Positions 1 to 64,000 of a DNA stretch of 64,000 nucleotides are shown in pieces. A program made the position numbers and the translations under genes. The stretch spans positions 185,766 to 249,765 of the forward strand of contig JAHFLF010000001.1 in assembly GCA_023255625.1 (NCBI GenBank), written 5' to 3'. The notes under the pieces are model-generated. The model had not been told where the DNA came from. It searched no databases and worked only from the letters and a program-made list of their open reading frames with translations. Source of the DNA: Candidatus Harrisonbacteria bacterium. Its GTDB lineage: Bacteria > Patescibacteriota > Minisyncoccia > UBA6257 > 1-14-0-10-44-23. Positions within the stretch are counted from its first letter, which is position 1; every line of letters starts with the position of its first letter.

Positions 1-222
1 TTTTTGCTTTTGTGCCATTTGAAATAAGTTTTCTGGAGTCCTTCGTTCCACGCATCATAAGCTTTGAGATCGCGAAATCCTCGCGTGGGTATCGGGCAGC
101 CAAACTGCTCGAACCACCCCTTGAATGCTTTGATCCGTTCCTGAAACTTTTTATCCAGCAATATTTTTTGGACCTTGTAGTAGTTCGCGTCGTAAACAGG
201 ATCTACTTCCCCACGTGATGTC
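1..222 (-). CDS. Hypothetical protein, 5'-partial at window edge (N-terminal 74 aa visible: MTSRGEVDPVYDANYYKVQKILLDKKFQERIKAFKGWF...)
   Basis: Reverse-strand ATG at 220-222 opens a frame that runs off the window start without a stop. It is absent from the ORF track because it is truncated. It is preferred over the short + ORF 12..218. Confidence 0.3.
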
Positions 223-485
223 ATGGCTGTATTCTAGGCCTCCAGGTGAAGACGCGCAAGTTGTAGGTAATCTTTTTTGAAGGTATCATATACGCAACAA
301 CTTAATAGCAGTGTGACCTAACCTCTCCGAGCAATCGGGCAGCATGGTCTTAAGCCCTCAACAGTAAAAAGCTCCTAGTCAGAGCGCTGTTGAGGCCATA
401 TCGGGAAACTGGTATGGGTGCCGCAAGGCATCGCTGGCTGGGGGCTTTTTGTTCGTCAGCCAGCATAACGATTAAAAATATCATT

Positions 486-1205
486 ATGTTTGCACTCGTT
501 CTGATTTTGCTTTTCGTGGTGATCTGTTTGTTGGCAGCGGGCATTATGCGTCCCACCTCGCTGAACTGGGCGTTTAGGGGCAACAGTAGCCGAAAGAAGG
601 TGTTTTCTGTGTTCGGTCTGGGCGCAATAGTTCTGTTTATCATTTTGACCGTGATAACGCCGGGCAGTCAGGATAGCGCCGTCAGTGTCAGTTCGGCTCC
701 GGTTGCTTCGACACCTAGCAGCCCGGTTAGTCAGCCGGTCGCGCAAACTGATCAGCAGAAGCTGGAGGCCGTCGCGCGAGCTGCGTTGAGTGATAACGGC
801 GCCTTACAGGTTTCGTTCAAAGAGGCGGTTATTGAGAAGGACGACCCGATCCGGCCGAAGGGTTCAAGGTTTGTGACCGTTGATCTTAATACTGGTGATT
901 TTTTTAACAAGGACGAGTTCGTGCAAGATAGCAGCAAAGTTTCCTCTGCTATTTTCCAGAATGCCTTTCCGGTCAACGGCAGCTTCTATGATGTGCTGGT
1001 CCGCTATTTTGGTGCCACTAAAGATGCTTACGGCAACACCAAAGATGATCTCATCATGTCTTACACCATCGACCGGCCGACGGCCGCAAAAATCAACTGG
1101 CAAGGGTTTGATCGAGAGAGCCTGTGCTCGTTCCTAAAACAGGAAAGCTCCGCGCAAGGCGGCAATGCTTATGTTGGCTGCAACATGCTGGTGAATATTC
1201 AGTAA
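486..1205 (+). CDS. Hypothetical membrane-anchored protein (2 N-terminal TM helices, Ser/Pro/Val-rich linker, C-terminal soluble domain)
   Basis: ORF 390..1205. The internal Met at 486 (MFALVLILLFVVICLL...) starts the hydrophobic N-terminus. No recognisable family. Confidence 0.5.
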   Translation: MFALVLILLFVVICLLAAGIMRPTSLNWAFRGNSSRKKVFSVFGLGAIVLFIILTVITPGSQDSAVSVSSAPVASTPSSPVSQPVAQTDQQKLEAVARAALSDNGALQVSFKEAVIEKDDPIRPKGSRFVTVDLNTGDFFNKDEFVQDSSKVSSAIFQNAFPVNGSFYDVLVRYFGATKDAYGNTKDDLIMSYTIDRPTAAKINWQGFDRESLCSFLKQESSAQGGNAYVGCNMLVNIQ

Positions 1206-1247
1206 GCAGCTTGCGGTCTTTATAAGCTGAGTGGTAGTCTAGGTGGC

Positions 1248-1736
1248 ATGGATAACCCTATTAGGATAGAAACGCTTGAGAAGGTATTAGATCGTCAAAT
1301 TGCGTGGATTGAGTCCGCAAATACCCGCACCGCTACTGCGATCACTCTTGCAACTGCGATGCTTGGCGTTCTTGCAGCTCTTAGTCCGGCAAAGGGGCTA
1401 CCATGGACGTGGCTACAGTGTCTTTTTGTAGGTCTTTCAGTTTTGAGCCTACTCCTCTGCTTGCTGATGTGCGTACTCGCCGTGTTCCCGCGCACCAAGG
1501 GGCCGGAAGACTCAATGATTTTTTTCGGACCGATTGCTAGGCGTGATCGCAAAGACTTTATTGCGGCAGCTAAAACGCTTACTGCTGAGGAGTATTCGCT
1601 CGATCTTGCAGCACAGGTCCACATAAATGCTCAGATCGCAAAAACAAAGTTTCGTTGGGTGCATTGGGCGATGCGAGCCTTCTTTGTCAGTATTTTGCCG
1701 TGGGTAGTGGCGGTTTACTTCTTTTATCAGGGTTGA
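1248..1736 (+). CDS. Small 3-TM membrane protein; candidate membrane effector partner of the downstream cyclase (Pycsar-type TM effector-like)
   Basis: 162 aa. Hydrophobic segments ATAITLATAMLGVLAAL, LFVGLSVLSLLLCLLMCVLAVF and FFVSILPWVVAVYFF. Its TGA stop lies 5 nt before the cyclase ATG, on the same strand. SD-like taggtgg sits upstream. Confidence 0.6.
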   Translation: MDNPIRIETLEKVLDRQIAWIESANTRTATAITLATAMLGVLAALSPAKGLPWTWLQCLFVGLSVLSLLLCLLMCVLAVFPRTKGPEDSMIFFGPIARRDRKDFIAAAKTLTAEEYSLDLAAQVHINAQIAKTKFRWVHWAMRAFFVSILPWVVAVYFFYQG

Positions 1737-1741
1737 TTTTT

Positions 1742-2437
1742 ATGAGCTTAGCTGATGACCTACGCAAAGAAGTCAGGGATATCTTTCAGGCTCGGTGGTA
1801 TGAACGAGAGGGCAGAGATGTTCCAGATACGGAAAATATCACCCTCAGCAATGAGGCCGTAACTTTAGACGGCACCGTCCTATACGCCGATCTTGTTGCG
1901 TCAACTACGCTCGTCAATTCACGAAGTTCTAAGTTTGCGGCGGAGATTTACAAAGCTTTTTTATATTGCGCAGCGAAAGTCATCCGAGAGAGCGATGGTG
2001 AGATTACGGCCTACGATGGAGACCGTATTATGGCCGTGTTTATGGGCGGCTATAAAAATACCAATGCGGCAAAGGCAGCTCTCCGGATTAACTGGTGCAT
2101 GGATGAACTAGTTAACCCTTTGATGAGAGACCAGTATCCCGATAAGGCTACGGACTCGTATCGAGCAGTTGTCGGTATCGATACTGGCAAGCTGTTTGTC
2201 GCGAAGACAGGCATCCGCGGTTCGAATGACTTGGTTTGGGTCGGTCGCGCGGCAAACTATGCGGCAAAACTTTGCGATCGTCGTCTTGCCAATTACAACA
2301 CATGGATTACCGCTGACGTCTATAACAAATTGGACGGAGTCGCTAAGATGACTTCTGGCGAACACATGTGGCATACAGCTACATGGGAGGTAAGCGGGCA
2401 AACTATTTATGGCTCTACTTGGCGGTGGGCCGCATAA
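1742..2437 (+). CDS. Minimal stand-alone class III nucleotidyl (adenylyl/guanylyl/pyrimidine) cyclase domain protein, PycC-like
   Basis: Internal start MSLADDLRKEV at 1742 within ORF 1655..2437. Cyclase homology-domain motifs: TVLYADLVASTTL (metal Asp), YDGDRIMAVF (second Asp), GIDTGKLFVAKTG, DLVWVGRAANYAAKL (Asn/Arg transition-state residues). 232 aa with no regulatory domains. Confidence 0.7.
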   Translation: MSLADDLRKEVRDIFQARWYEREGRDVPDTENITLSNEAVTLDGTVLYADLVASTTLVNSRSSKFAAEIYKAFLYCAAKVIRESDGEITAYDGDRIMAVFMGGYKNTNAAKAALRINWCMDELVNPLMRDQYPDKATDSYRAVVGIDTGKLFVAKTGIRGSNDLVWVGRAANYAAKLCDRRLANYNTWITADVYNKLDGVAKMTSGEHMWHTATWEVSGQTIYGSTWRWAA

Positions 2438-2444
2438 TGCGGGT

Positions 2445-4439
2445 TCATTTCTTAGCCTCGCTGATGGCTTTCGTAGCTTTTTCTTTCGCCGTCTTCTGTG
2501 CCTCACTATCAATTTTTCTGTATTCGGGCAGTATCCAAACGAAGAGCGGTATCAAGCATTCGGCTACACCTAAGCTTAGTACGAAATATCCCAGGTTAGG
2601 ATTGTCGGCCATGATTGTTTTGATGCCGAAATATGTAAGCGCAGCTCCGATGATCAAAACAGCTAGACCTTTTGCAAATAACCACCATCGCCTTCTACGC
2701 TTCTCTTCGCAATAAATCTGATCGATTAACACCGTCATCACAGCTGCACTATAGCCAGCCTCTTTTTTAAGATCGCCGCCCATCTCCTCAACTCGTCCCT
2801 CAAGCCTCTTCATTTCATCGTCAGCAGTCATTTTTTTGCGCTGGAAAGTCCGCCGGATCTCCAGCTGAAGCTCACTGTCATTCTTTGATTTCCCTGCCAT
2901 TCTCAGGCGACGCATTTTTGCTGCGAATTGTTGGATATCTTCGGTACTCAGTTCTTTCGCCCTTTCGTCTAGATCTAAAAGTGCATCTAAGTCCTCGAGT
3001 GTATATACGCGATCGCTCGCGTGAAGGTCCTCTCTGATGATGGTGCCAAACAATGGAATAAAGTTTTCGGGCTTGTGACCTGGTCCACCAGATGAAATCG
3101 CCAGTATTTGAACAAGGGTATCGATGCCAATCCAGGCCGGAGGTTTCGCTCCAGCCCATCGGGCCGCGAGAGTTTGCATGGGCCCGTCGGAACTTATGAT
3201 CCAAGACTTTGTCCCTCTTCCGCGCAGACACTCCAACACACTATCTAAGGCGGCGTCGTGGATGGTCGAATGCTTTGATTTTTCGTAATGTCTTTGAGCT
3301 TTCCATTCAGCTGCAATTTCAGTCTGCTTTTTTGTGTTCTTTCGTCCAGCTTCAGCAGCAATAGCGACTTCTGGATCTTCCAGCCTTACTATTTTTTCAT
3401 CTCCGATTTTATCTGGAGCATATTGTATGGAGTCAAAAAACCTCGTGAAACTTTCTTTATCTACACAACCACGTGCGAGTGCCGTTTTCAGAAATGGATC
3501 TCTCGCGTCTTCAATGACATCTAGTGAATAGTTGCCAATAGCTCTTAGTGCTTCGCCCCTCTTCCTTGCCACGACTGACTCATATTCATCTTCGGTTTCT
3601 CTTGTAACGTAAAAAGCTGCCTCGATGTGTTTGATAGAAGCTGCAAGAGCAGAAAATGCAGATGCGAGCCGGCTCTTCTCTAGTGCTGCGACGAAAAGAA
3701 CATTCGTATCAAGTAAAAGGCTGGAGCTTTTGAACTCGCTTATTGAAAGAGGGTCTGGTCCCGTTGCTGCTGTAACGAGCCGAGCGGATAGCATCGCTTG
3801 AGCAAATGACCATATCTGTTGCTCGACAGCGATATCTTCATGGTCGCGCAAAAAACTGTTGAAGCCATCGATAAGGTGTGTCTGGTCTTTTTCTAAATGA
3901 TACTCGCCGATGGACGTTGTAATGATATTTTTTATCTGCTCTGCGTCCGGTAGTTTCGCGGCCTCGCGCTTTAGACGCTTGGCCCAAACCTCACCGAACT
4001 TGCCAAAAAATGCAGTTGCAGCATTTTTAAACCACGCTCTCAATGTCGCCCGATCTATCTTCGTACCAAAATGCTTATCGAGGACGTGATCAATCCGTCG
4101 TTCAGCATTACTCAGATCTATTTTTATTCGCTCCGACTCCTCGCTCTTTAGAAACCAGAACTTCCCTTGCTTGATGACGACGCCTTTGTCTTTCAAAAAC
4201 TCTAGCCCACCTTGCACGTCTTGGGGTATGAGATTTCTAACACCAACGATACGCGCGGCTTCCGCGCTGATTTCTGTAAGCCGAGCCTTCTTCTCTGGCT
4301 GAAGGAACAAGATCTTCGTAATGATCTCAGCAAACGCACGCGTTTTTAGTGACCGCGTACCGGCATCGTAGTACAAATGTGTGGGTACTAATAACTCACG
4401 TAGCGACTCAATTTCCAATGATTTTTGCGCGTCATTCAT
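2445..4439 (-). CDS. Large hypothetical protein: N-terminal winged-helix-like region, PIN-like nuclease domain, long charged coiled-coil, C-terminal 2-TM anchor
   Basis: 664 aa. SSLLLDTNVLFVAALEKS (PIN N-terminal Asp motif) and SWIISSDGPMQ (C-terminal PIN-like Asp). C-terminus WWLFAKGLAVLIIGAALTYFGIK...LSLGVAECLIPLFVWILP is hydrophobic. Convergent with the cyclase operon. Confidence 0.5.
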   Translation of the reverse strand: MNDAQKSLEIESLRELLVPTHLYYDAGTRSLKTRAFAEIITKILFLQPEKKARLTEISAEAARIVGVRNLIPQDVQGGLEFLKDKGVVIKQGKFWFLKSEESERIKIDLSNAERRIDHVLDKHFGTKIDRATLRAWFKNAATAFFGKFGEVWAKRLKREAAKLPDAEQIKNIITTSIGEYHLEKDQTHLIDGFNSFLRDHEDIAVEQQIWSFAQAMLSARLVTAATGPDPLSISEFKSSSLLLDTNVLFVAALEKSRLASAFSALAASIKHIEAAFYVTRETEDEYESVVARKRGEALRAIGNYSLDVIEDARDPFLKTALARGCVDKESFTRFFDSIQYAPDKIGDEKIVRLEDPEVAIAAEAGRKNTKKQTEIAAEWKAQRHYEKSKHSTIHDAALDSVLECLRGRGTKSWIISSDGPMQTLAARWAGAKPPAWIGIDTLVQILAISSGGPGHKPENFIPLFGTIIREDLHASDRVYTLEDLDALLDLDERAKELSTEDIQQFAAKMRRLRMAGKSKNDSELQLEIRRTFQRKKMTADDEMKRLEGRVEEMGGDLKKEAGYSAAVMTVLIDQIYCEEKRRRRWWLFAKGLAVLIIGAALTYFGIKTIMADNPNLGYFVLSLGVAECLIPLFVWILPEYRKIDSEAQKTAKEKATKAISEAKK

Positions 4440-4678
4440 AACTGTTTCAATAAACTAGCACTTTCCCCTAGTTTTGCATAGGATCTTTGATCGTCCGACA
4501 ATATAGCGAGCGACACTGGAGTGAAGATAGGCTCGGCTTGGTACCAAAACGCTACTTGAGCGCCGCCGCCTATTTACCCTAAAACAAAACTGGACGCCCG
4601 CTTTGGACGTCCAGTTCGTGATTTCCCTTATGAGTACTGCATTTCTGCCGTTCAACCGGCTGGGACTGAAGCGCTCGT

Positions 4679-5137
4679 TTAGCGCTTCGCCCACTGCGGA
4701 GCACGGCGGGCTTTCTTGAGTCCGTATTTCTTGCGTTCAACATGGCGCGGATCGCGGGTCATGTGGCCGTCGCGGCGCTGGGCTTTGCGAAGTTCCGGAT
4801 CATGCGCAACCAGCGCGCGGGCAATACCATTTCTGACTGCATCTGCCTGGCCCATCATGCCACCGCCATACACATGCGCTGAAACTCCAACCGCATCCTG
4901 CATCTGTGCTGTGATGAGCGGCGCCATAACCGTTGCCTGCTGGCGAAGAGTTGGGAAATACTTTTTAAAATCCTTGCCGTTGACCGTGATACCTGAATGC
5001 TTTGGAAAAATACGCACCTGGGCTGAAGCCGTTTTACGGCCGCCGATGCCCTGCTTATAGCGACCAGTAAATCCGCCGTGCTTAGCCGGTGCTGCGTGCT
5101 CTGCCTTTACTTCTGATTTTGTTTGTTTTGTAACCAT
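4679..5137 (-). CDS. rpsI: 30S ribosomal protein S9
   Basis: C-terminus ...HVERKKYGLKKARRAPQWAKR and a conserved S9 core (GRKTASAQVRI, GGGMMGQADAVRNGIARAL). Confidence 0.9.
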   Translation of the reverse strand: MVTKQTKSEVKAEHAAPAKHGGFTGRYKQGIGGRKTASAQVRIFPKHSGITVNGKDFKKYFPTLRQQATVMAPLITAQMQDAVGVSAHVYGGGMMGQADAVRNGIARALVAHDPELRKAQRRDGHMTRDPRHVERKKYGLKKARRAPQWAKR

Positions 5138-5146
5138 GGTATTCGT

Positions 5147-5246
5147 TAATTTTCAATTTCTAATTTTCAATTTTCAAACAATGATTTAATTTCTAAATTG
5201 ATACATTGGAAATTGTTTAGAAATTAGAAATTGAGAATTGAAAATT
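5147..5246. repeat. AT-rich palindromic intergenic element (family R2), copy 1
   Basis: aattttcaatttctaattttcaattttcaaacaatg...cattggaaattgtttagaaattagaaattgagaattgaaaatt. The two arms are reverse complements. Near-identical copies at 23912-23998 and 62656-62764. Confidence 0.7.
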
Positions 5247-5607
5247 ACCTCTCTATCTTAAGTCTATTCATCCTCACCTGCCGCAGTTTATTCTTCGGCA
5301 GCATGTTAAACACGGCATACTCAACAATGCGCTCCGGGGTGCGCTTACGCATCTCCTCTACCGGCTTTTCGCGCAAGTGGCCCTGGTAACTGGTGTGATG
5401 ATAATACATCTTATCTGTCTCTTTTTTACCGGAAAACTTTACCTTTGCCGCATTCTTCACAATCACGCGATTGCCGCCAGCAAGGCGCGGCTCATACGCG
5501 GCCGAGGTCTTGCCCTGCAGAATGGCAGAAATCTTCGTGGCTAAGCGGCCAACGATTTGGCCCTCTGCATCAATCACAAATTCTTTTATCTTTTCTTTTG
5601 TTTCCAT
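5245..5607 (-). CDS. rplM: 50S ribosomal protein L13
   Basis: VIDAEGQIVGRLATKISAILQGK...MYYHHTSYQG... is the L13 core. Start at the second Met (METKEK) is preferred; the ORF extends to 5634. Confidence 0.9.
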   Translation of the reverse strand: METKEKIKEFVIDAEGQIVGRLATKISAILQGKTSAAYEPRLAGGNRVIVKNAAKVKFSGKKETDKMYYHHTSYQGHLREKPVEEMRKRTPERIVEYAVFNMLPKNKLRQVRMNRLKIER

Positions 5608-5655
5608 ATTTCTATTCGCGATATTACTCTTCAATTCGCGTTATTAGCGATTACT

Positions 5656-5997
5656 CTATACGAATTCAATCGTCGCCATCTTAGTTCCATCGCGCATCCG
5701 CTGAACAGCATGCTTACTAATCCGCAGATAACCGCCGGTGCGATCCTTATACTTCGGTGCAATCTCATAAAAAAGTTTTTCAGCCGCCCCCTTCGGCAGA
5801 TTTGCCAGAAGCATACGCAGCTTGGCAACCTGGCCCGTTTTTGCATAACTAATATAGCGTTCAACCAAAGGCCGAATGTCTTTTGCCCGCGCCTCGGTTG
5901 TAACCATCTGCCCGTACATAATCAAACTGGTCGCAAGTTGTTTGCGAAAAGCTCGACGGCGTCCGGTGGTTCTGGCAAATTTTCTTTGGGAAACCAT
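5656..5997 (-). CDS. rplQ: 50S ribosomal protein L17
   Basis: RKFARTTGRRRAFRKQLATSLIMYGQMVTTEARAKDIRPLVERYIS... has L17 family features. Position after rpoA matches the alpha operon. Confidence 0.9.
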   Translation of the reverse strand: MVSQRKFARTTGRRRAFRKQLATSLIMYGQMVTTEARAKDIRPLVERYISYAKTGQVAKLRMLLANLPKGAAEKLFYEIAPKYKDRTGGYLRISKHAVQRMRDGTKMATIEFV

Positions 5998-6001
5998 AAA
6001 T

Positions 6002-6070
6002 TCAGTTAGTCAGTTAGTTGGTTAGTCAGTTAGTTGGCGGGATGATTTTCGGTTTTAGCTGACTAACTTT
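6002..6070. repeat. GTTAGTTRG micro-repeat hairpin (family R1), copy between rplQ and rpoA
   Basis: ttcagttagtcagttagttggttagtcagttagttggcgg...ttttagctgactaactttttt. Inverted arms gttagtcag / ctgactaac. Confidence 0.6.
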
Positions 6071-6071
6071 T

Positions 6072-6896
6072 TTACTCTTTCTTTTTGCTTTTCTTCTTCG
6101 GCTTTTTCTCAACCTCCGCTTCACTCTCACCTACGGCTGGAGCGGACTCGATTGCGGCTGCGCCACCAAGCTGATCAAAGGCCTTTGTAAAGTGTTCGGC
6201 AAGAATTGCCAGCGCCTGACGCAAAGCCATAGACGGAGACATGCCGCCGTCGGTCTCAATCACCAAACGGGCGCGGTTAAAGTCTGTCTGATCACCCACG
6301 CGCATATTCTCGGTGGTCATCGTAACCTTAGTCACCGGAGAAAATAAAGCATCAATCTGTATAACGCCGACGGCCACTGATCCGCCCTGCTTGACCGTTT
6401 CAACCGGAACATAACCAAAACCCTTTTCGATGGTCAGCTCGATTTCAAGCTCAACGCCTTTTTTGGTAATCGTCGCAATTTTTTGTTCTTTATTCACAAC
6501 AGAAACCCGGCCGCTCTCACTGATATCAGCCGCCGTAACCTCTCCCTCACCCTTTGCTTTAAGAGTTAGCGTTTCTGGCTCAGTGAAACCGGAATCACCC
6601 GGAAACTGGAAGCGCACATTCTTTAGATTCAACATAATCTCGACTACATCCTCCATAACTCCTTCGATAGTCGAAAACTCGTGCAAAACTCCCTTGATCT
6701 TCATCTGTGTTATAGCGGCTCCGGGCAAGGAAGAAAGCAGCACGCGACGCAGCGCATTGCCTATGGTCAAACCATAACCGCGATATAAACCGTCAATATC
6801 AAAAACCCCAACTTTCTCGTTTTCCGAAACCGTCACCACCTTCAAATTTTCTGCTAATGAAATTTTATCCATGAGTATATAATTACTATTTGACAA
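6072..6896 (-). CDS. rpoA: DNA-directed RNA polymerase alpha subunit
   Basis: GYGLTIGNALRRVLLSSLPGAAITQMKIKGVLHEFSTIEGV... is the alpha N-terminal-domain signature. Start may be the internal Met at 6872. Lys-rich C-terminal tail; short overall (274 aa). Confidence 0.9.
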   Translation of the reverse strand: MSNSNYILMDKISLAENLKVVTVSENEKVGVFDIDGLYRGYGLTIGNALRRVLLSSLPGAAITQMKIKGVLHEFSTIEGVMEDVVEIMLNLKNVRFQFPGDSGFTEPETLTLKAKGEGEVTAADISESGRVSVVNKEQKIATITKKGVELEIELTIEKGFGYVPVETVKQGGSVAVGVIQIDALFSPVTKVTMTTENMRVGDQTDFNRARLVIETDGGMSPSMALRQALAILAEHFTKAFDQLGGAAAIESAPAVGESEAEVEKKPKKKSKKKE

Positions 6897-7509
6897 TCTT
6901 TGAATAATAATCTACTACCAAGGAAATGTCAAAACCGGCATCAAGATCCTTCGGTAACATTTTCACTGTACCCTGCAAAGTTTGCGGATTAATCGTCAGC
7001 CAATTCGGCTGCTGAAGTTTAGCAAACCGCTCGGCAACATCCTTGAAAATCTGGAGATCTTTTGACTGCGGCCGGATCGTAACCGTGTCCCCTACTTTTA
7101 TGAGCATGGAGGGGGCAGATCCGCGGCGGCCATTCACGAAGATATGACCATGGCCAACTGCTTGGCGGGCGACGGAACGAGAAGGAGCAAAACCCATCCG
7201 GAAAACAACATTGTCCAGACGCCGCTCGAGCAAAGAAAGCATTTCCTGACCAGTCGGCAGCTTACTCTTATTGGCCTTGGCAAAGGTATTGCGCAGCTGT
7301 TTCTCGCGCAGACCATAGGTATATTTTATCTTCTGCTTCTCGGTCAGCTGCTTGCCAAATTCTGAACCGGCGCGGCGGCGTGAAGCCCCGTGCTGACCTG
7401 GTCGATTTGGCCGGCGGGTAATTGCAGATTTACCGGTCGCGCTACGGAACGGCTTTAAAAACAGGGGCATTCCGAGACGGCGTTCTTTTCTGGCTCTGGT
7501 ATCAAACAT
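6886..7509 (-). CDS. rpsD: 30S ribosomal protein S4
   Basis: RPGQHGASRRR...KQKIKYTYGLREKQLRNTF...LERRLDNVVFRMGFAPSRSVARQAVGHGHIFVNGRR. Confidence 0.9.
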   Translation of the reverse strand: MFDTRARKERRLGMPLFLKPFRSATGKSAITRRPNRPGQHGASRRRAGSEFGKQLTEKQKIKYTYGLREKQLRNTFAKANKSKLPTGQEMLSLLERRLDNVVFRMGFAPSRSVARQAVGHGHIFVNGRRGSAPSMLIKVGDTVTIRPQSKDLQIFKDVAERFAKLQQPNWLTINPQTLQGTVKMLPKDLDAGFDISLVVDYYSKIVK

Positions 7510-7512
7510 GGA

Positions 7513-7612
7513 ATTAGTTACAAGTTTTAAAGTTTATCAAGTTGTAAAGTTGGGGAATGCGTCATCTTGTTTTCCTTGATGAACTTGAAAAACTTGATGA
7601 ACTTTATGAACT
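7513..7612. repeat. Intercistronic repeat family R3 (AAGTTTATCAAGTT / TTGATGAACTTGAAAAACTTGATGAACTT), copy 1
   Basis: agttacaagttttaaagtttatcaagttgtaaagttgg...ttgatgaacttgaaaaacttgatgaacttt. Arms are partly reverse-complementary. Copies at 8069-8170 and 20666-20768. Confidence 0.65.
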
Positions 7613-7613
7613 C

Positions 7614-8066
7614 TTAAATTCTCCGGACTTTCCTCGGTTTAGGACCGTTATGCGGAATCGGAGTTACATCGTGGATAGATAATACATCAAACCCCTGATT
7701 CACAAAGGAGCGGACGCTGGAATCCCGACCGCCGCCGATGCCATTTAAGAAGATGCTAACTTTTTGCAGTCCGGCCTTGCGCAGCTTTTCAGTCAAAGCC
7801 GAGACAACCTTACTGGCAGCGAACGGAGTTGCTTTTTTTGGCCCGCGAAAACCCAGACTGCCGGCGGTGCTCCAGGCCACCAAATTTCCCTTCTCATCAG
7901 TAACTGAAATAATTGTGTTGTTGTAGCTGGCCTTAACATAGACATTACCCCGATCAAATTTCTTGGTAACGGATTTTGCCGAGGTTGCCGCAACAGCACC
8001 CTCGATGGCGCTGGCCTGCCCTATTGCCTCTGCGTCAGTTTGTGTGCCGACTTTTTTCTTACCCAT
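7614..8066 (-). CDS. rpsK: 30S ribosomal protein S11
   Basis: NVYVKASYNNTIISVTDEKGN...GFRGPKKATPFAA...GGGRDSSVRSFVNQGFDVLSIHDVTPIPHNGPKPRKVRRI. Confidence 0.9.
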   Translation of the reverse strand: MGKKKVGTQTDAEAIGQASAIEGAVAATSAKSVTKKFDRGNVYVKASYNNTIISVTDEKGNLVAWSTAGSLGFRGPKKATPFAASKVVSALTEKLRKAGLQKVSIFLNGIGGGRDSSVRSFVNQGFDVLSIHDVTPIPHNGPKPRKVRRI

Positions 8067-8068
8067 GG

Positions 8069-8170
8069 GTTTAGTTACAAGTTCTTCAAGTTTATCAAGT
8101 TATAAAGTTGGAACGATTTCATCCGGTTTTTCATTTGCTTGATGAACTTGAAAAACTTGATGAACTTTTT
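8069..8170. repeat. Intercistronic repeat family R3, copy 2
   Basis: gtttagttacaagttcttcaagtttatcaagttataaagttgg...cttgatgaacttgaaaaacttgatgaactttttac. Confidence 0.65.
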
Positions 8171-8171
8171 A

Positions 8172-8555
8172 CTACTTCAGGTCTACCTTTCGTTTACCGC
8201 TACCAGCCGTTTTACGAGTATTGCCCCGCACCGTACGCGAGTTGGTTTTGGTGCGCTGACCGTGAACCGGCAAACGGCGAGCGTGACGGCTGCCTCGGTA
8301 CGAGCCCATTTCTTTGAGCATAGCTATATTTTGTCGAACCACACTGCGCAGCTCTCCTTCAATCTTGAATTTCTTTTCAATATAATCCTTGATTTGGTTA
8401 ACTTCAGATGCATCTAAATCTTTGGCCTTCTTGCCAACCGGGATGCCAACCTGCTTGATAATCTCAATTGCCCGAGCCGGCCCAACGCCGTAAATATAGC
8501 GAAGAGCAACTTCGATTCGTTTATTGTCTGGAATTGTGATACCGGCGATACGCAT
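8172..8555 (-). CDS. rpsM: 30S ribosomal protein S13
   Basis: MRIAGITIPDNKRIEVALRYIYGVGPARAIEI...GSYRGSRHARRLPVHGQRTKTNSRT. Confidence 0.9.
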   Translation of the reverse strand: MRIAGITIPDNKRIEVALRYIYGVGPARAIEIIKQVGIPVGKKAKDLDASEVNQIKDYIEKKFKIEGELRSVVRQNIAMLKEMGSYRGSRHARRLPVHGQRTKTNSRTVRGNTRKTAGSGKRKVDLK

Positions 8556-8557
8556 GA

Positions 8558-8652
8558 TCAGTTGGTTAGTTACTTAGTTAGTTGGTTAGTTAGCAGATTC
8601 GGGGTTCTTGGTTTTTACAAACTAACTAGCTAACCAAGTAACCAATTAACTT
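8558..8652. repeat. GTTAGTTRG micro-repeat hairpin (family R1)
   Basis: cagttggttagttacttagttagttggttagttagc ... aaactaactagctaaccaagtaaccaattaac. Imperfect inverted arms. Confidence 0.6.
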
Positions 8653-8659
8653 ACCCGCC

Positions 8660-8773
8660 CTATCCTTGTCGTTGCTTATGCTTAGGAATACTGCAAATAA
8701 CAAAAATTCGTCCCTGCCGGCGGACGGTCTTACACTTCTGACAAACTTTTTTTACGGATGAACGAACCTTCAT
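8660..8773 (-). CDS. rpmJ: 50S ribosomal protein L36
   Basis: Hand-translated minus-strand ORF not in the ORF track (too short): [37 protein letters not shown]. Canonical L36 with C-x2-C...C-x4-H zinc ribbon, at the expected site between infA and rpsM. Confidence 0.8.
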
Positions 8774-8880
8774 GATGATTTAACTGGTTACTTAGTTAGC
8801 TGGTTAGTTTGTTAGTTAGCGGGTTCAGGTTTTTGGTTTTTACTAACTAACCAACTCACTAACTAACCAAGTAACTCCTA
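8771..8880. repeat. GTTAGTTRG micro-repeat hairpin (family R1)
   Basis: ggttacttagttagctggttagtttgttagttagcgggttcaggtttttggtttttactaactaaccaactcactaactaaccaagtaac. Long imperfect inverted repeat. Confidence 0.6.
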
Positions 8881-9096
8881 GAGCCGTCTCGTAATCCTGC
8901 CGCGCTCTTTATCGTATGGCGTAAATTCAATGAGCACCCGGTCCCCAAGGGTGATTTTGATGTGGTACATCTTCATCTTCCCCGAGAGATGGCCTAAGGC
9001 CAATGTGTTATCCGGTAATTTGACGCGAAACATGGCGCTCGGAAGGGCCTCTTGAACGATTCCCTCAACCGCGCGGACTGCTTTAGTATCTACCAT
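8878..9096 (-). CDS. infA: Translation initiation factor IF-1
   Basis: MVDTKAVRAVEGIVQEALPSAMFRVKLPDNTLALGHLSGKMKMYHIKITLGDRVLIEFTPYDKERGRITRRL has the S1-like IF-1 signature. Internal Met start at 9096 preferred over the ORF start at 9156. Confidence 0.85.
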   Translation of the reverse strand: MVDTKAVRAVEGIVQEALPSAMFRVKLPDNTLALGHLSGKMKMYHIKITLGDRVLIEFTPYDKERGRITRRL

Positions 9097-9238
9097 TGAT
9101 TGGGAAAGTATACTCGATGAGGAAAAATATGTCAACCAATCAGTAATCGCTAACACGCGAATACAGACAAATACACGAATAGAATCTTGGGTTCATTTGC
9201 GTATTAGTCTTGATTGGCATGTTCGCGATTACTGTTGA

Positions 9239-10948
9239 TTACTGAATTATCACGGCAATCTTATCTAAATCAGACGGCACGGTATGCACATAAAATGGCT
9301 TGAGCGTAACTTTGCCGCCGCTAATTCCTTCAATCGCAAACACGAGCGCATTGAGTTGTGTATCCGGTTGACCGGCCAGTTTCTGGGCGATGTCGACAGC
9401 AGAAACAATCCGCGACAGCGAGACATCGTACTTAATAGGAACTGACATTCGGCCGGAGCCAAGAGCAATCGTCTTTGGATTTAGGGTACCGTAAACTAGA
9501 GTATCGCTGTCTACCTTAAAATCTTTACCAATCGCGTTTTTTAAGCGCTGCGTCAGTAGTAGTCGTAAATCACTTTCTCGGAAAGCCAGAATGCTTAACT
9601 GTGCTTCAGTAACCACGCCGACAGTTCCGTCGCTAGCCGAGACCGATTCAACGACCTGCTTGAGTACCGTTACCTTGGTCGCGCCCGGCAAAACCTTAAA
9701 CTCCGCAGGCACGCTACCGGCTATTTTCTGCTGCAACTGCTCGGTAACAGTTTTTATCCCCTGTTCTTTCGCGGCAACAACATCTTTTTCAGTCGGCACA
9801 CTCGTCTCGCCAACAAACCCGCCGCTGGCGCCTTCTTTGAGCTCGCCGTAAAAACCATCATATTTGGGCGTTTTCAAAAATCCAGGAATCGTCAATTTGG
9901 CCGTCTGGCCCAAATTAGCTTCGGCGCCGGGTTTATCTGCAACTACGGGGACCGAAATTGTCGATGGTATAATCTTGCCATTTTCAATTTTTGCACCAGG
10001 AATAATTAACGGACTGGCAGTTCTAAAGATAATTCCCGCTGGAGTTACAAAACGAGTATTAGCAACAATGCTTTGCGGCTGCGAACTGTAACCGTTGTAA
10101 ACGGTTAAATTAGCCGTCGCCTTGATACTGACATATTTTTTACCGGTAGCCGGTACGCGTTTTGTAAAGCTATCTCGCACAACAAAAATCTGTCCCGGCG
10201 CACGGCTGCCAGATTCATCAATGCTCGTCAGGGCCTTATCAATGCCGATTGAACCATCGAAGCTCCAATTTTTTTTCTCGGTTACCACCGTTATCTCTGC
10301 GTGCGGTAAAACAGCGGCGGCCACATACGAGACGATTGCCAGTCCGACAATTATCGCGCCGGAAATTAAAAATAAAATTTTACGGCGGGAGCGCCGGTTT
10401 GGGCGGATTGGTTCACCTTGTGTCCGGCGCATAACATCGCTTTTAGTAGCTCTGGCCGGCGCGGCTTGAATGAAACTCACATCCGGCTCTGCACTATCCC
10501 CATCAGGAGTCAGCTCGTTCTCCGGTTCTGAATCACGCGAAACTCTCCGAGAAGCAGCCGGCTCTGCCCGACTCCGAGTCGCGCGACGCGGCCGCTCTTC
10601 ATTTTCTGGAACAACTTGGACGCGTACTGAACGACTCCGGCCGGCCCTCGGCTTCGCTGATTTTGTGCCAGTTGCCCCATCATCCCCAACCACCGCCTGC
10701 TCTATGATACCCAGGCCGGATCTGGCGGCGCGCTCGCGAATGCCAAGATCGGTAGTTTCAATAATGACCTCGCGTTTGAGAAGAGAGGCCTCGCGTTTAA
10801 GTAATTTAAAATTATTCAGCAGCTGGCCAAAAATTGCGCCGGGAGCAATCTCAAAAATAACCTGCTCGGACTCGGCGTCAATTAATTGCTCAACAACGAA
10901 GGCGACATCGTCGCTGCGTTTTACAGAAATATGAATTGGTTCAGCCAT
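9239..10948 (-). CDS. Hypothetical protein with Arg/Ser-rich disordered region, single TM anchor and large beta-rich extracytoplasmic domain
   Basis: 569 aa. RAGRSRSVRVQVVPENEERPRRATRSRAEP... is low complexity. ILFLISGAIIVGLAIVSYVAAAVL is a TM segment. No family recognised. Confidence 0.5.
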   Translation of the reverse strand: MAEPIHISVKRSDDVAFVVEQLIDAESEQVIFEIAPGAIFGQLLNNFKLLKREASLLKREVIIETTDLGIRERAARSGLGIIEQAVVGDDGATGTKSAKPRAGRSRSVRVQVVPENEERPRRATRSRAEPAASRRVSRDSEPENELTPDGDSAEPDVSFIQAAPARATKSDVMRRTQGEPIRPNRRSRRKILFLISGAIIVGLAIVSYVAAAVLPHAEITVVTEKKNWSFDGSIGIDKALTSIDESGSRAPGQIFVVRDSFTKRVPATGKKYVSIKATANLTVYNGYSSQPQSIVANTRFVTPAGIIFRTASPLIIPGAKIENGKIIPSTISVPVVADKPGAEANLGQTAKLTIPGFLKTPKYDGFYGELKEGASGGFVGETSVPTEKDVVAAKEQGIKTVTEQLQQKIAGSVPAEFKVLPGATKVTVLKQVVESVSASDGTVGVVTEAQLSILAFRESDLRLLLTQRLKNAIGKDFKVDSDTLVYGTLNPKTIALGSGRMSVPIKYDVSLSRIVSAVDIAQKLAGQPDTQLNALVFAIEGISGGKVTLKPFYVHTVPSDLDKIAVIIQ

Positions 10949-10969
10949 GTTAAAATTTTCGGCCCGGTC

Positions 10970-12112
10970 TTAGGAATGGACTACATCGTGCTGTGCGGCA
11001 ATCCAGCGAGCCCTTTGTCTGGCAGTTTTGCCAACCAATGACTCGTGTGAACCGGCGCAAACACGACGAACTAGAGCCAGCGCCGTATCGTATGACGGAA
11101 TCAAACCGCCGCGCGGCACGCTCCGATTATATTGTACCACAAGCCCGCGGGAGCCAGCCGGATTTTCGTCTGTCAGAATCGTATAATTTCCGGAAACGCC
11201 CAGCCGCTTCAATAATCGATCGTGATTAAGCAGCGCCGGCAGGGCGGTTACGCTATGCACGAAGACCGGCAAACCGCGCCGATTGCGATGCGCCTCTATT
11301 GTATGCATAAGCACAGAAAATTCTGCTTCAAGCGCCCGCTCTATCTGATTCGCAACTGCATCTGAACATTGCCCGGCGGCATACCGATCAATCAGCGCCG
11401 ATGCGACAGTAACCGGTAAACCAAAAGGTGCGACGACCCCGGCGAACATCCCACCGCTCCCCCACTGCACAGTATCGCGATAAGTGACGGCTCCGCCTAC
11501 GAGAGAATAGACTATAGTTTGCCGCTCACCGATCTCTAGAAACAACGCCTCGTCTTTGACTAAAGCCGCGGCGTATCCGGCCCAAAAACCGGTTCGCTCC
11601 GTCACAGACATTATTTTATCTGCAGAAAGCAGATTTAAAATTTCCTGCCACGGCTCGCTGCGAATAAAGGTTGCCCGCAAAAGACAATCAACAACATGGG
11701 AACGAAAACCAACCGGACTAATAACTCGGTGTCCATCTAGTTTAAGCTGCGCGACATCTATATCTGCTAGCCGGAGCTGCAATTCATTTACGCCGAGTAA
11801 TTTTGCGGCTAAACTGCGATCGCGCTGAAAAAGTTTCCAAACTCCGTGCCGCACTATATTTTCCAGTTCAGAAACTGTAATTTCCGCATTCCAGTCCGGC
11901 CTTGTCAGCGCAACACTCTGCTGGATAAGCACCGCATCCTTTGTATCAAATACAAGAATATATTGAGCATCTTCCAGAATGGTCTTGGCGGATAAAAATT
12001 GCTCAAGATCTCTGGCAAACCCACCGCCGGTTTCTGCGCTGCGTGTCATTTGGTTTTGTTTATCAACGGAGATAATTCCGTCAGCGCGGACGCTGATAAT
12101 CACATAGCGCAT
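10970..12112 (-). CDS. Hypothetical protein (possibly actin-like ATPase fold, PilM/FtsA-like); function unknown
   Basis: ORF 10970..12208. Internal Met (MRYVIISVRADGIISVDKQ) at 12112 preferred. Fold assignment is weak. Confidence 0.4.
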   Translation of the reverse strand: MRYVIISVRADGIISVDKQNQMTRSAETGGGFARDLEQFLSAKTILEDAQYILVFDTKDAVLIQQSVALTRPDWNAEITVSELENIVRHGVWKLFQRDRSLAAKLLGVNELQLRLADIDVAQLKLDGHRVISPVGFRSHVVDCLLRATFIRSEPWQEILNLLSADKIMSVTERTGFWAGYAAALVKDEALFLEIGERQTIVYSLVGGAVTYRDTVQWGSGGMFAGVVAPFGLPVTVASALIDRYAAGQCSDAVANQIERALEAEFSVLMHTIEAHRNRRGLPVFVHSVTALPALLNHDRLLKRLGVSGNYTILTDENPAGSRGLVVQYNRSVPRGGLIPSYDTALALVRRVCAGSHESLVGKTARQRARWIAAQHDVVHS

Positions 12113-12193
12113 GAAATTTGCATAAAACTCAAATACGACGAATCGCTGGCTCGAACCGGCGCTTGGCGCTTGTTTTTCGCAGGTTTCTTTCAT

Positions 12194-14227
12194 ATGATTA
12201 GTGTACATCAGTTCTTAATTAACAACGCCAAAATTCTCATGCTTGTAAAAATATCCAGAATTTTCATCTATGCCGCGCTCGTCACGCCTATCTTTTTAAA
12301 TCGCTCCCTTTTTTTCCCGTTCATTTCCGGAAAACAAATATTTTTCCGAGTTTGCGTTGAAGCGGCGCTTGGTTTTTTTCTTTTACATCTGGCTGTCATA
12401 CTTTTTAACCGCAACTCAACCCGCATCAAAACAACGCTGGCCGGACTCAAGCATCATCTGAGCCACCCGATTATAATTTGTCTGGCCATCTTTGCGTTCG
12501 GTTTTGTTATCTCTACCCTCTTCAGTCAAAGTCCGACTGCAGCGTTTTGGTCAAACTACGAACGCGGAGACGGCGCCTTCCAAATTCTCCATTATGTCCT
12601 CTTCGCCATCTTAATAAAAATCCTTTTCACCGAGGAGCGGTTGCTGGCACGGTTAATAATCACAAATATCGTAGTGAGTATTCCGGTTTGTTTTTATGCG
12701 CTAGCTCAAATGCTGGCTGATCCAAGTAACACCACTATCCTTTCCGCAGGCAGCCGAGTTTCCGGAACGCTTGGCAACCCCTCTTATTTGGCTGGCTATT
12801 TAATTTTTAACATATGTTTCATGGTCTACTTTCTGCTTCGCAGCAAAGATACTTTGGTACAAATAGGCCTTGGCTTATTAACCGCGTTGCAAATCTTTCT
12901 GATTATTAAAGCGCAGACGATTGGAGCGGCGCTGGGTATTTTTATCGGACTCGTAGTTTTTGCTATCCATCTAGCATTAACCACCAAAGATAAACGGATT
13001 AAGAAAATCGGCCTGTATGTTGGCGGCGCAGCCGTGGCCTTTACTCTAATTTTCTTTGCGACCAGGAGCGCTCCTTTCTGGCAGAAAGTCCCACTATTTG
13101 AACGCATTACAAATATCAGCCAGGCCTATGAGAATTTAAAACCGCGGCTCTGGGCCTGGAATAGTGCGGTATCCGGTTTTAAAGAAAAACCAATTATAGG
13201 ATGGGGTCTGGAAAACTTCCCTTATGCTTTTGATAAATATTACGATGCCCGTCATTTCGGCCGTGAATCATTCTTTGATCGCACGCACAATTTATTCCTG
13301 GAGTATCTGATTGGCGGCGGACTGCTCTCCTTTATACCTTGGCTGTTAGTCTTTTTCTTCTATTACCGAGGGTTGCGTAAACGGCCGACTTCAATTTGGA
13401 AAAGTATTCTCGTTGCCATGCCGGCTATTTATCTAGTGCAGGGATTCGTTTTATTTGATGTCTTGAGTATCTATCTTCCGCTTTTCCTGCTGCTCATTTT
13501 TGTCGTGAGCACAAATGATCCGCAAAAACACGAACCCCAAATTACCGGCAGAGAAAACCTAAAATTTTCGGGCTTGAATTATCTATCGACAGGACTTATC
13601 TCCATAGCAATTCTGACACTGATATATACCACAAGCTATCTGCCGCTACGCCGCAACCAGCTAATTATAACGGCGCTCGGCGGGGCGGCAGGTTTAATGA
13701 ACGAGGTCTCGAACCGAAATGACGGCAAGCTCACCAAAACCCCAGCAGAGGTTATCGAACTTTTCCATAACGCGATTGACTACCGTTCTCCGGTCGGCAG
13801 GAGTGAGGCGATTGAAATGTATCAAAAATTCGTCCTGGATCTGCTTACTGCCGTAAGCCAAATTCCGGATATAACCAAAAATGAAAACGCGAAGCGCGAC
13901 ACGGAAATGATTTTGGCCGATGTTAACGATTATGTTGATCAAAATGAAAATCTAACTCCCGGCGTTAAAACCCTTTTCATTAATGCCGGCTTGAATATCA
14001 AAATGGGCGTGCTCTTCAAAATGCCGAAAAACATAGAACGCGGCCGAAAAATTAGCGAGGAAAAATTAGCGATAGCACCGAATCGAATAGAGCTAATTAA
14101 TCTGCTTATACAGCTCGCCCAAGATACAAATGATAAAGTACTGCTGTCGAAATGGGCGCCGATTGCCGTATCGCTACGACCGGATTTGTACAAGATTACA
14201 CCGGCAACTACGACCAGTATTCGCTAG
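12194..14227 (+). CDS. O-antigen ligase/polymerase-like (Wzy_C-type) polytopic membrane protein with C-terminal soluble domain
   Basis: Start MISVHQFLINN at 12194 within ORF 11999..14227. About 10-12 hydrophobic helices, then a roughly 230-aa hydrophilic tail. Typical architecture of O-antigen ligase family proteins. Confidence 0.5.
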   Translation: MISVHQFLINNAKILMLVKISRIFIYAALVTPIFLNRSLFFPFISGKQIFFRVCVEAALGFFLLHLAVILFNRNSTRIKTTLAGLKHHLSHPIIICLAIFAFGFVISTLFSQSPTAAFWSNYERGDGAFQILHYVLFAILIKILFTEERLLARLIITNIVVSIPVCFYALAQMLADPSNTTILSAGSRVSGTLGNPSYLAGYLIFNICFMVYFLLRSKDTLVQIGLGLLTALQIFLIIKAQTIGAALGIFIGLVVFAIHLALTTKDKRIKKIGLYVGGAAVAFTLIFFATRSAPFWQKVPLFERITNISQAYENLKPRLWAWNSAVSGFKEKPIIGWGLENFPYAFDKYYDARHFGRESFFDRTHNLFLEYLIGGGLLSFIPWLLVFFFYYRGLRKRPTSIWKSILVAMPAIYLVQGFVLFDVLSIYLPLFLLLIFVVSTNDPQKHEPQITGRENLKFSGLNYLSTGLISIAILTLIYTTSYLPLRRNQLIITALGGAAGLMNEVSNRNDGKLTKTPAEVIELFHNAIDYRSPVGRSEAIEMYQKFVLDLLTAVSQIPDITKNENAKRDTEMILADVNDYVDQNENLTPGVKTLFINAGLNIKMGVLFKMPKNIERGRKISEEKLAIAPNRIELINLLIQLAQDTNDKVLLSKWAPIAVSLRPDLYKITPATTTSIR

Positions 14228-15006
14228 AGAATCCATCTGGTTAGTGAGCCGAGTAGGACGACAGATATAACCAAAATAAAAAATGAGTAACGCAGGAAAC
14301 GGCTGCGCAATGTCCCAAACAAGTATTGTTCGGTGATAGCCGTCGAAATAACCGTCAGTAAGGCAAGCGCTGCCGCCGTATAACCGATTGAAATTGGCAA
14401 AAGTCGCAGCACCCAGGCGATCTCGACAAACTGAATAGCAGTAATCCCGGCGGCAAATCTGATCAAGCGCAGGTCTTTTTGTCCGTGCGTAGTAAAATAC
14501 TCATGCGTAAGACCGTATAAAAAAAATGCGCCGATAATCGTCGCTCGGATCGGGTGCAAACCCGATTGTCCGGTGATAAATAATAAACTTGTTCCCCAAA
14601 CTAGTCCGGCGTGCAAAACCTGATACAACCGAAAATTACTTTTGAAAATCTTAGCCGCAACGCAGATATATAAATAGCAGAGAACGGTAAAAATAATCGC
14701 AAATAAATGCTCCGGCAAAACATGGTAAGGCGCCCATTGCGGAGTTATTAGTGTAAACCGCGAGGGCATAAGCAGCGCCAAACCGCAAAGCGTCACCCAG
14801 CCAATCAGCCCGGTAAATTTTCGCTGCACCGGTGTCACATAAATTATAAATGCCCAAACCAAAAAAATCAGTATTGAAAAACTTGAATACTCTGCTCGTT
14901 GCACATTCAGAATCAATAAACCAAAAACAACCGCCTTCAGCCCGGCGCGTACAGAGGGTTGGTTCAAAAAATTTCGTAATGTTTCCAAATATGACTTGGT
15001 TAGCAT
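14224..15006 (-). CDS. Hypothetical integral membrane protein (about 8 TM)
   Basis: 260 aa, hydrophobic throughout. No family recognised. Confidence 0.5.
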   Translation of the reverse strand: MLTKSYLETLRNFLNQPSVRAGLKAVVFGLLILNVQRAEYSSFSILIFLVWAFIIYVTPVQRKFTGLIGWVTLCGLALLMPSRFTLITPQWAPYHVLPEHLFAIIFTVLCYLYICVAAKIFKSNFRLYQVLHAGLVWGTSLLFITGQSGLHPIRATIIGAFFLYGLTHEYFTTHGQKDLRLIRFAAGITAIQFVEIAWVLRLLPISIGYTAAALALLTVISTAITEQYLFGTLRSRFLRYSFFILVISVVLLGSLTRWIL

Positions 15007-15078
15007 AAGAATTTAGAGCTTGTTAGCAAACAAGCTCTATTCTGCCACAGCATTCGAATGCTGCCAATGCGAAACGAG

Positions 15079-15146
15079 AAAAAGGTGGCTGTGTAATTTT
15101 TCGGCAAACGGGGTTCTATTGCCGAAAAATTACACAGCCACCTTTT
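15079..15146 (-). terminator. Intrinsic terminator (27-bp perfect stem hairpin with flanking T/A runs) downstream of clpB; potentially bidirectional
   Basis: aaaaggtggctgtgtaatttttcggcaa-acggggttctat-tgccgaaaaattacacagccacctttt. U-run follows on the minus strand (ttttctcgtttcg). Confidence 0.75.
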
Positions 15147-15172
15147 ATTCTTCTAAAAAATAGTTCGCGATA

Positions 15173-17887
15173 CTACGCGACTGAAATCACCGGGCGCTCA
15201 TTAGTAAACCCAATTTTCACTTTATCTCCATCTTTAATCTGGCCGCGGATTATTTTGTCTGCCATTGCGTCTAAAATCGTCTTTTGAATCAGCCGGGCAA
15301 TCGGCCGTGCGCCAAAATCCGGATCAAATCCGTGCTCAACGATGTACGCCCGGGCGCTGGCATCAATCGTTACAATGATATTGCGCTTGGCGAGCTTCTC
15401 CCGAATCTCGCCGAGCTGAATATCCACAATCCGCTCAATATCCTCACGGCGCAAACCGTTAAAGATGATAATCTCATCAATTCGATTTAGAAACTCCGGC
15501 TTAAAGTTTCCTTTGAGGGATTCCTTCACGCGATCCTTAAAACTATCCTCCTGCCGGTCTATCTCTTTCTTTGTGTTATTGCCGAAACCAAGAGTAGCCA
15601 TCTCTTTGAAATAATGGCTCCCGACATTGCTGGTCAGAATGATAATCGTGTTTTTGAAATTAACGGTTTTGCCGTGCGCGTCGGTCAGCCGCCCGTTATC
15701 CAAAATTTGCAGCAAAATATTAAACACCTCTGGGTGCGCTTTTTCAATCTCGTCAAAAAGAATCAAGCTGTACGGCCGATGCCGAATAGTTTCGGTCAGT
15801 TGCCCGCCCTCCTCAAACCCAACATAGCCGGGCGGAGAGCCGATCAGACGGCTGACGGCATGCTTTTCCATGTACTCGCTCATGTCCACGCGGACAATCG
15901 CCTTCTCGTCATTAAACATCAGCTGGGCTAGCGATCGAGCCAGTTCGGTCTTGCCAACTCCAGTTGGCCCTAGAAACATAAATGAACCGAGCGGCCGATC
16001 CTCGTGAGAAAGTCCGGCACGAGCCCGGCGCAGAGCACCGGCGACAGAGCCAACCGCCTGATCCTGGCCAATCACGCGCTGGTGCAGCACCTCCTCGAGC
16101 TTGAGCATTTTGTCGGTCTCGGTTTCCAGCATTTTGGTAATGGGAATGCCGGTCCAACGAGCCACAACTGCGGCAATATCCTCTTCATCAACAACCTCTT
16201 TGACAAAGGTCTCGCCGCTGGCTCGTTTCTTTTTCTTGGCCTCGCCGTCCTCGCTAAAATGCTTGCCTTCAAATGCTTTATACTCTTTCTCGGCCTGCGG
16301 CAATTCGCCATATAAAATCTGCGCGACTCTTTCCAGGTTGCCCTCGCGCTCTACCTTTTCAGCTTCTTTTTTCAGTTGATCAATCCGTTTTCGCAGATTG
16401 TGAAAATTTTCCAAAGTCATCGTCTCGCCATGCCAGGCGGCAGAGAGCTCATCATTTTTCTTTTTAAGTTCTGTTAGCTTATCTTCAATTTCTTTGAGTC
16501 GTTTTTCGCTATCGGAAATCACGCTCGCTGTCTTACTACGCCGACTGGTGGATGCGGCAGTTTTTTTAACCGGCACAACTTCGTTTTGCAATGCCTTTTT
16601 TTCAATTTCCAAACGAGTAATTTCGCGGCGGATCTTTTCGATCGCCGCCGGGGTGCTTTCAGTCTCCATTTTCAGCGCCGCCGCCGCCTCATCAATCAAA
16701 TCCACCGCCTTATCCGGCAAAAAACGATCAGTGATATAACGCGTGGAAAGATTAACCGCGGCGACAATCGCCCGGTCGCTAATCCGCAGCCCGTGATGAA
16801 TCTCGTATTTTTCTTTGAGCCCACGCAAAATTGAAATCGAATCTTCAATCGATGGCTCCTCCACCATAATCGGGGCAAAGCGCCTCTCTAGCGCCGGATC
16901 TTTTTCAATATGCCGCTGATACTCACGGGTGGTCGTGGCTCCGATCGCGTGCAGCTCGCCGCGAGCCAGAGCCGGCTTAAGCAAATTCGAGGCATCGATA
17001 GCACCTTCCGCCGCGCCGGCCCCGACGATCATGTGAATCTCATCGATAAATAAAATAATCCGACCAGAGGAATTTTGCAGCTCTTTTATAAAGGCCTTGA
17101 GCCGATCTTCAAATTCGCCGCGGAATTTAGTCCCGGCAATCAAACTACCCAAGTCCAGCGCCACCACCTCTTTCCCTTTGAGTGTCTCGGGAACTTCTCC
17201 GGAAATTATTTTTTGTGCGAGTCCCTCAACAATCGCCGTTTTCCCAACGCCCGGCTCACCGATTAAAACCGGATTATTTTTTGTCCGGCGAGAAAGCACC
17301 TGGATCACGCGGCGCAGCTCCTCTTCGCGACCGATAACCGGATCAAGCTTGCCCTCGCGCGCCTTATTAGTCAGATTCACCGCATATTTTTCCAAAACCT
17401 GAAATTTGCTCTCTGGAGTTTCATCAGTAACTCTGGTGCTGCCTCGCAGCTGCGCTAAAATTTTTACCAGCGCTTCGCGGCGGGCTCCAGCCCGCTCTAA
17501 AATTGCCCTAGCCGTCGAATCAACCTCGAGCATGGCCAGTAAAAGGTGCTCGCAGGAAATAAAATCATCCTTTTGTCCGGCGGCAATCTTAGCCGCTCTT
17601 TCTAATAGAGCCATCAGTTCCTGGGAAAGATATAACTGGCCGACACCGCCGCCAAAAATTTTCGGCATCTCCTGAAGCATCTTGCGCGCCTCTTCATCAA
17701 TAGGAGCCACCTGAACGCCGCTCTTCTCTAACATCGGCACAACTAAAGATTGCTGGTCATTAATTAAAGATGAAAGCAAATGCACGGCCTTAAACTCGCC
17801 ATGGTTATAGCTCGCGGCTAACTCCTGCGCGTTCTGAAGCGCCTCCTGGGCCTTGACTGTGAAACGGTTGAAATTTTTGTTGTTCAT
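15173..17887 (-). CDS. clpB: ATP-dependent chaperone ClpB (two AAA+ modules plus long coiled-coil M domain)
   Basis: 904 aa. Two Walker A motifs ([30 protein letters not shown]), Clp N-domain repeats, and a long coiled-coil between the NBDs. Confidence 0.9.
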
Positions 17888-17980
17888 AGAGTAATCGCTA
17901 ATATTCTAATAGCTAATAACGCTAATAAAAACTAAAGCGAATTCGCATTATTCGATATTCGCATATTAGCGAACACTCGG

Positions 17981-18008
17981 ATTATAGCAGATAAAATTGC
18001 TAATTCAA
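17981..18008 (-). promoter_or_regulatory. Sigma70-type promoter for clpB (TTGAAT-16-TATAAT on minus strand)
   Basis: Minus-strand reading: TTGAATtagcaattttatctgcTATAAT. A ~90-nt 5'UTR follows, containing GCTAAT/ATTAGC and ATTCGCAT dyads. Confidence 0.45.
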
Positions 18009-18023
18009 GCTACAAAAATTTGA

Positions 18024-19232
18024 CTACTTCCTCTCCGTAAGCGTTACGGGAATTTCCATCTCCTTCTCACCCCGTAAAATCTTTAAAGTGACAGTATCGC
18101 CAACACTGGCGCGTTGGATCAACGAGATAAGCGAATGGTCTTTATCAATCTCCACGCCATTGATAGCGGTAATTACATCTTCTGCTTGTATGCCGGCATT
18201 CGCCGCCGCTGAACCTGCGGCCACGGCTGGCCCATCCTCACCGCCGCGCACAAGCGCTCCCTCATTAACCTTGATACCGTCGCGCTTGGCAATCTCCTCG
18301 TTCAATAAAATGTAACGAACGCCTAAAAATGGTGCTGCGATCTTGCCGGTTTTCTTTACAGAATTAATATCGCGCTTAGCATTATTGATCGGTAGAGCAA
18401 ATCCAATACTATTTGCGCCGGAAACAACCGCCGTATTGATACCAATCACCTCGCCCTTCAAATTAATCAACGGGCCACCAGAGTTGCCCGGATTAATTGC
18501 CGCATCGGTTTGAATAACCCCTTCCAGCGTCTCCGTGTCAGAGCCGCGCGTCGAGGCAGTTATCGTCCTGGCCAGCCCCGAAACGATGCCGACTGAAACT
18601 GTATTGCGGAATTCGCCGAGCGAATTACCGATGGCAATCGCCGTCTGGCCTAGCCGGATCCCGTCTGAATCAGCCAGCGCCAACACCGGAAAATTTTTCC
18701 CTTCAATTTTTATTACTGCCAAATCCTGTACCGGATCACGCGCCAAAACCTTGGCGGTATATTTCTTGCCGTCATTAGTAAAAACTGTATAACTGGCCTC
18801 AATATCGGCGACGACATGTTTATTTGTAAGAATCAGTCCGTCTGCAGAAACTATGAAACCACTGCCGCCGCCAATATCCTGCATCCGCGTCCCTTTTTGG
18901 CAGGGCTGGCTGAATTGCATTCCGCCACCAAAAAAATCCTGGAATTCCGGCGGTAAATTACCGAACGGATTTGTCGGGCAATTTTCCAGAATCGGCACAT
19001 TTTTACTCACAGTAATCGAAACAATGGCCGGTGAAACCCGATCAACCGCATCGATAATCGCAGTTTCGTATCCTACGGCTGACTGATACTTAGCCGGCCC
19101 ACTTTGAATTGTGGCTGGAGTGGAGGTGGCGTTGTTACTCAAATTTCCTGGCAGAAAAGCGGCGATAGCAAATATAATAATGATCACAGCCCCGCCACTA
19201 ATATATAGAAGATATTTTTTAGGTATATTCAT
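18024..19232 (-). CDS. htrA: HtrA/DegP-family trypsin-like serine protease with C-terminal PDZ domain
   Basis: N-terminal TM, GSGFIVSADGLILTNKHVV, GNSGGPLINLKGEVIGINTAV catalytic-triad motifs, PDZ-like C-terminus. Confidence 0.85.
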   Translation of the reverse strand: MNIPKKYLLYISGGAVIIIIFAIAAFLPGNLSNNATSTPATIQSGPAKYQSAVGYETAIIDAVDRVSPAIVSITVSKNVPILENCPTNPFGNLPPEFQDFFGGGMQFSQPCQKGTRMQDIGGGSGFIVSADGLILTNKHVVADIEASYTVFTNDGKKYTAKVLARDPVQDLAVIKIEGKNFPVLALADSDGIRLGQTAIAIGNSLGEFRNTVSVGIVSGLARTITASTRGSDTETLEGVIQTDAAINPGNSGGPLINLKGEVIGINTAVVSGANSIGFALPINNAKRDINSVKKTGKIAAPFLGVRYILLNEEIAKRDGIKVNEGALVRGGEDGPAVAAGSAAANAGIQAEDVITAINGVEIDKDHSLISLIQRASVGDTVTLKILRGEKEMEIPVTLTERK

Positions 19233-19246
19233 AATGAAAAATCTCG

Positions 19247-19318
19247 GCGGCGGGCATTTTGGTTTTTGCAGCCATCCCGTAGGGTGGGCCCGGCTGCAAA
19301 AACCAAAATGCCCGCCGC
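19247..19318. repeat. Long perfect hairpin, family R4 copy A (27-bp stem, conserved 18-nt loop)
   Basis: gcggcgggcattttggtttttgcagcc-atcccgtagggtgggccc-ggctgcaaaaaccaaaatgcccgccgc. Directly 3' of the cysteine desulfurase gene. Confidence 0.8.
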
Positions 19319-19324
19319 ATCGTA

Positions 19325-20611
19325 CTATTGTTTTATAGATGATAACACGGTTAAGACCCGATCAATCTCTGCATCCGTTGTTAGCCGCCCCAAACTAAAA
19401 CGAATACTATTTTTAGCCCGGGTGCGGTCAAAGCCCATCGCAAGTAAAACATGCGAGGGGTCAATGGACCGGGCGGAACAGGCCGAGCCGGAAGAAACGG
19501 CTATACCTGCCAGGTCGAGCGCTACAAGCAGCTGCTCCCCTGACCGCCGAGGAATAAAAATATTAAGATTATTTGGAAGTCGACCTTGTGCGCCTCCGTT
19601 AAGTACTACACCGGGGAAAATAATTTTATTTCCTTTAAAAAGCTTGTCGCGTAATTTGGCGATTCTTTGAAATTCTTTTGAGCGCAGTGCCGATGCAATT
19701 TCCACGGCCTTAGCAAATCCGACAATCGCCGAGACATTCTCTGTACCGCTGCGAAGGCCGAATTCCTGACCACCGCCAGTCAGGATAGTGAGTAGTGAGT
19801 AGTGAGTAGTGAGTAGCTTTGAGGCAGGGACGCGACGGGCATACAAACATCCAATACCTTTTGGGCCATAAATTTTATGCGCAGAAAGCGTCATCAAATC
19901 AACTCCGAGCGCATCAACATTGCAGTCTAAATACTGAAAGGCCTGAACCGCATCAACATGAAGGAGAGGATAGTTACTTGGTTGCTTAGTTAGTTGGTTG
20001 GTTGGTTGAGAGGCGCGAAAATCGTTAACGATTTTCGCGATTTCTGCGATTGGCTGGACCGTCCCAACTTCATTGTTAGCGTACATAACTGAAACTAGTA
20101 CAGTCCGCTCGTTCAGCGCAGCTTTGAGTTTTTTTAGATCAACAATGCCTTCCCTTGAAACTGGAATAAGCACTACATCCACTCCGTCTTTTTCTAAATC
20201 ACGCGCCGTCTCTAGCACCGACTCATGTTCAATCGCGGAAATAATTAGGCGAGGTATGAATTTTCCATTCTTCATTCTTAATTGGTCATTCATCATTTGC
20301 TTTACGCTCCCGCGTAAAGCAAGATTATTCGCCTCTGTCGCACTCCCCGTAAAAATAATCTCGCTGTAGTGCGCACCGATAGCGCCGGCAATCGTCTGCC
20401 TTGGCTTAAATACCGCCGCACTCGCTGCTTGCCCAAATGAATGCAAAGACCCCGGATTTCCAAAGCTGGTTGCTTGGTTAGTTGGTTGCTTGGTTAGTTG
20501 GTTGGGAAACGATGCGCCAAACCACGGCAGCATGGCTTCAAGCACGCGCGGGTCAAGCGGAGTGGTGGACGCGTAATCAAGATAAATTCTTTTTTGCTTC
20601 ATAAAGCTCAT
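19325..20611 (-). CDS. Cysteine desulfurase (IscS/NifS family, PLP-dependent) carrying three in-frame repeat-derived insertions
   Basis: SAHKIYGPKGIG (PLP Lys), HVDAVQA, GGGQEFGLRSGT, SSGSACS. Extra segments PNQLTKQPTNQATS, SQPTNQLTKQPSNYP and LLTTHYSLLTIL are encoded by GGTTAGTTGG / AGTGAGT micro-repeats. Confidence 0.85.
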   Translation of the reverse strand: MSFMKQKRIYLDYASTTPLDPRVLEAMLPWFGASFPNQLTKQPTNQATSFGNPGSLHSFGQAASAAVFKPRQTIAGAIGAHYSEIIFTGSATEANNLALRGSVKQMMNDQLRMKNGKFIPRLIISAIEHESVLETARDLEKDGVDVVLIPVSREGIVDLKKLKAALNERTVLVSVMYANNEVGTVQPIAEIAKIVNDFRASQPTNQLTKQPSNYPLLHVDAVQAFQYLDCNVDALGVDLMTLSAHKIYGPKGIGCLYARRVPASKLLTTHYSLLTILTGGGQEFGLRSGTENVSAIVGFAKAVEIASALRSKEFQRIAKLRDKLFKGNKIIFPGVVLNGGAQGRLPNNLNIFIPRRSGEQLLVALDLAGIAVSSGSACSARSIDPSHVLLAMGFDRTRAKNSIRFSLGRLTTDAEIDRVLTVLSSIKQ

Positions 20612-20665
20612 AGTACGGCTAAAATCCTATTTGCAAAATACACTAAGTTGCATCATACTGCAACT

Positions 20666-20768
20666 ATTAAGTTTTTAAAGTTCATCAAGCAGAAAGTTAT
20701 CAAGCAAGAAATTTCCGCCCCTTCATTCCCACTTGAAAAACTTGATGAACTTTAAAACTTGATGAACT
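20666..20768. repeat. Repeat family R3, copy 3 (upstream of fur)
   Basis: aagtttttaaagttcatcaagcagaaagttatcaagcaag...cttgaaaaacttgatgaactttaaaacttgatgaactcc. Confidence 0.6.
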
Positions 20769-20772
20769 CCCC

Positions 20773-21198
20773 ATGAACCTAGCCACCACCATCCACATGC
20801 TCCAGGGCCGCGGATTCCGGATGACTACTGTCCGCCGATTTTTGCTGCAAACATTTAAAGATACAAAAGCTCCCCTTTCGGCTAACGACCTCATAGGAAT
20901 TCTCAAAAAAGCTCATCTGGAGTGTAACCGCACAACGGTCTACCGTGAGCTTACTTTTTTAGTTGAGCAGACACTCCTACGCGCGGTTGACTTTGGCGAC
21001 GGCGCAAAACGCTACGAGCTCGCCGGTGGCGAGCATCACCATCACTTTATTTGCAGTAACTGCAAAGCCGTCTCTGATGTCAACTTGAAAAATGATCTTG
21101 AGCAACAGGAGCGAATTTTAGAAAAAATTCTGGGCGCAACGATTGAAAGCCACTCTCTGGAATTTTTCGGGATTTGCAAAAACTGTGGGACGAAATAA
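20773..21198 (+). CDS. fur: Fur-family metal-responsive transcriptional regulator
   Basis: 141 aa. wHTH region RTTVYRELTFLVEQ. Metal-site residues GGEHHHHFICSNCKAV and CKNCG are characteristic of Fur/Zur/PerR. Confidence 0.8.
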   Translation: MNLATTIHMLQGRGFRMTTVRRFLLQTFKDTKAPLSANDLIGILKKAHLECNRTTVYRELTFLVEQTLLRAVDFGDGAKRYELAGGEHHHHFICSNCKAVSDVNLKNDLEQQERILEKILGATIESHSLEFFGICKNCGTK

Positions 21199-21202
21199 AG
21201 CC

Positions 21203-22345
21203 ATGAAGATACTCATTGTTGGCGGCGGGATTGGCGGGCTTGCACTTGCTGCATTTTTAGAAACATACAAGATTGAGTACGACCTCATTGAAAAAGCGCC
21301 GAACTGGCAGCAGCAGGGATTTTCAATTGGCCTGTGGAACAACGGCCGCATTATGCTAAAAAAATTGGGTCTTGCGCAGGAGTTTGACCGCCAGGCGACG
21401 CGTATAAAGCACTACATTATCGCAAACGGCGCAGGAAAATTACTCCGCCAGTATGATCTAGACTCTTTCTACAATCGCTACGGTACCAGCTACTCTCACA
21501 TTGATCGGCAAAGTCTGCACGAATTACTACTAGGTAAGATTGATGCTGCGCGTCTTGGCTTGAGCACAACAATTAAAGAGCTTACGCAAACACCTGATCG
21601 GGTGAGCGTAACTCTAAGCAATGGGAAAACCAAAGTATATGACCTTGTTGTTGGTTGCGATGGAGCAAAATCAGTGCTGCGCAGCTTTATCTCTCCCGGC
21701 ACGAAAACACTCTGCTACGAGGAGTGGCGGGCTTGGTACGGTTGGATAAGCAACACTCTGAAAACAAAGGCGACAGTATCAGAGTATATTGAACCTAGCC
21801 AATTTGCGGCGGTCTTTGATGACGGCGCTAAAACATTGCTGGTACTTATGGCGCCGGCCAGTCACGGAGTATGGGACGATACGGCTGGCCGGATTGCCCG
21901 ACTCAAAACCATTTTCAAAAATGAAGCCGCCATCATCCCGCAGGCATTTGAGAATCTCCACGATGAACAGATTATGCCGTTTGACCTATGCAGCGTAGAA
22001 ACAAAACGCTGGTTTGCCGGGCGCATAGCACTACTTGGCGATGCCGCACACGCCCTACCACCTCATGCTGGCCTCGGTGGAGGAATGGCGATGGAGGATG
22101 CGTATGTGCTTGCCGGAGAGCTGTCGCGGATAGATAAAGATTACTCGCTCCAGGCGGCGCTCGCCCGTTATGAATCTGTGCGCAAACCGCGAGTTGCTCT
22201 TGCCCGTACGCTTACAAACCGCATGCGTGGCTGGGCGATGATAAAATCCCCGCTTCTACGGAAAATTCTTAATAGCTGCATAGCGGTTGTACCGGAACGC
22301 TTTTTTATACAACCGTACCAGAAATTACTAGACCAGGAAATTTAG
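21203..22345 (+). CDS. FAD-dependent monooxygenase (UbiH/salicylate hydroxylase-like)
   Basis: MKILIVGGGIGGLALAAFL (GxGxxG Rossmann), DGAKSVLR, GRIALLGDAAHALPPHAGLGGGMAMEDAYVLA (FAD-binding fingerprint 2). Start at 21203 inside ORF 21143..22345. Confidence 0.8.
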   Translation: MKILIVGGGIGGLALAAFLETYKIEYDLIEKAPNWQQQGFSIGLWNNGRIMLKKLGLAQEFDRQATRIKHYIIANGAGKLLRQYDLDSFYNRYGTSYSHIDRQSLHELLLGKIDAARLGLSTTIKELTQTPDRVSVTLSNGKTKVYDLVVGCDGAKSVLRSFISPGTKTLCYEEWRAWYGWISNTLKTKATVSEYIEPSQFAAVFDDGAKTLLVLMAPASHGVWDDTAGRIARLKTIFKNEAAIIPQAFENLHDEQIMPFDLCSVETKRWFAGRIALLGDAAHALPPHAGLGGGMAMEDAYVLAGELSRIDKDYSLQAALARYESVRKPRVALARTLTNRMRGWAMIKSPLLRKILNSCIAVVPERFFIQPYQKLLDQEI

Positions 22346-22373
22346 AGCTTACCGGCAAACCCGCTCCGGCCGC

Positions 22374-22462
22374 GATCAAGGTTAATTTTTGAAAGGTCGC
22401 GAAGACTCGCCGCATGGAGTAGCTTCAGCTACTTTGAGGACGAGTCGACAATGACCTTTCAA
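22374..22462. terminator. Complex nested hairpin between convergent genes (terminator-like)
   Basis: ggttaatttttgaaaggtc ... gacctttcaaaaattaacc outer stem, with nested gactcg/cgagtc and agtagc/gctact stems. Confidence 0.5.
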
Positions 22463-22615
22463 AAATTAACCAGATCCCAAAGGGTTGCGGTTAGTTTCGC
22501 CGTCTGCGTTGTTGCGAGCAGTATGCCGAAGCTCAAGCTTCTGTCATACCGCTCGCGCCTAGCAGCCAGACGAAACTAGCAAGCAACGCGGCTCGGATGG
22601 GGTTTGCCGGTAAGC

Positions 22616-23197
22616 TCAGGAAAGGTGGGCATACTTGGCTGCTTTTCGTGGCAGCCAGTGTTTGCGATGCAGCACAACAATGAGCACCGCGATAAGCGCG
22701 GCAAATACGGTAATGGCCATAACAGGAATCGTCAGGAAACCGAAAAGGTTAATATACTTCGTGGCGCAGGAAACCAGAGAGATAAGAGTTGTGCACGGAA
22801 TAAGATCCGGCGCACTCCCGTTCTCAAGCAAAATCTGATACCCGCTGACTAAAAATCCGGCAACTGACATTGCGAGTGCTGTATATAAAAGACTCTTGTG
22901 CGGTTTATACAGATACCAGCCAAAAAGAATAATCTCCGGGTACATAAGAGCGCGCTCAATCCAACATAGAAAACAAGCTGGAAACTGCGCAACCTCTGAA
23001 AAAAATAAACTGCCGACGATTGAGCCACCCACAATGGTAAGAGCTACCAGCACGCCGTGCCGGCCCAACCGTTCATGGAGCCACTCGCGTAAATCAGCAC
23101 TGGAAATCGTTGCGATAATAAAAAACACCAGCAGAAGCTGCATGAGAGCGGTCATCGCACCAACAAAATATATAACGCCAATAACAAAAGAACTCAT
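22616..23197 (-). CDS. Disulfide bond formation protein B-like (DsbB/BdbC family) membrane protein
   Basis: Four TM helices. FPACFLCWIERALMYP matches the BdbC/DsbB first-loop CxxC region; a second Cys pair sits in the later loop. Start at internal Met (23197); the ORF extends to 23245. Confidence 0.55.
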   Translation of the reverse strand: MSSFVIGVIYFVGAMTALMQLLLVFFIIATISSADLREWLHERLGRHGVLVALTIVGGSIVGSLFFSEVAQFPACFLCWIERALMYPEIILFGWYLYKPHKSLLYTALAMSVAGFLVSGYQILLENGSAPDLIPCTTLISLVSCATKYINLFGFLTIPVMAITVFAALIAVLIVVLHRKHWLPRKAAKYAHLS

Positions 23198-23255
23198 GCA
23201 GGTATTGTACCGCGAGCCAGTTAATCTGCAAACTCTTGTTTGCATGATCTTTTAC

Positions 23256-23330
23256 GCCGCGCCTGAAATTGCATTTTACAGCCATTCGCTTGCGATGAGC
23301 CCGGCTGTAAAATGCAATTTCGGGCGCGGC
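23256..23330. repeat. Long hairpin, family R4 copy B (28-bp stem, conserved 19-nt loop)
   Basis: cgccgcgcctgaaattgcattttacagcc-attcgcttgcgatgagccc-ggctgtaaaatgcaatttcgggcgcggc. Confidence 0.8.
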
Positions 23331-23372
23331 CTCCCTCTTGCCTCTTGCGAACGAGGCGAGTAATCTTGGGGC

Positions 23373-23903
23373 ATGGCACCGAAAAAAATCACACAATCTA
23401 CTCTTCCCCAACCATTTCTCTTTAAAAACGGCCGCGGCGAACAACTGCACACCGATCAGGTAGTCCGCGAAATTGCCCGCTTTATGCTCCTACAACCACA
23501 GCGAGCATATAAGATCACTATTGGTTCAGACTCTGAACAGCTCGCCGACAAGCGTGCGGACTTTGTGACGGCCATCGTCGTGCACCGCGTTGGTAACGGC
23601 GGTATGTATTTTTGGCGACGTATTGTAGACAGCACAAAATTCCATACGCTGCGCGACAGAATTCTCCAAGAGGTGTTGCTTTCGCTGGAAATTTCGCAAC
23701 TCTTCATTGAAGAGGCAAAAATTGGCGGGCTTCCCCACTTTGATTTTGAAATCCACATTGATATTGGCGAACATGGCGCCACAAAAGTGATGATTCAGGA
23801 GCTCGTCGGCATGATCCGTGCAAATAATTTCACCGCAAAAACCAAACCCGACAGCTACGCCGCCAGTAAGGTGGCGGATAGGCATGGACTGAAGAATGAT
23901 TGA
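23373..23903 (+). CDS. YkuK/DUF458-family RNase H-like fold protein
   Basis: KITIGSDSEQ, ADFVTAIVVHRVGNGGMYFW, and C-terminal KPDSYAASKVADRHG match the YkuK-family pattern as recalled. No database check possible. Confidence 0.5.
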   Translation: MAPKKITQSTLPQPFLFKNGRGEQLHTDQVVREIARFMLLQPQRAYKITIGSDSEQLADKRADFVTAIVVHRVGNGGMYFWRRIVDSTKFHTLRDRILQEVLLSLEISQLFIEEAKIGGLPHFDFEIHIDIGEHGATKVMIQELVGMIRANNFTAKTKPDSYAASKVADRHGLKND

Positions 23904-23911
23904 GTACAGTC

Positions 23912-23998
23912 AAATTTTCAATTTCTAATTTTCAAACAATGATTTAATTTCAGAATTTCTAAATTGGAAATTGTTTAGAAATTGAAAATTGAAAATTA
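23912..23998. repeat. AT-rich palindromic element family R2, copy 2
   Basis: aattttcaatttctaattttcaaacaatgatttaatttcagaatttctaaattggaaattgtttagaaattgaaaattgaaaatt. Over 85 percent identical to copy 1. Confidence 0.7.
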
Positions 23999-24591
23999 AT
24001 GAACCAATGGACACTATTGTCCTCGACATCGAAACCAAAGACATGTACGGTGGGGCATCGGGAAAAATAATTTCCGACCTCTCGCCGTCTTTTGTTGGAA
24101 TTTATTCATATTCTGGAAATAAATATTCTGGCTATTTTGAAAGTGATTTCCCTGACCTAAAAAAACTGTTGAGCGAACCGGCACTCTTAGTCGGCTTTTC
24201 TTCAAATCGGTTTGACCTGCCGATTTTAAGCCGCGTACTGAATCTTGTTTTTGATAAGCATCCGAAAGTAGACCTTTGCGAAGAACTGGAAATACGCACC
24301 GGCCGGCGGGTTGGTCTGAATACGCTCGCCCTCATCAATCTGGGCAAAGGCAAAACCGGCGCCGGGCTGGATGCTCCACAACTTTTCGCCGAAGGAAAAC
24401 TTGAAGAGCTCAAAAGCTACTGTCTGAATGATGTGCAACTCACAAAAGAACTATATGACTTAATTCGTACAAAAAAAGAATTAAAAATCCCAAAGCAAGA
24501 AAGTGTCTTTTCAAATCAGCTCGGACTTTTTGAAAAAGATAAGCTAGAAAAAGTAAAAATAGATTTGGGGCCATTACTAACTTTCATATAA
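23989..24591 (+). CDS. DEDD-family 3'-5' exonuclease (DnaQ/RNase T/RNase D-like)
   Basis: TIVLDIETKD (Exo I DxE), FSSNRFDLPIL (Exo II), YCLNDVQLTKELY (Exo III Y-x3-D). Confidence 0.6.
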   Translation: MKINEPMDTIVLDIETKDMYGGASGKIISDLSPSFVGIYSYSGNKYSGYFESDFPDLKKLLSEPALLVGFSSNRFDLPILSRVLNLVFDKHPKVDLCEELEIRTGRRVGLNTLALINLGKGKTGAGLDAPQLFAEGKLEELKSYCLNDVQLTKELYDLIRTKKELKIPKQESVFSNQLGLFEKDKLEKVKIDLGPLLTFI

Positions 24592-24600
24592 TGAACCCTG

Positions 24601-24674
24601 CGCGGTGGCAATATGTTTTTGCCAGCCATTCGCTTGCGATGGGCCCGGCTGGAAAAAACATATTGCCACCGCGC
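24601..24674. repeat. Long hairpin, family R4 copy C
   Basis: cgcggtggcaatatgtttttgccagcc-attcgcttgcgatgggccc-ggctggaaaaaacatattgccaccgcg. Confidence 0.8.
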
Positions 24675-24726
24675 CCCCATTCGTACTCCTGCCTACCGGC
24701 AGGCAGGTTCGTAAAAAATTCGTAAT

Positions 24727-24804
24727 TCACGAGCCATCAGTTTGCATTTTGAAGCCATCCCGAAGGGTGAGCCCGGCTTCAAAATGCAAACTGATGGCTC
24801 GTGA
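24727..24804. repeat. Long hairpin, family R4 copy D (30-bp perfect stem)
   Basis: tcacgagccatcagtttgcattttgaagcc-atcccgaagggtgagccc-ggcttcaaaatgcaaactgatggctcgtga. Confidence 0.8.
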
Positions 24805-24884
24805 TTAAATCCGGGTATAAAAAAGCGGGGCCTCGACATGCGTCTTGGCCCCCATTCCCGGATTGTGCGCCGGGGCGCTGCGAG

Positions 24885-25058
24885 GAGCTAGTCCTCGCTC
24901 TCCCACCGCAGATGCGCGATTGCACTGCGCGGAGACCAGACGAGCAGGACCAGCCAGCCAAGGAACCCCATGAGCCAGTTATCGCCAGGCGTCATGTTGT
25001 ATCCGCCCGCTTGCTTCGCCGATCCCTCTGTCTCCACTCTCTTCTTGAACCACAACAT
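24885..25058 (-). CDS. Small hydrophobic protein (57 aa, one TM helix) in GC-rich island
   Basis: MLWFKKRVETEGSAKQAGGYNMTPGDNWLMGFLGWLVLLVWSPRSAIAHLRWESED. SD GGAGGAG 5 nt upstream, -35 TTGACA / -10 TACTAT promoter at 25136-25165. Intrinsic terminator at 24815-24850 (ggggcc...ggcccc + T-run). Confidence 0.35.
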
Positions 25059-25270
25059 GGTCTCCTCCACCCACCGCCACAAAACGGGCGGCAGAATTGA
25101 CCGTTCCCTCCCAGCGCACGCCGGGAAGACCAAAAATAGTATGTTCCTTTTTATTCGCTTGTCAAGCATCTAAAAAAATGGTCTTGGCTCTTTACTGCAC
25201 AATCCAAAAAAGTAGTATACTGATTTTGTCATGGGCTTAGACCTTTGTCCGAAGAACGGGAGGTGCGGGA

Positions 25271-25471
25271 ATGTTGAGGATGCAGAATGAATACTGCAGG
25301 AATTGTCTTTCAACCCAGCGGTTCCTGGACCTCGGCGCGAGTCTCGTGTGCGAGCGCTGCACGGCGCGCCTGTACAGAGTCGCGGATCGCCCAGCGCCGC
25401 ATCCAGAAGGCCAGATCGCCGCCGTGAGGGCGGTGCCGGAGAGCTTGCTTCGCGAACGCGAAGCTGGCTGA
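25271..25471 (+). CDS. Small Zn-ribbon-like protein (66 aa, CxxC-x17-CxxC) in GC-rich island
   Basis: MLRMQNEYCRNCLSTQRFLDLGASLVCERCTARLY... SD GGGAGGTG upstream. Terminator gcgagtccggc...gccggactcgc + T-run at 25470-25515. Divergent from the small TM gene. Confidence 0.4.
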   Translation: MLRMQNEYCRNCLSTQRFLDLGASLVCERCTARLYRVADRPAPHPEGQIAAVRAVPESLLREREAG

Positions 25472-25526
25472 CGAGCAGCGAGTCCGGCCTCCCGTGGGAA
25501 GCCGGACTCGCACTATTTTTATCTTT

Positions 25527-26342
25527 TTATACTTTTGCTAAAAGTTTTTTTATAACTTGTTTCGCCTCTTTCGGCCCGGGGACTTGAATGTAATCCACGC
25601 CGGTTTTGACAACGGCGTAATCATTACCGCCCGGCACAATCTGATCACCAATAAAAATCATATCTTTGATTGGGATATGTAAATGTTTTTGAATCTGTAA
25701 AATTCCGTACCCTTTATCAATCCCCTTCCGGACAACATCCACCGTACTGTACCCGCCGGCTTTTGCCTCAAGCTCCGGCAATTTCTTTTGCATCGCCGCG
25801 GCAATTTTTTCCCGCCAACCGGTTTTGCGAAATGCGAGCTTGATAGCGACTCCCCTCTTCGCGCCAAGTTGCTCCACGATATCCTGACCGACCGCCGTAA
25901 AAGCTATCTGCGTGCCGCGATCCTGGATCAATTCGCCATACACTTTTTTCGGATGCTGGTACCCTAACTCCTTAAAAACATCGTTAAATGTTTTAATAAT
26001 TTTCCGGCGAGTTTTAAGCGGCAACATATGCGCATATACACGCCGCCAGCCGCCCTGGCTGGCCGAGCCGGGCCCCTTACGATACTCATACATGCTGGTC
26101 GCGGTTGTTGGGAACAGCCATAGATTACGCATCAATGCAGGCGATAGATGTAAATGTTCTAAAAACTGATCCTGAAACTGCTCGTACCGGCCGCCGCTGA
26201 TCACAGCGATTTTTTTCTGGCCGAGGAGTTGCGTAAAAAGCCGCGCCATCTCTTTATCCGGCGATGCCTTGCTTTCCGTGAGCGTCCCGTCTAAATCAAA
26301 CACAATCAGTTTTTTGTTAAAAGTCAGTTTGTTCTCTGCCAT
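25527..26342 (-). CDS. HAD-superfamily hydrolase (Cof/IIB-like sugar phosphatase)
   Basis: LIVFDLDGTL (motif I DxD), VISGGR, FIGDQIVPGGNDYA (motif IV). Confidence 0.75.
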   Translation of the reverse strand: MAENKLTFNKKLIVFDLDGTLTESKASPDKEMARLFTQLLGQKKIAVISGGRYEQFQDQFLEHLHLSPALMRNLWLFPTTATSMYEYRKGPGSASQGGWRRVYAHMLPLKTRRKIIKTFNDVFKELGYQHPKKVYGELIQDRGTQIAFTAVGQDIVEQLGAKRGVAIKLAFRKTGWREKIAAAMQKKLPELEAKAGGYSTVDVVRKGIDKGYGILQIQKHLHIPIKDMIFIGDQIVPGGNDYAVVKTGVDYIQVPGPKEAKQVIKKLLAKV

Positions 26343-26389
26343 AGTGAAATGATATACTAAATCACACTAGTTAAACAACTACGCCCAGT

Positions 26390-28630
26390 ATGGCCAAATC
26401 TAAAAAAGACAAAAAGTCCAAGGGAAAGGATTTTGAAATTCCGAATCCGCTGGCCAGCGTCAGCGAGGCAACCAAAAAAAGCGTTGCTGGCATTCTGCTT
26501 GTCGGTGTCTCCATTATTCTTTTTCTGGCCGCCTTTAATTCGGCCGGCCCGGCCGGCACAGCGACCTTTAACCTACTCCACCGCTTTGTGGGTGTCGGCT
26601 ACTACCTTATCCCCATCATCGCCCTAACCGTCGGAATCCTCTTCTTAGTCAGCCATGAGAAAAAGTTTTTTGGTATTGTCTTTGCCGGCATGGCCGGATT
26701 TGTCCTTTCCTGCCTCGGGCTGATCGATGTACTCTTCCCGGCCGAAAAAGGATTGCCCGACTCGGCGGGCTGGCTTGGCCATCTTGTTGGGCTTCTGGAA
26801 ATCCCCTTTGGCTACGCCGCCTCAATCATTTTACTCATCACGCTGGTAGTTGTTTGCCTGATGATCACCCTGAATGCTTCAGTTAATTTGAAAAAATTGA
26901 AAAAACCGTGGAAGACAGAGATCGAAGAAGAGGAAAAAATTGAAGAGGAGGAGCTAATTATTACCGGTGCAGATGAGCAGCCAAAAAAACGCAAGCTCTT
27001 CGGCGGGCAAGACGATGAAGACGAGGAGAAAGATTTAAAAAAACCGATTAAGCCAGTTGCCGTACCTGCGGATGTTGAAGTGAAAGTTGCGGAGCAGCCG
27101 CTAATTAGTCTTGGCCGCGGCAAACTAAAAGAACACGCTAACTATATCGCTCCCCCGCTGGCCCTCCTTGCGGCAACGGTTGATAAACCAATGCCTGGCG
27201 ACTTAAAAGCCAACGCGAATATTATTAAACGCACACTGGAAAGTTTCGGCGTACCGGTGGAAATGGGCGAGGTCAACATCGGCCCAAAATTTACTCGCTA
27301 CACTTTGAAGCCGGCCGAGGGTGTTAAGCTCACCCGTATCACGGCGCTTCAACAAGATCTCGCGCTTGCTCTGGCCGCACCGAGCTTACGGCTTGAGGCA
27401 CCAATTCCCGGCAAGTCCTTAGTTGGCATTGAAATCCCAAACCGCACGGTCGCCACGGTTCATCTTGGCTCAATGCTGACCTATCCGGATTTTACGAGTG
27501 GCGGCCCACTTGTTTTTCCGATCGGCCGCGATGTTACCGGCGACGCGCTCTTTGGCAACATTGAAAAACTGCCGCACATCCTTATTGCCGGAACAACCGG
27601 CAGCGGTAAATCAATTTTCATCCACTCGGTTATCATTCCGCTGCTCTATAAAAATTCGCCGGAGCAACTTAAATTAATTTTGATTGACCCGAAACGGGTC
27701 GAGCTTTCAATTTATGAGGGCATCCCGCACCTCATCGCACCGGTCATTGTCGAGGCCAAAAAATCAATCGCCGTCTTCCGCTGGGCTGTTTCAGAAATGG
27801 ACAGGCGTTATGAAATTTTTATGAAAGCCGGCGTGCGCGACATCCGCAGTTACAACAAATCCAATAAAAATGACGCGCTACCATTTGTTGTTATCGTGAT
27901 TGACGAAATGGCCGACTTGATGAGCACCTTTGGCAAAGAAATTGAGGCCTACATTGTGCGCATTGCGCAGATGGCGCGCGCCACAGGTATTCATCTTGTT
28001 CTGGCCACCCAGCGGCCTTCAGTCAATGTTGTGACCGGACTGATTAAGGCGAACATCCAGGCCCGCGTCGCACTACAAGTCGCCAGCCAGATTGACTCGC
28101 GTACGATTATTGACACCGCCGGCGCCGAACGCCTGCTCGGTAAGGGCGATTTACTTTTTGTCTCAAATGATTTCAGCAAACCAAAAAGAATTCAAGCCCC
28201 ATTTGTCAGCGAAGAGGAGATCCGCGAGGTAGTGGCCTTCATTAAAGAACACAACGAAGTACTCACGCCCAGTGAGCCGACCGAAGAAAGCAAGGCGATC
28301 CAAAATTCTATGACTGAAACAAGCGGTCCCTCCTTCGCTAAAGCTTCGGAGGGCAAGGATATTTTTGATGACTATGGCGGCACAAACAGCGACAATGCAG
28401 AAGATGAACTGCTGACGCAGGCAATTCAAACGGTTAAAGAGGCGAAAAAGGCCTCGGCCTCCCTGCTCCAACGCCGACTTGGTGTTGGCTACGCTCGTGC
28501 CGCACGGCTCTTAGACATCATGGAATCAAAAGGACTTATCGGCCCGGGCGATGGCGCCAAACCCCGCGAGGTATTTATTGTTGACGAGGCAACTGACGGC
28601 GGCGTGCCACCGGAATTGCCAGTTGGATAA
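26390..28630 (+). CDS. ftsK: DNA translocase FtsK/SpoIIIE
   Basis: N-terminal TM helices, linker, Walker A GTTGSGKS, Walker B VVIVIDEMADLM, LVLATQRPS, C-terminal gamma wHTH domain (LLQRRLGVGYARAARLLDIMESKGLIGP). Confidence 0.9.
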   Translation: MAKSKKDKKSKGKDFEIPNPLASVSEATKKSVAGILLVGVSIILFLAAFNSAGPAGTATFNLLHRFVGVGYYLIPIIALTVGILFLVSHEKKFFGIVFAGMAGFVLSCLGLIDVLFPAEKGLPDSAGWLGHLVGLLEIPFGYAASIILLITLVVVCLMITLNASVNLKKLKKPWKTEIEEEEKIEEEELIITGADEQPKKRKLFGGQDDEDEEKDLKKPIKPVAVPADVEVKVAEQPLISLGRGKLKEHANYIAPPLALLAATVDKPMPGDLKANANIIKRTLESFGVPVEMGEVNIGPKFTRYTLKPAEGVKLTRITALQQDLALALAAPSLRLEAPIPGKSLVGIEIPNRTVATVHLGSMLTYPDFTSGGPLVFPIGRDVTGDALFGNIEKLPHILIAGTTGSGKSIFIHSVIIPLLYKNSPEQLKLILIDPKRVELSIYEGIPHLIAPVIVEAKKSIAVFRWAVSEMDRRYEIFMKAGVRDIRSYNKSNKNDALPFVVIVIDEMADLMSTFGKEIEAYIVRIAQMARATGIHLVLATQRPSVNVVTGLIKANIQARVALQVASQIDSRTIIDTAGAERLLGKGDLLFVSNDFSKPKRIQAPFVSEEEIREVVAFIKEHNEVLTPSEPTEESKAIQNSMTETSGPSFAKASEGKDIFDDYGGTNSDNAEDELLTQAIQTVKEAKKASASLLQRRLGVGYARAARLLDIMESKGLIGPGDGAKPREVFIVDEATDGGVPPELPVG

Positions 28631-28793
28631 AAAACACTCAAAGTTGTATAGTAGAAATGTAGGTCCCCTGCACGGAAAAATACCGAGGATCCGTAAAGGG
28701 CATGGCAACTCAAACCGGTGAAAGGAGTCGACCGACCAAAGAGCCGTGAGTTCGTTCTGACCTTGTTCTGACCAGTCCACACACGGAGGTTCG

Positions 28794-29018
28794 ATGCCCA
28801 TCGACGACGATCGTGATCGCGCTACCTGCCTAGTGCTCCTTGCCTATCGCGTGCTGCTTGCGTGTAGGAAAAAGGGGTACAGAGGTCCGCTACTCATGAC
28901 GGAATCGATGGACCGCGCCTGGTACTACCACCTGGGAGCGAAGCGGGCTCTCTTCGGAGAGTTCGAGTCAGCGGTGATGGAGGAAGTCTTCCAAGCACTG
29001 CATCTTCGCTACAAGTAG
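28794..29018 (+). CDS. Hypothetical small protein (74 aa) in GC-rich segment
   Basis: SD acggagg 6 nt upstream. Possible TTGGAT-18-TATAGT promoter at 28625-28653 gives a ~134-nt GC-rich leader. No similarity recognised. Confidence 0.3.
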   Translation: MPIDDDRDRATCLVLLAYRVLLACRKKGYRGPLLMTESMDRAWYYHLGAKRALFGEFESAVMEEVFQALHLRYK

Positions 29019-29164
29019 TATATCCGGGCGCACCGGCCCTGTGCGATATCGTGGAGCGCCACAACCGCCGATGGCAATCAGGCGCCAACCGCATAGCTGG
29101 TACTGGTCCACATTCCAGCCGGCGAACCCCTTGCGGGATTCGCCGGCACCAAACTCTACTTTAA

Positions 29165-29458
29165 ATGACAAAACGCAATTGGAATAACGATAAGACAAAT
29201 GAACTGGTCGGCGCGCTTCTCTCGTTAAAAAACGCGACCGACATGAAAAGTTTTTTACGCGATCTACTCACCGAGGATGAAATTATTGAATTTGGAAAAC
29301 GCTGGGAGGCGGCCCGCATGCTGGCTGCCGGCGTTCCCTACTCTGAAATAAGCAAAGCCGTTGGCCTCTCGTCCCGCACCGTGGCACGGGTGGCGCAGTG
29401 GTTTCACGCCGGCAAAGGCGGCTACAAACTCGCCATCGGCTCACTCAAAAGAAAATAA
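29165..29458 (+). CDS. TrpR-like YerC/YecD-family DNA-binding protein
   Basis: LLTEDEIIEFGKRWEAARMLAAGVPYSEISKAVGLSSRTVARVAQWFHAGKGGYK matches the YerC/YecD (TrpR-related) family pattern. Confidence 0.7.
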   Translation: MTKRNWNNDKTNELVGALLSLKNATDMKSFLRDLLTEDEIIEFGKRWEAARMLAAGVPYSEISKAVGLSSRTVARVAQWFHAGKGGYKLAIGSLKRK

Positions 29459-29496
29459 TCTCCTGCTTTACAATTCAGTTAAATTGTTAAGTACCC

Positions 29497-29528
29497 TTGA
29501 CGCTAGCACTTTACTATAGTAAAGTGCT
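29497..29528 (+). promoter_or_regulatory. Promoter-like -35 TTGACG overlapped by a perfect 24-bp palindrome AGCACTTTACTATAGTAAAGTGCT (CIRCE-like operator)
   Basis: Self-complementary 29505-29528. Half-sites TAGCACT / AGTGCTA with 9-nt spacer resemble CIRCE TTAGCACTC-N9-GAGTGCTAA. Confidence 0.5.
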
Positions 29529-29649
29529 ATTTATGACTGTTTTCACAACACAACTGCATCATCTGCATACCGATACCCTCCCCGGGAGTGGTTTGTGTTG
29601 ATTGAGTAGTTACGCTTACAAATAGCGCACACGAATAGAATCAACCCAA

Positions 29650-29700
29650 TCCCCTCCTGAAAACTCCGGCGCGTCGCCGGAAAACTGGGAGGGGTTTTGA
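29650..29700 (+). terminator. Leader-embedded intrinsic terminator/attenuator 25 nt upstream of the 29719 CDS
   Basis: cccctcc-tgaaaactccggcgcgtcgccggaaaactg-ggagggg-ttttgattt. An upstream ccctcccc (29572-29579) could form an alternative antiterminator. Confidence 0.5.
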
Positions 29701-29718
29701 TTTGGGAAAGGCAAGGCA

Positions 29719-30426
29719 ATGACTAAGGAACTTGTCCGAGTGAAGCTGCTCATCTTCGCCATCGCACCGAACGAAAAGGAGCGACGGACCGCTGCCGCAA
29801 GTCACACGGCCGAAGGGTATATGCGTGATGGCCCACAGATGCTCGGGATCTGTCTGGCAACCTTCGACCAACTGCCTCAGCTGCTCGCGGCCGTCCGGAA
29901 GACTGAAGAGTTCAGGCGCGATGCCGCGGGTCGGGCGGAAAGCGAGGCTGGCAGGATGTTCGCTGCTGCACTGCGCAACGAATCGGATCGGGAAGAGTTC
30001 TATGCTCACACCGTCGCCATCGGCATCATGATGAGTATCGCCGCAGCTTGTCAGGATGCGGGCATGCTCTTCACGCCGGAATTCCCGCGCTACAACCTCC
30101 GCGCTGCCTCAGATACCTACATTAAGACATCCATGAAGGTGGTCCCAGGGATCACGATCTGCATCGGCCCGCATTTCCAGAAGGAGCATCCCTACCTGGT
30201 CATGATCTACGACAAGCCGGGGCTGCTCTGGTGCGGCGAGGCGGCCAAGCTCCCGGAGATCAACTTCGAGACCAGCGCGTGCACACCCGACCCAACGGAT
30301 GTCGCGTGGACGGAGTCCTACTACACCATGTTCTGCTACCACACCGGCATGAAGACCAAATGGCGTAAGAAGGACTCGCCATTCACCAGTGTCGGTGGTC
30401 ACGGCGGATCCTACGGCGGGCACTAG
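29719..30426 (+). CDS. Hypothetical protein (235 aa), GC-rich island gene 1
   Basis: High-GC codon usage. Gly/His-rich C-terminus SVGGHGGSYGGH. No family recognised. Confidence 0.45.
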   Translation: MTKELVRVKLLIFAIAPNEKERRTAAASHTAEGYMRDGPQMLGICLATFDQLPQLLAAVRKTEEFRRDAAGRAESEAGRMFAAALRNESDREEFYAHTVAIGIMMSIAAACQDAGMLFTPEFPRYNLRAASDTYIKTSMKVVPGITICIGPHFQKEHPYLVMIYDKPGLLWCGEAAKLPEINFETSACTPDPTDVAWTESYYTMFCYHTGMKTKWRKKDSPFTSVGGHGGSYGGH

Positions 30427-30462
30427 GCAACATCAACCCATAACTGAACGAAGGAGAATCAG

Positions 30463-31710
30463 ATGAACAAGGCGCTTCTCGTCGTCTACCCGGGCGGGCT
30501 CGCTGGCGGCGGTACGCTCCAGCAGATCCGCGCCAGCTACACCGACCTCGCCGCTCTGGCGGCGAGTCTCGGCATGAGGTTCGAGACGGCCTGGGATCCG
30601 CGCTCGAATCTGCCTGCGCCTACATTTCCGCTGGTCCTGGGCAGTGCCGGCTACTACGCCCGGCATCAGGAGCTCAAGCAGTGGGCAGGCGAGGTGCGCA
30701 CACGGCTGCACGAACAAGGCGTGAGCGAGCTGACGGTGTATGGCTTCGGGTACACCAGCTTCATCCCCTACGCCTTCGAAGGATACGACGATGTTCGGGT
30801 GATCTGGGGAGACTGCTCCCCGCCTGACACCGATGTTCTCGGCGGCGATCTCTCGTCGCGCTTCTACGGCAAGGCCTACGAACGGACGCGCGGCCTCTGC
30901 TACGGCTGGCATGAGGGAGGGCCACTCACGCGCCGGCCACTGATGTATTCGTACTCCATGACCGCGCAACCGTTTGGCAAGGAGTATGTCGGGTCTCTGC
31001 TGGCGCAGCGTCTCACAACTCCCGAACCGCTCGGTGGCGAGGGGGCGATCAGGATTGTGCTCTCGGCTTCAGACATCTGGTCGCCGAATGCAATCGGTGT
31101 CTGGATGACCGAGCAGCAGCACCGTGACACCGTTCTCCGGACGGCGCTTCTCATGGACGCCATTCGAACCTGCGCGCAGCAACTCGGGCGCAAGGTTGTC
31201 CTCTACGCGCACCCGACTCTTCGCAAGGTCAATGTTCCGACGCGCAGCTTCTATCCCAACCAGAGCGGACTGGAGGGATTTGCGGAGGCCGGAGGCATCA
31301 CCCTGGTGGACACGCACACGAGCGCGTGGACACCGGAGCAGTATCGGGCGCTCTTGCGAAGCGCCAACCTGGTCGTAACTCGCGCGTCGCATTCGGTAAC
31401 CTCTGCCGAATGTGCAGCGATGGGAATCCCCCAGGCACTCTGCCCCATGCCGTCAATGGGGTACATGAACGAAGGAGAGTTCACCTCTGACATTCGGGAC
31501 CGCGGGCTGGCCATGGTCCTCGATCCTCTGTCGCGGGGGCTGTGGCGACAGATCGCCACGGCGCTGACCGACGACAATCTGCGGCGCGACACCACCCGCC
31601 GCGCCTGCGAAGAGTTCGACAGGATCAATGACCGCCAGAACTTCTTCAAGAATCTAGCAACCCTCATCGAAGTTTCCTGGAGAAATTCAGATGACTACGA
31701 AGTAGCATAG
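30463..31710 (+). CDS. GT-B fold glycosyltransferase-like protein (GT1/GT28-like), GC-rich island gene 2
   Basis: N-terminal ALLVVYPGGLAGGGTLQQI (Gly-rich loop after beta1). C-terminal SANLVVTRASHSVTSAECAAMGIPQALCPMP resembles the GT1/MurG donor-binding motif. SD gaaggag upstream. Confidence 0.5.
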   Translation: MNKALLVVYPGGLAGGGTLQQIRASYTDLAALAASLGMRFETAWDPRSNLPAPTFPLVLGSAGYYARHQELKQWAGEVRTRLHEQGVSELTVYGFGYTSFIPYAFEGYDDVRVIWGDCSPPDTDVLGGDLSSRFYGKAYERTRGLCYGWHEGGPLTRRPLMYSYSMTAQPFGKEYVGSLLAQRLTTPEPLGGEGAIRIVLSASDIWSPNAIGVWMTEQQHRDTVLRTALLMDAIRTCAQQLGRKVVLYAHPTLRKVNVPTRSFYPNQSGLEGFAEAGGITLVDTHTSAWTPEQYRALLRSANLVVTRASHSVTSAECAAMGIPQALCPMPSMGYMNEGEFTSDIRDRGLAMVLDPLSRGLWRQIATALTDDNLRRDTTRRACEEFDRINDRQNFFKNLATLIEVSWRNSDDYEVA

Positions 31711-31718
31711 CAACCTGA

Positions 31719-31747
31719 CCCGGGCGGCGCTTGCAAGCGCCGCCCGG
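31719..31747 (+). terminator. GC hairpin between GT and GH84 genes (ccgggcggcgc-ttgcaa-gcgccgcccgg)
   Basis: 11-bp perfect GC stem with no clear U-run. May be a processing site or weak terminator. Confidence 0.35.
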
Positions 31748-31769
31748 ACAGACACCATACTTATATACT

Positions 31770-33314
31770 ATGCAGAAAAAATTATTCGGAATCGTTGAAG
31801 GATTCTTTTCAAGCCCGCTGCCGCTCTGGTCAAATTCAGAGCGTATTTCGATTATTCAACTTCTCGCAGAACAACCTTCTTTGATTAACGCATATCTTTA
31901 TTGCCCTAAAAATGATGTCTACGTAACTTCGGAATGGGCAACTCTATATACTCAAAAAAATATTAAGCCCATTATAAAAGCAGCACGATTATGCTCACGC
32001 ACTAATATCAATTTCTACTACGGCCTCAACCCAACTCTTACAGATTTCTCAGAAAGATCATCAAAAAATACGGCACGAAAGATTATTAAAAAATTAGAAC
32101 AACTTAGAACATTAGGCATAGACTCGTTTTGTCTCCTATTTGATGACATACCCTTTGCCTATAATATTCTTGCTGACGAAAAATCAATACGGGACGCACA
32201 AGCAGGCGCGGCACAAGCCATCATTGCCAATGTAGTGTACGATTGGCTCGGTAATAAACCGGGGGCACTACTGGTCTGCTCATCAGAATATTTTTTTACA
32301 CGCAAAACAAAATTTCTTGAGGCATTTGACAGCACTCTTAAAAAAGATATTCCTGTGCTCTGGACGGGGTCAGGCGTGTATGAAAAAAATCTCGGAAGCA
32401 GTACTGTTGTCGCGGCTCAAAATTCTATTGCCGCAGAGAGGCCCCTCATATGGTGGAACAATTATCCGGTTAATGATTGCGAACACATTCCTGGAACATT
32501 CCACTTCGGTGCTTTTAACGGCCCACCCATAAAAGCCTTCCAAAAACTAGATGGCATTTTTGTTAATCCCATGCGAGAAGCCATGCTGAATATAGGAGTG
32601 CTCGCGACATTCAAACAATACCTGGAAAATCCTAGACAATATAATCGCGATAGAGCACTTAGGGTGGTATGTACAGAAAAATTTGGTAAAGCGGGCAGGG
32701 CTCTCTACCGGCTTGGATCTTCATTCGCAGATAAAAATACGGTTGATGCTGAACCAAGAGAATATGCTAAAAAAATCCTCGCTGTAAAAACTAATGAGCA
32801 GCTACGGATTGTATATGCATCTATCAACGCGGACCAAAAACTTATTGAGGCATATAAAAAGAACGACGCTGACTCTGCGTGGGGATCATTTTGCTTGTAC
32901 ATAGCAATGCTTTTAAAGCCGCGCATCAAAGCAGCTATGCAAGTAGCTCAAACTAACAAGGCGGGCTTTGAGAAAATAACAGAGCCGTTACTTAGATTTC
33001 CTGTTGTAACCGAAAAACGCTACCTTACTAAAATCTATAAAACAATCATGGATAGGCAGAGGATGATCTCTGCCTGGCAAAACTTCGGGAATGTAGCATT
33101 ATTAAATGCCATTTCAAACCTCGGTATCCTCTATGGGAAATATAACGGGAAAAATCGTCTCTCTATCAGCAGTTCCGATGAAGCAATGTTGCGAAAAAAT
33201 ATCAAAATTACTATCAGGAAACAAAAGGAACTTCTAGTTAAGTATTGTTTAGTCGCCGATAAAATTAAAAAAATAAAAACACTAATAAGATGGTGGAATA
33301 TGAATGGTTATTGA
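31770..33314 (+). CDS. Glycoside hydrolase family 84 protein (O-GlcNAcase / beta-N-acetylglucosaminidase NagJ-like)
   Basis: LFGIVEGFFSSPLPLW, YLYCPKNDVY, FYYGLNPTLT, FCLLFDDIP (catalytic Asp-Asp), LLVCSSEYFF, RPLIWWNNYPVNDC, DGIFVNPMREA are the GH84 catalytic-domain motifs, in order. ATG at 31770 preferred over the TTG at 31731. Confidence 0.7.
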   Translation: MQKKLFGIVEGFFSSPLPLWSNSERISIIQLLAEQPSLINAYLYCPKNDVYVTSEWATLYTQKNIKPIIKAARLCSRTNINFYYGLNPTLTDFSERSSKNTARKIIKKLEQLRTLGIDSFCLLFDDIPFAYNILADEKSIRDAQAGAAQAIIANVVYDWLGNKPGALLVCSSEYFFTRKTKFLEAFDSTLKKDIPVLWTGSGVYEKNLGSSTVVAAQNSIAAERPLIWWNNYPVNDCEHIPGTFHFGAFNGPPIKAFQKLDGIFVNPMREAMLNIGVLATFKQYLENPRQYNRDRALRVVCTEKFGKAGRALYRLGSSFADKNTVDAEPREYAKKILAVKTNEQLRIVYASINADQKLIEAYKKNDADSAWGSFCLYIAMLLKPRIKAAMQVAQTNKAGFEKITEPLLRFPVVTEKRYLTKIYKTIMDRQRMISAWQNFGNVALLNAISNLGILYGKYNGKNRLSISSSDEAMLRKNIKITIRKQKELLVKYCLVADKIKKIKTLIRWWNMNGY

Positions 33315-33317
33315 AAT

Positions 33318-34061
33318 TTAATCTTTCTTCTCTCCCTCCCTATTTTTCGCAATCTTATTCAGCAACTTATCCAAATCCCCATCCAGCACCGTCTCAATTT
33401 CATGCACTTTTGCATTAAATCGGTGGTCGGTAATCCGGTCATCTGGAAAATTGTAGGTACGGATTTTTTCTGACCGGTCGCCGGTGCCTACTACATCACT
33501 GCGACTGCCCGAAAACTGGCTAAGCTCTTTTTCGCGCTGCATAGCAAACAACTTAGCGCGCAGTACCGACATCGCCGTCTCGCGATTAGCGTGCTGGCTA
33601 CGCTCGGCGCGGCTGCTTACCACAATGCCGGTTGGCTTGTGTGTTACGCGCACGGCCGTTTCAACTTTGTTCACATTCTGGCCGCCCGGCCCGCCGGCCC
33701 GGCTAAAAGTTACTAAAATATCACTGTCATTGATGACAACCTCTTTTGGCTCAACCTCCGGAAGTATGGCAACGGTTGCAGTTGAGGTGTGTACTCTCCC
33801 CTGTCTCTCGGTAGCCGGAACACGCTGCACGCGGTGCGTACCGCTTTCTAACTTAAGCGCATCATACGCGCCTGTTCCGGTAATCCGCGCGGCAAAAAAC
33901 TTATACCCGCCATTACCCATGTCGTTTGAATCAAGCAATTGAAAAGCCCAGCCCTTATTCTGACTGTAGCGCTGATACATGCGCGCTAAATTACCGGCAA
34001 ACAGCCCGGCCTCGTCGCCGCCGACACCTGCTCGAATTTCTAAAATAACTTTGTTGGTCAT
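33318..34061 (-). CDS. prfA: Peptide chain release factor 1 homolog lacking the N-terminal domain 1
   Basis: 247 aa. [40 protein letters not shown] (PxT = PAT, RF1-type), [26 protein letters not shown] (GGQ). Starts where RF1 domain 2 begins; upstream 174 bp is non-coding. Confidence 0.75.
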
Positions 34062-34194
34062 ACCCTTTTAAAGTGGAGGCACTGGGTTTGACCCTAGACG
34101 GCCCTCTCGCAGGCCGAGGAGGCCGAGAGGAGTCGCTGCGCGAGCCGCGCGCAGATAGACGGGGCCGGTCTGGGGCAAAACCAGTGCCGAAACA

Positions 34195-34215
34195 TTGTGC
34201 TATAATACAATAAAG
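34195..34215. promoter_or_regulatory. Overlapping divergent promoters (extended -10 TGcTATAAT for + strand receiver gene; TTGCCT-17-TATTAT on minus strand for prfA-like gene)
   Basis: cattgtgctataatacaataaagcatgctgttaggcaacaaacATG. Minus-strand reading gives ttgcctaacagcatgctttattgtattat. Confidence 0.4.
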
Positions 34216-34235
34216 CATGCTGTTAGGCAACAAAC

Positions 34236-34634
34236 ATGAAAAATTTACTGCCACTTATATTGGTCGCTGACGAGGAAAAAGAATTCCGCGATCTGATCGT
34301 CGATGTACTACACACCAAAGGATTTCAAACTGCAACCGCAAGCAACGGCGAAGATGCCGTCGCCGCGGCCCGCAAATATCATCCGGCGCTTATTCTAATG
34401 GATGTGGATATGCCGAAAAAAAACGGGATTGAGGCCACGCTAGAACTACAGCAGGATCCGCACACTAAGAATATCAAAATCATGTATCTTTCTAATCTCG
34501 GCGACGCTTCCTGGGCGGCGGCGACCGAAACAAATCGAAAATTGGCAAAACAAATAGGGGCCGTTGATTATTTTAAAAAAGGCGGCAATTTAGATACGCT
34601 GATTGATCGCATCAGATTCCACTTGGCCTCCTGA
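34236..34634 (+). CDS. Stand-alone response regulator receiver domain protein (CheY-like)
   Basis: LILVADEE...LILMDVDMPKKNG...KIMYLSNLG... Conserved acidic pocket and phospho-acceptor Asp (ILMDVD). Confidence 0.75.
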   Translation: MKNLLPLILVADEEKEFRDLIVDVLHTKGFQTATASNGEDAVAAARKYHPALILMDVDMPKKNGIEATLELQQDPHTKNIKIMYLSNLGDASWAAATETNRKLAKQIGAVDYFKKGGNLDTLIDRIRFHLAS

Positions 34635-34654
34635 TATAAGATACCAATATACAA

Positions 34655-35071
34655 ATGGTACTAATGCAACGAATGAATACTAATCAGACAACTCAAAAAT
34701 CTGAACTTCTGTATCCTCAACTTTCATTTACTATTGTCGGTGTACTTTTTGACGCCCATAATGAGCTCGGGCCCTATGCCAGAGAAAAACAATACGGCGA
34801 TAGCATCGAGGCAAAATTTAAGTTTGCAAAAATACCCTATCGACGAGAATGCGCTATTGGAACATCCACAAATATAGCTGATTTTATTATCAATGATTTA
34901 ATATTGATTGAACTAAAAAGTAAGCGACTCCTGTTGCGAGAAGATTATGAACAAACACAGCGCTACTTGCAGGCAGGAAATTTACGCCTTGGCTTACTGG
35001 TGAATTTCCGGAATAAGTATTTGAAACCTGTTCGCGTTGTTAAAATAGATAGCCCTCATCGTAACTATTAG
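34655..35071 (+). CDS. GxxExxY-family protein (PD-(D/E)xK nuclease-like fold)
   Basis: ELGPYAREKQYGDSIEAKFKFAKIPYRRE...ADFIINDLILIELKSKRLL...YLQAGNLRLGLLVNFRNKYLKPVRVV matches the family pattern along its length. Confidence 0.65.
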   Translation: MVLMQRMNTNQTTQKSELLYPQLSFTIVGVLFDAHNELGPYAREKQYGDSIEAKFKFAKIPYRRECAIGTSTNIADFIINDLILIELKSKRLLLREDYEQTQRYLQAGNLRLGLLVNFRNKYLKPVRVVKIDSPHRNY

Positions 35072-35118
35072 TAATTATTGGTATCATTCGTTTAATTAGT
35101 AAATTAGTATCTTCCATC

Positions 35119-35520
35119 ATGCGTCAACAACCCCTCGTACTCCTAGCCGACGATAATGCTGATTTTAAAGAGATTATCTCTGCTAAACTTGTGCAGCAGG
35201 GTTTTGAAATTGCCGAGGCAAATGACGGAGAGGAGGCAATCGCGAAAGCAAAAGCTCTGAAACCGGATCTGATCGTCATGGACATTGATATGCCCCATGT
35301 AAACGGCACCGAGGCCGTGCTGGAAATTAAGGGCAATGCAGATACTAAAGATATTCCGATTATTTTTTTCTCAAGTTTGGAACACCCCTGGCCCGGCAAT
35401 GTTTCGGCCGACAAAACAGAGTTTGCCAAAGACCTTGGCGCGGTAACCTTCCTGAAAAAAAGTGAAGACTTGAATGTGATCGTGGAGACGATCAAGAAGT
35501 TGGCTAAACCCATTGGCTAA
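35119..35520 (+). CDS. Stand-alone response regulator receiver domain protein (paralog of 34236..34634)
   Basis: LVLLADDNADF...LIVMDIDMPHVNG...IIFFSSLE. Same architecture and length as the upstream receiver. Confidence 0.75.
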   Translation: MRQQPLVLLADDNADFKEIISAKLVQQGFEIAEANDGEEAIAKAKALKPDLIVMDIDMPHVNGTEAVLEIKGNADTKDIPIIFFSSLEHPWPGNVSADKTEFAKDLGAVTFLKKSEDLNVIVETIKKLAKPIG

Positions 35521-35702
35521 ACAACCGGGCCGAAGAAGTGTACGCCGGCTCCAAAAAGCAGGATGGCCAAAAGCCCGAGCATAATCGCGGAGAAATACTC
35601 TTCGTTTTCGTTCATGGCGGCAAAACCAACCCCGCCAATGATGAGTGACGCGGCAATACAAATGATGCCAAATATTTTGGAGACTACTCCAAGGATAACC
35701 AT
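35517..35702 (-). CDS. Small 2-TM membrane protein (61 aa)
   Basis: MVILGVVSKIFGIICIAASLIIGGVGFAAMNENEEYFSAIMLGLLAILLFGAGVHFFGPVV. Plausible but unsupported beyond hydrophobicity. Confidence 0.3.
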   Translation of the reverse strand: MVILGVVSKIFGIICIAASLIIGGVGFAAMNENEEYFSAIMLGLLAILLFGAGVHFFGPVV

Positions 35703-35756
35703 TTAGGTGCTATATCTAACTAATTTTAGTATAGCATTTTCCGGGCAGGATTAGCA

Positions 35757-36164
35757 TTATCGCGACTTTGGCCATGGATTTTCGGGAAGAGCGAAAACGA
35801 ATTCGCTTATCTCAAAAGCTGCAAGCTCATCTCCGACTTTAGTATTCCACTCTTTCCTAATCATATTAATAATTTCCTCGGGAGTTCCCGCGACATCTTT
35901 CATGATTGACTCTCCAATCTTAACTGTTCCTTTTTCATGCCAGCGCCCGACTCTCAACTTACTACTCTTGAGCAGAGGGAGAAGATATTCAAGAACCTTC
36001 TCGGGAGCTAGGGAATTTTTTGCTCTCATCTCCTCTATATTTTTATAATCAGTACTTTGGTCTATAAATTCTCCCAAAAAATCGTTCAATGTTAACCACT
36101 CCTTGGCTTCATGCAATTTATAGTGCGCATGTTTCTGAAATTTTGGAGTTAGCTCTTCAAACAT
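35757..36164 (-). CDS. Hypothetical protein (135 aa)
   Basis: ORF immediately downstream of the 1082-aa surface protein on the same strand. No family recognised. Confidence 0.45.
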   Translation of the reverse strand: MFEELTPKFQKHAHYKLHEAKEWLTLNDFLGEFIDQSTDYKNIEEMRAKNSLAPEKVLEYLLPLLKSSKLRVGRWHEKGTVKIGESIMKDVAGTPEEIINMIRKEWNTKVGDELAAFEISEFVFALPENPWPKSR

Positions 36165-36166
36165 AT

Positions 36167-39100
36167 TTACTGTAATTTGCCGAACTTAATTTCCATCCCA
36201 TCAAATAGCTTATTAGCTCCACTCTTGGCGACAACATCAATCGTCGCCTCAATAGATTTGAACGGCGCTTGGGCTACGGAAGAAGAAAAGCTACGCAAAT
36301 TTATATTAGTAAGACCATCGAGAGATTGTCGGACAATTAATCCTTCTTTCGAAGTCGGTAATTCTCTCCATCCGTTAGTCATCTTATTAAACCATGAAAG
36401 CCCTGTAGTGTAGTCACCCTCGATGACCTTGACCAAGTCTTTGCTGGCCAGTGGATTTGCAAGCGATTTTGCCGCTTTTACCGCAGATGTAACATCGGTA
36501 ATTTTTGCAACGGTCTTGGCAATTTCTGCGGCCTTTGCGGCAGCCGCCGCTGCCTGCTTTTCAATCGCTTTAAAATCCACCACAATTTTAGCGAACTGCT
36601 CATCTGCAGTCTTAATTACGGAATTGGCAGCATCCTTAACAATTGTTGAAGAAATAACTGCGGTATCCCAAGCCATCCAGGCGTTTATAGCCGTTGTGAC
36701 AGATGCCAAAGCCCACCGAAAATTATCAGCTCTTTCACCATTATTATCTTGGCCAATGAGCGTAATACTCAATTCATTTACAACGCCCACCGGAATGTCT
36801 ACTAGGAAGCCAATAATCGGAGTTCCCGGAGAAATAGAATTAGGGCTAATCGCCAATTGCTGCTGACTTATTTTCTTCTGAATATCAGCGATTTGCTGAA
36901 TAGCTGCTGCCTGCTCTTGACTTCCGCCGACAAGGCCTGCGTTGATCATTTGGACCGCAGCATCAGCCGTGCTCGCCCTACCAGATTTACTGATGAGTAC
37001 AAAAACATCAATAATTTTTTTCTCAAGAGTGGCTATCTGGCGTAGGTAAAGAAAAGTTTTCTCGAGAGATGATGGTGAGTTAATTTCCGAGAACAAAAGT
37101 TTAAGGTTGAATAGAGTGCCAGAGGCATCTTCTAAGAATTTTACGGTATCTTGGTTACTAACCAATTGGAGAATTGCTGTTTGCTGAAGCAACGCAGTGG
37201 CTATTGCTTGAGAATCGCGACCGATAGATTGCTTAAAGGTAGATTCCAGATCCACAAGCACCGGAAGGAGATATTTAGAATACTTGCTTCGTGCCTGCAA
37301 CCCCTCAACGCGAAGGGCAATGGCGGCCTGATTGATTAAAGCGATCTGCTCTGCAGTAATGGCGCGTTGTCCGTCTCGAACCATCATTAACAGATTGTCA
37401 GTTTGAACTTTCATCCGATCGATATCGCGAGGTAAGTTGGAAATCAAACTAGCCCTGATTCTATCCTGTGACCAACCAACTACTCCCGTTGACATTGATT
37501 TCAAAACAGGCGTAGCGGCAAGAATGAGTCGAACAAGGTATCTGTCGACCGCTTCTGAGACGAATGAGGTAGACGGAGTGCTCGTGCCAACAGCGCCGAT
37601 AGGGCCGGCAATTGTAGAGTGCGAATTATCTGTCGGCTCAAGCGGCGGTAGGAATAATAACGGAGAGGTGGTGGTTGAAGAAGCCGTCGGTGTTACCGGA
37701 GCAGTAACCGGTTTTGTGCTGGTTGCGACAACCGGAGCCGGTGCTGCAGTTGGCTGTGTAGTTGTCGGTGCAGCCGTAGTCGGGGTAGTAGATGTGGCAG
37801 CTGGTGCTGGGTCTGGGTTCGGAGCTGGCGCAACCGGATAACGAACATACTGGCTGTCATCGTAAAGTCCGGGCGTAGTCGCCCCCGATGGGGCATAACC
37901 AAGCGCCCTCTCAAGATCAGTAAATGAAACTACCGAGAAAAGTTCGCTCGCCGCGAAAACAATCGTTTGCGGAGCACCTGCTACTCCGCCCTGCGAAGCG
38001 GAAATAATACCGCCAACATAGCTCGGCGCCAGGAAATGATACTGGATTTGCGAAGACCGGCGATACTCCTCAGGAGTAGCGTCGCGAAAGCCGTGAGCTA
38101 GAGCTTCGTCGGTTGACCACGCGAGCCGAAGAATTCCATGGCCCGAATTCCAGGGAGAATTCATGTTGCCATTCACCGGCCCCCGCACCATCCCGTTGCA
38201 GGCAAGTTCCGCGAGCGGCGTAAACCGCTCGTCCCAACCCTGCGGATACACACCAGTGGCCCCGCCGTTCATCATCGGCTTGACTGCGCCACTTTTAAGC
38301 GATTGATAGATCGAGTCAAGTTTTCCGAATGTTAAACCATACTTGAAAGTCTGCTCCGGCGCAGGCGGTGAAATCGGAGTAATTGCTGCTTGGTCAAGCA
38401 TCTGCCGTACTTGTTCGTATGTTATAGATTCACCAAGATTATTTCCCAGGAGAGAAAGACATTCTGGTGCGAGTCCCGCAGTAGGAATACCTGGCCCGGA
38501 CTGAATAAAATTAAAGCTTTGCCCAGCCACAGTCGCGCCCGCACTACGACTTTCCAACGCAGTATGTTGAGGGAACACATAGGTCACTGTGCCACTGCCG
38601 CGCAGCCCATTCAGATACGGAGTACCAGTCCAGCTCGAATTAATGTTATGTGGCCACGGGCCAGGTTGGGCCGTACCAAACGTATTCCAAAAATTAGTAG
38701 CGGACCACTCGCACCCCGGTGACGTTGTCACGGTGATTTTTCTGCTGCCGCCGGACGGCCCAACCTGCAAGTCATCAGCCGACACATCATATGTACAAGG
38801 CATAACATTGACGGTGATCGACTTGGTCACCTTGTCGCCCACTGCGCTGGTAGCCGTAATCGTATAGGTTGTTGTACCGCTTGGTTTTGCATCATACCCG
38901 CCGCTCTCACCCACATTGCCAATCCCTTGATTAAGCGAGGTCACTTGCGCATTTGTCGTGGTCCACGAAAGCGTTGCGACTTCGCCTGGCCTGACCGTAG
39001 TTGGACTTACGGAAAGATCTGCACGAAGCACGCCGTCTGACTGAATCACCTTGATCTCTCGGTTGGCAATCGTCAGAATTGCAGTTCGTGAATACGAATT

Positions 39101-39415
39101 ATAATTTGCCTGTATATCAAAGCCGATCGTAGCACTACCCTTTCGCCCAAAGCCAATATTAAGCCACTGGGTGTTATACAACACCGTACCTTGAGTATCA
39201 ATCGACCAGTAGCAGTCTGGCTGCGTTGATACCGTAATCCAGTATGTCCCCATCTTCGGACCAACATTGATCGTGCTGGGACCGGAGACATCGTAACTGC
39301 ACGAAACAGCTGATGCCACCGGAATATTTAGCGCCAAGGGAGAAAACAAAAAGTTCAGAACAAAGAGGATGAAAAAGATATTTTTTAGATTTCGACTTTG
39401 GAGTGTATATTTCAT
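36167..39415 (-). CDS. Large secreted/cell-surface protein (signal peptide, repeated Cys-bracketed Ig/BACON-like beta domains, Pro/Thr-rich linker, C-terminal alpha-helical region)
   Basis: 1082 aa. N-terminal FFILFVLNFLFSPLALNIPVASA. Repeated C-x-Y-D-V-S...C-x-W-S modules. PAPNPDPAPAATSTTPTTAAPTTTQPTAAPAP linker. Confidence 0.6.
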   Translation of the reverse strand: MKYTLQSRNLKNIFFILFVLNFLFSPLALNIPVASAVSCSYDVSGPSTINVGPKMGTYWITVSTQPDCYWSIDTQGTVLYNTQWLNIGFGRKGSATIGFDIQANYNSYSRTAILTIANREIKVIQSDGVLRADLSVSPTTVRPGEVATLSWTTTNAQVTSLNQGIGNVGESGGYDAKPSGTTTYTITATSAVGDKVTKSITVNVMPCTYDVSADDLQVGPSGGSRKITVTTSPGCEWSATNFWNTFGTAQPGPWPHNINSSWTGTPYLNGLRGSGTVTYVFPQHTALESRSAGATVAGQSFNFIQSGPGIPTAGLAPECLSLLGNNLGESITYEQVRQMLDQAAITPISPPAPEQTFKYGLTFGKLDSIYQSLKSGAVKPMMNGGATGVYPQGWDERFTPLAELACNGMVRGPVNGNMNSPWNSGHGILRLAWSTDEALAHGFRDATPEEYRRSSQIQYHFLAPSYVGGIISASQGGVAGAPQTIVFAASELFSVVSFTDLERALGYAPSGATTPGLYDDSQYVRYPVAPAPNPDPAPAATSTTPTTAAPTTTQPTAAPAPVVATSTKPVTAPVTPTASSTTTSPLLFLPPLEPTDNSHSTIAGPIGAVGTSTPSTSFVSEAVDRYLVRLILAATPVLKSMSTGVVGWSQDRIRASLISNLPRDIDRMKVQTDNLLMMVRDGQRAITAEQIALINQAAIALRVEGLQARSKYSKYLLPVLVDLESTFKQSIGRDSQAIATALLQQTAILQLVSNQDTVKFLEDASGTLFNLKLLFSEINSPSSLEKTFLYLRQIATLEKKIIDVFVLISKSGRASTADAAVQMINAGLVGGSQEQAAAIQQIADIQKKISQQQLAISPNSISPGTPIIGFLVDIPVGVVNELSITLIGQDNNGERADNFRWALASVTTAINAWMAWDTAVISSTIVKDAANSVIKTADEQFAKIVVDFKAIEKQAAAAAAKAAEIAKTVAKITDVTSAVKAAKSLANPLASKDLVKVIEGDYTTGLSWFNKMTNGWRELPTSKEGLIVRQSLDGLTNINLRSFSSSVAQAPFKSIEATIDVVAKSGANKLFDGMEIKFGKLQ

Positions 39416-39469
39416 AGTATTGATTAATATTTGTTTACGAGCTACGGGTACAAATCTATCGATCGTTGT

Positions 39470-39715
39470 CTATGGGGGTGGCGACTCGCCGAACACCTTA
39501 ATGATTTCGACCTCATGATTGTTGCCCGCTGCGTGATAAGAAACATGCTCCCCTTCCCCCCGACCAGAAAGCGCCTGGCCTAAGGGCGAGCCGAATGAAA
39601 TAACACCGCGCTCGGGCGCGGTGTTATGTAAACTGATCAAAAACGTTTTAGTGGATCCATCTTGGAACCGAACAGTGGCAATCGAATTAAGTCCGATTTT
39701 TTCAGAGCTAACCAT
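39470..39715 (-). CDS. GreA/GreB C-terminal (FKBP-like) domain-only protein
   Basis: ATVRFQDGSTKTFLI...PERGVISFGSPLGQALSGRGEGEHVSY...EVEIIKV aligns with the GreA C-domain (ISVNSPIARGLIGK...EFEVIKV). The N-terminal coiled-coil domain is absent. Confidence 0.55.
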   Translation of the reverse strand: MVSSEKIGLNSIATVRFQDGSTKTFLISLHNTAPERGVISFGSPLGQALSGRGEGEHVSYHAAGNNHEVEIIKVFGESPPP

Positions 39716-39748
39716 ATGCCATCAATCGTAATCTATACCCTGGATGTT

Positions 39749-39823
39749 GTCAATAATTGACAACAATATCCTGTGGATAACCCTTTTGTTTTCGCTTGAC
39801 AACCTTATATTTGTCAATTATTA
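39749..39823 (+). promoter_or_regulatory. Sigma70 consensus promoter TTGACA-17-TATTAT with flanking palindromic operators (TTGTCAATAATTGACAA and TTGTCAATTATTATCAACAA) upstream of the TrmB-like regulator
   Basis: -35 at 39795-39800, -10 at 39818-39823. Perfect 17-nt palindrome at 39749-39765. Second related site overlaps the -10. Confidence 0.55.
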
Positions 39824-39831
39824 TCAACAAT

Positions 39832-40332
39832 ATGGAAAGACTAAAAAACCTGCTGAAAAAATCCGGCTTCTCGGAAAAAGAGATTGAGGTCTATCTTGCT
39901 TTAATCGAAAAAGGAACCTCGGTGGCCAGCGATATTGCCCAGCAGGCCGATATTAATCGCAGCACGACTTATGTTATCCTCGATTCCCTGCTAAAGCGGG
40001 GCCTAGTTACTGAAACCGAGCGCCGAGGGGTCAAACTTTTTAGCAGCAACGAGCCGGAAAAGCTGATGAAGTATTTTGAACAGGCCTCGCGCCGGTATGC
40101 TGAATTTGCTGAAGAAGCACGAACTCTAATCCCGGCAATCACCGCAAAAATGCAATCGCGGGCTCAACAGGAGAATATTGCAACTCACCCGGAAAATGTC
40201 TACGAACATGCGCTTGACTCGCTCGAAACTATTCGCGCACAGGTCCAGCAAACTGGCACTACGGACAAAATAAAAAATCCAAACCATAACCGGAATAAAT
40301 TACACCCAGAGGTGGCTAAAGGATCAATTTAA
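39832..40332 (+). CDS. TrmB-family HTH transcriptional regulator
   Basis: MERLKNLLKKSGFSEKEIEVYLALIEKGTSVASDIAQQADINRSTTYVILDSLLKRGLV is the TrmB N-terminal wHTH pattern. Start at 39832 within ORF 39796..40332. Confidence 0.6.
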   Translation: MERLKNLLKKSGFSEKEIEVYLALIEKGTSVASDIAQQADINRSTTYVILDSLLKRGLVTETERRGVKLFSSNEPEKLMKYFEQASRRYAEFAEEARTLIPAITAKMQSRAQQENIATHPENVYEHALDSLETIRAQVQQTGTTDKIKNPNHNRNKLHPEVAKGSI

Positions 40333-40333
40333 A

Positions 40334-41959
40334 ATGACGCTTACGATTACTGCGCTAAGTTTTCTCCTACTCTCTTCAGGACTGGCCTGCTGCGGCTGGC
40401 GATTTCTCGCTGCGCTTCGGCAAGCCAAAAACTCAACCGGACTGCACACTATCGGCCGGCTATTATCTGCATTATTCTTCCTATCGGCAACCTACAATGG
40501 CATCATCGGTCTTGGTTCTCTCTTCTTTTCAAAAAGCCCTAACGGGCTTTTTATTATTGCCATACTCGCACACCTTTTACTGACCGCTCTCGCTCTAGTT
40601 AGTGTCTTTACGGTTTATTACATCTTCTGGCCGAAAGATTCAGCGCGACTACTGCTCGGCACACTTGGAATGACTGGCAGCGCCGGTACATTATTTTATC
40701 TGACCGCGAAGCTCCGACCGTTTGTAACAACTGAACATAGCATAAACTGGAATCTGTCTCCGGGTCTTGCTCTTCTCACCTTCTGCCTGCTGACAATCAG
40801 TCTCTTGGCAACTTTATACATTTTTGCGCAGCTTTTCCGGAAAACAAATTCGCGCAGTTTAAAAACACTTTCTCTAATCTTTTCTGCACTCTCCTGCGCC
40901 AGCGTGTTATATGCAATTATCAAGCTGGCGACCTCTTTAGAAAATAATTTATTCTTCGGCCCGCTGATTGATTGGGCTCCCTGGCTGCTTGGGGCAAGTT
41001 TCCTAGTCTTAGTTGTGAGACGCCCCGCCATGCGCGCCACCATGATCATTTTCTTAGTCTTCCTTGGCTGGTGGGCAAGTTTCTATTTTGGATCAAATGA
41101 TCCGACCGTGAATAATGCAAACATTTACATATCAGCATGGTTCAATGTTTATACTCTGCTCGCACTCTGGGGCGTCTGGTGCGGATTTAAAATTGCAAAA
41201 AAACAAGGAGGATTTAGAAATGACTTTGGCAAAAGCATTGGGCTCTTTACGCTGGGGTTACTCTGCCAAGTTTTTGGACAAGTCACTTTCGGGCTTTACA
41301 ACAATGTCCTGAATGTCGCCCTCCCTTATCCATCACTGGCCGATCTTGCTTACATAGCCAGTCCAATCATCTATCTTTTGGCGCTCGTCCAATTCGGCCG
41401 CGCAGCGGGAATAAATTGGAATCTAAAATTAATGCGCGGCAAAATCTCGGCGACCGGCTTCTTTATCGGCCTGCTTAGCGTGTATTGGGCAGTACTGTTA
41501 TGGCAGGGCTATGCTTTTGACTTACAGCAACCGATTAAAATTATTCTGGACTTAGCGTATCCGCTGCTCGAAACACTTTTCCTGGCGGTGGGAATACTTG
41601 TGTATAGATCATACAGAAAAACTAAAATTAGCAGCCCGCTAACCAAAATTCGTTTTGTTCTAATCCTGGCGGCGCTGGGCATGCAATACTTGGCCGACGC
41701 ATTCTTCAGTTTTCTGGTGCAATCAAATAAATGGTCGGGAAACTCTTTCGGTGATCTGCCTTATTTTCTGGCGTATTTCCTGATGACGGTGGCCATTATT
41801 CACCTTGGCGACAACAAAAAACCTGTGCCGGCACAAGTTTCTCAAACAGAGGAGTTATCTCCTGGTTTCTATGTAAATCCAGGGAGAGCAACCGGATTTA
41901 ATCCGTTTTCCAATATCCTAGATTTTTTAAAATCTGTCCGAATAACTGAAAAAGCATGA
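40334..41959 (+). CDS. Hypothetical polytopic membrane protein (541 aa)
   Basis: About 14 hydrophobic helices. The N-terminus is paralogous to the downstream 242-aa protein. Confidence 0.55.
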   Translation: MTLTITALSFLLLSSGLACCGWRFLAALRQAKNSTGLHTIGRLLSALFFLSATYNGIIGLGSLFFSKSPNGLFIIAILAHLLLTALALVSVFTVYYIFWPKDSARLLLGTLGMTGSAGTLFYLTAKLRPFVTTEHSINWNLSPGLALLTFCLLTISLLATLYIFAQLFRKTNSRSLKTLSLIFSALSCASVLYAIIKLATSLENNLFFGPLIDWAPWLLGASFLVLVVRRPAMRATMIIFLVFLGWWASFYFGSNDPTVNNANIYISAWFNVYTLLALWGVWCGFKIAKKQGGFRNDFGKSIGLFTLGLLCQVFGQVTFGLYNNVLNVALPYPSLADLAYIASPIIYLLALVQFGRAAGINWNLKLMRGKISATGFFIGLLSVYWAVLLWQGYAFDLQQPIKIILDLAYPLLETLFLAVGILVYRSYRKTKISSPLTKIRFVLILAALGMQYLADAFFSFLVQSNKWSGNSFGDLPYFLAYFLMTVAIIHLGDNKKPVPAQVSQTEELSPGFYVNPGRATGFNPFSNILDFLKSVRITEKA

Positions 41960-42684
41960 TCCTCACCACTACCTCCACCGCCTTTCTGACACTCTCGGCT
42001 GGTTTGGCTTTTTGCGGCTGGCGTTTTCTGCGATGCTACCGGCAAACCGTAAAAAGCGCTAAAGGTAAAAAAATCGGCTCGCTGCTCGGCTACCTGTTTA
42101 TCGGTGCTGCTTTGCAAAATGCAATCATGGGCTTTGGCCTGCTTATTTTTGCGGAAAACTCGGCAGCGATGGCTCTGGTTCTGTTGCTTTGCAACATTGA
42201 GCTAACCCTCGTCGCCTTACTTGGCGTCTATGCCGCATATTATATATTTTCTCCGAAGGCATCTCCGTATCCGCTCATGACCGTCTCTGGGATAGTCGGC
42301 ATAATTGCATTTGTCGCGGCGATGGTTAATCCCCCAAACCCGTTTCTGACCCCTGCAAACGGCATTGATCTGAACATGAGCTTCCCTCTGGCGCTAGCAA
42401 CTTTTTATCTATTACTAATCAGCATCGGCGCAAACGGCTATATTTTTTCGCGACTTTATCTGACTGTAGCTGAACGAAAAACAAAACGGCTGGCCGGAAT
42501 ACTGGCGATTTTAGCGATAGCCGGAATCATCAATGTATTTATTCGGCTTGTGCTACTATCTGACTATTCGGCGGTCGGCCGAACGCAATCGCTAGACAGC
42601 GGGATAGCGCTCGTTGGTATCGGGTTTATTTTTGCGCTGGTCATCGCGCCAAAAATCCGCGACTGGTTTCCCAAAAAAATCTAA
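41956..42684 (+). CDS. Hypothetical membrane protein, paralog of the N-terminal part of 40334..41959
   Basis: MILTTTSTAFLTLSAGLAFCGWRFLRCYRQ vs MTLTITALSFLLLSSGLACCGWRFLAALRQ. Overlaps the upstream stop by 4 nt. Confidence 0.5.
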   Translation: MILTTTSTAFLTLSAGLAFCGWRFLRCYRQTVKSAKGKKIGSLLGYLFIGAALQNAIMGFGLLIFAENSAAMALVLLLCNIELTLVALLGVYAAYYIFSPKASPYPLMTVSGIVGIIAFVAAMVNPPNPFLTPANGIDLNMSFPLALATFYLLLISIGANGYIFSRLYLTVAERKTKRLAGILAILAIAGIINVFIRLVLLSDYSAVGRTQSLDSGIALVGIGFIFALVIAPKIRDWFPKKI

Positions 42685-42691
42685 AACCCAT

Positions 42692-42874
42692 CTAGAAAAT
42701 CTCCCTGTATTCGGTGCATTTATTACCGTCTTTATCTGTGTATTCCATCAGTTCGTAATCGCCAAACTCGCTGCGTTTACCCAAATGCCGCCAGTTGCGG
42801 CGCCGGAAAATTAAATGCATAAGTCCGCGCCGAAAATTCTTGACTGTTTTTGACAATTTTGAGGATAAATTCAT
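42692..42874 (-). CDS. Small hypothetical protein (60 aa) immediately downstream of a terminator-ended structured RNA
   Basis: MNLSSKLSKTVKNFRRGLMHLIFRRRNWRHLGKRSEFGDYELMEYTDKDGNKCTEYREIF. ATG lies 8 nt after the terminator U-run; the longer ORF (to 42916) is rejected. Confidence 0.3.
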   Translation of the reverse strand: MNLSSKLSKTVKNFRRGLMHLIFRRRNWRHLGKRSEFGDYELMEYTDKDGNKCTEYREIF

Positions 42875-42884
42875 AGAACAAAAA

Positions 42885-43095
42885 ATACTCCGCGGGGAGT
42901 ATTGGTAAAACGACAATTATCTCCCCTTTCGGGACCGAATTAGCACTTACTGCGGTTTTGCCGCAGAGTTGCTGGTGGTTAAGGGCCGGTTGCCCATGCC
43001 CAGTCGTGAGTTTCGCTCTACGCCGGGACCTGCCACGCTCTTGATAACTTATTTAGTTGTGTTTTCATTATATAATATATCGGTAAAAACGCAAT
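42885..43095 (-). ncRNA. Candidate structured non-coding RNA or riboswitch-type leader (about 185 nt; own promoter and intrinsic terminator)
   Basis: Minus-strand TTGCGT-16-TATAAT promoter (43067-43094), GC-rich core (rc of 42935-43060, contains cccGAAAggg GNRA hairpin and cugcggCAAAAccgcag), terminator tactccCCGCggagta + UUUUUU at 42885-42905. No match to RNase P/SRP/tmRNA motifs. Confidence 0.35.
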
Positions 43096-43147
43096 ACTCG
43101 CATGTACGCTATCTTTATGTTGACAAAACAATGTTATCATAATTAAT

Positions 43148-43753
43148 ATGTTTGCTATCTCGCTGGGCATCCTGTCCGGACTTTTACAAATTTACGGATA
43201 CATATTCTATGCTCGCAAGACAATTCTCGGCCACATTAAACCAAATACCGCCAGCTGGGGATTATGGGCTTTCGGCGCAGTCCTTGAGTCCGGCTCCTAC
43301 ATCTTCGCCACGGGCGACTGGGCAAAAAATATCCTGCCGGCCGCCTGCGCTTTATCGGCGATCGCCTTTTTCTTTCTGGCGCTCTATAAGGGCCATTTCC
43401 GAAAGCTAGATTCATTCGAGTACTTAATTATCACCCTCGATCTTATAGCAATTTTAATCTGGTGGTACACTGAATCTGCGCTCTACGCCAACATTTATAT
43501 AGTTCTGACTGCGGTTATTTCCTTTATTCCGATTTTCCGACATGCCTGGAAGAACCCCGAGCAAGAAGATGCTGGCCCGTGGTTTATCTGGACCTGGGCC
43601 TATGCCCTGCTGACGGTAATAGTTATTTTAAACTTTACCATCTGGCAAGAATTGATTTTCCCGGTAACTTATATTTTCCTTTCGCTAACCCTAGCAATCT
43701 TATCTTTAGATAGCAGAATCCCGAAAACATTTTCATTCAGACGACTTCAATAA
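43148..43753 (+). CDS. Hypothetical integral membrane protein (6 TM)
   Basis: 201 aa, hydrophobic. No family recognised. Confidence 0.5.
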   Translation: MFAISLGILSGLLQIYGYIFYARKTILGHIKPNTASWGLWAFGAVLESGSYIFATGDWAKNILPAACALSAIAFFFLALYKGHFRKLDSFEYLIITLDLIAILIWWYTESALYANIYIVLTAVISFIPIFRHAWKNPEQEDAGPWFIWTWAYALLTVIVILNFTIWQELIFPVTYIFLSLTLAILSLDSRIPKTFSFRRLQ

Positions 43754-43757
43754 TTTT

Positions 43758-44261
43758 ATGAAAAAACCTGTTCTATCAAATGGTTACAAGAAAATACTCC
43801 CACAAAAAAGCCGCATCGAAGGTACCGGCATTCATGCAACAAAATCTTTTAAAAGAGGCGAAACGATTTTTATATTCAACGGGGATCCTATCCACTGGGT
43901 TGTGAAGGATCAAAAAACATCTTTGGCAGGCCCCAATTGGGTCGGCTTTAAAAAAGATACCTGGATCGTAGTCAAAGCTCCGGGTATTTATCTAAATCAC
44001 TCCTGTAAACCAAATGCGGGCATCCAAGGAGCAAAAAAAATTGTCGCCCTTCGCCGAATCAAGGCCGGCGAAGAAGTTACGATTGATTACTCTATTACTG
44101 AAGAAGATCCGCTCTGGTATATGAATTGCCTGTGTGGCGAACCGGACTGCCGCAAAAAAATCCGATCTATACAAAGTCTCCCAATTGCCGCCTTCAAACG
44201 CTATCTCCCGTTCGTGCCTACATATTTTAAAAAGGTTTATTTGAAGTATACTGAAAGATAA
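43758..44261 (+). CDS. SET-domain protein (putative protein-lysine methyltransferase)
   Basis: GIYLNHSCKPNAGIQGAKKIVALRRIKAGEEVTIDY (SET motifs NHSC and ELxxDY-like) and CLCGEPDCRKKI (post-SET Cys cluster). Confidence 0.7.
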   Translation: MKKPVLSNGYKKILPQKSRIEGTGIHATKSFKRGETIFIFNGDPIHWVVKDQKTSLAGPNWVGFKKDTWIVVKAPGIYLNHSCKPNAGIQGAKKIVALRRIKAGEEVTIDYSITEEDPLWYMNCLCGEPDCRKKIRSIQSLPIAAFKRYLPFVPTYFKKVYLKYTER

Positions 44262-44436
44262 TGATTACTAAATCCTCAAAATTATTCTTTTTAGCACTCT
44301 TAATCCTCGTCTTATTTTCTGTAGCGCTTACTTTTTATAAAAAAGTTGTTCTCCACGATTTTAATTATCTTACTCCAGAAGAAGTAAAGCCTTCTACAGA
44401 ATCCCTGATATTCAACAACGAATAAAATTAATTTTT

Positions 44437-46113
44437 ATGGAAACGATTCAAGCGCTGATCGCCGCCTGCCAGTGGGATACCTCCCAATTTTTCATAATTT
44501 CCAAAAATGTTTTCGATCCTTTTATTTACTACTCTCACCTTTTACCGCTTGGCTTATCCATAATTTTAGGCGGATTCGTTTTTATAAAAAATCCGAAGTT
44601 GATGACATCCAAAATTCTTTTTTTTATAACAGTAATTTTTTCTATTTGGGTATTTTGCGATTTGGTTACCTGGGCAACAGAAAAACCGCCCATAACAATG
44701 TTTTCTTGGTCAATTTTAGTCATAATTGAACCGCTGATTTATGCTGCATGTCTTTATTTTGTCCAAATTTTTATAAACGGGAAAGACACGGAACTTTGGA
44801 ATAAAATACTGATTGGCATTCTACTGCTGCCAACTTTCCTTCTGGCCCCAACCGGCTTATCTTTGCCAGCATATGACCTGACAAATTGCGATCGCAGCGC
44901 CATCGAAGGACCGCTTGCGCAGTATGGTTATATTATTGAAATTCTCTTCACGCTCTGGATAGTAGTCATCGCCATGGAAGCATTCAAAAAGACAAAGGAT
45001 CGGGAGTCGCGTCAAAAAATCGTACTCGTAACAACCGGTATACTTTTGTTTCTGCTTACATTCTCTTGGGGTAATATTGTCGGCGCTCTTAGCTCATCCA
45101 CTGATTGGCGCCTCCCCCAATGGGGTTTATTCGGTATGCCACTTTTTATAACTCTTTTGGGATATTTAATCGTCAAATTCAAAACTTTCAATATTAAGGT
45201 TTTGGCTACTGAAGCTCTGATCTGGTCTCTTTGGATTATGATCGGCTCAATCCTGCTCATTGCAAAAACTACTCCAACAAAAATTGTTACCGGCGTTACC
45301 GAAATCCTGGCTATTATCTTCGGTATCATGCTGATCCGCAGCGTCCGCCGCGAAGTTAAACAGCGCGAACAGCTGGAGGTGCTGACCCAGGAACTGGAAA
45401 AGAAAAATATTAAGCTCAAAGAACTTGACGAGCAGAAGAGTCAGTTTCTATCCTTCGCCAGCCACGACTTAAAATCACCGATGAATATTATCAAGCAGTT
45501 TTCTGCCCTGATAATTGATAAAACTTATGCCGCGCCGGAAAAAATCATGGAGACGGTTGTAAAAATAAGAAATAATGCCGAACGAGGCATCCGATTGGTT
45601 GATGACTTTTTGGATATTCGTAAGATCGAGGAGGGCAAAATGGAATATAATTTCGAGAAGAAAAACTTGGTCGTGGTTGTTCGCGAACTAGTTGAAGAGT
45701 TCCGCGTGCTGGCAATGGAGCAAAAGAAAATCGATGTCAGTTTTACCAGCAATCAGCAGAAAATTCCGGCGATGCTTGATGTGAATCGGTTTAATCAGGT
45801 CATTCAAAACCTCCTTTCCAATTCCCTGAAATATACTGAAGCCGGCACTATTCAGGTTGATATTGTCGAGGAACAAAATTCTGCATTAATTACTGTAAAA
45901 GATACCGGCATTGGAATTAGCAGCGAGGTTCTGCCAACTCTTTTTGAACAATTCCGCCGGGCCCCGGGAGTCGCGAAAAAAATCCAAGGCGTTGGTTTGG
46001 GACTATATATTTCCAAACAGATTGTACTTGGTCATGGCGGAGAAATTTGGGTTAGTTCCGAGGGGGCCGGGCATGGATCTACATTTTCCGTCAGAATTAA
46101 AAAAGCGGCCTGA
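44437..46113 (+). CDS. Membrane-bound sensor histidine kinase (multi-TM sensor, HisKA, HATPase_c)
   Basis: About 8 TM helices, coiled-coil, H-box LSFASHDLKSPMN, N/G-boxes LLSNSLKYT, DTGIGIS, GVGLGLYISKQIV. Confidence 0.8.
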   Translation: METIQALIAACQWDTSQFFIISKNVFDPFIYYSHLLPLGLSIILGGFVFIKNPKLMTSKILFFITVIFSIWVFCDLVTWATEKPPITMFSWSILVIIEPLIYAACLYFVQIFINGKDTELWNKILIGILLLPTFLLAPTGLSLPAYDLTNCDRSAIEGPLAQYGYIIEILFTLWIVVIAMEAFKKTKDRESRQKIVLVTTGILLFLLTFSWGNIVGALSSSTDWRLPQWGLFGMPLFITLLGYLIVKFKTFNIKVLATEALIWSLWIMIGSILLIAKTTPTKIVTGVTEILAIIFGIMLIRSVRREVKQREQLEVLTQELEKKNIKLKELDEQKSQFLSFASHDLKSPMNIIKQFSALIIDKTYAAPEKIMETVVKIRNNAERGIRLVDDFLDIRKIEEGKMEYNFEKKNLVVVVRELVEEFRVLAMEQKKIDVSFTSNQQKIPAMLDVNRFNQVIQNLLSNSLKYTEAGTIQVDIVEEQNSALITVKDTGIGISSEVLPTLFEQFRRAPGVAKKIQGVGLGLYISKQIVLGHGGEIWVSSEGAGHGSTFSVRIKKAA

Positions 46114-46124
46114 ATCAGCACCCG

Positions 46125-46215
46125 TCGACTTCGGTATGACGCGGCGCTGCAGCTCATAGGGAGCACTAAAAGGTATCCGTGCTCATCTTGAGCGGCAGTG
46201 CCGCGTCATGCAAGC
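46125..46215 (+). terminator. Large nested inverted repeat between kinase and receiver genes (terminator/processing structure)
   Basis: atgacgcggcgctgcagctcat...(gagcac/gtgctc inner hairpin)...atcttgagcggcagtgccgcgtcat. Followed by extended -10 TGcTATAAT at ~46228-46240. Confidence 0.45.
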
Positions 46216-46261
46216 GCTTTCTTAAATAGCCGGTTGTGCTATAATCTGCGGAAACAAGGAT

Positions 46262-46645
46262 ATGCCAACTGATGAAAAGAAAAAAATCCTGCTTGCCGAG
46301 GATGATGAATTTCTCTCCACCTTGCTTAAAACCCGACTTGAACGCGAGGGCTTTGTAATCACGATCGTCAGAAGCGGCGATGAGGTCATCCCCACTCTGA
46401 AACTAGTGAAGCCGGATCTGATGTTGCTAGACATTATTTTGCCCGGAAAAAGCGGCCACGAAATTTTGGATAATCTGATCAAGGCAGAGACAAAAATTCC
46501 GCCCTTCATGGTTCTTTCCAATCTTGGCCAGGAAGAAGATATAAAAAGGGCGACACAATTCGGGGCTATTGAATATTTTGTAAAATCCCATACAGCGCTC
46601 GATGACCTGGTAAAGAAAATTGCGGAGTTTTTGAAAAAATCCTAA
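46262..46645 (+). CDS. Stand-alone response regulator receiver domain protein
   Basis: KILLAEDDEFL...LMLLDIILPGKSG...FMVLSNLG. Third receiver-only protein in the window. Confidence 0.75.
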   Translation: MPTDEKKKILLAEDDEFLSTLLKTRLEREGFVITIVRSGDEVIPTLKLVKPDLMLLDIILPGKSGHEILDNLIKAETKIPPFMVLSNLGQEEDIKRATQFGAIEYFVKSHTALDDLVKKIAEFLKKS

Positions 46646-46812
46646 ATTGGGCTTGGATATAAGTTATCCACAAGCTGGGCAATCTACAGCGATTGGTATT
46701 TAGGGTATTATTATGTCAGTTGAAATGCGGTACTTATCTTGTTCGCTATTTAAAAAGCGCAAGAAGTTTCGTAATTATTAAAAATAGGTCTTAATTAAAA
46801 ACATTTATTTAT

Positions 46813-47418
46813 ATGCAGACGCAGAATAAAAAAGGGTTCACTTTGATCGAGTTGCTCATCGTGATCGGAATTCTCGCAGTTTTGGCCACTGTAACAGTCT
46901 TAGTCTTAAACCCGGCTGAACTCTTCCGGCAGGCCCGCGACAGTCAGCGACTCTCGGATTTGGGATCGCTGAAAGGTGCTCTGGCTCTTTATTTGACAAC
47001 TGCCAGCACTCCTGACCTTTCTGGAGGTACTTTCAGCTGTGCCACAAATTTTGGCGCGGACAAAGCTGCTCTTGCCTCAACCGCTTTTGCAGGTGGTGCG
47101 GCTTCAGCATATACACTCAAGACCAGCGCAGCTACAACCTCGATTACTGGCACCGGCTGGGTTCCGGTTGACTTCAATGGTATGAATGGCGGCTCTCCAT
47201 TATCTGTTTTGCCGCGCGATCCGAATGTTGGTGATGCAACCACCTACTACGCTTATGCCTGCAGCGAAATATCTGGGGCGACCAACTTGACATTTGAACT
47301 GAATGCCAAAATGGAGTCCACTCGTTACACAACCGCTCCTGACGATGTAATTACCACTGACGGTGGCAACCAGGCGGCTCGCTACGAAACCGGCACTTAT
47401 CCGGCTTTGGCCCTTTAA
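46813..47418 (+). CDS. Type IV pilin (prepilin-type N-terminal cleavage/methylation domain)
   Basis: MQTQNKKGFTLIELLIVIGILAVLATVTVLVL has the class III signal with G-F-T-L-I-E. 201 aa. Tandem paralog follows. Confidence 0.8.
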   Translation: MQTQNKKGFTLIELLIVIGILAVLATVTVLVLNPAELFRQARDSQRLSDLGSLKGALALYLTTASTPDLSGGTFSCATNFGADKAALASTAFAGGAASAYTLKTSAATTSITGTGWVPVDFNGMNGGSPLSVLPRDPNVGDATTYYAYACSEISGATNLTFELNAKMESTRYTTAPDDVITTDGGNQAARYETGTYPALAL

Positions 47419-47459
47419 ATCTGCTGATTTCCCTAATTAACGGTTATATTATCTAAATT

Positions 47460-48065
47460 ATGCAGACGCAGAATAAAAAAGGGTTCACTTTGATCGAGTT
47501 GCTCATCGTGATCGGAATTCTCGCAGTTTTGGCCACTGTAACAGTCTTAGTCTTAAACCCGGCTGAACTCTTCCGGCAGGCCCGCGACAGTCAGCGACTC
47601 TCGGATTTGGGATCGCTGAAAAGCGCCTTGGCTCTTTATTTAACCACTGCCAGCACTCCTGACCTCTCTGGCGGAACTTTTAGCTGCGCCACAAATTTTG
47701 GCTCTGACAAGGCCGCTTCTGCCGCCACGGCATTTGCAGGAGGTGCGGCTTCAGCATATACACTCAAGACCAGCTCTGGCACTTCTACGATCACTGGAAC
47801 TGGCTGGGTACCAGTCAACTTCAGCGGAATGACTGTTGGATCCCCTTTGTCTGTCCTGCCAACCGATCCGAATGTCAGTGATGCAACCACCTACTACGCT
47901 TATGCCTGCAGCGAAATATCTGGAGCGACCAATTTTACATTCGAACTGAATGCCAAGATGGAGTCTACCCGTTACACAACCGCTCCGGACGATGTAATTA
48001 CGACTGACGGTGGTAACCAGGCGTTGCGCTACGAGACAGGTACTTATCCGGCCTTGGCTCTGTAA
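47460..48065 (+). CDS. Type IV pilin, tandem paralog (about 90 percent identical; first ~160 nt identical)
   Basis: Same N-terminal 55 aa. Divergence is concentrated in the C-terminal globular region. Confidence 0.8.
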   Translation: MQTQNKKGFTLIELLIVIGILAVLATVTVLVLNPAELFRQARDSQRLSDLGSLKSALALYLTTASTPDLSGGTFSCATNFGSDKAASAATAFAGGAASAYTLKTSSGTSTITGTGWVPVNFSGMTVGSPLSVLPTDPNVSDATTYYAYACSEISGATNFTFELNAKMESTRYTTAPDDVITTDGGNQALRYETGTYPALAL

Positions 48066-48073
48066 CATTTCGG

Positions 48074-48664
48074 ATGACGAAGTCCATTCTCGACATCGTC
48101 ACTCTGATACTGCTTTGTTCCCTAATGGGGGCGCACTACCTGCGTCCCCTTTTGGTTAAAAAACGCGCCGCATTAAATGCCGCCATCATTGGTTCGATTT
48201 TTCTTACTCTGTTTATTTTAATCGCAACTGACTACGGAAAAATATACTACAGCCCGCCGCCACTGCGTTATTTGCTACCCCCATATATTCCAGTCTCCTC
48301 ATATCTTTCCACTGTCTGGCTGCGAATTCTTGCGCCATACACATTTTCTTTAGTTCTTAGCTGCCTGGTTTATCTAATACTTACCCGAATAAAATTCTTT
48401 ACTGATCGGCTCTTTGAGCATGAAGCATTTTTTATCGCCACGGCAATCTTTTTAATGCGCCATCCTTACTGGATTGCTTATCTTCCGTCTCTGTTACTGT
48501 TAGGGGTCTTAGCTGGCTGCTACGGAACCATCCGGCATGGCAAAACATACCGTTTTTCCCTTTATCATCTCTGGCTGCCGAGCGCTATCTTGGCAGTACT
48601 GCTTTTTCCAATTTTGCAGACTATTCCTTTTTTTAATACGCTCGGCTTCCCGAATCTGTACTAG
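48074..48664 (+). CDS. Hypothetical membrane protein (6 TM) within the pilus locus; prepilin-peptidase-like role possible but not supported by motifs
   Basis: 196 aa, hydrophobic. Positioned between the pilins and pilB. Confidence 0.4.
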   Translation: MTKSILDIVTLILLCSLMGAHYLRPLLVKKRAALNAAIIGSIFLTLFILIATDYGKIYYSPPPLRYLLPPYIPVSSYLSTVWLRILAPYTFSLVLSCLVYLILTRIKFFTDRLFEHEAFFIATAIFLMRHPYWIAYLPSLLLLGVLAGCYGTIRHGKTYRFSLYHLWLPSAILAVLLFPILQTIPFFNTLGFPNLY

Positions 48665-48784
48665 GATAAAGGGATTAGAGGGATTAGCCGTGGTATACTT
48701 TCAAAAAGCCGTTCTTTAATCTATAGCGCTAGAAGCTTCTAGCAACTTCTAGCCGCTTCTATCACATCTAATCCCTCTATCCCC
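48664..48784. repeat. Repeat family R5 (CTAGAAGC/GCTTCTAGCAACTTCTA palindromic units), copy 1, with embedded extended -10 TGGTATACT
   Basis: gggattagagggattagc...gctagaagcttctagcaacttctagccgcttcta...ctaatccctctatcccc. Outer inverted repeat plus a 16-nt perfect palindrome gctagaagcttctagc. Confidence 0.6.
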
Positions 48785-50494
48785 ATGGTTGAACTCCCGC
48801 TAGAAAGACTGAAAAAAATACTCATCGAAGATGGCATCGTCACCGATGCGCGCTTTGAAGAATTAGTCGGAGACTCGATGCGAATCGGCCAGGGAGTTGC
48901 GTCGCTACTCATCAGTAAAAATATAATTACTGATGAGTACTACATGAACCTGCTTTCCAGGTTTTATGGCGTACCGATAGCCACGCTAGACCCGGGCAGC
49001 GCCAACGAAGAGTCATTAAGGATGCTCACTGAAGATTTTGCCAGAGAGAAAAAGGTGGCTATTTTCAAGAAAGAGCCAAATGGCTCGCTGGATGTAGCAA
49101 TGGAGGACCCGAGCGACCTGACCACTATTGAATATCTGCAGACTAAATTCCAGCAAAAAGTAATCCCCTTCCTGGTCTCCTCGGCCAGTCTGGCCAGAAT
49201 CTTTGCCTTTTACGGCAAAGAGCAGGTTGAAGGATTTCGAAAAATAATTCAAGACAATATCGGTGCCTCGCTGCAATTAACGGGCAAGAAAGCGGCCGAG
49301 GCGGCCGTTCAGGTGCCAATTATTGCGATTACCGACAATATCATCTCTTATGCTGTCTCTCTGCGCGCTTCAGACATTCACATTGAAGCCCTGGAAAGAG
49401 AAATTCTGATCCGATACCGCGTTGACGGAATTTTACACGAAATAATCCGTATCCAAAAAGAAATCCATCCGGCCATTGTTGCCCGTTTTAAAATTCTCGC
49501 GGGTATGAAACTAGACGAGCACACGAATCCGCAGGACGGAAGATTCCGCTACAAGATTGGCACAGAAAATGTCGACATCCGTGTTTCCATTCTCCCGACC
49601 TTATACGGCGAAAAGGTTGAGTTGCGTTTGCTGACCAGCGCCGGGCACATTCTTTCCTTCGAAGAACTGGGAATGTCGCCGGAGATCATTAAGTCGCTCA
49701 CTGATAATGTTACAAAAAGTTACGGAATCGTCCTTGTTACGGGGCCAACCGGATCCGGTAAAAGCACCACATTGTATTCAATCTTGAATCTAATCAATCG
49801 GCCGGAGGTAAATGTTATTACGGTTGAAGACCCTGTCGAATATGATATTAAATATGTTAATCAAACCCAGATCAACGAGCAGGCCGGCACCACCTTCGCC
49901 TCGGCGCTGCGGGCAATTTTGCGGCAAGACCCAAATGTCATCATGGTTGGTGAAATCCGAGACGAAGAAACCGCCGAGATCTCTGTGCATGCGGCTCTGA
50001 CCGGCCACATGGTTCTCTCTTCGCTACACACCAACGATGCGCCGACAGCAATCCCCCGCATGTTCGATATGCATGTCGCTCCATTTCTCCTTTCTGCTGT
50101 CTTAAACGCAGTCCTCGCCCAACGACTCGTACGCAGAATTTGCTATGACTGCTTGTATTCATACCCAACCCCGATTGAAATCAAAAGAGTGATTGAGGGA
50201 GAGATAAAAGATTTGGGACTAGCCCTTGATGTACAAGTCCCAAAAACTCTTTTTAAGGGCAAAGGATGCCCAAATTGCGGACACACCGGCTATCGTGGTC
50301 GAATGGGTATTTACGAACTCTTAAAAATTACCGAAGAATTACGAACTTATATTGTCGGCGACAACTTTACGCTAGAAAAACTTCGGCAACTGGCCCGTTC
50401 CGGCGGCATGCAAACCATGTTCGAAGATGGTCTGCTCAAAGCCGGGCAGGGTAAAACAACGATTGAGGAGGTGCTTCGCGTGATTCGTGAATAA
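48785..50494 (+). CDS. pilB: Type IV pilus assembly ATPase PilB (GspE family)
   Basis: N-terminal GSPII_E domain, Walker A VTGPTGSGKSTT, Asp box, Walker B IMVGEIRDEETA, His box LSSLHTND, tetracysteine CYDCL...CPNCG. Confidence 0.9.
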   Translation: MVELPLERLKKILIEDGIVTDARFEELVGDSMRIGQGVASLLISKNIITDEYYMNLLSRFYGVPIATLDPGSANEESLRMLTEDFAREKKVAIFKKEPNGSLDVAMEDPSDLTTIEYLQTKFQQKVIPFLVSSASLARIFAFYGKEQVEGFRKIIQDNIGASLQLTGKKAAEAAVQVPIIAITDNIISYAVSLRASDIHIEALEREILIRYRVDGILHEIIRIQKEIHPAIVARFKILAGMKLDEHTNPQDGRFRYKIGTENVDIRVSILPTLYGEKVELRLLTSAGHILSFEELGMSPEIIKSLTDNVTKSYGIVLVTGPTGSGKSTTLYSILNLINRPEVNVITVEDPVEYDIKYVNQTQINEQAGTTFASALRAILRQDPNVIMVGEIRDEETAEISVHAALTGHMVLSSLHTNDAPTAIPRMFDMHVAPFLLSAVLNAVLAQRLVRRICYDCLYSYPTPIEIKRVIEGEIKDLGLALDVQVPKTLFKGKGCPNCGHTGYRGRMGIYELLKITEELRTYIVGDNFTLEKLRQLARSGGMQTMFEDGLLKAGQGKTTIEEVLRVIRE

Positions 50495-50614
50495 TCGAGA
50501 GCTACGAATAACGAATCATTTCGCGAAAGTACGAATTGACTACTTGAATTATCTGATATACTTAGCAGTAGGTTTTGTTCGTACTTTCGTAAAACATTCG
50601 TAATTCGTAGATCT

Positions 50615-51826
50615 ATGCTATTCCACTACACTGCCACTACAGCCGATAACCACACTATCGAAGGCAACCAGGAGGCGCAAAGCACCGCCGAACTGCTCGC
50701 ACTTCTATCCAGCCGCAACCTGAAACCAATTACCGTCAAACAGGTAAAAGAGGCGGAGCGGCGCAGCAATCACAGTGGGCTTTTGCATACTGCTATCACG
50801 GTCAACGATAAAATCTTTTTGACAAAATACCTGTCGATCATGCTCAAGGTCGGCATTGATCTTTTCCAGGCGATCAATATTTTGATTAGCGATTTTAAAC
50901 AACCCGGACTGCGCGCGTTACTGACTGAAACCAGAGAGAGCTTGGAGGCCGGCCGACCTTTCTATAGCACCTTTGCAAATTATCCCCGGTACTTTTCAAA
51001 TGTCTTCGTAAACTTAGTTAAAGCCGGAGAGGCCTCCGGAAATTTGGACAATGTCTTTGACACGCTCTCATTAAACTTCGCCAAAGAAAAAGAACTCCGG
51101 GGTAAAATCCGGGCCGCGCTAGTTTATCCAATGATGCTTTTCGCTCTCTCTATCTTGATTCTTTTAGGACTTGTAACTTTCGCACTGCCTAAACTGGCCA
51201 ATGTGTTTACCGGTAGCGGTTTTAACCCTCCGGCATTTAGTCGAATTGTTTTCGGCGTCGGCGGATTTGTTAATTCTTATATCTGGGTGATTTTGGGCGG
51301 GGGTATCTTAATCGTCATCGGTCTCATCGTTGCCAGTCGCACATCCTCTGGACTAGCCATGCTGAATCGCATACTGCTCGCAACGCCAATCATCAAAAAT
51401 ATAAAATACAATTTGGCGATTCAAAGGTTTGCCAGCACTCTTTCTTCGCTTCTAAAAGCCGGCGTGCCGATTCTCGAGGCGCTGCGGATTACTGCGGATA
51501 CAGTCGGACATCCGGACTTGCAAGCAAGTTTAGAGCGGATTGCAAATCAGGGACTGGCGCACGGCTTAACGCTGGGCGATGCATTCCGTAGGGAAACCTC
51601 TTTTCCGGCCGTTGTTACCAACCTGGTTGCCATCTCTGAAAAAGCCGGCCACCTGGATGAAATTTTAGAAACTCTCTCTCGTTTCTATGAAAGCGAAATT
51701 GATTCTGCAATTAAAAACTCGATAACTTTTATCGAGCCAATCCTGCTGCTCATCATTGGTGTCGTAATTGGAACAATCGCCCTCGCCATCATCGTGCCAA
51801 TCTATCAGCTCGTCGGCAAGTTCTAA
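50615..51826 (+). CDS. pilC: Type IV pilus inner-membrane platform protein PilC (GspF family)
   Basis: Two GspF repeats (LSIMLKVGIDLFQAINIL... and LSSLLKAGVPILEALRITADTVG...), 3 TM segments. Confidence 0.85.
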   Translation: MLFHYTATTADNHTIEGNQEAQSTAELLALLSSRNLKPITVKQVKEAERRSNHSGLLHTAITVNDKIFLTKYLSIMLKVGIDLFQAINILISDFKQPGLRALLTETRESLEAGRPFYSTFANYPRYFSNVFVNLVKAGEASGNLDNVFDTLSLNFAKEKELRGKIRAALVYPMMLFALSILILLGLVTFALPKLANVFTGSGFNPPAFSRIVFGVGGFVNSYIWVILGGGILIVIGLIVASRTSSGLAMLNRILLATPIIKNIKYNLAIQRFASTLSSLLKAGVPILEALRITADTVGHPDLQASLERIANQGLAHGLTLGDAFRRETSFPAVVTNLVAISEKAGHLDEILETLSRFYESEIDSAIKNSITFIEPILLLIIGVVIGTIALAIIVPIYQLVGKF

Positions 51827-51840
51827 CCGTATTCGCCAAC

Positions 51841-52407
51841 ATGCGAGTTCAAACCGAGACACTAAAAAAACGACATTGTTTTTATTCGCGTATTTGCGTA
51901 AATTCGCATGTTCGCGATTACTGCCGAGGATTCAGTCTAATCGAGATGCTGATCGTCATCGGCATCATCGCAATAGTTGGAACCGGCGGTGCGCTATACC
52001 TGGGCAATAATGATCCGGGCATTCGGCTTGAGAGAACAACCAGCCGAGTTGTAACTTTTATTCGAAATGCCCAGCAAAAGGCAACAAATCAGGAAGAAAA
52101 TGTTCGCTGGGGCGTCTATGTTGATAACCTGGACTCAAGCCAGCCGACATTGTCCATTTTCAAAGTTGTTGAAGAACTTGCTGCTGATCCTGACCACGAC
52201 GGAATTGATGGACTCTCGATGGAGCGGATCATCCTCTCCGGCAACCTACAGCTGCTGACACCTGCGAGCGGAACATCTTCAGATATTCTTTTTGCAAAAG
52301 GAACTGGTCTGCCGGAAACCCCAAGAACAATTGTGATTGCAACTGCTGACAGCCAAATCCAAAAAACAATCAGTATTGACGGAAACGGCCGCATCGACAG
52401 CCAATAA
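51841..52407 (+). CDS. Prepilin-type N-terminal domain protein (minor pilin/pseudopilin-like); start uncertain
   Basis: GFSLIEMLIVIGIIAIVGTGGALYL is the class III signal core. The unusually long leader if ATG 51841 is used suggests an unrecognised downstream start. Confidence 0.55.
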   Translation: MRVQTETLKKRHCFYSRICVNSHVRDYCRGFSLIEMLIVIGIIAIVGTGGALYLGNNDPGIRLERTTSRVVTFIRNAQQKATNQEENVRWGVYVDNLDSSQPTLSIFKVVEELAADPDHDGIDGLSMERIILSGNLQLLTPASGTSSDILFAKGTGLPETPRTIVIATADSQIQKTISIDGNGRIDSQ

Positions 52408-52446
52408 TAACTCCCGACTTGCCAAGCTATAGGGTATACTTATGCC

Positions 52447-53958
52447 ATGGACCGCTTCTCTCATCGTGGTCAATCGCTTATTGAACTGGTCGTTGCCATC
52501 GGCATCGGCATTCTTTTAATTGTTGGCGCTATAGGCGCGCTCACTGTTTCATTACGGCTGGAGAGCCAGAGCTCTCACAGCCAGCCGGCTCTGGAACTCG
52601 CCGGTGAACTATCGCAGCGGCTGCACACTATCGCAAATAATGACTGGCATGCCCTGGATGGAATTGCAACCAGCAGCCAATCAGTAACCAATCAATATAA
52701 AATCTCGACCACCACCACTTTTTATGCGATTGCGCCCGGCTACACTAATGTAACCCTAAATGCGATCACCTATCGGCAATATTTCCTGCTAGAAGATGTA
52801 TTTCGAGATGCCAGCGATAGCTTGGTGAGCTCGGGCGGAATTTTCGATCCCTCAACTCGCAAAGTAACCCTCGTAGCAGAGTGGGACGAGTATGGCCAAA
52901 CGAGCGATGTCCGCTTTGTCTCGTATCTTACCAGAATTCGTAATCGCCTTTGGACGCAGACTAACTGGGCGGGCGGCCCTGGCTTAAACGGCCCCAGCCC
53001 CAACCCAGGCCCGAATTTCGCCAGCGAAACCAATATTAAATATGATTCTGCGGGTGAGATAACAATCAACGATTTAACTGCAAATCTGGCCGCCACTAGT
53101 GGCAACGGCATTGACCCTGTCTATCGCTATGCCCGCAATGATGTTATCGGTTGGCTAGACTTCGGCGCCTACAACAATGTAACTTTTGCGCCAAATTCCT
53201 CGGCAACATACTATGGCTCAAGTTCAGTTGGTTATATTGCCCTCGACTGCGCCACATCTCCCGGGGGCAACATTTGTGAAATCTCACCCTTTGGCGTTAA
53301 AGAAAATGGTAGTGGAATTCTTTCCGGATTTGGCTGGAATGATACAATCGGCTGGATCAGCTTCAATTGTGATCACACCGGAGATGTTATCAGCCAAAAC
53401 AACTGCGCGAGTCAGGGTGGCTTTGACTATAATGTCAGCATTGACCAGACAACCGGATTTTTCTATGGCTGGGCCTGGAACGATGCAGTGGGCTGGATCA
53501 GCTTCAATTGCGATCATAAGACCGACGGTACCTTACAACCGGAAAATCTGAACATTTGCTCGACTAGCCGTGGCGGAACCAATCAATCTGATTATGCCGT
53601 AAAAACCGGCGCCTCTACTGTTTCAACTGCCAATCTTGTCTCAACGATTTTAGATACAACTAGAGCGCCCGGTGTCTCAATAAATTCCTTGACTTGGAAT
53701 GGCACTCAACCGGTGGGTACAAATGTCCTATTCCAGATAGCCACCGGCAATGATGCGGGGAATATGCCAGGATTTGTCGGCCCGGATGGAACGGCCAATA
53801 CCTTTTACCGGCCAATCGCCCCCGGACTCCTAATGAAAATTAATAAAGCAAATCATCCGGACGCACAATATTTGCGCTACATGATCTTTCTTGAATCAGA
53901 CCCTTCGCAAACCAATGCGCCGACGGTTCAAGATATACAAATAAACTATACGCTCTGA
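52447..53958 (+). CDS. Large minor pilin-like protein (prepilin N-terminus plus about 450-aa beta-rich domain with GWISFNCDH repeats)
   Basis: GQSLIELVVAIGIGILLIVGAIGAL. Internal repeats IGWISFNCDHTGD / VGWISFNCDHKTD. Confidence 0.6.
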   Translation: MDRFSHRGQSLIELVVAIGIGILLIVGAIGALTVSLRLESQSSHSQPALELAGELSQRLHTIANNDWHALDGIATSSQSVTNQYKISTTTTFYAIAPGYTNVTLNAITYRQYFLLEDVFRDASDSLVSSGGIFDPSTRKVTLVAEWDEYGQTSDVRFVSYLTRIRNRLWTQTNWAGGPGLNGPSPNPGPNFASETNIKYDSAGEITINDLTANLAATSGNGIDPVYRYARNDVIGWLDFGAYNNVTFAPNSSATYYGSSSVGYIALDCATSPGGNICEISPFGVKENGSGILSGFGWNDTIGWISFNCDHTGDVISQNNCASQGGFDYNVSIDQTTGFFYGWAWNDAVGWISFNCDHKTDGTLQPENLNICSTSRGGTNQSDYAVKTGASTVSTANLVSTILDTTRAPGVSINSLTWNGTQPVGTNVLFQIATGNDAGNMPGFVGPDGTANTFYRPIAPGLLMKINKANHPDAQYLRYMIFLESDPSQTNAPTVQDIQINYTL

Positions 53959-54434
53959 TGAAAACTATAAACTGTAAACTGAAAACTACAAATTCTGTGC
54001 GCCGCAGGCGAACCACCGGCATTGCAGCACTGCCGGTCATGCTGCTGCTTGGTGGTATCATTATCGAAGCGGCCATCGCTGGGGCCTTTATCCTCTACTA
54101 TGTGAACAGCGGCGTCTACGGCACAAAATTAGCCACCCAATCTTCGATCTTGGCCCACGCAGCCGTGGACGATGCTATTTTCCGAATAATATTAAATCCA
54201 AATTGTGGCAACGATACCAGCTGCCTGGGCACCGGAACACCTTTTACATTTACTGCCGGCGGTGGCAATGCGCAGGTTACGATCGAAAAAGATACGCCGT
54301 CTAGCGGATTGACCCAAATTACCGCCACCGCAGAAACATTGGGCAAAGAGCACCGAGTTGTTGCAATCGTTACAACCAGCAGCACGGCGCCACTGGTAAC
54401 GATTCGTTCAATCATCGATCAACCAGAACAATGA
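53958..54434 (+). CDS. Hypothetical pilus-associated protein (N-terminal TM/pilin-like hydrophobic segment)
   Basis: TGIAALPVMLLLGGIIIEAAIAGAFILYYV. Located in the pilus operon; pilX-like role is inference only. Confidence 0.4.
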   Translation: MKTINCKLKTTNSVRRRRTTGIAALPVMLLLGGIIIEAAIAGAFILYYVNSGVYGTKLATQSSILAHAAVDDAIFRIILNPNCGNDTSCLGTGTPFTFTAGGGNAQVTIEKDTPSSGLTQITATAETLGKEHRVVAIVTTSSTAPLVTIRSIIDQPEQ

Positions 54435-55972
54435 GCACTCAACCTTCAAAATTGGTCAACTGGCTCTCAAGATTGCGCACCATCTTAACCGCGCCGACTC
54501 CCATCGGCGGGCTGGAAATTTCAACTACCTCGCTCAAATACCTGCTGCTGCGTAATAATTCAATCGTCCAGGCATCGCTCCGATTGCCGCCGGGTATCAT
54601 TGAGGCCGGAAAAATTAAAAATACGCTCCTTCTTGAGCAGGCCCTAAGAGATCTGCATGCGCAAATTTTACCTCTTTCAAAACCAATCAGCGTTGTCCTT
54701 TGCCTTCCCCAAAGTACGACATATACTCAAGCATTCACGGTTCCGATAATTGCCAGCGGCCAGATGGTAGAATCCGTCATGCTCAATTTGCAGATGATCT
54801 CTCCGACTAATATCGAGGATTCTTTTTATGATTATCAGGAGGTTCAGGAGCGCAGTGATACCGGACAATTTGAACTGCTCGGTGCTTTCGCGCAAAAATC
54901 GGTAGTCCAGGAATATGCAAACGCGCTGAAAAATGCCAACTTTATACCGGTTGTTGTCTGCTTCCCGGCGCTGGCAATCGCCCGACTGATTCGTCTCCGT
55001 TGGGGCGGCCTGGCCACGACCGAGGATTATCTGGTTTTGTATGTAAGCAGCGAAGGAGTTTTAACTTTGATTTTGAAAAATGGAAACCTTAGCTTTGACC
55101 GGTTCACCCCCTGGCACGAAATCACTAAAGAAGGTTCGGTGGAATCCCTGACATTTTCACAAATCAAAGAATTCATCGCTGAAGACATGCGTCGGGTTTT
55201 AAACTTTTATCTGGGCCGAACCGGCAAACAGCTCACAAATGCAATTTTAATTTCACCCGTCTTTAATTATGAACTGATTACCCTTCTGCAGGAGCGGCTC
55301 AATATTACCCTACACAACCTAGCAATCGCCGAGCTACCAAAACTCCAACCGAGTTGGTTCTCGGTGCTCGGATCAGCCACCCGAGGGTCAATGCCCAGAA
55401 GTAAAGACACGGAAATCAGTCTGACTCCGGAAAACTCGCAAACCGAATATCTGGAACAGCGTATCGTAGACTTTATCAAGCTCTGGCGCAATATTATTGC
55501 CAGCACTCTCGTTTTCGTATTAGCCGCTTTCACATTCACCAATATTATCTTTGATCGGCAACAAAATTATCTGGAGCGCCGGCTGCAAACCGAGTTCAAT
55601 ACTCCGGCTCTGACCGGCAATACCGCCGTTCAGGAAAAAATCCAAAATTTTAATCAGCAAGTCGATATCATCAGTCAAACGCAGCAGAGTGAAAATAACT
55701 TAACGCCGCTTCTGGAAATTATGCAGAAAACTGCCGGCAAAGATATTGTGATTAAAAAAATGTCTGTTGACCCCAACTTGAACTTCATCATAAACGGCAA
55801 TGCCAAGGCAGACGATCTGGCTTTTGCCTTTCTTAACCGCATACTCAATCTATCATTTGTACAATCCGCTGATCTACCGATCAAAAAAGTGGTCAGCGTA
55901 GGAGAAAACAGTGTTTTCTTTGATGATCTGCGCGGCGTATTTAAAGAAATGCCGACTGGAACTATCAAATAA
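54431..55972 (+). CDS. Type IV pilus assembly PilM-like (actin-fold) fused to PilN-like (TM plus periplasmic) module
   Basis: 513 aa. N-terminal ~330 aa resembles the PilM/FtsA fold, then a TM segment (IIASTLVFVLAAFTFTNII) and a ~170-aa C-terminal domain. Assigned by position after pilB/pilC and by architecture. Confidence 0.5.
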   Translation: MSTQPSKLVNWLSRLRTILTAPTPIGGLEISTTSLKYLLLRNNSIVQASLRLPPGIIEAGKIKNTLLLEQALRDLHAQILPLSKPISVVLCLPQSTTYTQAFTVPIIASGQMVESVMLNLQMISPTNIEDSFYDYQEVQERSDTGQFELLGAFAQKSVVQEYANALKNANFIPVVVCFPALAIARLIRLRWGGLATTEDYLVLYVSSEGVLTLILKNGNLSFDRFTPWHEITKEGSVESLTFSQIKEFIAEDMRRVLNFYLGRTGKQLTNAILISPVFNYELITLLQERLNITLHNLAIAELPKLQPSWFSVLGSATRGSMPRSKDTEISLTPENSQTEYLEQRIVDFIKLWRNIIASTLVFVLAAFTFTNIIFDRQQNYLERRLQTEFNTPALTGNTAVQEKIQNFNQQVDIISQTQQSENNLTPLLEIMQKTAGKDIVIKKMSVDPNLNFIINGNAKADDLAFAFLNRILNLSFVQSADLPIKKVVSVGENSVFFDDLRGVFKEMPTGTIK

Positions 55973-56480
55973 TTTGTATTTCTTTCCACGCCCGCTGCGC
56001 TACAGCAACAAACTGCTGTTCATCCTGCGCGTTCCACTGTTTGAGCACAAAATCTCCGGATTTCGCGCGAACCGCTTCATTGGGATTACGGATACCTACG
56101 CGTAAACGCAAAAAGCCCTCTGTGCCAAAATGGCTGACTAGACTCTCAATTCCTTTATGACCGGCGCTACCGCCGCCTTTAACTAATTTATACGAACCGA
56201 CCGGCAAATCACTATCATCATGCACTACAACTGCGTCGTCTAAAGATAAGTTGTGATACTTGAGCCAGCTCTTAGCCACTGCTCCGGACTCATTCATAAA
56301 TCCTACTGGCTCATACAACTGAATCTGCCCTGCCCCCTCCTCTGCAACCAGCCGGGCAATAACTGCGGACACAAAAACGCCGACATTGTGATATGTCTTT
56401 TTGTACTCTTCGCCCATATTTCCCAGCGCAATTAGTGCTTTAATCATTTTGCTTGTTTGTTCCATCATATTATAGTACAA
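55965..56480 (-). CDS. pth: Peptidyl-tRNA hydrolase
   Basis: ALIALGNMGEEYKKTYHNVGVFV...GHKGIESL. Pth signatures with catalytic His in HNVG. Confidence 0.85.
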   Translation of the reverse strand: MYYNMMEQTSKMIKALIALGNMGEEYKKTYHNVGVFVSAVIARLVAEEGAGQIQLYEPVGFMNESGAVAKSWLKYHNLSLDDAVVVHDDSDLPVGSYKLVKGGGSAGHKGIESLVSHFGTEGFLRLRVGIRNPNEAVRAKSGDFVLKQWNAQDEQQFVAVAQRAWKEIQII

Positions 56481-56496
56481 TCTTACGCATTAGCGT

Positions 56497-57060
56497 ATGC
56501 CAATGCCAGATTCAGTCAAGCGTTTTCTCCGCCATAGCTGGGATAATCTCCAGATTATAGTCATTGCGCTGGCTGCGGCCTTTTTTGTCCGTTATTTTAT
56601 CGCTCAACCCTTCCTGGTCTCTGGCGCGAGTATGGAACCGAGCTTCCATGACGGCAATTTCCTGATCGTAGATGAGCTGACTTATCGCCTTAAAGAGCCG
56701 GAGCGGGGTGATGTAATCGTCTTTAAATACCCGGGCAATGAGAAAGAATACTTTATTAAAAGAATTATCGGCATTCCTGGAGAGACAATTGTAACTAGCG
56801 GTGATGTTATCACTATTACTGCTCAAGATGGAACAATGACAACACTCGTCGAGCCATATATCAAGCCAGACCTGCGAATAGCCGAGAATAAATCTGTAAC
56901 ATTATCAGAGAAAGAATATTTTGTAATGGGCGACAACCGGGGCAACAGTTTCGACTCCCGCAGTTGGGGCCCGCTCAACCAAAAAGAGATTACTGGGCTA
57001 GTCCGTCTGCGCGTCTTCCCCTTTAATGAGTTCGGCATAACCCCTGATGTAACCTACTAA
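56497..57060 (+). CDS. lepB: Signal peptidase I
   Basis: VSGASMEPSF (catalytic Ser box), KRIIGIPGE (Lys box), VMGDNRGNSFDSRSWG (box E). Confidence 0.85.
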   Translation: MPMPDSVKRFLRHSWDNLQIIVIALAAAFFVRYFIAQPFLVSGASMEPSFHDGNFLIVDELTYRLKEPERGDVIVFKYPGNEKEYFIKRIIGIPGETIVTSGDVITITAQDGTMTTLVEPYIKPDLRIAENKSVTLSEKEYFVMGDNRGNSFDSRSWGPLNQKEITGLVRLRVFPFNEFGITPDVTY

Positions 57061-57067
57061 TCTTCAC

Positions 57068-58390
57068 ATGCAAACCAAACCAAAAAATAAGAAACCAGCC
57101 GGCGAAGCATCGACCACTTTTCAATCGGTCAAAGGCATGCACGATGTGCTGCCGGCGGAGTCCTGTGTTCAAGAAAAGATCTACCGTCTGGCCAGAGAAA
57201 TTCTTGAATTCTACAATTTTAACAGCATAGCCACCCCGCTGGTTGAATATCTTGGACTATATAATCGCACCACCGGCGAGGCCACCGATATTGTTGAAAA
57301 GCAAATGTTCACTCTAAAGACTAAGGGCGGCGAAACCCTGGCGCTACGCCCGGAATTCACGCCGGGGATTGGCCGTGCCTATATCCAGCACGGAATGAGC
57401 CACTACCCGCACCCGGTTAAACTTTTTACAATCGGGCCGCTTTTCCGCTATGAGCAACCCCAGGCCGGCCGTTTTCGCCAGTTTAACCAAATCGATGCTG
57501 AAATTTTCAGTACAGAAAATGATGCAATTTATGATGCACAGGGTATCTTGGCCTGCTACCGCATCTTGGATGAACTGAAAATAAAAAATCTGATCATTAA
57601 TATCAATACTATTGGTTGCATAACTTGCCGGCCAAATTACCGGAAAGCGCTCGTTAGTTACTATAAAAATAAAGAGAAGCAGCTTTGCACAGATTGCAAA
57701 CGCCGTTTGCCGGTAAATCCGCTGCGACTTTTGGATTGCAAGGAGCCGATTTGCCAACCCCTAAAAGAACAAGCCCCGAACACGCTCGACTATGTCTGCG
57801 CTACCTGTAAAAAACACTTTAAGGAAGTTTTAGAATATCTGGATAATTTAGCTCTCCCATATGCTCTCAATCCCTATCTGGTTCGGGGTCTAGATTATTA
57901 TTCCAAAACGGTTTTCGAAATAAATACTCAACCCGCAGAGGGAGAAGAAAAAATCGACTTTGCTCTTGGCGGCGGCGGCCGCTATGACTACCTTATTGAA
58001 GAACTCGGCGGCCGACCAACTTCGGCCTTTGGCTGGGCGCTTGGCGTTGAACGGATTATCGATGTCCTGCACACCCGGAATATCCTCCCCTCCTCCCGAC
58101 CGAAAGAAAAAGTATTCTTAATCCACATCGGCGACCTGGCTAAGAGAAAATCACTCTGCTTAATCGAAACCCTGCGCCACGCTCACATAAATGTAATTGA
58201 ATCTCTTGGTAAGGAATCGTTGGCAGCACAGTTGCGCGCGGCCGACAAAGCAGATGCGCCACTCGCCCTGATTTTTGGTCAAAAGGAGGCCTATGAAGAA
58301 TCGATAATTATTCGCGACATGAAAACTGGTGCGCAGGAGATGGTGCCACTGACTAAGCTGCCGGAAATGATTAAGAGGAAACTCAACTAG
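57068..58390 (+). CDS. hisS: Histidine--tRNA ligase
   Basis: Class II aaRS motifs: GMHDVLP, FTIGPLFRYEQPQAGRFRQFNQIDAEIF (motif 2), GGGRYDYL (motif 3). C-terminal anticodon-binding domain. Confidence 0.9.
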   Translation: MQTKPKNKKPAGEASTTFQSVKGMHDVLPAESCVQEKIYRLAREILEFYNFNSIATPLVEYLGLYNRTTGEATDIVEKQMFTLKTKGGETLALRPEFTPGIGRAYIQHGMSHYPHPVKLFTIGPLFRYEQPQAGRFRQFNQIDAEIFSTENDAIYDAQGILACYRILDELKIKNLIININTIGCITCRPNYRKALVSYYKNKEKQLCTDCKRRLPVNPLRLLDCKEPICQPLKEQAPNTLDYVCATCKKHFKEVLEYLDNLALPYALNPYLVRGLDYYSKTVFEINTQPAEGEEKIDFALGGGGRYDYLIEELGGRPTSAFGWALGVERIIDVLHTRNILPSSRPKEKVFLIHIGDLAKRKSLCLIETLRHAHINVIESLGKESLAAQLRAADKADAPLALIFGQKEAYEESIIIRDMKTGAQEMVPLTKLPEMIKRKLN

Positions 58391-58495
58391 ATGATACTAG
58401 AAGCTGCTAGATGCTACTAAAGATGCTGCTAGTAGAATAAAATTCTAATTCGTATCCCCTAGCAGCATCTAAAACTTCTAGCAACTTCTATGGAT
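58391..58495. repeat. Repeat family R5, copy 2 (nested palindromes gatgctgctag/ctagcagcatc, tagaataaaattcta)
   Basis: ctagatgatactagaagctgctagatgctactaaagatgctgctagtagaataaaattctaattcgtatcccctagcagcatctaaaacttctagcaacttcta. Shares the 15-mer cttctagcaacttcta with copy 1. Confidence 0.6.
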
Positions 58496-58906
58496 TGCCT
58501 CTTCTGCTCTATCATCGCCAAAAATATTCCTAGTAAGATCGTCTACGAAGACGATCAAACACTCGCCTTTTTAGATATCCAGCCACTCGCCGCCGGCCAC
58601 ACCGTGATTGTGCCAAAGCATCACGCAGACCGCATCGCTGCTCTACCAGAAGAATTCGCCGGCCCGCTCGGATTGACGGTCAGGCGAGTTTCTGATATCT
58701 TACATAAATCGCTGGCACCGGAGGGATTTACTATTGGTATCAATGATGGGGTTGGCGCTCACCAAGGAGTCGGCCACCTGCATATCCATGTTATCCCCCG
58801 CTGGCTCGCTGATCAAGGCGGCAATCTGCACAGCATCATCAAAAACCCGCCAACCATGTCTCTCGACGAAGTCGCAAAAAAACTAGCAGCTTCTAGCAGC
58901 ATCTAA
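58490..58906 (+). CDS. HIT-family (histidine triad) nucleotide hydrolase
   Basis: CLFCSII...AAGHTVIVPKHH...GVGHLHIHVIPR (HxHxHxx motif). Confidence 0.85.
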   Translation: MDCLFCSIIAKNIPSKIVYEDDQTLAFLDIQPLAAGHTVIVPKHHADRIAALPEEFAGPLGLTVRRVSDILHKSLAPEGFTIGINDGVGAHQGVGHLHIHVIPRWLADQGGNLHSIIKNPPTMSLDEVAKKLAASSSI

Positions 58907-58935
58907 TACCTCTAATTACTAATTCCTCTACCCCT
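58873..58935. repeat. Repeat family R5, copy 3
   Basis: aactagcagcttctagcagcatctaatacctctaattactaattcctctacccc. Overlaps the 3' end of the HIT gene. Confidence 0.5.
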
Positions 58936-59160
58936 ATGCTCTCTGTCCGAAAACGAGAAAGTGAATCCGCCACCTCGCTCATGTACCGTTTCAACAAACG
59001 GATGAAACAAAGCGGTGTGGTCAAGGAGGTGCGCAAGCGCCGCTTTACCGACCGTCCGGTGTCTAAACTCAAACGAAAGCAATCAGCAGTGCACCGCGAA
59101 GTTATGAAAAAAGATTTCCTGCATAAGAAAAAAATGGGTCTGACCAGTCCCCTGCGATAA
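58936..59160 (+). CDS. rpsU: 30S ribosomal protein S21
   Basis: 74 aa, highly basic. RKRESE...YRFNKRMKQSGVVKEVRKRRFTDRPVSKLKRKQSAVHRE. Pattern typical of S21. Confidence 0.7.
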   Translation: MLSVRKRESESATSLMYRFNKRMKQSGVVKEVRKRRFTDRPVSKLKRKQSAVHREVMKKDFLHKKKMGLTSPLR

Positions 59161-59269
59161 TACTATGATTACCAAATTTACAAACATCTGCAGCCGTCGT
59201 GCGGCCTCACAATTCGAGGTCGTCTTCGAGTGTTTGTAATACTGATTTACTAAATCTACGAACTTTCCA

Positions 59270-59302
59270 AAGCGGCCTCGAGTACAGGCCGCTTTGCGTT
59301 TA
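59270..59302 (+). terminator. Intrinsic terminator after rpsU (agcggcct-cgagtaca-ggccgct + ttgcgttt)
   Basis: 7-bp GC-rich stem followed by a T-rich run. Confidence 0.5.
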
Positions 59303-59364
59303 TCGGAGAAGCTAGCGTAGAAGAATAAAAAAACAAGGTTCGCCCTGCGGGGCAAGGAGGAGAG

Positions 59365-59823
59365 ATGTCGAAGCAAACACTGACTGTCGTAACCGAGCTC
59401 AAGCTCGGCAGAGTAACCAGGGCGCATGTGGCGTCCGTCGAGCAACTCCGCGCGAATCGCGAAGAGGCCTGCAGCTACTCTCGCCTGCTCATGCCGAGGC
59501 AGATCAGATGGTCGCTCGGGACAATCCAAATCGTCTGCGCTACCGCCGAAGAAGTTCAGGGTATCGGCGTTGGTGTCTGGGAGGCGGTCGCGGCGGCGAC
59601 ACTGCTCGATCAGAAGGAGGATCTCCTAGAAGTTTACTTCTGCCCGCCAAAGGCGGAGTGGGAGGAGATCACCTTCATGCCCCTGGATCAGTGCGACAAG
59701 CGTGCTGTCGTATCCTTGGTCACAATATATCGTCGAGAACCGCGCAGGAACCGACGATGCCTATATCTACGCCCCTCTGTACCACGACTGCGCAAGGAAC
59801 AACTCTTCGCGGTTCGTATCTGA
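59365..59823 (+). CDS. Hypothetical protein (152 aa) in GC-rich insertion between rpsU and argH
   Basis: Perfect SD aaggaggagag before the ATG. GC-rich codon usage. No family recognised. Confidence 0.45.
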   Translation: MSKQTLTVVTELKLGRVTRAHVASVEQLRANREEACSYSRLLMPRQIRWSLGTIQIVCATAEEVQGIGVGVWEAVAAATLLDQKEDLLEVYFCPPKAEWEEITFMPLDQCDKRAVVSLVTIYRREPRRNRRCLYLRPSVPRLRKEQLFAVRI

Positions 59824-59898
59824 CCGGGCAAGAACACGCACCATTGGAGTCGGCCGCTGAGGCGACCGACTCCAAGGAAAGATAAATTAATAACATCT

Positions 59899-61212
59899 AT
59901 GAAAAAACTCTGGCAGAAAAATTGGCAACTCAATAAAGCAGTAGAAATTTTTGAAACGCAAGACGACATCGCCCTTGATAGCTTTATTGCTCCTTTTGAT
60001 ATCTTAGCTTCAATTGCCCACGCAAAGATGCTTTCCAAAATCGGAATTATCACTCAAATAGAATATAAAAAACTGTGTGCTGGCTTAACAGAAATCCAGA
60101 CTCTTGTTGACACCGGAAAGTTTAAGCTAAAAATTGGCGATGAAGACATACATACAAAAATTGAAAACTTTTTAACGAAACGCTATGGCACGGCCGGCAA
60201 GAAAATTCATACCGGTAGGTCTAGAAATGATCAAGTGCTAACGGCATTACGACTGTTCATGATAGACGCCTTACTTGATATACATACACAAACCTTGGAT
60301 CTTGCCGCTGCATTTGTAAAAATTGCTAAAAAATACGAATTTGTGCCAATGCCCGGCTACACCCATATGCAAAGAGCGATGCCTTCATCTGTTGGTGTCT
60401 GGCTCGGCAGCTTCACAGAATCACTCCTCGATGACGCAAGCGCAATTAGCGCGGCTATTACCCTTATTAATCAATCCCCGCTCGGCTCTGCCGCGGGCTA
60501 CGGTGTGCCGCTTAAACTGAATAGAGAGATGACCGCAAGGTTGCTGGGCTTCGATCGAATACAAGCAAATGTGCTCTACTGCCAAAACTCAAGAGGCAAA
60601 CTCGAAGCGGTTGCGCTCGCAGCGCTCGTGAACATATTAAGCACCGTCAACCGGTTCGCAAACGACCTCCTACTCTTTACTACAAAAGAATTTGATTTTT
60701 TCTCGCTGAACGATAGTCTTTTTTCTGGCAGCAGCATCATGCCGCAAAAACGGAATCTTGATCTCGCGGAGCTTCTGCGTGCAAGTGTCAAAAAAGTTTT
60801 GGCAAATTACACGCTTGTCGCCAACCTCCCGCTTGATCTCATGTCAGGATATAATCGAGATTTGCAGGATTGCAAAAAACCAATCATCGAGAGCATGATC
60901 ACTACTAAGCAATCTCTTAAAATGATGCAACTGCTTATCCATTCTCTAAAACCTAATCAAAAGAAGCTCACAGGTGCATGTTCAAAAGAAATATTCGCAA
61001 CGCATGCAGCGCTCAAATTAGTTAAGCGCGGTTCATCGTTCAGAGATGCATATCGTATAGTCGCTGGCGGGATTGAAAACCTGGACAGTATCAATGTCGA
61101 AATGATTCTACGCGAGAGCACACACACGGGCGCAACAGGAAATCTGCAGCTTGGGAAACTTGCTCAGAAAATAAGGGAAAAACAAAAAATATTGCTACGC
61201 AATAACAAATAA
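59899..61212 (+). CDS. argH: Argininosuccinate lyase (fumarate-lyase superfamily)
   Basis: TGRSRNDQVLTALRL and GSSIMPQKRNLDLAEL (lyase signature, with Gln as in ArgH rather than the His of PurB). Confidence 0.8.
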   Translation: MKKLWQKNWQLNKAVEIFETQDDIALDSFIAPFDILASIAHAKMLSKIGIITQIEYKKLCAGLTEIQTLVDTGKFKLKIGDEDIHTKIENFLTKRYGTAGKKIHTGRSRNDQVLTALRLFMIDALLDIHTQTLDLAAAFVKIAKKYEFVPMPGYTHMQRAMPSSVGVWLGSFTESLLDDASAISAAITLINQSPLGSAAGYGVPLKLNREMTARLLGFDRIQANVLYCQNSRGKLEAVALAALVNILSTVNRFANDLLLFTTKEFDFFSLNDSLFSGSSIMPQKRNLDLAELLRASVKKVLANYTLVANLPLDLMSGYNRDLQDCKKPIIESMITTKQSLKMMQLLIHSLKPNQKKLTGACSKEIFATHAALKLVKRGSSFRDAYRIVAGGIENLDSINVEMILRESTHTGATGNLQLGKLAQKIREKQKILLRNNK

Positions 61213-61226
61213 CGTACAATATCATC

Positions 61227-61706
61227 ATGGAAACACCAAGCAAATTACCAGCCATCGTTAAGGTGAACTTGCAGCAAGCTAATGCTATCTTCCAAGAATA
61301 TACACACGAGCCGGTACTTAATTACGAGACGGCTGCAAAAGTTTCTGCGCGGCTCGGCATCACCGGAACCGAAAGTAAATGTCTTTTTGCGAAGACGAAA
61401 TCAAATCGCTATTTCATGCTTGTGACAACCCAAGAAACTCGGGCAGATTGGAAAGCACTCAAGCAGCTCACCGGCGAATCATTATCGATGTGTTCTGGCG
61501 ACGAGCTGCTGTCGGTAACGGGATATGTTCCCGGCTGTGCAGGACCCTTCGCTCTTCCTGCGAGCGTAATCGTTATTGCTGATTCAAAGATATTTACTCT
61601 AGAAAAGTATGTCTTTTCCGGCGGCATACCGGAAATAACGCTAGTCATTTCCGGGGCGGATCTCAAGAAAGCAATTGATATTATTCCGAGGCATCTTATT
61701 CTATAA
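61227..61706 (+). CDS. ybaK: YbaK/ProX-type aminoacyl-tRNA deacylase (Cys-tRNA(Pro) editing domain)
   Basis: TGTESKCLFAKTKSNRYFMLVTT...SGDELLSVTGYVPGCAGPFAL. YbaK family pattern with a conserved Lys. Confidence 0.7.
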   Translation: METPSKLPAIVKVNLQQANAIFQEYTHEPVLNYETAAKVSARLGITGTESKCLFAKTKSNRYFMLVTTQETRADWKALKQLTGESLSMCSGDELLSVTGYVPGCAGPFALPASVIVIADSKIFTLEKYVFSGGIPEITLVISGADLKKAIDIIPRHLIL

Positions 61707-61817
61707 GTAGACAGAGCATGCCTGAATTGGTATCATTCGCATTATTCAGTAATCACTAACACACTAATCAATACCGAATGCGCGAATGAATCTATTAGCA
61801 TATTAGCTTCAATTCGT

Positions 61818-62291
61818 ATGTTCGCGAATACTGTTATGACATTCAAAGAACAACTGATGACTGATATTAAGACCGCTATGAAGGCGGGAAATCATGAAGA
61901 ATTAACCACCTTACGCGGGCTTTCTTCGGTTATTAAAAATACAGAAATTGCCAAACAGATGAAACAGGGCGCATCGGCAACTATCACTGATGAGGAAATC
62001 ATGAATGTTCTTTTAACTGAAGCTAAAAAGAGAAAAGACGCCATCGCCGCTTTTATGACTGGCGGCCGACCGGAACTGGCCGAAGCAGAACAAAAAGAGT
62101 TGCTAGTTGTCGGCCGGTATCTGCCAAAGCAAATGTCAGCAGAGGAAACAGCAGCAGCAGTGGAGACAATTATTGCTGCTGCAGGTGCGAAAGACTTCCC
62201 GGGTGCGATGAAGGCAGTGATGGCCGAGCTCCGTGGCAAAGCAGATACCGGTGCGATCGCGGAGCAGATCAAAAAGAAATTCGGAAAATGA
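61818..62291 (+). CDS. GatB/YqeY-domain protein
   Basis: LMTDIKTAMKAGNHEELTTLRGLSSVIKN...ERRKDAIAAF...QLLVVGRYLPKQMSAEE. True start may be the Met at 61836. Confidence 0.7.
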   Translation: MFANTVMTFKEQLMTDIKTAMKAGNHEELTTLRGLSSVIKNTEIAKQMKQGASATITDEEIMNVLLTEAKKRKDAIAAFMTGGRPELAEAEQKELLVVGRYLPKQMSAEETAAAVETIIAAAGAKDFPGAMKAVMAELRGKADTGAIAEQIKKKFGK

Positions 62292-62665
62292 TCTCTGTTG
62301 CTGTTCTTGATGTGTCGGCTAAAAGGTACGAGAAAAAAATTACACATGCAGCCCACGAGCTTGTCATTCTTTTATCTATTACAAGAAAGCATGTTGATAT
62401 CCTGCTCGTTGGCGACAAGCAGATGCAAAAAAATGTTCTGGCCTTTCCGGCCGATCCTGGCTTCCCCCGCCCAGACCTAACTGAACCATCGCTTGGCGAG
62501 ATTCATCTAAACCCAACATATATTCAAGCGCATAATGAAGACTTATTACTCATGCTCACACATGGATTTCTACATCTGCTTGGCTACGATCACGAGAACA
62601 GCCGTGATAGAATAGTGATGGAGAAAAAGGAGCGAGAACTTCTCGCGAAACTGGCTAATTTCTAA
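62288..62665 (+). CDS. ybeY: rRNA maturation endoribonuclease YbeY
   Basis: LTHGFLHLLGYDHE is the H-x3-H-x5-H zinc motif. Confidence 0.8.
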   Translation: MISVAVLDVSAKRYEKKITHAAHELVILLSITRKHVDILLVGDKQMQKNVLAFPADPGFPRPDLTEPSLGEIHLNPTYIQAHNEDLLLMLTHGFLHLLGYDHENSRDRIVMEKKERELLAKLANF

Positions 62666-62764
62666 TTTAAAATTTCTAATTCCTAAACAATTTCTAATGT
62701 TTTAATTTTGAAATTTAAGCATTGAGATATTGTTTGAAAATTGAAAATTAGAAATTGAAAATTA
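62656..62764. repeat. AT-rich palindromic element family R2, copy 3 (diverged)
   Basis: aatttctaatttaaaatttctaattcctaaacaatttctaatg...cattgagatattgtttgaaaattgaaaattagaaattgaaaatt. Confidence 0.6.
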
Positions 62765-62776
62765 CTCTGCTACCCC

Positions 62777-64000
62777 ATGACCTATCGCATCGGCCTCGAC
62801 ATCGGCAGTCATACTATCCGGCTCGCGCTCGCGACTGTTGAGCGCGACGGCCTTGTTACACTAACGCATCTTTTACAAAGCCCTTCTGCTGGTATGCGCC
62901 GCGGCGTAGTTGATAACCCAACGCAGCTAACCCAAGCTCTTTCTGTACCAATTGGCACGATAAAAAATATCGCCCGCAGCTCACTTAAACATATCTCTCT
63001 GGCAGTAGCCAGTCCGGATTTCCGGGTTCAGCTAAGCCGTGGTGTAGTCGCTGTCTCGCGGGCAGATGACGAAATTCAGACTGATGACATGCAGCGAGCA
63101 CTACAATCGGCTCGTGCTATAACCACGCAACAAAATCGCATGATTATCGACTCGACAATCAAAGAATTTGTCGTCGATGGCATTAATAATATTATGGATC
63201 CAATCGGCATGCTCGGAAAACGATTGGAGGTTGTTTTAATGCTCATCGATGCATTTGCCCCAGCGCTAAAATCAATGCAGCGCACAGTAGAAACGCTCGG
63301 TGGCGGAGTCGAAAATCTGATCATCAGCCCACTCTCCGCCAGCCATGCCGTGCTTTCCCGCGATCAAAAAGAGCACGGCGTTCTTTTGGTTGATATTGGC
63401 TATGCCAAGACCGGCGTCGCTATTTATGAAGAGGGTCGGCTGGCGCATGTTGCAGTTCTACCGGTCGGTAGTGGCGCGGTCACAAACGACCTGGCAATTG
63501 GCCTGCGCATACCTATAGATATAGCCGAAACTATCAAACTTTCTTACGGATCGGCCCTCGCAAAAGAGGTCTCCTCGCGTGATGCTATTGAACTTGGCAA
63601 AATAGACCCGCGTGTTAAAGGTACGGTAACGCGCAAGTTCATTGCCGAGATTATCGAGGACAGACTTGCCGAAATCTTTGAACTCGTGAATAATGAGGTC
63701 AAACGGGCTCATAAACTAAGTCGAATCCCGGCAGGTATCTTGCTGACGGGCGGCGGGGCCAAAATGCCCGCTATAACTGAATTAGCCCGCCAGGAGCTCC
63801 GGTTGTCAGCCCAAGTGGGTATTCCATCTCTTTCCAGCATCACTAGCCCGAATACTGATCTGACTATCGCAGCAGAGGATCCGGCCTGCGCCACGGTTTT
63901 GGGGCTGCTCACATACCCAGGCCAAGAAGGAAAGCCGGAGCAGGGATCCAAATATATTTCCCTTGGTGGCTCAACTTTAAAAAGAGTGCTCAACTACTTC
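62777..64000 (+). CDS. ftsA: Cell division protein FtsA (3'-partial, runs off window)
   Basis: IGLDIGSHTIRLAL (phosphate-1), VLLVDIGYAKTGVAIY, ILLTGGGAKMPAITELA (adenosine motif). Not in the ORF track because there is no stop before the window end. Confidence 0.8.
   Translation, partial: MTYRIGLDIGSHTIRLALATVERDGLVTLTHLLQSPSAGMRRGVVDNPTQLTQALSVPIGTIKNIARSSLKHISLAVASPDFRVQLSRGVVAVSRADDEIQTDDMQRALQSARAITTQQNRMIIDSTIKEFVVDGINNIMDPIGMLGKRLEVVLMLIDAFAPALKSMQRTVETLGGGVENLIISPLSASHAVLSRDQKEHGVLLVDIGYAKTGVAIYEEGRLAHVAVLPVGSGAVTNDLAIGLRIPIDIAETIKLSYGSALAKEVSSRDAIELGKIDPRVKGTVTRKFIAEIIEDRLAEIFELVNNEVKRAHKLSRIPAGILLTGGGAKMPAITELARQELRLSAQVGIPSLSSITSPNTDLTIAAEDPACATVLGLLTYPGQEGKPEQGSKYISLGGSTLKRVLNYF

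What the first reader, a model, noticed from the sequence alone, without database searches (positions are those of the whole stretch)
29497..29718. CIRCE-like perfect 24-bp palindrome over a promoter, followed by a ~185-nt leader ending in an intrinsic terminator just upstream of the first GC-island gene
Seen in sequence:
- AGCACTTTACTATAGTAAAGTGCT (29505-29528) is perfectly self-complementary and overlaps a TTGACG -35.
- Its half-sites TAGCACT/AGTGCTA with a 9-nt spacer resemble the HrcA operator CIRCE.
- The downstream leader contains cccctcc...ggagggg + UUUU (29650-29697), 25 nt before the ATG, and an upstream ccctcccc that could compete (terminator/antiterminator).

Inference:
- The gene is under repressor control plus transcription attenuation, or a riboswitch.
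- The palindrome lies directly downstream of yerC, a TrpR-like DNA-binding protein, which makes it a candidate YerC operator.
Basis: partly seen in the sequence, partly recalled or inferred. Interest (0 to 1): 0.5.

Follow-up and report, generated by a model that had tools for sequence, protein, structure and literature searches.

The report
Histidine repressor operator plus histidine attenuator
The palindrome is not a heat-shock (CIRCE) element but a textbook binding site for the histidine-sensing repressor HisR (YerC) encoded next door, and it is followed by a histidine-codon leader peptide with a terminator/antiterminator switch, so two known histidine sensors in series control a pair of foreign-looking genes rather than histidine biosynthesis genes.

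Summary
The sequence features are real. The palindrome is 26 bp and perfect (29504-29529), longer than any in 200 shuffles of the window. The CIRCE reading fails: the half-site spacing is one base too long, the CIRCE-like flanks are not conserved in relatives, and no chaperone gene follows.

Its core, CACTTTA-N6-TAAAGTG, matches 14/14 the published operator consensus of HisR. HisR is B. subtilis YerC, a TrpR-family repressor that uses histidine as corepressor (PMC9413887). The gene just upstream is a YerC/HisR family member.

The 18-bp core recurs in 36 reference genomes. In 12 of them, across many phyla, it lies within about 130 nt upstream of a yerC homologue, and in several of those hisG-hisD, hisS or a PRA-CH (hisI-type) gene follows.

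The palindrome covers the predicted -10 box. Right after it comes a 22-codon ORF with three His codons (29533-29601). Then come an antiterminator (29584-29603 with 29639-29657, -22 kcal/mol) and a terminator (29651-29698, -27.7 kcal/mol). Five relatives keep this layout, and one of them has an HHH leader in front of a his operon.

This is the histidine counterpart of the E. coli trp operon's repressor-plus-attenuator control. Here it sits in front of a strict ORFan and a rare glycosyltransferase-like gene. Both parts are known kinds. The combination and the swapped cargo are the new aspects.

The parts
29165..29458 (+). hisR (yerC): TrpR-family, YerC/YecD-type repressor, 97 aa
   Evidence: Pfam Trp_repressor 5.3e-15. 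NCBIfam TIGR02531 yecD_yerC scores 54.7 bits against a cut-off of 42.2. The best PDB relatives are 3frw, 3g1c and 3kor. The recognition-helix residues Y59, S69, T72 and R75 are invariant with his-operon-linked homologues and with 3frw/3g1c.
29497..29502 (+). -35-like hexamer TTGACG
   Evidence: Promoter scan: TTGACG-17-TAAAGT, 9/12 matches.
29504..29529 (.). HisR operator: 26-bp perfect palindrome. The 20-bp HisR box CACTTTActatagTAAAGTG is at 29507-29526.
   Evidence: Searches show the palindrome. The box is a 0-mismatch match to the published consensus cacTTTAnnnnnnTAAAgtg and the only one in the window. The core is conserved after hisR in 11 related contigs. It also sits next to yerC homologues in 12 of 36 genome hits.
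29520..29525 (+). -10-like hexamer TAAAGT, inside the right arm of the operator
   Evidence: The predicted transcription start is about 29531-29533, at the leader ATG (inference).
29533..29601 (+). Leader ORF MTVFTTQLHHLHTDTLPGSGLC*, with His codons at 29557-29562 and 29566-29568
   Evidence: Homologous ORFs with 3-4 His codons occur in L002, L003, L006, L052 and L009 (HHH, before hisG). His enrichment is P=0.003 here and 7e-5 in L052.
29576..29583 (+). Region 1, CCCTCCCC. It lies inside the leader ORF and can pair with region 2 or with region 4.
29584..29603 (+). Region 2: 5' arm of the antiterminator. It overlaps the last six codons and the stop codon of the leader ORF.
   Evidence: Inverted repeat I1, 19 nt, 84% complementary. 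The consensus helix is kept in 5 homologues, with 2 compensatory pairs.
29639..29657 (+). Region 3: 3' arm of the antiterminator and also 5' arm of the terminator
   Evidence: Repeats I1 and I5 share these bases. In the nascent RNA, 6 of the 7 bases of the terminator arm are sequestered when a ribosome is placed on the His codons.
29651..29698 (+). Intrinsic terminator: outer stem CCCCTCC/GGAGGGG, inner hairpin CCGGCG-CGT-CGCCGG, then TTTT (29695-29698)
   Evidence: It folds at -27.7 kcal/mol. The same architecture, with different inner hairpins, is found in L006 and L052.
29719..30426 (+). First regulated gene: 235 aa, a strict ORFan, GC3 0.76
   Evidence: There is no homologue in 5.8 billion clusters or in 1.84 billion representatives. 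The AlphaFold2 model has pLDDT 41.5 and is unusable.
30463..31710 (+). Second regulated gene: 415 aa, a rare family with a weak MurG C-terminal (GT-B-like) similarity, GC3 0.76
   Evidence: Homologues are paired with GH84 genes in L057/L058, and in L059 the homologue lies behind hisR-hisS.
31720..31747 (+). 28-bp perfect GC-rich hairpin that closes the GC-rich two-gene unit

Best explanation
The segment 29497-29718 is a two-layer histidine-responsive control region.

Layer 1. The 26-bp palindrome is the operator of HisR (YerC), the TrpR-family repressor encoded immediately upstream. It covers the spacer, the -10 box and the start point of the promoter TTGACG-17-TAAAGT. When histidine is plentiful, the HisR-histidine dimer should bind there and block RNA polymerase.

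Layer 2. Transcripts that do start begin at or next to the AUG of a 22-codon leader ORF with three His codons.
- If charged tRNA-His is abundant, the ribosome runs to the stop codon at 29599-29601. It then covers region 2 (29584-29603), so region 3 pairs with region 4 and the terminator (29651-29698) ends transcription 20 nt before the first gene.
- If the ribosome stalls on the His codons, region 2 is free. It pairs with region 3 before region 4 is made, and polymerase reads through.

The result is expression of the downstream 235-aa and 415-aa genes only under histidine limitation.

Shown here: the sequence match to the operator consensus; the linkage to hisR and to his genes across phyla; conservation of the leader ORF and of both alternative helices; and the energetics.

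Inferred: actual HisR binding, histidine as the effector in this lineage, the transcription start, translation of the leader, and the in vivo outcome.
For: - Operator match. The box at 29507-29526 matches cacTTTAnnnnnnTAAAgtg at 14/14 specified positions. It is the only match in 64 kb with fewer than 3 mismatches. The consensus is from PMC9413887, where binding of R. gnavus HisR to its operator needed L-histidine.
- Regulator next door. The adjacent gene passes TIGR02531. It shares its recognition-helix residues with his-operon-linked homologues and with 3frw/3g1c.
- Linkage across genomes. The 18-mer core was found in 36 genome loci.
  - In 12 of them a yerC homologue starts 10-130 nt away.
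  - Behind those yerC genes lie hisG-hisD (L039, L042, L022), hisS (L035) or a PRA-CH gene (L012).
  - Hits without yerC sit before a tRNA-synt_His-domain protein of 309 aa (L032) and before family-3 amino-acid-binding proteins (L030, L033, L041).
  - Diverged boxes precede yerC in metagenome loci L046-L050.
- Promoter overlap. TTGACG-17-TAAAGT in the window and TTGACA-17-TACTAT in L009 both place the -10 inside the box.
- Leader ORF. It is conserved in 6 versions and always carries 3-4 His codons. L052 has LHHHAH. L009 has SHHHM, followed by a terminator and then hisG-hisD. His enrichment is P=0.003 to 7e-5. In L006 an indel changes the reading frame but the stop codon stays at the same place.
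- Alternative pairing. Repeats I1 and I5 share 29643-29657. The antiterminator folds at -22.0 kcal/mol and sequesters 6/7 bases of the terminator arm; the terminator folds at -27.7 kcal/mol. With the ribosome placed at the stop codon, only the terminator forms. The whole-leader z-score is -2.76.
- Conservation of the antiterminator helix. 95% of cells are paired in 5 sequences against 39-62% when the partners are slid, and there are 2 compensatory pairs.
Against: - The regulated genes are not histidine genes, whereas published HisR regulons are almost entirely his biosynthesis and transport genes.
- The leader ORF has no Shine-Dalgarno sequence, although the cargo genes have one. Translation must therefore be leaderless or start from a short AU-rich 5' end. 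In L002-type relatives the only promoter I can propose (TTGACA-18-TGcTACTTT) was not flagged by the scan.
- The window's leader has only three His codons, and they are not all consecutive. 2.4% of random small ORFs in the window also have 3 or more.
- Covariation is weak: 5 sequences, and 40/500 shuffles reach the observed score.
- At equilibrium the terminator is more stable than the antiterminator, so the switch depends on co-transcriptional order. That was not modelled.
- The no-ribosome minimum-free-energy fold pairs region 1 with region 4 and region 2 with region 3. Its effect on termination is unknown.
- There are no binding, transcript or translation data for this organism.
Confidence: 0.72

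Rival explanations
1. CIRCE/HrcA: the palindrome is a heat-shock operator bound by HrcA.
For: The half-sites cTAGCACTt / aAGTGCTAt share 7 of 9 bases with TTAGCACTC / GAGTGCTAA (the CIRCE consensus is from general knowledge).
Against: - The spacing is 10 nt between the 9-mers, not 9, and a pattern with CIRCE spacing misses the site even with 3 mismatches.
- In close relatives the CIRCE-like flank TAGCAC becomes TGCTAC, while the inner ACTTTACTATAGTAAAGT stays invariant.
- The site travels with yerC and his genes across phyla.
- No chaperone gene follows. clpB and htrA elsewhere in the window carry no such site.
Confidence: 0.02
2. The operator is a HisR box, but the leader is not a peptide-dependent attenuator. 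It would be a riboswitch, a protein- or tRNA-sensing leader, or a stand-alone small RNA or small-protein gene ended by its own terminator.
For: - The leader ORF has no Shine-Dalgarno sequence.
- Promoter to terminator gives a discrete RNA of about 165 nt with a strong fold (z-score -2.76).
- The C-terminal PGSGLC is conserved in three versions.
Against: - No Rfam family, including T-box and His_leader, matches at E up to 10.
- The conserved nucleotides coincide with the two alternative helices, and the ORF stop codon keeps its place despite a frame change in L006.
- His codons are kept in all six versions, and the L009 version fronts a his operon.
- The terminator ends 20 nt before a gene on the same strand.
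Confidence: 0.12
3. Relic or retargeted regulator. The cassette is a leftover of a lost his operon and no longer reports histidine, or this YerC paralogue senses another ligand, as proposed for the HisR2 paralogues linked to tyrosine/tyramine genes. The cargo would then be constitutive or respond to something else.
For: - The cargo is unrelated to histidine.
- PMC9413887 describes HisR paralogues with non-histidine regulons.
- hisS in the window has no box.
Against: - The palindrome is perfect over 26 bp, and the leader ORF, the antiterminator and the terminator are intact in lineages with five different cargoes. This argues for ongoing selection.
- A 79%-identical YerC in L009 sits before an identical 26-bp box and a his operon.
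- The His codons in the leader report histidine independently of HisR's ligand.
Confidence: 0.12
4. The palindrome acts as RNA or DNA structure: a terminator hairpin for the ftsK-hisR transcript, or a recombination site that explains the variable cargo.
For: - It lies 45 nt after the hisR stop codon.
- The terminator scan flags the same palindrome on the minus strand in L009.
- The region downstream of it is hypervariable between relatives.
Against: - The stem is AT-rich, has no loop and has no proper U-run on the + strand.
- In other phyla the same sequence lies upstream of yerC, not downstream.
- The leader downstream of it is conserved as well, so the cargo breakpoints lie after the terminator, not at the palindrome.
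- There is no GC-skew switch here.
Confidence: 0.03

Closest known systems
HisR (YerC) regulon and its operator in Firmicutes, Actinobacteria and Synergistetes (Ashniev et al. 2022, PMC9413887)
   Same: - The same regulator family (TIGR02531, TrpR fold).
- The same 20-bp palindromic box, cacTTTA-N6-TAAAgtg, matched exactly.
- The box lies in a promoter, and hisR is chromosomally linked to its target.
- Relatives of the window carry the box before his genes, hisS or amino-acid transporter genes.
   Different: - The window's lineage looks like Patescibacteria (not established). The box also turns up in Bacteroidota, Ignavibacteriota and several candidate phyla that the paper does not list.
- The box lies downstream of hisR rather than in front of it.
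- It controls an ORFan and a glycosyltransferase-like gene, not his genes.
- It is combined with a leader-peptide attenuator, which that paper looked for only in genomes without HisR or a T-box.
E. coli trp operon control: TrpR repression plus trpL attenuation (general knowledge)
   Same: A TrpR-family repressor with the amino acid as corepressor binds an operator that overlaps the promoter. A leader peptide with codons for that amino acid and a four-region terminator/antiterminator follow.
   Different: - The amino acid is histidine.
- The repressor gene is adjacent.
- The leader mRNA appears to be leaderless.
- The genes controlled are not the biosynthetic pathway.
His operon leader of Proteobacteria (Rfam RF00514) and the candidate His attenuators of the B. 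cereus group, Peptostreptococcaceae and Erysipelotrichales (PMC9413887)
   Same: A short ORF with His codons lies directly upstream of mutually exclusive antiterminator and terminator hairpins.
   Different: - There is no sequence or structure match to RF00514.
- There are fewer His codons (3-4), and they are partly dispersed.
- It co-occurs with a HisR box.
CIRCE / HrcA operator
   Same: It is an inverted repeat containing TAGCACT / AGTGCTA and lies over a promoter.
   Different: The spacing is one base longer, the flanks are not conserved in relatives, there are no chaperone genes, and the site is linked to yerC and his genes instead.

Membership tests
HisR (YerC) operator | 20-bp palindrome matching cacTTTAnnnnnnTAAAgtg | tested here: met
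   CACTTTActatagTAAAGTG at 29507-29526 has 0 mismatches and is the only such site in the window. The consensus is from PMC9413887.
HisR (YerC) operator | A HisR/YerC orthologue is encoded in the genome | tested here: met
   The adjacent gene at 29165-29458 scores 54.7 bits on TIGR02531 against a cut-off of 42.2. Its PDB relatives are 3frw and 3g1c. HTH residues are invariant.
HisR (YerC) operator | The site lies in the promoter region of the regulated gene | tested here: met
   It overlaps the spacer and the -10 of TTGACG-17-TAAAGT. The same holds in L009. The promoter is only predicted.
HisR (YerC) operator | The regulated genes belong to histidine biosynthesis, transport or charging | tested here: not met
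   In the window the targets are a 235-aa ORFan and a 415-aa GT-B-like protein. The feature is met in relatives: L009 (hisG-hisD), L039/L042/L022 (hisG-hisD) and L035 (hisS).
HisR (YerC) operator | Histidine-dependent binding of the protein to the site | not testable with these tools
   This needs EMSA or footprinting. So far it has been shown only for R. gnavus HisR (PMC9413887).
Ribosome-mediated amino-acid attenuator (His type) | Short leader ORF enriched in codons of the sensed amino acid | tested here: met
   There are 3 His codons in 22 (P=0.003). Homologues have 3-4, including HHH runs in L052 and L009.
Ribosome-mediated amino-acid attenuator (His type) | Mutually exclusive antiterminator and terminator that share one arm, with a terminator followed by a U-run | tested here: met
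   Repeats I1 and I5 share 29643-29657. The energies are -22.0 and -27.7 kcal/mol, with TTTT at 29695-29698. The helix is conserved in 5 homologues.
Ribosome-mediated amino-acid attenuator (His type) | Geometry: a ribosome at the stop codon masks the antiterminator arm, and a ribosome at the regulatory codons leaves it free | tested here: met
   Masked folding. The footprint of 12 nt beyond the A-site is an assumption.
Ribosome-mediated amino-acid attenuator (His type) | The leader ORF is translated (a start signal is present) | tested here: inconclusive
   There is no Shine-Dalgarno sequence. The predicted start point puts the AUG at the 5' end of the transcript, which would make it leaderless (plus inference). 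There are no expression data.
Rfam His_leader RF00514 | Match to the covariance model | tested here: not met
   There is no hit at E up to 10 in the window at 29400-29800 or in L009 at 1500-1790.
CIRCE / HrcA operator | TTAGCACTC-N9-GAGTGCTAA | tested here: not met
   Each half matches 7/9 but the spacer is 10 nt. A pattern with CIRCE spacing and up to 3 mismatches does not hit the site.
CIRCE / HrcA operator | Located before groES/groEL, dnaK or hrcA operons | tested here: not met
   The downstream genes are an ORFan and a GT-like protein. In relatives they are his genes, small Cys-rich proteins or a SLOG protein.
CIRCE / HrcA operator | hrcA is present in the genome | not tested
   Only 64 kb is available. 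None of the 45 window ORFs scanned against Pfam returned an hrcA-like match.
Riboswitch / T-box leader | Match to a described ligand- or tRNA-binding RNA family | tested here: not met
   Only chance-level sRNA hits were found.

The most novel reading that the evidence does not exclude
In this Patescibacteria-like lineage the hisR-operator-leader cassette has outlived the his operon it once controlled, which a relative (L009) still has. It now serves as a fixed, histidine-starvation-inducible expression slot between hisR and prfB. Unrelated and partly foreign genes are exchanged into this slot:
- an ORFan plus a glycosyltransferase-like gene (window);
- Cys-rich zinc-ribbon-like proteins (L002, L003, L006);
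- a protein with a CxxxCxxC motif (L052);
- a SLOG protein (L005, L055).

For a host-dependent bacterium that must import histidine, this would make histidine supply a general signal of 'host contact or nutrient state' that drives accessory functions.
Probability: 0.3. Interest if true: 0.6.

Novelty: new variant of a known kind. Interest (0 to 1): 0.42.

Why it matters
- It replaces a wrong label (heat-shock CIRCE) with a specific and testable one: a HisR operator plus a His attenuator.
- It extends the HisR box, unchanged in sequence, to Patescibacteria-like, Bacteroidota and Ignavibacteriota genomes.
- It gives a histidine counterpart of the classical trp repressor-plus-attenuator design.
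- Most interestingly, both amino-acid sensors stand in front of non-metabolic, lineage-specific genes in a hypervariable slot. If that holds, it shows how reduced-genome bacteria can recycle a biosynthetic control region as a nutrient-state switch.
- It also gives a handle for inducing genes of unknown function.

Tried and rejected
- Rfam at gathering and at relaxed thresholds found nothing relevant for the leader.
- A pattern with CIRCE spacing gave only a chance-level hit elsewhere.
- The first literature search for 'YerC' without whole-word matching returned noise.
- The metagenome scan with the YerC protein gave only 6 distant loci and no further leaders.
- The 235-aa protein had no homologue in either protein search. 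AlphaFold2 without an alignment gave pLDDT 41.5, so no fold search was run.
- MAFFT over the whole leader misaligned L002/L003, which lack the inner terminator hairpin. I therefore aligned only the antiterminator segment and compared the terminators by individual folds.
- A dif or recombination-site reading was dropped. There is no GC-skew switch, and the variable cargo begins after the conserved terminator.
- The organism could not be named. The cluster look-up gave no names, and the window's genome was not among the genome-collection hits.
- The L002-type promoter (TTGACA-18-TGcTACTTT) is my reading by eye. The scan did not flag it.

Full report
**What is in the sequence**

- The perfect palindrome is TAGCACTTTACTA|TAGTAAAGTGCTA at 29504-29529, 26 bp.
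- In 200 shuffles of the window no perfect palindrome had arms longer than 11 nt. This one has 13-nt arms.
- TTGACG (29497-29502) lies 2 nt upstream. With TAAAGT (29520-25) it forms a promoter-like site with a 17-nt spacer. The palindrome therefore covers the spacer, the -10 and the expected start point, not the -35.
- The hairpin CCCCTCC...GGAGGGG with an inner CCGGCG/CGCCGG hairpin and TTTT lies at 29651-29698. It ends 20 nt before the ATG at 29719.

**Not CIRCE**

- The 7-mers TAGCACT and AGTGCTA are 12 nt apart, against 11 nt in CIRCE. A pattern with CIRCE spacing does not hit the site even with 3 mismatches.
- In close relatives the CIRCE-like flank changes from TAGCAC to TGCTAC, while the inner ACTTTACTATAGTAAAGT is invariant.
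- No chaperone gene follows the site.

**What the palindrome is**

- The gene just upstream (29165-29458) is a YerC/YecD-type TrpR-family protein. Pfam gives 5.3e-15. TIGR02531 gives 54.7 bits against a cut-off of 42.2. The nearest solved structures are 3frw and 3g1c.
- Ashniev et al. 2022 (PMC9413887) identify B. subtilis yerC as hisR, a repressor of histidine biosynthesis and transport genes that uses histidine as corepressor.
  - Their operator consensus for Firmicutes, Actinobacteria and Synergistetes is cacTTTAnnnnnnTAAAgtg.
  - They report that about half of hisR genes carry such a site in front of themselves.
  - They report that R. gnavus HisR needs L-histidine to bind its site in vitro.
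- The window site CACTTTActatagTAAAGTG (29507-29526) matches all 14 specified positions. The next-best sites in 64 kb have 3 mismatches, which is chance level.

**Independent support from other genomes**

An exact scan of one genome per species for ACTTTACTATAGTAAAGT gave 36 loci.

- In 12 of them a yerC homologue (36-62% identity) starts 10-130 nt from the palindrome. These 12 are labelled Absconditicoccaceae, Bdellovibrionales, Patescibacteria, Moraniibacteriota, Kerfeldbacteria, Saccharibacteria, Ignavibacteriota, Bacteroidota and a Gammaproteobacteria MAG.
- Behind those yerC genes come hisG-hisD (L039, L042, L022), histidyl-tRNA synthetase (L035) or a PRA-CH gene (L012).
- Several hits without yerC precede a tRNA-synt_His-domain protein of 309 aa (L032) or family-3 amino-acid-binding proteins (L030, L033, L041).
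- Diverged boxes of the same form precede yerC in metagenome loci L046-L050.
- Recognition-helix residues (Y59, S69, T72, R75, window numbering) are invariant between the window protein, the his-linked homologues and 3frw/3g1c.

**The local clade**

Contigs whose YerC is 73-83% identical keep the frame ftsK-hisR ... prfB(-)-response regulators. They always keep the palindrome just after hisR, but what follows differs:

| Locus | What follows the palindrome |
|---|---|
| L002, L003, L006 | leader, then small Cys-rich ORFs |
| L052 | leader, then a 99-aa protein and a 382-aa protein with a CxxxCxxC motif |
| L005, L055 | a SLOG/LDcluster4 gene directly behind the box, with no leader |
| L009 | leader, then hisG-hisD-... 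with an identical 26-bp palindrome |
| window | leader, then a 235-aa strict ORFan and a 415-aa rare protein with weak MurG-C similarity |

- Both window cargo genes have GC3 0.76, against about 0.55-0.58 in the flanking genes.
- The two-gene unit is closed by a 28-bp perfect GC hairpin at 31720-31747.
- An independent assembly (L001) has the same arrangement.

**The leader**

Nine nucleotides after the box core an ATG (29533) opens a 22-codon ORF, MTVFTTQLHHLHTDTLPGSGLC*.

| Locus | Leader peptide |
|---|---|
| L002 | MNQFCLQLHRSAHIHPFPGSGLC |
| L003 | MNTSRQQLHMRAHIHPFPGSGLC |
| L006 | MNQCVQQLHRRISHIHPSLGVVYI |
| L052 | MNQFCLQLHHHAHIRPS |
| L009 | MKNTRTITVLISITSHHHMPGGFLVC (before hisG) |

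(Sequences.)

- Histidine makes up 1.36% of residues in 15 long ORFs of the window. Three or more His in 22 codons has P=0.003, and four in 17 has P=7e-5. Among random small ORFs in the window, 2.4% have three or more.
- In L006 an indel shifts the frame, yet the stop codon keeps its position relative to the RNA helices.
- There is no Shine-Dalgarno sequence. With -10 at 29520-25 the expected start is about 29531-33, which would make the mRNA leaderless (inference).

**The switch**

- Region 2 (29584-29603) overlaps the last six codons and the stop codon of the leader. It pairs with region 3 (29639-29657) over 19 nt at 84% complementarity.
- Region 3 also pairs with region 4 (29688-29702) to make the terminator.
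- Before region 4 is transcribed, and with a ribosome placed on the first or last His codon, the nascent RNA folds into the 2:3 helix. That helix has -22.0 kcal/mol and holds 6 of the 7 bases of the terminator arm. The terminator hairpin has -27.7 kcal/mol.
- With the ribosome at the stop codon, only the terminator can form.
- In L002, L003 and L006 a 1:2 hairpin also forms unless the ribosome covers region 1. That is the classical four-region layout.
- RNAalifold recovers the 2:3 helix in all five alignable leaders. It has 13 pairs, 95% of cells paired against 39-62% when the partners are slid, and two compensatory pairs. This is consistent but not decisive with five sequences.
- The inner hairpin of the terminator differs completely in sequence between the window, L006 and L052 but is kept as a hairpin.
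- L009 has its own version: GGGCGGG/CCCGCCC as the antiterminator and CCGCC-N6-GGCGG plus T7 as the terminator.
- No Rfam family, including His_leader and T-box, matches.

**Interpretation**

- This is the histidine analogue of the E. coli trp operon's dual control. A TrpR-family repressor sits on the promoter, and a leader-peptide attenuator follows (the comparison rests on general knowledge).
- Each part is a known kind.
- What I did not find described in the one HisR paper I read is:
  - the tandem use of a HisR box and a His attenuator; that study searched for attenuators only where HisR and T-boxes were absent;
  - the presence of an unchanged box in these other phyla;
  - its use in front of non-histidine genes.
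- A literature search combining HisR with candidate-phyla terms found nothing.
- The organism is not established. Type IV pilus genes, many proteins without Pfam matches, and weak synteny with a Saccharibacteria locus suggest Patescibacteria.

**Limits**

- There are no binding, transcript or translation data.
- The promoter and start point are predicted only.
- The ribosome footprint in the folding model is assumed.
- Only six leader versions are available.
- Whether this genome still has his genes is unknown.

Noticed in passing
window 315-432 (+): There is a LOOT RNA (Rfam RF03000) at 79.4 bits against a gathering score of 46.4, the only Rfam hit in the window. It lies just upstream of, or overlaps, a 271-aa ORF with no Pfam match (390-1205), which is followed by a PycTM (Pycsar effector) domain ORF at 1248-1736.
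   Followed up: no
window 31720-31747: A 28-bp perfect GC-rich palindrome, CCGGGCGGCGCTTGCAAGCGCCGCCCGG, starts 9 nt after the stop codon of the 415-aa gene. It sits exactly at the junction between the GC-rich pair (GC 0.60-0.63) and the AT-rich GH84 gene (GC 0.40). GH84 probably starts at the ATG at 31772 rather than at the listed TTG at 31731.
   Followed up: partly
window 20014-20039: A third long perfect palindrome (26 bp), CGCGAAAATCGTTAACGATTTTCGCG, lies inside the class-V aminotransferase ORF (19325-20611, minus strand). It is preceded by a (GGTT)n run at about 19994-20010. It is unexplained.
   Followed up: no
window 28631-29164: A 534-nt GC-rich insert lies between ftsK and hisR. It holds a 74-aa ORF with no Pfam or NCBIfam match (28794-29018) and a hairpin at 29118-29147. 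In relatives the ftsK stop and the hisR start are only 11 nt apart.
   Followed up: partly
window 33318-34254 (-): prfB is split into a 247-aa ORF (PCRF plus RF-1 domains) and an upstream 87-aa ORF. This is the usual layout of the programmed +1 frameshift in release factor 2. The same 247-aa form is called in all relatives.
   Followed up: no
window 30463-33314; L057 1226-4753; L059 3-4066: The rare 415-aa family is paired with a GH84 N-acetylglucosaminidase in other genomes. In L059 the order is hisR-hisS-(408-aa homologue)-GH84. The 415-family gene is GC-richer than its neighbours in three genomes (0.63, 0.61 and 0.54 against about 0.44-0.50), so the 'GC island' may be partly a property of the family.
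   Followed up: partly
L005 5354-5914; L055 747-1304; L014 759-1310: A SLOG/LDcluster4 (LOG-like) gene repeatedly sits directly behind the HisR box (L005, L055, with no attenuator) or directly behind hisR (L014, Patescibacteria). This suggests it is a recurrent HisR target in these lineages.
   Followed up: no
L052 523-630 (also L053, L054): A hairpin-forming insert of about 100 nt lies between the hisR stop codon and the promoter. It is flanked by duplicated CCCTTGAC / GGGTTGAC, so the -35 appears twice.
   Followed up: no
L002 5516-5731; L003 5516-5728; L006 5537-5824; L052 1232-2380: The cargo behind the same leader in relatives is as follows. L002, L003 and L006 carry small Cys-rich proteins of 70-95 aa that share a C-terminal CPRCG...CxCSGHxGS motif; the L002 and L003 genes were not called by the source annotation. 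L052 carries a 382-aa protein with a CKAHCEHC (CxxxCxxC) motif and no Pfam hit.
   Followed up: partly
window 57068-58390 (+): The window's own histidyl-tRNA synthetase gene has no HisR box nearby. In Saccharibacteria locus L035, by contrast, hisS follows box-hisR directly.
   Followed up: partly

Follow-up and report, generated by a model that had tools for sequence, protein, structure and literature searches.

Several systems that combine a sugar-adding or modifying enzyme with a reversing hydrolase offer points of comparison. In metazoans a single writer, OGT, and a single eraser, OGA, act on beta-O-GlcNAc, and operons of the draT-draG type place a modifier and its reversing hydrolase side by side for intracellular protein regulation through reversible ADP-ribosylation. 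The secreted GH84 enzymes C. perfringens NagJ and B. thetaiotaomicron BT_4395 are equipped with signal peptides and with additional N-terminal, CBM or FN3 domains, and host glycans are their substrates. One complete bacterial system has been reported, in T. terrenum, whose TtOGT (GT41) and TtOGA (GH84) genes lie on separate chromosomes and in which, according to its authors, modified proteins are apparently absent (PMC4683255).

We analyzed a 64-kb stretch of DNA from a Candidatus Harrisonbacteria bacterium (the window), in which a GH84 gene directly adjoins the gene of a putative glycosyltransferase. Three consecutive forward-strand ORFs carry the motifs quoted in an earlier, sequence-only reading: 29719-30426 (235 aa), 30463-31710 (415 aa), and 31770-33314 (514 aa). 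As in T. terrenum, a GT-B-like protein occurs in the same organism as a GH84 that is predicted to be cytoplasmic, has no signal peptide, and joins a catalytic domain to a C-terminal helical bundle. Unlike the TPR-containing GT41 enzyme TtOGT, the window protein has neither TPR repeats nor a GT41 signature and belongs to an orphan family, and unlike the unlinked T. terrenum genes its gene directly adjoins that of the GH84, accompanied by the conserved gene of a candidate regulator. The likeness to metazoan OGT/OGA would be one of logic, as the window system lacks a HAT-like domain and GT41, and its genes form an operon-like unit; draT-draG, with different chemistry and folds, is a precedent for writer/eraser operons only. 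NagJ and BT_4395 share the GH84 catalytic domain and DD dyad with the window enzyme, which, unlike them, begins at the catalytic domain.

An O-GlcNAcase-like GH84 and an orphan GT-B-like protein

The 514-aa GH84 comprises the catalytic domain and a C-terminal helical region. A mechanical ORF call begins at a TTG codon at 31731, and the public protein collection holds the 514-aa form. PF07555 (NAGidase) matches residues 20-318 of the TTG ORF at E 9.5e-55 (186.4 bits; cut-off 25), and FCLLFDDIPF lines up with FAIFFDDID of 9qep, an O-GlcNAcase, and with the D120N site of TtOGA (5diy), bearing out the earlier assignment to GH84 with a catalytic DD dyad. Among 32 relatives, D125 and the sugar-binding motif W-x-N-Y-P-V-N-D are invariant and D126 is conserved in at least 90%. 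The best solved relative of the single sequence is intracellular T. terrenum OGA (5diy, E 6.5e-33); the family profile reaches E 4.9e-67 over positions 5-395, extending into the helical bundle. Single-sequence E-values range from 1e-33 to 1e-25 for TtOGA and metazoan OGAs, against 1e-21 for NagJ and 1e-15 for BtGH84 (BT_4395); human OGA is matched at about 1e-25 by the single sequence and about 1e-54 by the family profile, the DD dyads being aligned. By sequence similarity, the enzyme groups with intracellular OGAs and not with secreted GH84s. In both the GH84 and the 415-aa protein, the N-terminus already aligns with the opening strand of the catalytic domain, which leaves no room for a signal peptide. 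Both proteins are apparently cytoplasmic, so that the host-glycan processing proposed earlier appears unsupported as an activity outside the cell.

The 415-aa gene is preceded by an AGGAG ribosome-binding site 8 nt upstream. In the structure model, its product forms two Rossmann-like alpha/beta domains separated by a cleft, and fold searches likewise point to a GT-B fold, on which the earlier GT-B-like assignment had been made to depend beforehand. Family motifs are GGLAGGGT, WGDCSPPDTD, SSDIWS, RASHSVTSAECAAMG-PQ, and PMP--GYMN. The segment RASHSVTSAE...GVPQ..PMP aligns with the donor-binding segment of MurG and GT1, its Glu corresponding to a conserved Glu of that MurG segment, and the C-terminal motif is, judged by this alignment, of a nucleotide-sugar-binding type closest to GT28/GT1. 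Sub-threshold matches to the GT28 C-terminal domain occur in six of seven family members (best E 6e-5), the family profile matches MurG 7d1i at E 0.017, and the window protein scores 15.1 bits with PF04101 (cut-off 22) and 18.9 bits with TIGR01133 (cut-off 250). No match to the GT28 N-terminal domain (PF03033) was found in this protein. As all these matches fall below curated thresholds, the relation to GT28 appears to be one of resemblance only. Unlike MurG/GT28 and GT1 enzymes, to which it is 12-16% identical, the protein carries N-terminal motifs (FGYTSF, WGDCSPPDTD, SSDIWS) that have no counterpart there. It matched neither GT41 (TPR repeats plus catalytic domain) nor GT4 (Glycos_transf_1, PF00534, with its E-x7-E motif), and the family is matched above threshold by none of the Pfam or NCBIfam models. 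It is very small, numbering 55 cluster representatives in a collection of 1.84 billion proteins, and some distant relatives of the family have an Ala/Arg-rich, high-GC-like composition.

Conserved gene order and base composition

The GH84 gene lies directly downstream of the GT-B gene in all eight distinct loci that carry a GT-B homologue (L001/L002, L003, L004, L005, L006, L007, L010, and the window), whose GT-B proteins are 32-54% identical. When loci were sampled from the GH84 side, a partner gene was located upstream in six of six: a GT-B member in L010 and a second family in L011, L012, L014, L015, and L093. The juxtaposition of the two genes, considered meaningful in the sequence-only reading, is thus a recurrent arrangement. 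The second family is unrelated to the GT-B family, occupies the same position, and has a conserved D-x-D (MDADT, ADDDT), a motif typical of GT-A transferases. One of its four members matches PF00535 (GT2) just below threshold (21.5 bits against 23.3, E 2.5e-4); PDB, NCBIfam, and hhalign searches with this family gave no matches. Partner and GH84 genes are separated by 1-14 nt in L003, L012, L015, and L093, which suggests co-translation. Neither partner family was present at 77 non-CPR GH84 loci serving as a control, and in 9 of these a scan of one or two adjacent ORFs detected no glycosyltransferase domain. A distant GT-B relative (P0088) has no adjacent GH84. The only neighbour conserved across loci is a yerC-like gene, and the order yerC-GT-GH84 is common to the window, L006, and L010. 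Other neighbours vary and include a GHMP kinase gene after GH84 in L001, APH-family kinase and MFS transporter genes in L093, CofD and HAD genes in L004, and Mur ligase and PBP genes in L011. The window locus is one copy of a conserved module in CPR/Patescibacteria-like bacteria.

The region 29719-31710 is the strongest GC outlier of the window, as had been noted from the sequence. GC content is 0.599 in the 235-aa ORF and 0.627 in the 415-aa gene, compared with 0.476 in the window, the latter gene lying 5.2 SD above other 1.2-kb windows. Their GC3 values (0.757 and 0.759) are 5.4 SD above those of the 47 other long ORFs of the window (0.493 ± 0.049), with sharp boundaries at hairpins. The GH84 gene, described earlier as genome-typical in GC, in fact has the lowest GC3 (0.368) among 50 long ORFs of the window. 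GT and GH84 genes hence mark opposite GC3 extremes within one locus, both being atypical in composition. Across the 12 distinct pairs, every partner gene exceeds the GH84 gene beside it in GC, making the contrast a trait of the module, and GT genes of relatives reach comparable GC3 (0.72 in L005, 0.71 in L006) although their proteins are only 42-44% identical.

The 235-aa ORF (29719-30426) differs from its neighbours in being confined to the source genome. A search of 5.8 billion clusters returned only the ORF itself, Pfam, NCBIfam, PHROG, and PADLOC contained no family match, and no similarity to the GT family or to related loci was detected. Period-3 GC is compatible with coding, most clearly at 30019-30426; a single-sequence structure model was unusable (pLDDT 41.5). 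We conclude that this ORFan is a lineage-specific addition to the module. It is absent from related loci, and the two GC-rich genes do not form the single inserted unit envisaged earlier.

Candidate regulatory elements

Upstream of these genes, 29165-29458 (forward strand) encodes a 97-aa YerC/YecD-type TrpR-like helix-turn-helix protein (PF01371, E 5e-15; TIGR02531, E 1e-14; both exceeding the cut-off), a candidate regulator of the module. A YerC/TrpR-like gene lies upstream of the partner-GH84 pair in 6 of the 10 loci having enough upstream sequence, with homologues in L005, L006, L010, L011, and L015. In the window the gene is followed by a promoter-like site, TTGACG-17-TAAAGT (29497-29529, forward strand). 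A perfect palindrome of 26 bp (TAGCACTTTACTA/TAGTAAAGTGCTA, 29504-29529) overlaps this site; it is unique in the window, was matched in 0 of 100 shuffles, and is a candidate operator. L010 and L011 show a similar layout just 5' of yerC, TTGACA followed by ACTTTA...TAAAGT.

Two hairpins, both on the forward strand, flank the GC-rich genes. A terminator-like hairpin, CCCCTCC...GGAGGGG followed by TTTTGATTT (29643-29710), directly precedes the 235-aa ORF and has a counterpart in L006, where a CCCCCTCCC/GGGAGGGGG hairpin with TTTT lies 3' of yerC. The 59-nt spacer between GT and GH84 contains a perfect 14-bp GC-rich hairpin (31720-31747, dG -30.7 kcal/mol) devoid of a U-tract. Spacer hairpins of comparable strength are found in L001, L004, L005, L006, L010, and L011, their sequence not being conserved.

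Possible functions of the module

Our preferred reading, to which we give somewhat less than an even chance, is that the YerC/TrpR-like regulator gene, the cytoplasmic GT, and the cytoplasmic O-GlcNAcase-like GH84 encode a reversible cycle of GlcNAc addition and removal. The GT would be an inverting enzyme that draws on a UDP-sugar, most likely UDP-GlcNAc, to place beta-linked GlcNAc on an intracellular acceptor, a protein being weakly favoured; inverting GT-B chemistry would yield the beta-linkage, the one that GH84 cleaves. GH84 would then remove this GlcNAc, rendering the mark reversible, while the YerC-like protein may control transcription via the ACTTTA/TAAAGT palindrome and the intergenic hairpin may set the ratio of GT to GH84 expression. 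Several observations weigh against this reading: the sub-threshold GT28 matches, the single sub-threshold GT2 match of the second partner family, the GT-B relative P0088 without an adjoining GH84, and the opposite GC3 extremes of the GT and GH84 genes, for which the reading offers no explanation. A writer and an eraser in one operon could, moreover, equally serve glycoconjugate turnover.

Such turnover is possible, if rather unlikely in our estimate: the GT would synthesize a beta-GlcNAc small molecule, lipid, or envelope precursor in the manner of MurG or MGDG synthase, and GH84 would trim, recycle, or proof-read it or salvage GlcNAc from scavenged material. The proximity of the C-terminal motif to MurG/GT28, the sugar-related genes near L001, L093, L004, and L011, and the dependence of CPR bacteria on scavenging speak for it. 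These neighbours are, however, not conserved across loci as the yerC-like gene is, the GH84 resembles protein O-GlcNAcases more closely than it does GH84s that degrade glycans, and the GT model displayed, as noted in passing, no feature of membrane association. We regard it as improbable that the 415-aa protein is instead a non-transferase, either UDP-GlcNAc 2-epimerase-like or a PseG/NeuC-like nucleotide-sugar hydrolase, so that the pair processes GlcNAc-derived metabolites. The top Foldseek match of the model is indeed the UDP-GlcNAc 2-epimerase 1v4v (E 2e-11), with many further epimerases, but neither the epimerase family PF02350 nor the PseG family matches at the sequence level, the sequence motif fits transferases (MurG, GT1 rhamnosyltransferase), and the alternative partner family carries the GT-A-typical D-x-D.

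Equally improbable is a recent GC-rich island of 235-aa ORF and GT that landed by chance beside a resident GH84 with no functional link, an explanation to which the GC3 excess with its sharp hairpin boundaries, the confinement of the ORFan to one genome, and the composition of some distant GT relatives would lend themselves. Of the features expected of a genomic island, atypical composition is found (GC3 0.76 against 0.49 ± 0.05), but absence from relatives and mobility signatures are not: diverged relatives carry the GT gene between yerC and GH84, no tRNA gene occurs in the 64-kb window, and the surrounding ORFs that were inspected include no integrase. The GT-GH84 adjacency across diverged proteins, the gene order shared with L006 and L010, and the equally high GC3 in L005 and L006 argue further against it. 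The import of the GT from a high-GC donor proposed by the sequence-only reading also finds no donor lineage, the closest GT relative among ~15 billion proteins being 43% identical and the databases lacking a close donor. For the GT gene this explanation is already largely refuted; its high GC is a long-standing property of the module and does not testify to a recent import. We give least credence to an effector/immunity or toxin/antidote pair by analogy with DarT/DarG and Tre1/Tri1, in which the GT would inactivate a target in host, competitor, or producer and GH84 would confer self-protection. The compactness of the writer-eraser unit, its patchy distribution and changing flanks, a constant eraser paired with a swappable writer family, and the atypical composition of both genes would suit such a pair. 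PADLOC and PHROG searches, however, gave no matches, domain scans revealed no secretion signal or toxin-delivery domain, and the gene of the reversing enzyme in known toxin/antidote pairs generally lies upstream or is tightly coupled.

A narrower form of the preferred GlcNAc cycle, which we put forward as doubtful, is that CPR bacteria cycle GlcNAc on proteins by means of a minimal system, encoded in an operon and evolved separately from GT41, with an OGA-like eraser, interchangeable writers from two unrelated, uncharacterised families, and YerC/TrpR-like control. The adjacent YerC/TrpR-like protein might even be the target of the GlcNAc mark. The locus cautions against equating a local GC excess with recent horizontal transfer, since the contrast is here conserved across the module's relatives. 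It points to two possible new glycosyltransferase families and suggests a candidate regulator, the YerC-like protein, together with a candidate operator, the palindrome. The locus also bears on what intracellular GH84 enzymes do in bacteria, as here an OGA-like gene is physically coupled to a presumed partner transferase across diverged genomes. If CPR bacteria do cycle GlcNAc in this way, the module would surpass every known O-GlcNAc-type signalling module in compactness, and would be the first of its type from ultra-small symbiotic bacteria.

A conserved glycosyltransferase/GH84 module in CPR bacteria

The three open reading frames of 235, 415 and 514 amino acids described in the sequence-only reading are present at 29719-30426, 30463-31710 and 31770-33314, respectively. 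For the third, the GH84 gene, the mechanical ORF starts earlier, at a TTG at 31731, whereas the public protein collection contains the 514-aa form. Juxtaposition of the 415-aa glycosyltransferase-like gene (GT) and GH84 proved to be a recurrent trait: each contig that encodes a GT homologue (related loci L001/L002, L003, L004, L005, L006, L007, plus L010) has a PF07555 gene directly 3' of it. The homologue in L010 is 452 aa long and was aligned by hhalign with an E-value of 1e-61. Sampling that started from GH84 likewise identified a partner gene directly 5' in 6/6 loci, belonging to the GT-B family in L010 and to a second family in L011, L012 (= L013), L014, L015 and L093. Members of this second family are mutually related, share a conserved D-x-D and have no hhalign match to the GT-B family; hence, at the same position, the GT-B gene is replaced by an unrelated family. 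In L011, its member lies at 3327-4550. One sub-threshold GT2 match was obtained for the second family, and phmmer, NCBIfam and hhalign against an approximate SpsA sequence returned no match. PDB profile matches of these proteins were to TALE repeats and were dismissed as spurious.

A YerC/TrpR-like gene, positioned at 29165-29458 in the window, is found 5' of the pair in six of the ten loci with enough upstream sequence (window, L005, L006, L010, L011 and L015), preceding pairs of both partner types. Neither partner family was present in 77 non-CPR GH84 loci from GTDB genomes, and scanning of 1-2 neighbour ORFs in nine of these loci revealed unrelated functions and no glycosyltransferase domain. 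Source names of the relatives (Moraniibacteriota, Amesbacteria, Collierbacteria and Parcubacteria) place the module in the CPR/Patescibacteria. The GT-B family itself is very small: a word-indexed search of 5.8 billion retrieved seven clusters, and at E <= 0.001 a set of 1.84 billion yielded 55 representatives, the bulk of which are distant forms of 470-540 aa; one distant relative is not adjacent to GH84. No member was detected in GTDB representative genomes, and JGI metagenome contigs contained the family only at the locus already known. Pairwise identities of GT and GH84 correlate weakly (Pearson r 0.38, p 0.045; Spearman not significant), which is compatible with co-inheritance without being decisive. 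Collectively, regulator-like gene, GT and GH84 constitute a conserved, CPR-specific module.

Individual loci carry further genes nearby, namely a GHMP-family kinase 3' of GH84 in L001 (4817-5827), and an MFS transporter together with an APH-family kinase downstream in L093 (9443-11659). These neighbours are not conserved across loci and may indicate a link to GlcNAc salvage.

Fold and family of the two enzymes

Single-sequence searches with the 415-aa protein yielded sub-threshold matches only, to the MurG/GT28 C-terminal domain. An AlphaFold2 model based on an alignment of seven homologues was confident (pLDDT 84.8, pTM 0.87), and Foldseek ranked UDP-GlcNAc 2-epimerase, GtfD and MurG at the top. 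Model and ranking together assign a GT-B fold to the predicted structure, in agreement with the earlier GT-B reading, a fold that fixes neither CAZy family nor stereochemistry. An invariant RASHSVTSAECAAMG-PQ..PMP..GYMN aligns with donor-binding segments of MurG and a GT1 rhamnosyltransferase. PF04101 matches six of the seven family members weakly, and models for GT4 and GT41 match none of the seven. Based on this combination, the 415-aa enzyme is predicted with moderate confidence to be inverting and UDP-sugar-dependent.

The GH84 protein scores 186 bits with PF07555, for which the cut-off is 25. As proposed from its motifs, FCLLFDDIPF aligns with the catalytic DD of solved O-GlcNAcases, and 32 relatives conserve both this dyad and a sugar-binding motif, W-x-N-Y-P-V-N-D. 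Among solved structures, the intracellular OGA of Thermobaculum terrenum (5diy) matches it best and metazoan OGAs come next, ahead of the secreted enzymes NagJ and BT_4395. With the family profile, the alignment to 5diy covers positions 5-395 and extends into the C-terminal helical bundle. Its N-terminus coincides with the catalytic domain's first strand, which leaves no space for a signal peptide; from the alignment, the protein is predicted to lack one. The window therefore encodes an intact, OGA-like GH84 protein. In L006, the gene call in the public contig appears truncated at its 5' end (called start 1723), as an ATG near 1411 yields MKNIKQSEKYFGIVEGF, matching the family N-terminus.

Elsewhere in the window, a 1082-aa protein at 36167-39415 (-) carries a hydrophobic segment at its N-terminus as well as a linker rich in Pro/Thr/Ala and is probably a surface protein, and a type IV pilus/T2SS gene set is located at 48785-51826.

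Base composition and the question of import

The markedly higher GC reported for 29719-31710 is evident, with 59.9% for the 235-aa ORF and 62.7% for the GT gene compared with 47.6% for the whole window; GC of the GT gene exceeds that of the other 1.2-kb windows by 5.2 SD. Their GC3 values are 0.757 and 0.759, against a reference of 0.493 ± 0.049 from 47 other long ORFs of the window. The GH84 gene, in contrast to its earlier description as typical of the genome, has a GC3 of 0.368. Each of the three genes thus departs from the usual composition, two towards high and one towards low GC3: GH84 and its 5' GC-rich side form the lowest and the highest GC3 among 50 long ORFs. The sole other high-GC3 outlier of the window is a 152-aa ORF at 59365-59823 (+) with a GC3 of 0.664, which overlaps other ORFs.

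This contrast extends to the relatives. In 12/12 distinct pairs (window and 11 other loci), GC is higher in the partner gene than in the accompanying GH84, and relative to surrounding sequence GH84 genes are AT-richer and their 5' partners GC-richer, again in 12/12. Among the three loci sharing yerC synteny, the GC3 of GT is 0.76 (window), 0.72 (L005) and 0.71 (L006), and that of GH84 is 0.37, 0.45 and 0.40, despite protein identities of 42-44%. Genes this diverged should be saturated at synonymous sites, where the composition of a donor would no longer be expected; the high GC3 is nonetheless retained. The closest relative of GT is 43% identical, with no close donor in the databases searched; no tRNA gene was found in the window and no integrase among the ORFs inspected. 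Recent import of GT, proposed earlier as part of a two-gene insert from a high-GC donor, is hence not supported.

The sole genome-specific part of that "insert" is the 235-aa ORF. A word-indexed search of 5.8 billion clusters retrieved only the ORF itself, no match was obtained in Pfam, NCBIfam, PHROGs or PADLOC or to the GT family by hhalign, and six-frame tblastn showed it to be absent from all related loci. A single-sequence AlphaFold model was unusable (pLDDT 41.5). Its period-3 GC is coding-like, most clearly in the second half, and its GC3 matches that of the GT gene. Both ORFs share a reading frame, yet a single stop-split gene was rejected, because the 36-nt spacer contains two in-frame stops, an AGGAG site of its own precedes GT, and the homologues of GT all begin at the same Met.

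Candidate regulatory elements and putative glycosyl cycling

Downstream of yerC in the window, a promoter-like TTGACG-17-TAAAGT (29497-29525) overlaps a perfect 26-bp palindrome (29504-29529) that is unique in the window. L010 (4090-4135) and L011 (2850-2915) harbor TTGACA followed by ACTTTA...TAAAGT immediately 5' of yerC, so that TTGACA/G and then (C)ACTTTA...TAAAGT(G) is a layout common to three loci. On its own, the short ACTTTA/TAAAGT pattern is not rare, being expected 0.89 times per window; its position is what makes the site a candidate operator at which the YerC-like protein would act. This short similarity was the only conserved RNA or DNA detected in the spacers of related loci.

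At 29643-29710, the window contains a terminator-like hairpin similar to one 3' of yerC in L006. The GT-GH84 spacer is filled by a perfect 14-bp GC hairpin (31720-31747; -30.7 kcal/mol) that lacks a U-tract. Equally strong stem-loops (-20 to -40 kcal/mol) occur in the partner-GH84 spacers of L001, L004, L005, L006, L010 and L011. They are unconserved in sequence, include a short T-run in some cases and none in others, and are present wherever the spacer measures ~50 nt or longer; loci with spacers of <=14 nt have no hairpin. Acting as partial terminators or as processing sites, these structures may determine how much writer is made relative to eraser. Flanking spacers gave no Rfam match at E <= 1. 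The 534-nt ftsK-yerC spacer (28631-29164; 56% GC), likewise without Rfam match at E <= 1, folds better than its shuffles on the + strand (z -3.96, 0/100 shuffles as good) and contains a 74-aa ORF (28794-29018); either a structured RNA missing from the annotation or a small gene could reside there. The sole Rfam match in the window is a LOOT RNA (RF03000) at 315-432 (+), scoring 79.4 bits (gathering score 46.4).

In the proposed scheme, GT and GH84 would both be cytoplasmic. GT would install a beta-linked GlcNAc, as inverting GT-B chemistry yields the linkage cleaved by GH84, which would then remove it; a protein may serve as the acceptor. We hold the coupling of addition and removal tentatively, at somewhat short of an even chance, and give the protein acceptor less weight. 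Less probable, though a substantial alternative, is that the pair serves to metabolise or turn over a lipid or small molecule that contains GlcNAc. That the GT-B enzyme is a non-transferase finds a point in its favor in the UDP-GlcNAc 2-epimerase among the first Foldseek ranks and, set against the donor-segment alignment with MurG and the GT1 enzyme, is improbable. A chance GC-rich import would account for the composition of GT and is similarly improbable, given the same contrast in relatives; a toxin/antidote pair is the least probable of all. Anti-phage defence was discarded after PADLOC returned no match.

No relevant paper on GH84 or O-GlcNAc cycling in CPR/Patescibacteria was found in the literature searched. 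For addition and removal of GlcNAc by the predicted GT and GH84, the comparative context strengthens the idea of a putative writer/eraser pair in these bacteria.

Follow-up and report, generated by a model that had tools for sequence, protein, structure and literature searches.

The gene at 33318-34061 on the minus strand of the window (the whole 64-kb stretch of DNA that was analysed) encodes complete RF1 domains 2-4 and nothing else. Taken as a whole, the observations are best explained by a functional, orthologous RF1 that is a natural minimal factor of domains 2-4, together with an upstream hairpin that is separate and recent, and this explanation is held with considerable confidence. Domain 1 serves as the handle for recycling by RF3 and contacts the L11 stalk. 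To our knowledge it is present in the RF1 and RF2 of essentially all characterised bacteria, and we know of no demonstration of its dispensability other than those made with engineered E. coli proteins. A natural codon-reading RF1 without domain 1 is a form not described in the searchable literature, in which no description of such a protein from Patescibacteria was found, only general background on domain 1 and on PrfH.

An RF1 core of domains 2, 3 and 4

The features of the gene and of the region directly upstream are as follows.

33318-34061, minus strand: prfA-type gene, ATG start and TAA stop, encoding a 247-aa RF1 of domains 2, 3 and 4 only
33678-33686, minus strand: catalytic GGQ codons (GGC GGC CAG), G126-G127-Q128
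33810-33818, minus strand: PAT codons (CCG GCT ACC), P82-A83-T84, the RF1 'anticodon' tripeptide PxT
34068-34070, minus strand: in-frame TAA two codons 5' of the ATG; the stop-to-stop segment is 33321-34067
34062-34235: 174 bp upstream of the gene, with two mechanical ORFs, one on the minus strand (87 aa, starting with GTG) and one on the plus strand (46 aa)

The PCRF and RF-1 domains stand in the order typical of RF1, and RF1 surpasses RF2 as the best match. Pfam PCRF (5e-42) is covered only at profile positions 100-194 of 194, while Pfam RF-1 (9e-38) is covered at positions 4-116 of 116. In the two NCBIfam prfA equivalogs the protein spans positions 104-344 of 347 and 112-353 of 361. Because about 105 positions, equivalent to the absent domain, are missing from these alignments, the scores fall short of the equivalog cut-offs (362.6 versus 400 bits for NF001859 and 359.7 versus 423 for TIGR00019).

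Comparison with proteins in the PDB by phmmer aligned residues 5-243 colinearly with residues 111-350 of E. coli RF1, 107-340 of Thermus thermophilus RF1 and 85-322 of Thermotoga maritima RF1. The T. maritima protein was the top PDB sequence match (2.5e-80), and RF1 sequences scored 1e-80 versus 1e-43 for RF2. The decoding motifs are kept: the PAT tripeptide in its RF1 context (Q-R-V-P-x-T-E), the helix-tip sequence RAGVGGDEA (RAGxGGxE) and GRVHTS. In the RF1 alignment (A1), residues G14, G15, E17, P82, T84, E85, G88, R89, H91, T92 and S93 are invariant, as is G126-G127-Q128. An AlphaFold2 model of the 247-aa protein (pLDDT 82, pTM 0.77) superposed on free or compact RF1 structures across 238-247 columns (1rq0, TMq 0.83, rmsd 2.2 Å; 6orl, TMq 0.84), and the fold search gave 47-48% identity to T. 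thermophilus RF1. Residues 125-131 had low pLDDT, as expected for the flexible GGQ loop.

A profile HMM of domain 1 was made from the N-termini of 79 full-length RF1 proteins and run on six-frame stop-to-stop segments. Across the six frames of the 64-kb window its best E-value was only 0.68, and at the closest genome loci, nine in number (L005-L013), it had no match within 3 kb on either side. Full-length RF1 loci from other phyla, which served as positive controls, gave values of 1e-21 to 1e-35. The in-frame TAA two codons before the ATG excludes an N-terminal extension. Furthermore, no second RF-type gene, prfB included, was found in the window or at any of 177 loci. The other ~540 kb of the genome could still encode prfC, another RF1 of full length or a domain 1 that forms a protein by itself.

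An earlier sequence-only reading of this DNA had described an RF1 core with PAT and GGQ, and that core proved intact by Pfam, NCBIfam, PDB comparison, alignment and predicted fold. The alignment to RF1 and RF2 families that it had proposed as a check came out in favour of RF1 (360-363 bits for the NCBIfam prfA models versus 232 for prfB). Its claim that domain 1 is missing in its entirety was borne out by an alignment that begins at E. coli residue 111 and by the negative domain-1 HMM, and the HMM, run in all frames, found no split, frameshifted or diverged domain 1 within reach, the forms in which that reading had allowed for the domain to be present after all. Its description of the 174 bp upstream as non-coding needs qualification, in that two mechanical ORFs are present there, but the substance of it stands, as neither shows any resemblance to RF domain 1.

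A circular permutation, or a domain 1 carried at the C-terminus, was also considered and rejected. The long 'N-truncated' RF1 entries in databases are contig-edge fragments or duplicated assemblies, and the fragments carry out-of-frame, Arg-rich tails.

Distribution of short and shortened RF1 proteins

The short form is widespread among relatives. The closest 120 protein clusters (90% identity) all lie between 217 and 279 aa in length, most of them between 238 and 256 aa, and in 115 the RAGxGG motif is preceded by only 8-16 residues. Named sources include Harrison-, Lipton-, Wolfe-, Colwell- and Jorgensenbacteria and 'Paceibacterota' (Patescibacteria/Paceibacteria), and the sequences come from independent assemblies in NCBI, JGI, ENA and Logan. 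A metagenome search for close relatives yielded nothing nearer than 66% identity among the matches listed. In databases these proteins are named merely 'PCRF domain-containing protein', because they lie below the NCBI equivalog cut-off; the loss of domain 1 thus explains the bare label that annotation pipelines assign. Comparison with seven orthologues gave dN of 0.10-0.12, dS of at least 1.8 (saturated) and dN/dS of 0.03-0.06, showing that the RF1 core is under strong purifying selection.

These data bear on whether the gene is an artefact or a pseudogene, that is, a prfA 5'-truncated, frameshifted or split by assembly error or recent decay. A GC-rich insertion does lie directly upstream, and in Logan the contig of the same organism (L001) starts inside that element, 67 nt upstream of the ATG. 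However, over 100 protein clusters, drawn from independent assemblies, share this start (MTNK.ILEIRAG) and length, and in the closest relatives the divergent neighbouring gene starts 42-51 bp upstream, leaving no space for 105 codons. With a domain-1 signal in no frame and a dN/dS as low as that given above, such an origin is extremely improbable.

Domain 1 is not simply present or absent in this part of the bacterial tree. RF1 genes from 80 species genomes and 80 metagenome contigs were sorted according to how many residues precede domain 2. Proteins without domain 1 have ~8-13 residues there and comprise the closest relatives, at 57% identity or more. A class with a shortened domain 1 has ~82-99 residues (Parcubacteria RAAC4_OD1_1, Kaiserbacteria, Taylorbacteria and others), and the RF1 of Nomurabacteria has 29-57. 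The canonical class, found outside the CPR in Bacteroidota, Cyanobacteria/Melainabacteria, Ignavibacteria and others, has ~113-117. Of the shortened domains, no more than the C-terminal half can be recognised (HMM positions ~50-103, E-values of 1e-3 to 1e-6). Loci with 29-99 residues before domain 2 were found both in genomes (L016, L017, L029, L042, L046, L063, L074, L082) and in metagenomes (L109, L126, L137-L141, L149, L155, L159, L169).

On a rough neighbour-joining tree of domains 2-4, the RF1 proteins without domain 1 form one coherent clade beside Patescibacteria with the shortened domain, and a few further independent truncations are seen. A large clade of Patescibacteria (class Paceibacteria/Parcubacteria) is shown to have the architecture without domain 1 as its fixed state, and the shortened-domain RF1 proteins of other Patescibacteria are intermediate states, a natural deletion series. 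Because sister Parcubacteria keep a shortened and diverged domain 1, it was concluded that the domain was eroded stepwise and then lost within Patescibacteria. The same truncation had been suggested as something to look for in related genomes; it is the state of the whole clade, with intermediates in sister lineages.

The tree is also relevant to whether the gene is a specialised paralogue, a rescue or regulatory factor like PrfH or ArfB, in a genome that encodes a full-length RF1 elsewhere. The known GGQ proteins without domain 1 (PrfH, ArfB/ICT1) are indeed accessory factors, and the analysis covers 64 kb of a genome of ~600 kb. Against this, the protein scores far higher as RF1 than as PrfH (76 bits) or ArfB (50 bits) and keeps all of the RF1 decoding motifs, and the short forms are sister to the shortened-domain RF1 of Patescibacteria, as orthologues should be. 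In addition, no genome occurs twice among the 80 genome loci listed, and the search of the window and the 177 loci for another RF gene was negative. A paralogue is accordingly considered decidedly unlikely.

Provision of domain 1 in trans, as a helical domain that is encoded by a separate small gene and associates with the core, is judged very unlikely, somewhat more so than a paralogue. Domain 1 is poorly conserved, such that a diverged free copy could escape the HMM, and the window spans only ~10% of the genome. Nevertheless, no match was found in the window or near the orthologues, no relocation to the C-terminus was seen, and sister lineages shorten the domain progressively in cis rather than by fission. 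An orthologous RF1 that has lost domain 1 outright remains the preferred reading.

The spacer upstream of prfA and other features of the window

Between prfA and the divergent response-regulator gene lies a GC-rich, hairpin-forming element, with promoter-like sequences at its side.

34078-34190, no strand assigned: 113-nt stretch of 70% G+C with a hairpin-forming element (34078-34188), from folding
34078-34085 and 34181-34188: 8-bp closing stem, GGCACTGG and CCAGTGCC, enclosing 95 nt
34202-34230, minus strand: promoter-like, sigma-70-like TTGCCT-17 nt-TATTAT, a consensus match only
34198-34206, plus strand: extended -10 (TGCTATAAT), directed towards the divergent response-regulator gene at 34236-34634 and overlapping the minus-strand -10

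The G+C content of the 113-nt stretch compares with roughly 46% for the genome. In the predicted fold, the closing stem surrounds a three-way junction. Folding energies for the 174-nt region are -72.8 kcal/mol (z -4.5) on the minus strand, the sense of prfA, and a better -81.7 kcal/mol (z -5.6) on the plus strand, antisense to prfA; 200 shuffles yielded no fold as good. The predicted promoter start lies ~5 nt ahead of the hairpin, which would be a 5'-proximal stem-loop of the prfA mRNA if this promoter is used. If prfA is instead transcribed from an A/T-rich, -10-like box by the ATG, as a leaderless mRNA, the hairpin lies outside the message.

Orthologous loci differ greatly in this spacer, whose length between the divergent genes ranges from 42 to 204 bp, and the promoter -10 block is the only part of it that is conserved. 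Six orthologous spacers of 42-51 bp have no hairpin (L002, L003, L089, L173, L176, L177), among them those of the two closest relatives (87% protein identity). In two others, of 80-82 bp, a small GC-rich hairpin stands at the corresponding position, one of 165 bp has an AT-rich hairpin of 100 nt (z -3.0), the L087 spacer carries a purine-rich insert of 204 bp without structure (z 0.1), and one of 116 bp is known from its length alone. L085, L171 and L172 are the loci in which this position is taken by hairpins that differ in sequence. These states are scattered over the gene tree. Since the closest orthologous loci do not have the element and its occurrence across the gene tree is patchy, it was concluded to be a recent, lineage-specific insertion or expansion.

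The alternative account of the element is that it controls prfA or the response regulator, either as a conserved leader acting in cis or as the gene of a small RNA. The strong predicted structure with its three-way junction, the location directly 3' of a promoter-like site and the hairpins of other sequence at the same position in three orthologous loci all speak for it. On the other hand, the element is absent from 6 of the 11 orthologous spacers read (6 of 12 with the one known by length), spacers with and without it are intermingled on the gene tree, and L087 carries its unstructured insert instead. Rfam 15, searched at gathering and down to an E-value of 10, returned for 34078-34190 only unrelated eukaryotic snoRNA and sRNA models far below gathering (best E 0.69-6), and no further copies were found in the window or the 177 loci by exact, 3-mismatch or short-word BLAST searches. 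Gapped patterns of the element's ends had no match in the metagenome collection or in 185,579 species genomes, a GTDB-representative collection that does not include the source genome. Such a role is therefore considered unlikely.

The spacer is instead a fast-turnover site for hairpin-forming inserts. The DNA that separates the divergent promoters of prfA and the response regulator is hypervariable, and a hairpin-forming sequence probably entered it by insertion or arose in it by expansion; this sequence would at most stabilise the prfA mRNA rather than act as a conserved switch. Of the GC-rich structured 5'UTR that had been read from the sequence, the closing stem and a real fold, judged by its z-score, were upheld; conservation as a leader was not, the element being absent from the closest orthologues. 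Its significance is minor, as an illustration of how quickly hairpin inserts turn over in one intergenic spacer.

Apparent 'compensatory' stem changes between the window and L085 were disregarded, as any two perfect stems aligned at their base look so by construction. In the Logan assembly of the same organism, positions 1-67 of L001 correspond to 34062-34128 of the window, and the contig breaks inside the GC-rich element. The break may have arisen from coverage or from the assembly graph at the GC-rich hairpin, or it may reflect a repeat that went unrecognised.

Synteny around prfA is conserved in relatives, with one or two response-regulator genes beside it. In the window, two single-domain response-regulator genes flank a PD-(D/E)XK (PDDEXK_3) gene (34236-35520, plus strand); all close relatives keep the response-regulator pair in synteny with prfA, and no histidine kinase was seen nearby. 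On the other side, a 415-aa ORF with no Pfam match (30463-31710, plus strand, 62-73% G+C) forms a block with 29719-30426 and 31731-33314, and the beta-N-acetylglucosaminidase gene that adjoins it ends 3 bp from the prfA stop. Relatives have FtsK, NUDIX or NlpC/P60 genes in the prfA neighbourhood in place of this block, which suggests a local insertion or rearrangement.

Elsewhere in the window, a full-length match to the LOOT RNA (RF03000) was found at 315-432 on the plus strand (79.4 bits versus a gathering threshold of 46.4, E 1e-15), overlapping the mechanical start of the ORF at 390-1205. A family of hairpins of 67-78 nt occurs at 15080-15146, 19247-19318, 23256-23330, 24600-24674 and 24727-24804. 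Their arms, of 27-30 bp, are 96-100% complementary and differ in sequence between copies, and a similar apical part (..CAGCC-ATTCGCTTGCGATGGGCCC-GGCTG..) is common to those at 19247-19318, 23256-23330 and 24600-24674. Because T-runs lie 5' and A-runs 3' of the inner stem, these hairpins are unlike ordinary intrinsic terminators, and Rfam gave only weak matches to miRNA-precursor models. The region 24592-25526, ~930 bp without an ORF of at least 120 aa and with GC-rich pockets of up to 72% G+C, holds two of these perfect hairpins and has no convincing Rfam match. Several intergenic regions carry AT-rich, low-complexity palindromic repeats (AATTTCTAATTTTCAA... type) and short-period repeats of the GTTAGT/GGTTAG type (5138-5249, 23902-24003 and 62656-62767; also 5989-6042, 8553-8884, 19969-20018 and 20469-20514).

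Proposed termination without domain 1 and comparison with known systems

The 56 long ORFs in the window end in TAA (30), TAG (14) and TGA (12). Because all three stop codons are in use, the standard code applies, and an RF2 for UGA is expected outside the window. In the mechanism proposed here, the 247-aa RF1 would occupy the A site and recognise UAA and UAG with its PAT loop and the tip of helix alpha5, and its GGQ would enter the peptidyl-transferase centre as in any RF1. It would make no contact with the L11/L7-L12 stalk region and would lie beyond recycling by RF3, so that it would dissociate from the ribosome spontaneously. Judging from its sequence, the short RF1 should catalyse peptide release at UAA and UAG, which fits both the use of TAA and TAG and the purifying selection on the gene.

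Work on E. coli RF1 gives these steps a precedent. E. coli RF1 from which domain 1 was removed is reported to retain codon specificity and peptide release and to function in vivo, while domain 1 is required to stimulate nucleotide exchange on RF3 (Mora et al., 2003, in PMC1586002). A spontaneous, RF3-independent exit fits these E. coli results. By analogy, RF3-independent dissociation without contact to the L11 stalk appears to be the most likely consequence of the truncation.

The sequence-only reading had suggested that the truncation may reflect loss of RF3-dependent recycling; loss of RF3 would not by itself account for the loss of the domain. Many bacteria without RF3 retain domain 1, and RF3 loss alone is thus insufficient as an explanation. 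It is tentatively proposed, with rather less than even confidence, that Paceibacteria terminate translation with minimal class-I factors, maybe RF2 too, and perhaps without RF3. If this is true, the axis formed by domain 1, the L11 stalk and RF3 recycling is dispensable in nature, and the full, half and absent forms of domain 1 in Patescibacteria record its dismantling or, conversely, an ancestral release factor of two modules.

The findings imply that a large and ecologically abundant radiation, the ultrasmall Patescibacteria, has long been terminating translation without domain 1, the loss of which joins the list of simplifications of the ribosome and translation in this group. The short RF1 proteins are ready-made minimal factors for biochemistry and cryo-EM, and the natural deletion series (~115, 85, 30-57 and 10 residues) offers a means of asking what domain 1 contributes.

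Among known proteins, PrfH (RFH; TIGR03072) also lacks domain 1 and retains GGQ and a module like domain 2. PrfH proteins have altered decoding residues and an RtcB-like partner gene, whereas the neighbours of prfA in the window are response-regulator and NAGidase genes, with none that is RtcB-like. With 76 bits versus a cut-off of 167, the window protein is not PrfH. ArfB/ICT1 (PRK09256) is likewise a GGQ peptidyl-tRNA hydrolase without domain 1. It consists of domain 3 and a basic C-terminal tail and has no codon-recognition domain, whereas the window protein keeps the full decoding domains 2 and 4 and matches ArfB only at residues 106-140 (50 bits versus a cut-off of 100). That the protein is unusual beside the known GGQ proteins without domain 1, as the sequence-only reading had it, is confirmed by these scores set against 360 bits for prfA.

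Bacterial RF1 (prfA; TIGR00019/PRK00591) is colinear with the window protein in domains 2, 3 and 4 and shares PxT, GGQ, RAGxGGxE and GR(I/V)HTS with it, but has the N-terminal helical domain 1 of ~105 residues that is wholly missing here. The RF1 proteins of other Patescibacteria (RAAC4_OD1_1, Kaiser-, Taylor- and Nomurabacteria) are orthologues, with 51-55% identity in domains 2-4, and differ in having 29-99 residues before domain 2, half a domain 1, where the window protein has none. The same architecture is found in the engineered E. coli RF1 without domain 1 (Mora et al., 2003, in PMC1586002). That protein is a laboratory construct in a host with RF3, whereas the form encoded in the window is natural, ancient and fixed in its clade.
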